From Okeania sp. (GTDB taxonomy: Bacteria > Cyanobacteriota > Cyanobacteriia > Cyanobacteriales > Microcoleaceae), in contig NZ_JAYKGW010000004.1 in NCBI RefSeq assembly GCF_035285525.1, positions 1 to 10,064 of the forward strand: a stretch of DNA of 10,064 nt. The letters are read 5' to 3'. Position 1 is the stretch's first letter, and each line of letters begins with the position of its first letter. Position numbers and translations under genes: made by a program. The notes beneath the pieces are model-generated. The model saw only the letters and a list, made by a program, of their open reading frames with translations, had not been told where the DNA came from and searched no databases. Positions 1 through 10,064 of the stretch are shown piece after piece.

Positions 1-255
1 ATTAAAGGATGGAGTTTTATTTCTGAAAGCTGACAAATATAGTGTTTATGATAGTCATAAATTACATCTGTTTTTATTCTATTTCCTATTCCCACCTTCT
101 GTGTTCCCTATTCCCTAAAACCAAGGAGTTTTGTACCTGACAAGTATGGGAATTTCTACAATAACTTAATCCTTGAATATAAACTTTGGTTTAAGTAGGT
201 AGAGACAAAAAACTAACTATGGCAAGAATAAGTTAAGTAGCTCTAAAAGCTATTC

Positions 256-280
256 CCTTCTGCCTTCTGCCTTCTGCCTT
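256..280. repeat. Heptamer tandem repeat, CCTTCTG x3.5 (STRR-like)
   Basis: Read directly: ccttctg ccttctg ccttctg cctt, immediately downstream of the minus-strand CDS that ends at 283. Confidence 0.8.
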
Positions 281-282
281 AC

Positions 283-648
283 TTAACTTACCACTATCCG
301 GTTCAGTAATTCATAAATAATAGAGTTAATAAAACCTAATGATAAAGCACCAATTAATGCACTCCAAAATCCCCAACGTAAACGAAATCCACTGACGAAC
401 CAAGCTGCTAAACCAAAGATAAGCATATTCATTAGTAGACTGAAAATAAAACCTGAAAGTACAATCTTAATAGGCAAAGCTAAACCAACTAAAACCGGAC
501 GAACCAGAGCATTTAACAATCCAAAAACTGCTGAAGAAGTCAACGCAATTCTAAAATCATCAATTTCTACTCCTGTAGGCAATTGAGAAATAATAAATAA
601 ACTAACCGCAGTGACAAACCAAAGTGTCAAAAGTTCTATAATACTCAT
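283..648 (-). CDS. Small integral membrane protein, phage holin family 4 / DUF360 (YvlD-like)
   Basis: 121 aa ORF with about four hydrophobic segments. The motif LLNALVRPVLVGLALP and the C-terminal GFW.SALIGAL pattern are typical of this family. Confidence 0.7.
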   Translation of the reverse strand: MSIIELLTLWFVTAVSLFIISQLPTGVEIDDFRIALTSSAVFGLLNALVRPVLVGLALPIKIVLSGFIFSLLMNMLIFGLAAWFVSGFRLRWGFWSALIGALSLGFINSIIYELLNRIVVS

Positions 649-669
649 TTTTTTCTCCTTAATTAATCT

Positions 670-704
670 AGCTATCAGCTTTTAGCATTCAGCATTTAGC
701 AAAT
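670..704. repeat. Heptamer array with AGCNNNN periodicity (agctatc agctttt agcattc agcattt agcaaat)
   Basis: 7-nt periodicity read directly. It sits just upstream of the holin-like gene. Confidence 0.75.
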
Positions 705-808
705 CTGGTTAAAATCTCAGGTATTTGATTCTAAAATAAAGTAAATATTTTAGTAGCTTTTAGAGATTAGTTAATATGTAAGCATTTCCTGCGGAATGCT
801 GCGCAAAC

Positions 809-836
809 AGCTATTAGCTGTCAGCTTTCAGTAAAA
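809..836. repeat. Heptamer array (agctatt agctgtc agctttc agtaaaa), left arm of an inverted pair
   Basis: 7-nt periodicity read directly. It is the reverse-complement type of the array at 937-964. Confidence 0.7.
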
Positions 837-936
837 GGAGAGAGTTTAAATCCAATATACAACTTTTGTAGTTTAGATTTAATTATGACTCAATTAGTAA
901 AGCTTTTATATCAAACTAAAAGCACTCTTTTGATAG

Positions 937-964
937 CTGTTAGCTGACGGCTGAATGCTTACGT
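937..964. repeat. Heptamer array in inverse orientation (ctgttag ctgacgg ctgaatg cttacgt), right arm of an inverted pair
   Basis: 7-nt periodicity read directly. gtaagcatt at 778 is mirrored by aatgcttac at 955-963. Confidence 0.7.
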
Positions 965-1082
965 TAATATAACGTTCAATCCTGAAAAAGACATATTTTC
1001 CTTAATGCACAAAAAGTCAGAAATTAGAACGGAATAGTTCTGGGTGGAAATTTCCTTTACTAACTTTTAAAAAACAATCTTG

Positions 1083-1117
1083 CTGACTGCTGAGTGCTAA
1101 TTGCTGAATGCTTATTT
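1083..1117. repeat. Heptamer array (ctgactg ctgagtg ctaattg ctgaatg cttattt)
   Basis: 7-nt periodicity read directly. It lies immediately downstream of the ychF stop on the minus strand. Confidence 0.75.
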
Positions 1118-1126
1118 TACAGAAAT

Positions 1127-2218
1127 CTAAACATTAAATCGGAAGAGCATAACATCCCCTTCCTTTACAAGATAATCTTTTCCTTCACTCCTCAATAAAC
1201 CTTTTTCCTTAGCAGCAGTCATGGAACCAGTAGCTACTAAATCCTCATAGGCAATTGTTTCGGCTCGGATAAAACCTCTTTCAAAATCTGTATGAATTAC
1301 ACCAGCAGCTTGAGGAGCTAACATTCCGACTTTAATCGTCCAAGCTTTTGTTTCTTTTTCTCCAGTAGTAAAATAAGTCCGCAATCCTAATAATTCATAA
1401 GTTGCTTTAATTAGAGATTTTAATCCGCCTTCTTCTACTCCTAAAGATTCTAAATAATCAGCTCTTTCTTCTTCTGGTAATTCTATTAATTCTGATTCTA
1501 CCTGAGCGGAAATTATCACAACTTGAGCATTTTCTATCGCAGCAATATTTCGGACTTTTTCCACCCAATCATTTCCACTTGCTAGGTCATCTTCTGAAAC
1601 ATTAGCAGCATAAATTATGGGTTTAGAAGTTAATAGATTTAAAGGCTTAATTATTAAAGATTCCTCTTCGTCTAAACCAGCCATTCTGACTGATTTACCT
1701 TCGTTTAAAATAGCCTCTAATTTTTCTAATACTTCTAGTTCTGCCTGAGCTTCTTTACTGGTACGAGCTTGTTTTTTAGTTCGTTCAATTCGTCGTTCTA
1801 CTTGAGCTAGATCGGATAAGGCTAATTCTAAATTAATTACTTCAATATCTCTGACTGGATCGACCGAACCAGAGACATGAATAATATCCTCACTATCAAA
1901 ACAACGAACTACTTGAACAATGGCGTCAACTTCTCGAATATTCGATAAAAATTGATTACCTAATCCTTCTCCTTTACTTGCTCCTTTTACTAAACCAGCA
2001 ATATCCACAAATTCTATTCTGGTAGGAACAGTTTGAACAGAATTAGAGATTTTACTCAATACATTTAGTCGCTCATCTGGCACTGCCACTACACCAACAT
2101 TGGGTTCGATTGTGCAAAATGGGAAGTTAGCGGCTTCTGCCTTGGCATTAGCAACTAAAGCATTAAATAAAGTAGATTTTCCGACGTTGGGTAGTCCGAC
2201 AATTCCAGCTCTGAGCAT
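1127..2218 (-). CDS. ychF: Ribosome-binding, redox-regulated ATPase YchF (Obg-like GTPase superfamily)
   Basis: 363 aa. It has the N-terminal P-loop GIVGLPNVGKSTLFNALV, then FPFCTIEPNVG, DIAGLVKGASKGEGLGNQFL, and the TGS-like C-terminus FIRAE...GKDY.V.DGDV..F.FNV. The length is canonical. Confidence 0.95.
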   Translation of the reverse strand: MLRAGIVGLPNVGKSTLFNALVANAKAEAANFPFCTIEPNVGVVAVPDERLNVLSKISNSVQTVPTRIEFVDIAGLVKGASKGEGLGNQFLSNIREVDAIVQVVRCFDSEDIIHVSGSVDPVRDIEVINLELALSDLAQVERRIERTKKQARTSKEAQAELEVLEKLEAILNEGKSVRMAGLDEEESLIIKPLNLLTSKPIIYAANVSEDDLASGNDWVEKVRNIAAIENAQVVIISAQVESELIELPEEERADYLESLGVEEGGLKSLIKATYELLGLRTYFTTGEKETKAWTIKVGMLAPQAAGVIHTDFERGFIRAETIAYEDLVATGSMTAAKEKGLLRSEGKDYLVKEGDVMLFRFNV

Positions 2219-2648
2219 AAATTTAAGTCAAAAATCAAAATTTAAAAGTTAAAAATTACTTCGCCCCACAGGATTCGACTGTGGTCAGTTAATTAAGATC
2301 AAAAAGTGAAAGGACTTGGTTTGAGCTAGTCCTGAAACAACTTTATAAGAATCTTCTGCCCTTGAATTAGAAGAGCAGTTAAAATTGCTTATCTACATTA
2401 GGATAGCAGAAAGAAAAAAAGAACCTGAGATTTATCACTTCAAGTTTCATTTCAAATTAGGAATTAAAAAATAAAAAACTATAGTTTGCTTTCTTTGTGA
2501 AATTGTGAGGTGAGCTACAGTGAAGAAATCTTAAATTTTGCACCGGGTGAAAAACATTTTTTATAAAAATTCACACTGAACAATCTCAAGTATTTCTCAT
2601 TTAAGAGACATCTCCTCGACTCAATATGGAAGAAGGAAAAATAATTGA

Positions 2649-2905
2649 TATTTAGGGCTGGCTGAAAAAATATGAAAGTATTGACAGATAAAAGTTTTAG
2701 CAATTTTATGTCTGGAAAAAGTATCAGCTTTTAGGTCAAAGAGGTGAAAAAAGTTAACAGAAAAAGTTTTGTTCTTGAGAAAAATTAAGAGACAATTTTT
2801 CTAGCTAATTCCTTTATAACTGCTATTCTCCCTGGATTGCAGGATTGCAGGATTGCTGGCTCAAACCCGCTACTAAAAGACTGAAGAAGCGCAAACCCTA
2901 TTTTA
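2649..2905 (+). mobile_element. MITE-like element with terminal inverted repeats, copy A (subtype with TTGACAGATAAAA and a GCGCAAACCCTA end)
   Basis: Aligns by eye along most of its length with copies at 6001-6224, 6219-6468 and 7756-7961. The 5' end tatttagggctggctga pairs imperfectly with the 3' end gcgcaaaccctatttta. No coding capacity. Confidence 0.5.
2834..2859. repeat. Octamer tandem repeat GGATTGCA x3 inside MITE-like copy A
   Basis: Read directly: ggattgca ggattgca ggattgct gg. It occupies the same relative position as the heptamer array in copy C. Confidence 0.8.
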
Positions 2906-2956
2906 TAGATAAGAATTGATTTTAATTTTTATTTTTGGAGATGTCTAATAGTAAGC

Positions 2957-2964
2957 GCGATCGC
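2957..2964. repeat. HIP1 octamer GCGATCGC
   Basis: Exact match to the highly iterated palindrome typical of cyanobacterial genomes. Used only as a taxonomic hint. Confidence 0.6.
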
Positions 2965-3136
2965 CACACCGATGCTTTGCTTATTTTTTACAAATATCTT
3001 TTTGAAAATATATTTAATAAGTTATAAGTAAAATCTAGATTAAATTTTATTAAGTTAGTAGCTTTTAGCCAGAAAATAAGTCAAAGTATTATTTAATTGC
3101 TACTTAAAATTATTAGACTAATAAAACTATTGCGCA

Positions 3137-3631
3137 ATGGTTGAACAAAGAATCATAGGAACTACTGAAGCTGCATATTTATCATGTATTTCACCGAAAC
3201 GTTTACGAGATTTATTATGCGAAGGTCGAGTGAAAAATGCTTGGAAGGAAAATGGCTTTTGGCACATACCTGTTTATGGAGCTAAAGGTGAAGAAATGCC
3301 AATCATTTTTCCTGGCACAAGAGGTCCGAAAGGAAATTGGTGTAAAGAAAAACGTACTAAACCTACTATGATTCATGTGAATCAACATAAGATAAAGGAA
3401 AATGCGAAAAATCCAGAAGAGGAATTGAAGCCTGTAATTTCTGTCAAGCAAACTAACCATAATTACTATGGTTTCCAATTAGAAATTAAAGGTCCTTGTA
3501 GGATTGTATATAGTCCTCATAACCCGGCAAAATGTGGTGCTCATTTGTGGATTGATACTTTTAGTAGGGTGCAATTTATAGATGTTAATTTCAATCCAAT
3601 TACCGCTTGTCGAGCCTACAAATACATATAG
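3137..3631 (+). CDS. Hypothetical protein with an N-terminal excisionase/MerR-type helix-turn-helix and an uncharacterised C-terminal domain
   Basis: 164 aa with an ATG start. The N-terminus TTEAAYLSCISPKRLRDLLCEGRVKNAWKENGFWHIP fits the HTH_17/Xis-like pattern (E-A-A..l.vs.r.l..l...G.l.a.k.g..W.i). I do not recognise the C-terminal ~90 aa (IHVNQHKIKEN...KGPCRIVYSPHNPAKCGAHLWIDT). Confidence 0.6.
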   Translation: MVEQRIIGTTEAAYLSCISPKRLRDLLCEGRVKNAWKENGFWHIPVYGAKGEEMPIIFPGTRGPKGNWCKEKRTKPTMIHVNQHKIKENAKNPEEELKPVISVKQTNHNYYGFQLEIKGPCRIVYSPHNPAKCGAHLWIDTFSRVQFIDVNFNPITACRAYKYI

Positions 3632-3760
3632 ATCAATGTAATTTGAACTCAAGTCAATTATAGAGAGATGTAATTTTCAATTAAGAAGATAAAATTTAGA
3701 TTTTTTTTGCCTCTCTGTCGTGCTAATCTGATAGTTAAACTTAACTATAGAGAACGACGG

Positions 3761-4810
3761 ATGGATAATGCTGCGAAAAATCAAGCCCTTGTAGATGCTT
3801 TAACCAATCTACCAGAGGACGCAAATGAACCGCAAGTTAGTAATATTTTTGCATCTAAATTATTTAATTTTTTAGGTTTTGAAGAAAATGAAAGAGTACC
3901 TGAATTTTCTACAGGAACTGGTACTCAAGCGGTCGATCATGCTCTACGTTTGAATAGGGAAAATGACATATTTAATCAAACAAGAACTAATCCAGATGTG
4001 CTTGTAGAATTAAAAGCTCGGAATATTAATTTAGCTGCTGGTTCAAAAGGATATAAAGAGATTGATAAACAAATAAAACGGTATTTATTAGCAGAAAAAT
4101 GTAGATCGGCGAAGTGGGGAATAATTAGCAATGGTAATCATATCCAATTATTTAGAAAGCATGGAAAAGTTATTCATCCGGTAACAGTTTGTCTGGAAAT
4201 TAATTTAGAAAATATTATTAATATTGCTACATTAATTAAAGAAAAAATTGATAGACCACGAAAAGCATTAACAGTAGCAGTTTATAATAGTAAAGGTGGG
4301 GTAGGAAAAACTACAACTACAGTTAATACCGCAGCAACTCTATCATTGTTGTATGGCAAAAAAGTTTTGATTGTAGATTTCGACCCTGACCAACGAGACC
4401 TAACAACTTCTCTAGCAATTCAAGCAGGTAAACCTACCTTTAATCAATGTTTGGTAAATGAAAGTATTAATATTATAGATGTAATTAAGCCATACAAAAC
4501 TAAATTTAATAAACTAAAAAAAGAAGTTGTTTTCGATGTAATTCCAATACCTAAAGATGAACCTCTCGAAGTCTGGGCTGAAGATAAATTGCGTCACGAA
4601 ATAAAATTTTCCAGGTTAAGTAAAATCTTAGAGCCATTAAAAAGTAACTATGATTATATCTTGATTGATTCTTCTCCCAACTGGCGAATTTTTAGTAAAA
4701 GTGCAATTTATGCTGCGGATGCAGTTTTAATGCCAGCCAAACATAACAACTTATTTTCCCTAGAAAATGCAGCTATAGCTATCAAAAAATATATACCTGA
4801 AGTTCAATAG
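3761..4810 (+). CDS. Fusion of a PD-(D/E)xK nuclease-like domain (HsdR N-terminal type) to a ParA/MinD-family ATPase; ends at an in-frame TAG inside the ATPase fold and is probably one gene with 4832-5128
   Basis: ATG at 3761; the TTG at 3707 in the ORF track is an unsupported extension. The N-domain has LFNFLGF, AVD(59)HAL, VLVE(83)LK(85), and GIISNGNHIQLFRK. The ATPase has the deviant Walker A SKGGVGKTT (nt 4292-4315), Walker A' VLIVDFDPDQRD, and Walker B YDYILIDSSPN. Confidence 0.7.
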   Translation: MDNAAKNQALVDALTNLPEDANEPQVSNIFASKLFNFLGFEENERVPEFSTGTGTQAVDHALRLNRENDIFNQTRTNPDVLVELKARNINLAAGSKGYKEIDKQIKRYLLAEKCRSAKWGIISNGNHIQLFRKHGKVIHPVTVCLEINLENIINIATLIKEKIDRPRKALTVAVYNSKGGVGKTTTTVNTAATLSLLYGKKVLIVDFDPDQRDLTTSLAIQAGKPTFNQCLVNESINIIDVIKPYKTKFNKLKKEVVFDVIPIPKDEPLEVWAEDKLRHEIKFSRLSKILEPLKSNYDYILIDSSPNWRIFSKSAIYAADAVLMPAKHNNLFSLENAAIAIKKYIPEVQ

Positions 4811-4831
4811 AATAGAAAAGATGGCGGACCT

Positions 4832-5128
4832 TTGGTTTTACCTATTTTCTTCAATGGTGAAAAAATTACAGAAGCTCAAATGAAAGAGGCTCAAGTTTAT
4901 ATTGATAAACTGATTAAGGATACTAAAAAAGACCCAAATCATAAATTTGATTTACTACCCTATTTTTATCCAAGTTATACTTCAGCAAATAAAAATAGAA
5001 AAATATTTCAATTACCTAATTATGCTTCTATTGCAAAATCGGCTTTTTCTCATGTACCTGCTGTTTATAAAGATCGGGTAGTTTTAGAATATTATAAGAG
5101 TTTGGTTAAGGAGTATTTTATACTATGA
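4832..5128 (+). CDS. C-terminal third of the ParA-family ATPase, in the same frame as 3761-4810 and separated only by TAG plus 7 sense codons
   Basis: Both ORFs are in frame 2. The read-through text ...IKKYIPEVQ*NRKDGGPLVLPIFFNGEK... matches the usual ParA segment (..l.i.Gil.t..d.r..). The tail IFQLPNYASIAKSAFSHVPAVYKDRVVLEYYKSLVKEY matches the ParA C-terminal helices. An independent start would need a TTG with no obvious RBS. Confidence 0.6.
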   Translation: MVLPIFFNGEKITEAQMKEAQVYIDKLIKDTKKDPNHKFDLLPYFYPSYTSANKNRKIFQLPNYASIAKSAFSHVPAVYKDRVVLEYYKSLVKEYFIL

Positions 5129-5664
5129 GTAGTTTGAGCGATGTTGGTAACTTAATGCACTTGTATATGTATAAGATTGAGTCTGGAGAAGAAATAAATG
5201 CTCCAGAATTTCTAATTTTATCAACGGCAAAAGTTCTGAATGAAACTGGTGGGAGAAACTGGATACCTGTAATTGTTAAAGAAGTTGGAGAAGATAAATA
5301 TCAAGTAATTGGCAATTCTTTTATTTTTGCTGTAGCTGAAGCTGCTGGTTTAGAAAAAGTTTGGTGTATTATTGCTGATGAAAGTGAGGAAACTGAGAAA
5401 ATTAGCAAAATTTTGTCAGGAGAAAAAACTCCACAAATAAATCTTTCTACTGCGACGAGAGATGAAATTAAAGTAGCACTTCAATACTTAATTGAAAAAT
5501 CAGGCAGCAAACTTAAAGGAGTAAAATTGCCAGTAGCTACAAATCGTATTGATGAAGCTCCGCGTCAGTATTGGAAAGATTTTAAACCTATCACAAAATT
5601 AGGATGTGGAATTACGACGGCTAAAGTTAATGCTTTAAAAGAAGTATTTTATCTGACTCCTTAA
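5125..5664 (+). CDS. Protein with a ParB-like N-terminal domain (arginine motif absent) and a C-terminal ComEA-like helix-hairpin-helix domain
   Basis: 179 aa. Its start overlaps the upstream stop (ATGA at 5125-5128). NWIPVIVKEVGEDKYQVIGNSFIFAVAEAAGLEKVWCII follows the ParB/Srx-fold layout (P-V-I-V ... Y.vI.G..r..Aa..aGl..v...I), but GNSF replaces GERR. The C-terminus INLSTATRDEI...KLGCGITTAKVNALKEVFYL resembles ComEA (HhH)2 (NiNtAt.eeL ... GIG...a..l). Confidence 0.6.
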   Translation: MSSLSDVGNLMHLYMYKIESGEEINAPEFLILSTAKVLNETGGRNWIPVIVKEVGEDKYQVIGNSFIFAVAEAAGLEKVWCIIADESEETEKISKILSGEKTPQINLSTATRDEIKVALQYLIEKSGSKLKGVKLPVATNRIDEAPRQYWKDFKPITKLGCGITTAKVNALKEVFYLTP

Positions 5665-5685
5665 CCAATAGCTAAACCTGAGAAA

Positions 5686-5919
5686 GTGAATCTTTCTATT
5701 GCTACAAAAGATGAAATTCAGGCCGCACTTAAATATTTAATTGAAAGTAGTAAACTTAAACAAATTGAATTAGCAAAAACAACAGAACGTATTACTGAAG
5801 CTCCACGTCAAAATTGGAAAACCTTAGAACCAATTACAAAATTAAAATGTGGAATTGGAAAAAGTAAGATTAATGCTTTAAAAGAAATATTTTATTTATT
5901 CGAGAGTACAGAGTTATAA
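5686..5919 (+). CDS. Second copy of the ComEA-like HhH domain, in frame with 5125-5664 behind a single TAA
   Basis: 77 aa from a GTG start. By eye it is roughly 60 percent identical to residues 105-179 of the upstream protein. Both ORFs are in frame 1, and the 21 nt between them contain no further stop. Confidence 0.5.
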   Translation: MNLSIATKDEIQAALKYLIESSKLKQIELAKTTERITEAPRQNWKTLEPITKLKCGIGKSKINALKEIFYLFESTEL

Positions 5920-6000
5920 GTGGAAAAAAATATTCCCTGACTTTTAGTGGAGAATAATGAATACTGGTTAAAGACTCTACATTTTTATCGAAATAATTAA

Positions 6001-6224
6001 TAATTAGGTCTTGCTGAATAAATCTAAAAGTTTTTATAAATAAAGGTTTTAGTCTTTTTAGGTTGGGAAAAAGTACCCGATTTTTAGCTATTTATGCTCA
6101 AAAAGTTAGGATTTTGGATAAACAAGCAGGGAAAAATCAAGGTAAAATTACCTCTCCTACTTTCTTTCTCTTCCCACAGTCCCCACCCCTCCCACACTCT
6201 AATTTTTTCAGCAATCCCTAATTA
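6001..6224 (+). mobile_element. MITE-like element with terminal inverted repeats, copy B
   Basis: The 5' end taattaggtcttgctgaataaa and the reverse complement of the 3' end, taattagggattgctgaaaaaa, match at about 19 of 22 positions. The interior aligns with copies A, C and D (tttttaggt, aaaaagtacc.g.ttttta, aaaaagt.taggatttt). Confidence 0.55.
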
Positions 6225-6468
6225 GGTCTGGCTGAGTAAATATCAAAGCTTTATCTGTAAAAGCTTCTAGCATTTTTAGGTCTCAAAAAAGTACCAGTTT
6301 TTAAGTCTTTCAAGCTAAAAAGTCTAGGATTTTCTGCTATAATTTAGCCTAAAATAAAGGGATAATTCTTCTGACTACCTCTTCTGTAATTTCTATTTCT
6401 CCTGGCTTCTGGCTTCTAGCTTCTGGCTCCTCCCCCTAAAAAAAGACTTTTTCAGCAAACACTAATTA
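6219..6468 (+). mobile_element. MITE-like element with terminal inverted repeats, copy C, abutting copy B
   Basis: Starts with taattaggtctggctgagtaaa and ends with ttttcagcaaacactaatta. The hexamer TAATTA at 6219-6224 is shared with the end of copy B, which creates the palindrome CCTAATTAGG. Confidence 0.55.
6402..6429. repeat. Heptamer tandem repeat CTGGCTT x4 inside MITE-like copy C
   Basis: Read directly: ctggctt ctggctt ctagctt ctggctc. Confidence 0.8.
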
Positions 6469-6487
6469 TAATTATTAATTGTTAAAT

Positions 6488-7603
6488 TTAAGCTTGTTTA
6501 TGTTTCCAGACTTTCCAACTTATATAAGCCAGTAAACCTGTAGCACTAAAAGCATAAATTGTACCACTAGGAACACCGGAAAAAGCCATTGCTAAACTTC
6601 CTACCCAAAGCGTTAATGAATAAATGAAAAAAACTGTCAATCTTTGAGATAAACCAGCATCTAATAAACGATGATGTAGATGACGTTTATCAGCAATAAA
6701 AGGAGATTTCCCATTTCGTAAACGGTCTAAAATTACTGCAGACATATCTAAAATTGGAACTGCTAAAATTAGATATGGTAAAAGAACAGAAGTAACCGCT
6801 GTTACTTTTACCAAACCTATTACTCCTACTCCTGCTAAAGTAAATCCTATATAGTAAGAGCCTCCATCCCCCATAAATATTTGAGCTGGATTAAAGTTAT
6901 AACGGAGAAAACCTAATGTTGCACCTGCTAAAGCTGCTGCTATTAAAGCTGCTGCTGGTTGATCCATAAATATACTCACAATTAACATCACAAAAGCTGC
7001 AATACCTGAAACACCAGCAGCTAAACCATCTACACCATCAATCCAATTAATAGCATTTGCCATACCTACCAACCAAATTACAGTTACAGGCAAACTTAAT
7101 ATATTAATATGTACTAATCCATAAAAAGGGATAGTCAAAAACTCAATTTGTACTCCAACTATCCAAGCTGTACTAGCAGCAATTATTTGCATAAACAATC
7201 TCAGTAGTGGTGATAAATTAAATAAGTCGTCTGCTAAACCTATCATAAAAAAAGCTAAACCACCGATTGTTACTCCCCAGATTTCAAACTCTTTTTCTGG
7301 AGGTAAAATATTACCACTAGCATCTATAAATCCTCCTAACCACCAAACAATTAAAAGAGCAATTAGGCTACCAAAAAAAATAGAAACTCCTCCCAAACGA
7401 ACAATTGGTTTTTGATGAATTTTACGACCGCCGGGATTATCGACTAGCCCCATTTTGAGACCAACTTTTTTGATTATTGGTGTCATTAAAAGTACCACTA
7501 AAGTCGAAATAACTAAAGTAATTAAATGGTACATATAATGAGGCACTTGAACTAATGGAGGATTAAGATTTAATAAGAAATAGTTAAGTTGGTATAGCAT
7601 CAT
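6488..7603 (-). CDS. Glycosyltransferase family 4 polyprenyl-phosphate sugar-1-phosphate transferase (WecA/Rfe/MraY family)
   Basis: 371 aa polytopic membrane protein. Motifs: GLVDNPGGRKIHQKPIVRLGG, ADDLFNLSP, ANAINWIDGVDGLAAG, and DKRHLHHRLLDAGLS. The true start could be the internal ATG giving MYHLITLV (about 7534). Confidence 0.85.
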   Translation of the reverse strand: MMLYQLNYFLLNLNPPLVQVPHYMYHLITLVISTLVVLLMTPIIKKVGLKMGLVDNPGGRKIHQKPIVRLGGVSIFFGSLIALLIVWWLGGFIDASGNILPPEKEFEIWGVTIGGLAFFMIGLADDLFNLSPLLRLFMQIIAASTAWIVGVQIEFLTIPFYGLVHINILSLPVTVIWLVGMANAINWIDGVDGLAAGVSGIAAFVMLIVSIFMDQPAAALIAAALAGATLGFLRYNFNPAQIFMGDGGSYYIGFTLAGVGVIGLVKVTAVTSVLLPYLILAVPILDMSAVILDRLRNGKSPFIADKRHLHHRLLDAGLSQRLTVFFIYSLTLWVGSLAMAFSGVPSGTIYAFSATGLLAYISWKVWKHKQA

Positions 7604-7610
7604 TAAATTC

Positions 7611-7673
7611 AGTTATCAGTTATTAGGTAAGCATTCAGCCGTCAGCTATTAGCTATCAGCTATTATCTATTAA
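7611..7673. repeat. Heptamer array (agttatc agttatt aggtaag cattcag ccgtcag ctattag ctatcag ctattat ctattaa)
   Basis: 7-nt periodicity read directly. It contains taagcattcagc, which recurs inverted at 7998-8010. Confidence 0.75.
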
Positions 7674-7755
7674 TTTTGAAGAAGGTAAAAGCCATCCTTG
7701 AAATTGAGAAAGAATAAAAAGTTACTGTATAAGTTTCCTTCCCGAAGCTCAGAAG

Positions 7756-7961
7756 TAATTAGAATTTGCTGATTAAATCTAAAAGCATTGACAGATAAAA
7801 ATTAAAGGCTTTTTTAGGTAACACAAAGTGACAATAAATTACTAAATTAATCTTTAAAACTCTAGATTTTTCCTCACCAAAGTGGAAAAAATTTAGAAAA
7901 ATTAACACCTGTAACTATTGCCTAAGCTGACCAACAAACTTTTGAGCGCAAACCCTAATTA
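7756..7961 (+). mobile_element. MITE-like element with terminal inverted repeats, copy D (same subtype as copy A)
   Basis: Begins with taattagaatttgctgattaaatctaaaagcattgacagataaaa and ends with gagcgcaaaccctaatta. It is shorter than the other copies and shares TTGACAGATAAAA and the GCGCAAACCCTA end with copy A. Confidence 0.5.
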
Positions 7962-7968
7962 TTAATTA

Positions 7969-8036
7969 CTAATTGCTGATAGATGATTGCTCATAACTGA
8001 ATGCTTATTTTTTTTAGTTATCAGTTATCAGTATCT
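7969..8036. repeat. Heptamer arrays (ctaattg ctgatag atgattg ctcataa ctgaatg cttattt, then agttatc agttatc agtatct)
   Basis: 7-nt periodicity read directly. The first block is the inverted counterpart of 7626-7673. Confidence 0.75.
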
Positions 8037-8122
8037 CTTAACTTAAATATAAGATAAGATAAAGCTCTTTATCTTAAATTTCCTTTTTGTAATATTGGTA
8101 TGGCTTCAAAAAAGTAACCAAT

Positions 8123-8151
8123 AAAACGGCGGTCATTGTGACTACCGTTTT
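8123..8151 (-). terminator. Possible intrinsic terminator hairpin downstream of glyA
   Basis: aaaacggcgGTCAttgTGACtaccgtttt forms an interrupted stem (AAAACGG/CCGTTTT plus GTCA/TGAC) about 55 nt after the glyA stop. On the minus strand the longer T run (tttttt) lies 9 nt beyond the stem, so the geometry is not ideal. Confidence 0.35.
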
Positions 8152-8206
8152 ATCATCATTTATATCACTTTGTTCCTATCTATCCCTATCAAGTTATTAA
8201 ACAAAA

Positions 8207-9484
8207 TTAGACTAAACTAGGGACTTTAGCCATCAAATGAGGGTAAAGAGGAAAACCATCGCATAATGATGCTACCCTGTCTCGACACTTTTGAGCTACC
8301 CCTTTATCTTCTGAATTGAGTAATCTTTCCGCAATAATATCGCCTATTTCTGTAAATTCAACAGTTTTCAGTCCTCGAGTTGTCATTGCCGGAGAGCCTA
8401 GTCGGAGGCCACTGGTAACAAAAGGAGATTCTGGGTCAAAAGGTACAGTATTCTTATTAGCAGTAACGTTAATTCCACTCATTAACTTATCTGCTTTTTT
8501 ACCAGTCATACTTACCGATCTTAAATCCACTAGCATAACATGATTTTGCGTACCACCAGAAACTATTTTTAATCCCCGTTTTTGCAGTTGAGTTGCTAAG
8601 GCAGCAGCATTTTCAATAACTTGGCCGGAATAGGTCTGAAATTCTGGTTTTAAAGCTTCTCCAAATGCAACTGCTTTAGCTGCAATAACGTGTTCTAAAG
8701 GACCACCTTGAGTTCCGGGAAATACTGATTTATCCAATTTTTTCCCTAATTCTGGGTCGCGGGTTAAAATCAAACCGCCTCGTGGACCTCTTAAAGTTTT
8801 GTGGGTAGTAGTTGTCACCACATCACAGTGGGGAACTGGGTTAGGATGATGACCTGTTGCTACTAAACCAGCGATATGAGCAATATCCGCTAATAAGTAA
8901 GCTCCGACTTCATCAGCGATCGCCCGGAATTTTTCAAAGTCAATTATTTGAGAATAGGCAGAATAACCACAAATTAACAGTTTGGGTTTATGTTCTTTTG
9001 CCTGTTCTAGAACTTGGTCATAATCTATCGCTTCTGTTTCCTGACTTACACCATAATGATGAACTTTGAACCATTTACCAGAAATGTTAACTGGGGAACC
9101 GTGGGTCAAATGTCCACCGTGAGATAAGTCCATTCCCATAATGGTATCCCCTGGTTGTAGTAAGGTGAGGAATACGGCAAGGTTGGCCTGCGCTCCAGCA
9201 TGAGGTTGTACATTAGCATGGGCAGCTCCAAATAATTGTTTGGCGCGGTCTATGGCTATTTGTTCGATTTCGTCGATAAATTCACAGCCACCGTAGTAAC
9301 GTTTACCTGGGAGACCTTCGGCGTATTTATTGGTGAGTACGGAACCTTGGGCAGCCATTACTGCGGGTGAGGTAAAATTTTCACTGGCGATTAGTTCGAG
9401 ATGGTCTTGTTGCCGTCCGTATTCTTTTTGGATTAGTTCGGCTACTAGGGGGTCAGTGTCTGCTAGAAAGTTAGCGTTAATCAT
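8207..9484 (-). CDS. glyA: Serine hydroxymethyltransferase
   Basis: 425 aa. Motifs: [39 protein letters not shown], the PLP-lysine motif [14 protein letters not shown], and the C-terminal [14 protein letters not shown]. Confidence 0.97.
8916..8923. repeat. HIP1 octamer GCGATCGC (inside glyA)
   Basis: Exact octamer match. Confidence 0.6.
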
Positions 9485-9727
9485 GTTTATTCTTTTTTGA
9501 GGTTACATTACTACATTATTAATGTATATGCCCAAATTAGCTAGATGTGGTATTGGTTTATTATTCAAAATCGAAGATTATTTTGATTAATTTTTCATCC
9601 CTAATTTCTTTTTCTATTATTTTTTTATTAGTAGTCTTATAGATGTATTGATTTAGATTAAAAGTAGGAAACAGCGAAAATAAGTTTGCTTAAATTCGAT
9701 TATTTTAAAGAAATTAAGTTTCTTTTT

Positions 9728-10004
9728 TGTTGGATTTCGTTGCCTCAACCCAACCTACAGTTTAAGTTAATTTAAGTTGATTTAAGTTACTAATAACTTT
9801 TGGTATTTGCTCAACTTCTAGTTCTCAAATTTCGGCAATTTTTTGAACAGAAAAGCCTTTTTTTTACAAGTATGTTGGGTTTCGTTGCCTCAACCCAACC
9901 TATAATTTAAGTTAATTTAAGTTACCAATAACTTTTGGTATTTGCTCAACTTCTAGTTCTCAAATTTCGGCAATTTTTTGAACAGAGAAGCCTTTTTTTA
10001 ACAA
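9728..10004. repeat. Tandem direct duplication, two units of about 142 and 132 bp at a 145 bp offset
   Basis: Unit 1 (9728-9869) and unit 2 (9873-10004) are near-identical. Both contain the hairpin GTTGG(A/G)TTtcgttgcctcAACCCAAC, tttaagtt(a/g)a decamer repeats (3 versus 2 copies), and ...ctcaacttctagttctcaaatttcggcaattttttgaacaga(a/g)aagcc. Confidence 0.85.
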
Positions 10005-10064
10005 CTTAGGAATCACTTCTAATTTTGCCTCTAGTTTTGCCTCTGATTTGGTTTCTATTTTGAT
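9960..10064 (-). CDS. 3' end of a gene running off the window; C-terminal tail resembles cyanobacterial DUF4351/Rpn-type (PD-(D/E)xK transposase-like) proteins and is truncated by an in-frame TGA
   Basis: Minus-strand translation from 10064: IKIETKSEAKLEAKLEVIPKLLKKGFSVQKIAEI*. It continues in frame as ELEVEQIPKVIGNLN*. The pattern (..LE.KLE..p.LL..G.s.eqIAe.L.L.ve.v) is common in that family from memory. Only 34 codons are visible. Confidence 0.35.
   Translation of the reverse strand: MKIETKSEAKLEAKLEVIPKLLKKGFSVQKIAEI

What the first reader, a model, noticed from the sequence alone, without database searches (positions are those of the whole stretch)
3137..5919. Candidate undescribed module: HTH protein, PD-(D/E)xK-ParA fusion, and a ParB-like-(HhH) protein
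Three or four co-oriented genes lie between ychF and a GT4 cell-envelope gene. The central protein joins an N-terminal domain to a complete deviant Walker A ParA/MinD ATPase (SKGGVGKTT, VLIVDFDPD, YILIDSSP). That N-terminal domain carries the full type I restriction HsdR-N / Mrr-like PD-(D/E)xK signature: FLGF, D59 in AVDHAL, E83-x-K85 in VLVELKA, and SNGNHIQLF. The next gene is translationally coupled through an ATGA overlap at 5125-5128. It has a ParB/sulfiredoxin-fold N-domain followed by ComEA-like helix-hairpin-helix DNA-binding domains instead of a centromere-binding HTH. The first gene supplies an Xis/MerR-type HTH plus an unknown domain. Canonical parAB has no nuclease domain on ParA, and its ParB has the GxxRxxA CTP-binding motif. 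No replication, integrase or transposase gene accompanies the cluster. A nuclease tethered to a DNA-surfing ATPase, with a non-specific DNA-binding ParB-like partner, would suit a DNA-surveillance or defence role, or an exclusion or maintenance function of a mobile element. I cannot match this composition to a named system from memory.
Basis: partly seen in the sequence, partly recalled or inferred. Interest (0 to 1): 0.8.

Follow-up and report, generated by a model that had tools for sequence, protein, structure and literature searches.

The report
Nuclease-tipped ParA with ParB-like partner
The window holds a broken copy of a two-gene unit found widely in cyanobacteria, on chromosomes and plasmids, that pairs a DNA-riding ATPase carrying a restriction-type nuclease domain with a degenerate ParB-like protein; I found no description of it and its function is untested.

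Summary
The three folds are real. The central protein is a complete ParA/Soj-type ATPase. Its N-terminal domain belongs to the HsdR-N PD-(D/E)xK family, and D59, E83 and K85 are conserved in homologues. The next protein has a ParB/sulfiredoxin-fold N-domain without the CTP motif.

The gene count is wrong. Only two genes form the conserved unit. Intact orthologues are 445-455 aa and about 227-311 aa.

The upstream HTH gene is a clade-restricted neighbour. The ComEA-like helix-hairpin-helix call is unsupported. The usual partner ends in a Rho_N/SAP domain that the Okeania lineage lacks.

In 62 of 64 loci with an intact fusion, the partner follows directly, usually overlapping the stop codon. No other neighbour is conserved and the flanks show no defence island. 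The unit also sits on eight cyanobacterial plasmid records, including a 12.6-kb CyRepA1 plasmid where it is the only ParA-type locus.

Rare variants add HEPN or helicase domains. About 16% of copies are disrupted, and alleles are mosaic.

My best reading is an ATP-gated, DNA-bound nuclease module for replicon exclusion or defence (0.4). A nuclease-bearing partition system is the close rival (0.3). No PADLOC model or paper describes it.

The parts
3137..3631 (+). ORF1 (164 aa): a small protein with an Xis-like HTH N-terminus and a phage-family C-terminal domain. It is a clade-restricted neighbour, not part of the conserved unit.
   Evidence: Only 34 homologue clusters exist, all from Microcoleaceae or cyanobacterial sources; 3 distant ones carry PF12728. 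Residues 75-148 match phrog_8676 at E 2e-13. It lies upstream of the pair only in Okeania/Dapis-type loci. A paralogue sits elsewhere without the pair.
3761..5128 (+). Fusion gene (PD-(D/E)xK N-domain plus ParA ATPase), interrupted in this window. Intact homologues are 445-455 aa.
   Evidence: Read through the stop, the translation aligns end to end with 445-455-aa homologues at 52-80% identity.
3761..4264 (+). N-terminal HsdR-N-like PD-(D/E)xK domain (residues 1-168), with D59, E83, K85 and Q129.
   Evidence: HSDR_N_2 matches 12 of 13 homologues. D, ExK and Q are invariant or at least 90% conserved in 23 and 113 sequences, and are kept in divergent members. The model's secondary-structure order fits the fold. 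An exhaustive profile search finds only 134 representatives, nearly all as fusions of this type.
4265..5125 (+). ParA/Soj-type deviant Walker A ATPase domain.
   Evidence: AAA_31 at E 1.8e-28. KGGVGKT, the DxD motif and the Walker B aspartate are invariant. Best Foldseek matches are Soj, ParA and McdA.
4808..4810 (+). In-frame TAG that truncates the fusion protein at residue 349 of 455.
   Evidence: Homologues have Q, R, E or K in this column. Orthologous DNA has AGA, AGG or CAA here.
5125..5128 (+). ATGA stop/start overlap that couples the two genes.
   Evidence: The same overlap class (offset -3 or -7) occurs in 48 of 62 loci.
5125..5919 (+). ParB-like partner gene, interrupted in this window. 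Intact orthologues are 260-265 aa.
   Evidence: The Okeania SIO2B3 orthologue is one 260-aa ORF.
5125..5436 (+). Degenerate ParB/sulfiredoxin-fold N-domain (residues 1-104) without the GxxRxxA CTP motif.
   Evidence: Foldseek matches ParB 7bnk at E 2e-6, then Noc, PadC, KorB and Srx. ParB_N matches 98 of 99 homologues. The motif is replaced by GNSF(I/Y)xAVA.
5437..5661 (+). Helical middle domain, copy 1 (family unknown).
   Evidence: Direct repeats D3 and D7 link 5435-5652 to 5684-5895. No Pfam family matches it. Most homologues have one copy.
5662..5664 (+). In-frame TAA, a single C-to-T change from CAA (Gln).
   Evidence: All six aligned orthologous loci have CAA here.
5686..5919 (+). Helical middle domain, copy 2, now severed from the gene.
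   Evidence: It lies in the same frame as 5125-5664. It is one continuous ORF with the rest of the gene in orthologues.

Best explanation
The locus is an inactivated copy of a two-gene module that is conserved across cyanobacteria.

Proposed mechanism:
- Gene 1 encodes a ParA-type ATPase. Like other ParA proteins, it should form an ATP-sandwich dimer that binds DNA non-specifically.
- Each subunit carries a catalytically intact restriction-type PD-(D/E)xK domain. ATP-driven dimerisation on DNA would therefore bring two nuclease domains together and license cutting.
- Gene 2 is translationally coupled to gene 1. It encodes a ParB-fold protein that has lost CTP binding. It carries helical and, in most lineages, Rho_N/SAP DNA-binding modules. 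It is proposed to be the DNA-bound regulator of the ATPase cycle.
- The module is accessory and moves between chromosomes and plasmids. Its most likely role is cutting or excluding DNA, meaning foreign DNA or rival replicons, rather than plain segregation.

Shown by the analyses: the folds, the conserved catalytic and Walker residues, the strict pairing and coupling of the two genes, the chromosomal and plasmid distribution, and the decay of the window copy.

Inferred only: dimer-gated cleavage, the partner's regulatory role, and the biological target.
For: - Folds and conserved residues.
- Strict pairing: of 64 loci with an intact fusion, the partner follows directly in 62, and 48 of 62 show a stop/start overlap. 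Of 37 loci of at least 9 kb, 36 hold the fusion and 33 the partner, while no other neighbour recurs in more than 5.
- The nuclease triad persists from cyanobacteria to Leptospira and in the plasmid subfamily, which reads PD..ENK..QLW.
- Variants carry typical conflict-system domains: HEPN_Swt1 + N-domain + ParA, still followed by a partner homologue (E 9e-22) and sitting beside Schlafen-AlbA, Fic and type ISP restriction genes; and DUF559 + SF1 helicase + N-domain + ParA.
- Accessory behaviour: 12 of 76 assessable copies are interrupted, an IS insertion cuts one copy, and this window has two nonsense codons.
- Rapid and mosaic evolution: the fusion is 67-77% identical where the flanking ychF is 94-97%, and the rankings disagree. 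One allele (P0008) has an N-domain 92% but a ParA domain 61% identical to the window.
- Several copies can occur per genome and on mobilisable plasmids.
- The partner lacks the CTP motif and the basic ParA-activating N-terminal peptide of partition ParBs.
Against: - No experiment exists for any member.
- The pair is not enriched near known defence genes. The 138 immediate neighbours are mostly housekeeping or signalling genes.
- PADLOC has no model for it, and it is absent from the phage collection.
- The partner's N-domain is about 70% identical across cyanobacterial orders, which is unusually conserved for an immunity gene.
- Synteny is stable within the Okeania/Dapis clade.
- Leptospira species keep a solitary copy at 90% identity or more.
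- On plasmid ABRG53g the pair is the only ParA-type locus, as expected of a partition system.
- The HEPN and helicase fusions are 3 of 134 representatives.
Confidence: 0.4

Rival explanations
1. It is a genuine DNA partition system of cyanobacterial plasmids and chromosomes, a type-I-like ParAB variant. The PD-(D/E)xK domain replaces the N-terminal DNA-binding domain of type Ia ParA proteins and serves for site-specific binding to an operator or centromere, or for nicking. The CTP-independent ParB-like protein is the adaptor.
For: - The operon order is the classical parA-parB arrangement with translational coupling.
- The ParA domain is closest to Soj, ParA and McdA, and the partner has the ParB fold.
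- The pair occurs on eight plasmid records. On the 12.6-kb CyRepA1 plasmid ABRG53g it is the only ParA-type locus.
- The partner is highly conserved.
- The neighbourhoods are housekeeping genes.
- CTP-independent ParB-like partition proteins exist, for example SCP2 ParT (PMC12260392, abstract seen).
Against: - The catalytic D/ExK/Q residues are kept over very deep divergence, which pure DNA binding would not require.
- The partner has no HTH, no CTP motif and no basic N-terminal peptide.
- No shared repeat flanks the operons other than the genome-wide HIP1 motif.
- On Nostoc, Acaryochloris and P. galeata plasmids the pair coexists with ParM or a small ParA system, sometimes adjacent.
- Copies are often disrupted and alleles are mosaic.
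- HEPN and helicase accretions occur.
Confidence: 0.3
2. It is a housekeeping DNA-processing factor of polyploid cyanobacteria. A nucleoid-bound nuclease would resolve or trim recombination or replication intermediates between chromosome copies, with the ParB-like protein as its DNA-loading partner.
For: - The distribution is mainly chromosomal, among housekeeping genes.
- Sequence conservation is high.
- Leptospira species keep a conserved solitary chromosomal copy.
- A Rad52-family gene lies near the copy on pLBA.
Against: - The gene is dispensable. It is pseudogenised here and in about 16% of sampled copies.
- Several copies occur, some plasmid-borne.
- No repair gene is a conserved neighbour.
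- Allele mosaicism and fast divergence relative to ychF are unlike core repair genes.
Confidence: 0.1
3. It is a ParA/MinD-type positioning system for a non-DNA cargo, in the manner of McdAB for carboxysomes. The ParB-like protein would be the cargo adaptor and the nuclease-fold domain a catalytically silent interaction module.
For: The ParA domain resembles Cyanothece McdA structurally (6non, E 5e-13). Many orphan ParA/MinD ATPases position protein cargos (PMC11407121, abstract seen).
Against: - No cargo gene is a conserved neighbour in 37 long loci.
- The partner's domains are DNA-type (ParB fold and Rho_N/SAP).
- The catalytic residues are not degenerate.
- The pair occurs on small plasmids.
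Confidence: 0.05

Closest known systems
Type I ParABS partition systems, especially type Ia (P1 ParA, F SopA), whose ParA has an N-terminal DNA-binding extension
   Same: A deviant Walker A ParA is followed by a translationally coupled ParB-fold protein. The ATPase carries an extra N-terminal domain. The system occurs on both chromosomes and plasmids.
   Different: The N-terminal extension is a PD-(D/E)xK nuclease fold with an intact triad, not a winged helix-turn-helix. The partner lacks the CTP motif (GxxRxxA), an identifiable HTH and the basic LG-R/K-GL peptide. No centromere-like repeats were found.
CTP-independent ParB-like partition protein ParT of Streptomyces plasmid SCP2 (PMC12260392)
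   Same: It shows that a ParB-like partner of a ParA can work without CTP binding.
   Different: I made no sequence comparison with ParT. The ParA of SCP2 is not reported to carry a nuclease domain.
Defence systems that combine a ParB-fold sensor with an ATPase and a nuclease: Menshen NsnABC, and GmrSD/SspE (ParB-DUF262 plus nuclease) (PMC12065111)
   Same: The logic is the same: a ParB-fold DNA-binding component, an NTPase and a nuclease effector. Some variants show domain accretion.
   Different: The families differ. These systems use an NTP-binding DUF262 rather than a degenerate ParB_N, an ABC ATPase rather than ParA/MinD, and PIN, BECR or HNH effectors rather than an HsdR-N PD-(D/E)xK domain. 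No PADLOC model of these systems matches.
Nuclease domain of type I restriction HsdR (Pfam HSDR_N / HSDR_N_2)
   Same: Same domain family and same D...ExK...Q motif. In both cases the domain is tethered to a DNA-dependent NTPase.
   Different: The motor is a ParA dimer switch, not an SF2 translocase. No methyltransferase or specificity subunit accompanies it.
McdAB carboxysome-positioning system of cyanobacteria
   Same: It is a cyanobacterial ParA-type ATPase with a small partner. The structural match to McdA is E 5e-13.
   Different: The partner here has a ParB fold, unlike McdB. The ATPase carries a nuclease domain. The pair is not linked to carboxysome genes.

Membership tests
ParA/MinD (deviant Walker A) ATPases | Deviant Walker A motif KGGxGK[ST] with the signature lysine, plus the Walker A' and Walker B aspartates | tested here: met
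   SKGGVGKTT, DFDPD and ILIDS are present in the window. K178, G179-G182, K183, T184, D206, D208 and D303 are invariant in 23 sequences; in 113 sequences most stay invariant and the rest are conserved in at least 90%.
ParA/MinD (deviant Walker A) ATPases | ParA/Soj fold | tested here: met
   The model has pLDDT 92.8. Foldseek matches are Soj 6iub at E 6.6e-16, ParA 8ray and McdA 6non. AAA_31 matches at E 1.8e-28.
PD-(D/E)xK nucleases, HsdR-N / HSDR_N_2 family | Profile membership | tested here: inconclusive
   The window copy scores 19.6-21.4 bits, below the cut-off of 25. Family-level support is good: 12 of 13 homologues match (best E 1.3e-7). Leptospira P0366 passes both cut-offs (28.6 and 31.6 bits) and P0320 scores 29.5 bits.
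PD-(D/E)xK nucleases, HsdR-N / HSDR_N_2 family | Core alpha-beta-beta-beta-alpha-beta topology, with D at strand 2 and (D/E)xK at strand 3, conserved among homologues | tested here: met
   Model elements in order are H24-38, E46-51, E58-63 (D60), E81-85 (E84, K86), H97-110 and E120-124. D is invariant, and E, K and Q are at least 90% conserved in 113 sequences. The motif is kept in divergent members. No fold search of the isolated domain was possible.
PD-(D/E)xK nucleases, HsdR-N / HSDR_N_2 family | Metal-dependent nuclease activity | not testable with these tools
   This needs biochemistry.
Canonical ParABS partition system | ParB CTP-binding box II (GxxRxxA) | tested here: not met
   The aligned position reads GNSF(I/Y)xAVA in 99 homologues.
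Canonical ParABS partition system | Basic N-terminal ParA-activating peptide on ParB (LG-R/K-GL) | tested here: not met
   The N-terminus reads MSNLSDIGNLMHLY, with no conserved basic residue before the fold begins.
Canonical ParABS partition system | Centromere-binding HTH in ParB | tested here: inconclusive
   No HTH family is detected. The helical middle domain is of unknown family. The Foldseek alignments to ParB that extend beyond the N-domain have rmsd 9-17 Å.
Canonical ParABS partition system | Repeated centromere-like sites next to the operon | tested here: inconclusive
   The only k-mers shared among 69 upstream and 49 downstream flanks are HIP1, GCGATCGC. Lineage-specific sites would escape this test.
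Canonical ParABS partition system | Stabilises its replicon | not testable with these tools
   Circumstantial only: it is the only ParA-type locus on the 12.6-kb plasmid ABRG53g.
Known anti-phage defence systems (PADLOC-DB 2.0) | Proteins match the models of a named or candidate system | tested here: not met
   The only hit is a 60-residue Walker A match to PDC-M28B (27.6 bits). ORF1 and the partner have no significant hit.
Known anti-phage defence systems (PADLOC-DB 2.0) | Location in defence islands | tested here: not met
   Among 138 immediate neighbours from 37 loci, no bona fide defence family recurs. The PADLOC hits are generic (cysteine desulfurase, HTH/M78 pairs), and the top Pfam families are GAF, Uma2, ABC_tran and Response_reg. 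No background rate was computed.
Menshen (NsnABC) | ParB-DUF262 NsnA, ABC-ATPase NsnB and inPIN-nuclease NsnC | tested here: not met
   No Nsn model matches. The domain families differ (PMC12065111).
McdAB | A McdB-type partner and linkage to carboxysome genes or function | tested here: not met
   The partner has a ParB fold. No carboxysome gene is among the conserved neighbours.

The most novel reading that the evidence does not exclude
The module could be a partition-derived system for telling self from non-self DNA.

- The ParB-like protein would mark its own replicon and locally trigger ATP hydrolysis. That would evict the ParA-nuclease before it can cut.
- DNA without partner sites, such as incoming plasmids, phage or a rival replicon, would keep the ATP-bound dimer long enough for the paired PD-(D/E)xK domains to cleave it.

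This would be immunity or incompatibility built on the kinetics of a ParA gradient. It would explain at once the plasmid and chromosomal copies, the intact nuclease triad, the loss of CTP binding and the HEPN or helicase accretions.
Probability: 0.2. Interest if true: 0.85.

Novelty: new variant of a known kind. Interest (0 to 1): 0.6.

Why it matters
ParA/ParB pairs are the textbook machinery for moving DNA and organelles in bacteria. None is known to carry a nuclease.

This family is widespread in a major phylum: the partner has 882 homologue clusters at 90% identity, and full-length fusions occur in Nostocales, Oscillatoriales, Pleurocapsales, Chroococcidiopsidales, Leptolyngbya-type lineages and Gloeomargarita. 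Standard surveys miss it, because both diagnostic domains score below Pfam's cut-offs (HSDR_N_2 about 20 bits against 25; ParB_N about 16 against 26.3).

If it is a partition system, it would be a cyanobacterial segregation machine. That bears on how these polyploid cells and their many plasmids are inherited, and on the design of stable vectors. If it is an exclusion or defence system, it would be the first built on a ParA switch. That could help explain barriers to transformation and conjugation in cyanobacteria.

The copy in this window is itself a dead gene pair.

Tried and rejected
1. The genome-contig scan with the full-length alignment picked the generic Walker A peptide as its pattern and returned almost only unrelated ParA genes.
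2. A profile search of the N-domain and of the partner against PDB sequences gave only chance-level hits.
3. Foldseek of the whole fusion model (PDB and BFVD) reports only the ParA part. The N-domain could not be searched alone, and no further structure job was available.
4. Stop-codon reassignment as the cause of the two in-frame stops is rejected. ORF1 ends in TAG, the partner ends in TAA and the fusion ends in TGA. Orthologues have sense codons at both positions. Sequencing error cannot be excluded.
5. The ComEA helix-hairpin-helix assignment is rejected.
6. A k-mer search for a centromere-like motif found only HIP1.
7. I tested for asymmetry of decay as a toxin/antitoxin signature. The fusion was disrupted with the partner intact in 6 loci, against 1 for the reverse. 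My own binomial estimate, allowing for gene length, gives p about 0.25, so I make no claim.
8. Rfam and tRNA scans of the window found nothing.
9. The phage collection holds neither the fusion nor the partner.
10. The nsDNA-binding residues of the ParA domain could not be checked, because sequence alignments to Soj stop at about residue 340.
11. Seven literature searches and four papers read found no description of the fusion.

Full report
**What is in the window**

The contig is from Okeania sp. Its three ORF products are exact NCBI entries, P0003, P0132 and P0241. On the plus strand between ychF (1127-2218, minus strand) and a Glycos_transf_4 gene (6488-7603, minus strand) lie five ORFs:
- ORF1, 3137-3631
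- a 367-aa ORF ending at 4810
- a 98-aa ORF, 4832-5128, in the same frame
- a 179-aa ORF, 5125-5664
- a 77-aa ORF, 5686-5919, again in the same frame

Translating through the stops shows that only two genes underlie the last four ORFs. Each is cut by one in-frame stop codon: TAG at 4808-4810 and TAA at 5662-5664.

In Okeania sp. SIO2B3 and Dapis sp. M229 the same synteny holds: ychF, ORF1, then the fusion gene, then the partner. There the fusion is one ORF of 451 or 466 aa and the partner one ORF of 260 or 261 aa. The TAA is a single C-to-T change from the CAA found in all six aligned orthologues. The TAG column holds Q, R, E or K in homologues.

Stop-codon reassignment is excluded, because TAG, TAA and TGA all terminate genes here. 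So the window carries a decayed copy, unless both stops are sequencing errors.

**Checking the three folds**

*ParA domain.* The Walker A, A' and B motifs are complete. AAA_31 matches at E 1.8e-28. An AlphaFold model of the 80%-identical intact homologue P0001, built on 113 sequences, has pLDDT 92.8 and pTM 0.92. Its best PDB matches are H. pylori Soj (E 6.6e-16), ParA and Cyanothece McdA.

*N-domain.* The window copy is sub-threshold for HSDR_N_2. Even so, 12 of 13 homologous N-domains match it (best E 1.3e-7) and 8 of 13 match HSDR_N. A Leptospira member passes both gathering scores. The model gives the alpha-beta-beta-beta-alpha-beta core, with the aspartate in strand 2 and ExK in strand 3. 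D59 is invariant, and E83, K85 and Q129 are invariant or at least 90% conserved in 23 and 113 sequences. I could not run a fold search on the isolated domain.

*Partner.* Its model has pLDDT 91.9. The best matches are M. xanthus ParB (E 2e-6), Noc, PadC, KorB and sulfiredoxin. ParB_N matches 98 of 99 homologues weakly. The CTP-binding GxxRxxA is replaced by GNSF(I/Y)xAVA, and there is no basic N-terminal peptide.

The rest of the partner is a roughly 75-residue helical domain of no known family. It occurs once in most lineages and twice in the Okeania, Dapis and Trichodesmium lineage. In 92 of 99 homologues it is followed by a C-terminal Rho_N/SAP/HeH domain, which the Okeania version lacks. 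The ComEA-type helix-hairpin-helix call is not supported.

**The conserved unit is two genes**

A metagenome scan seeded with the N-domain gave 80 loci. Together with three genome loci, the N-domain is directly followed by the ParA domain wherever the sequence allows. Of 64 loci with an intact fusion, the partner follows immediately in 62:
- 48 intact
- 13 cut by the contig end
- 1 short

Of the two without it, one (L100) has a contig that ends too soon to tell. In 48 of the 62 the partner's start overlaps the fusion's stop. Anabaena PCC 7108 has the fusion alone, beside Mu-like prophage genes.

Clustering all ORFs of the 37 loci of at least 9 kb shows the fusion in 36 and the partner in 33. 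No other family appears in more than 5.

ORF1 occurs upstream only in the Okeania/Dapis-type loci, with two weak, differently placed relatives. Its family has only 34 clusters, all from Microcoleaceae or other cyanobacteria. Paralogues occur elsewhere without the pair. Its C-terminal half matches a phage family of unknown function. ORF1 is a lineage-specific neighbour, possibly a regulator, and not a core part.

**Distribution**

Full-length fusions at 52-80% identity come from Okeania, Trichodesmium, Dapis, Lyngbya, Symploca, Nostoc, Anabaena, Fischerella, Scytonema, Nodularia, Pleurocapsales, Aliterella, Phormidesmis, Stenomitos and others. Many lie on megabase contigs.

The partner has 882 clusters. 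An exhaustive profile search of 1.84 billion representatives finds only 134 proteins with this N-domain, and almost all full-length ones are ParA fusions of 430-500 aa. So the fusion is old and the domain is essentially private to it.

Outside the main group, divergent members occur in Candidatus Synechococcus spongiarum and in marine metagenomes. Saprophytic Leptospira carry the gene solitary on the chromosome.

Chromosomal contexts are ordinary genes with scattered toxin-antitoxin pairs. Among 138 immediate neighbours, no genuine defence family recurs.

**Plasmids**

The pair is on two mobilisable Nostoc sp. UHCC 0870 plasmids, next to a small integrase gene. A ParM/StbA system is annotated on both; on the smaller plasmid a second ParA is annotated as well.

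On Acaryochloris pREB8, a small ParA pair lies 1 kb downstream.

A distant subfamily sits on three further replicons. In it the N-domain matches at E 4e-9 to 2e-11, the whole fusion at about 1e-41 to 1e-47 and the partner at about 1e-20 to 1e-27, and the PD..ENK..QLW motif is kept. The replicons are:
- Leptolyngbya boryana pLBA
- Pseudanabaena galeata pPg_01
- the 12.6-kb CyRepA1 plasmid ABRG53g of Pseudanabaena sp. ABRG5-3

On ABRG53g no other ParA-like ORF or recognisable partition gene exists. Neither gene is found in the phage collection.

**Signs of accessory, fast-changing behaviour**

- Twelve of 76 assessable fusion genes are interrupted.
- One copy is cut by an IS.
- A second Okeania-type copy (L086, P0020) has an independent in-frame TGA about 11 codons from the window's TAG.
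- Within the syntenic clade, ychF is 94-97% identical while the fusion is 67-77% and the partner 83-88%. The ranking of loci differs between ychF and the fusion.
- Alleles are mosaic. P0008 shares 92% of the N-domain but 61% of the ParA domain with the window, whereas P0001 shares 74% and 84%.
- Three representatives add domains typical of conflict systems: HEPN_Swt1 + N-domain + ParA, SF1 helicase + N-domain + ParA, and DUF559 + SF1 helicase + N-domain + ParA.
- The HEPN form is still followed by a partner homologue (E 9e-22). It lies beside Schlafen-AlbA, Fic and type ISP restriction genes.
- In the helicase fusions the N-domain triad looks partly degenerate.

**Interpretation**

What is shown: a ParA switch, a restriction-type nuclease domain with its catalytic residues under selection, a CTP-less ParB-fold partner with DNA-type accessory domains, obligatory coupling of the two genes, and mobility between chromosomes and plasmids.

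What is inferred: ATP-dependent dimerisation of ParA on DNA would juxtapose two nuclease domains, in the way dimeric restriction enzymes work. The partner would control the ATPase cycle.

For the biological role I weigh two readings.
- *Exclusion or defence (0.4).* This is favoured by the conserved triad, the partner's missing partition hallmarks, the HEPN and helicase accretions, the decay rate, the mosaicism, and coexistence with other par systems.
- *Partition (0.3).* This is favoured by the operon grammar, the plasmid ABRG53g, the high conservation of the partner, and the non-island contexts.

A DNA-processing housekeeping role (0.1) and positioning of a non-DNA cargo (0.05) are less likely.

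**Comparison with known systems**

The module works most like a type I ParAB pair but fails three defining ParABS features: the CTP motif, the activating peptide and a detectable HTH. I therefore do not file it as a ParABS member.

It resembles Menshen and GmrSD-type systems in logic only (PMC12065111), and no PADLOC model fits it. Searches of the held literature found no description. A recent ParB-fold survey used Pfam gathering cut-offs (PMC12704722), which these partners do not reach.

**Verdict**

This is a real, widespread, apparently undescribed variant of the ParA/ParB theme. Its function is unresolved, and the window holds a dead copy. Interest 0.6.

Noticed in passing
window 2639-2732, 5991-6084, 6209-6302, 7756-7829: A dispersed intergenic repeat of about 75-95 nt (71-78% identity between copies) lies on both sides of the three-gene region and beyond the GT4 gene. 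A copy also lies between ychF and ORF1 in Okeania sp. SIO2B3 (L003 5078-5162, opposite orientation). It is probably a MITE-like genome repeat, not a boundary of a cassette.
   Followed up: partly
window 9728-10004: A tandem duplication of about 135-145 nt (94-96% identity) lies upstream of glyA. Its first 32 nt (TGTTGGATTTCGTTGCCTCAACCCAACCTAC, a hairpin-forming motif) also occur at 91% identity immediately after the fusion gene's stop in Anabaena PCC 7108 (L001 7379-7409). The meaning is unknown.
   Followed up: partly
window 650-1120, 2835-2860, 6404-6430, 7628-8010: Short tandem heptamer-like runs occur (GGATTGC..., GGCTTCT..., GCTGA/TCAGC-rich blocks), and inverted copies flank the GT4-to-glyA intergenic region. 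They resemble cyanobacterial STRR-type repeats.
   Followed up: no
window 2959-2966: A HIP1 palindrome (GCGATCGC) lies upstream of ORF1. HIP1 was the only k-mer shared by the flanks of the module across loci.
   Followed up: yes
L086 about 2392-2394 (protein P0020, 360 aa): A second Okeania-type copy of the fusion gene has its own in-frame TGA about 11 codons downstream of the window's TAG, while its partner gene is intact. Two independent truncations fall at nearly the same point, just after the helix that ends the conserved ParA core.
   Followed up: partly
L174 8001-10956; proteins P0340, P0339, P0327: Rare variants prefix the nuclease-ParA protein with HEPN_Swt1, with an SF1 helicase, or with DUF559 plus an SF1 helicase. 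The HEPN form keeps the ParB-like partner and sits near Schlafen-AlbA, Fic and type ISP restriction genes.
   Followed up: partly
window 3137-3631 and L171 6001-6525: ORF1 belongs to a small multi-copy family of Microcoleaceae. At least four paralogues occur in one metagenome-assembled genome. Its C-terminal domain matches PHROG 8676, of unknown function, which suggests a phage or mobile-element origin.
   Followed up: partly
window 283-648: A Phage_holin_4_2 family membrane protein gene lies next to ychF. This pairing is conserved in Okeania sp. SIO2B3 and Dapis sp. M229.
   Followed up: no
L004 9298-10094: In Chroococcopsis gigantea a transposase-like gene pair (two minus-strand ORFs; my reading from their sequences is IS5-family, no family scan was run) is inserted between the fusion gene and its partner. 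It removes the last residues of the fusion protein.
   Followed up: no
protein P0063: One full-length homologue is labelled Actinomycetota in NCBI, while all other named hits are cyanobacterial. It is probably a binning error in a metagenome-assembled genome.
   Followed up: no
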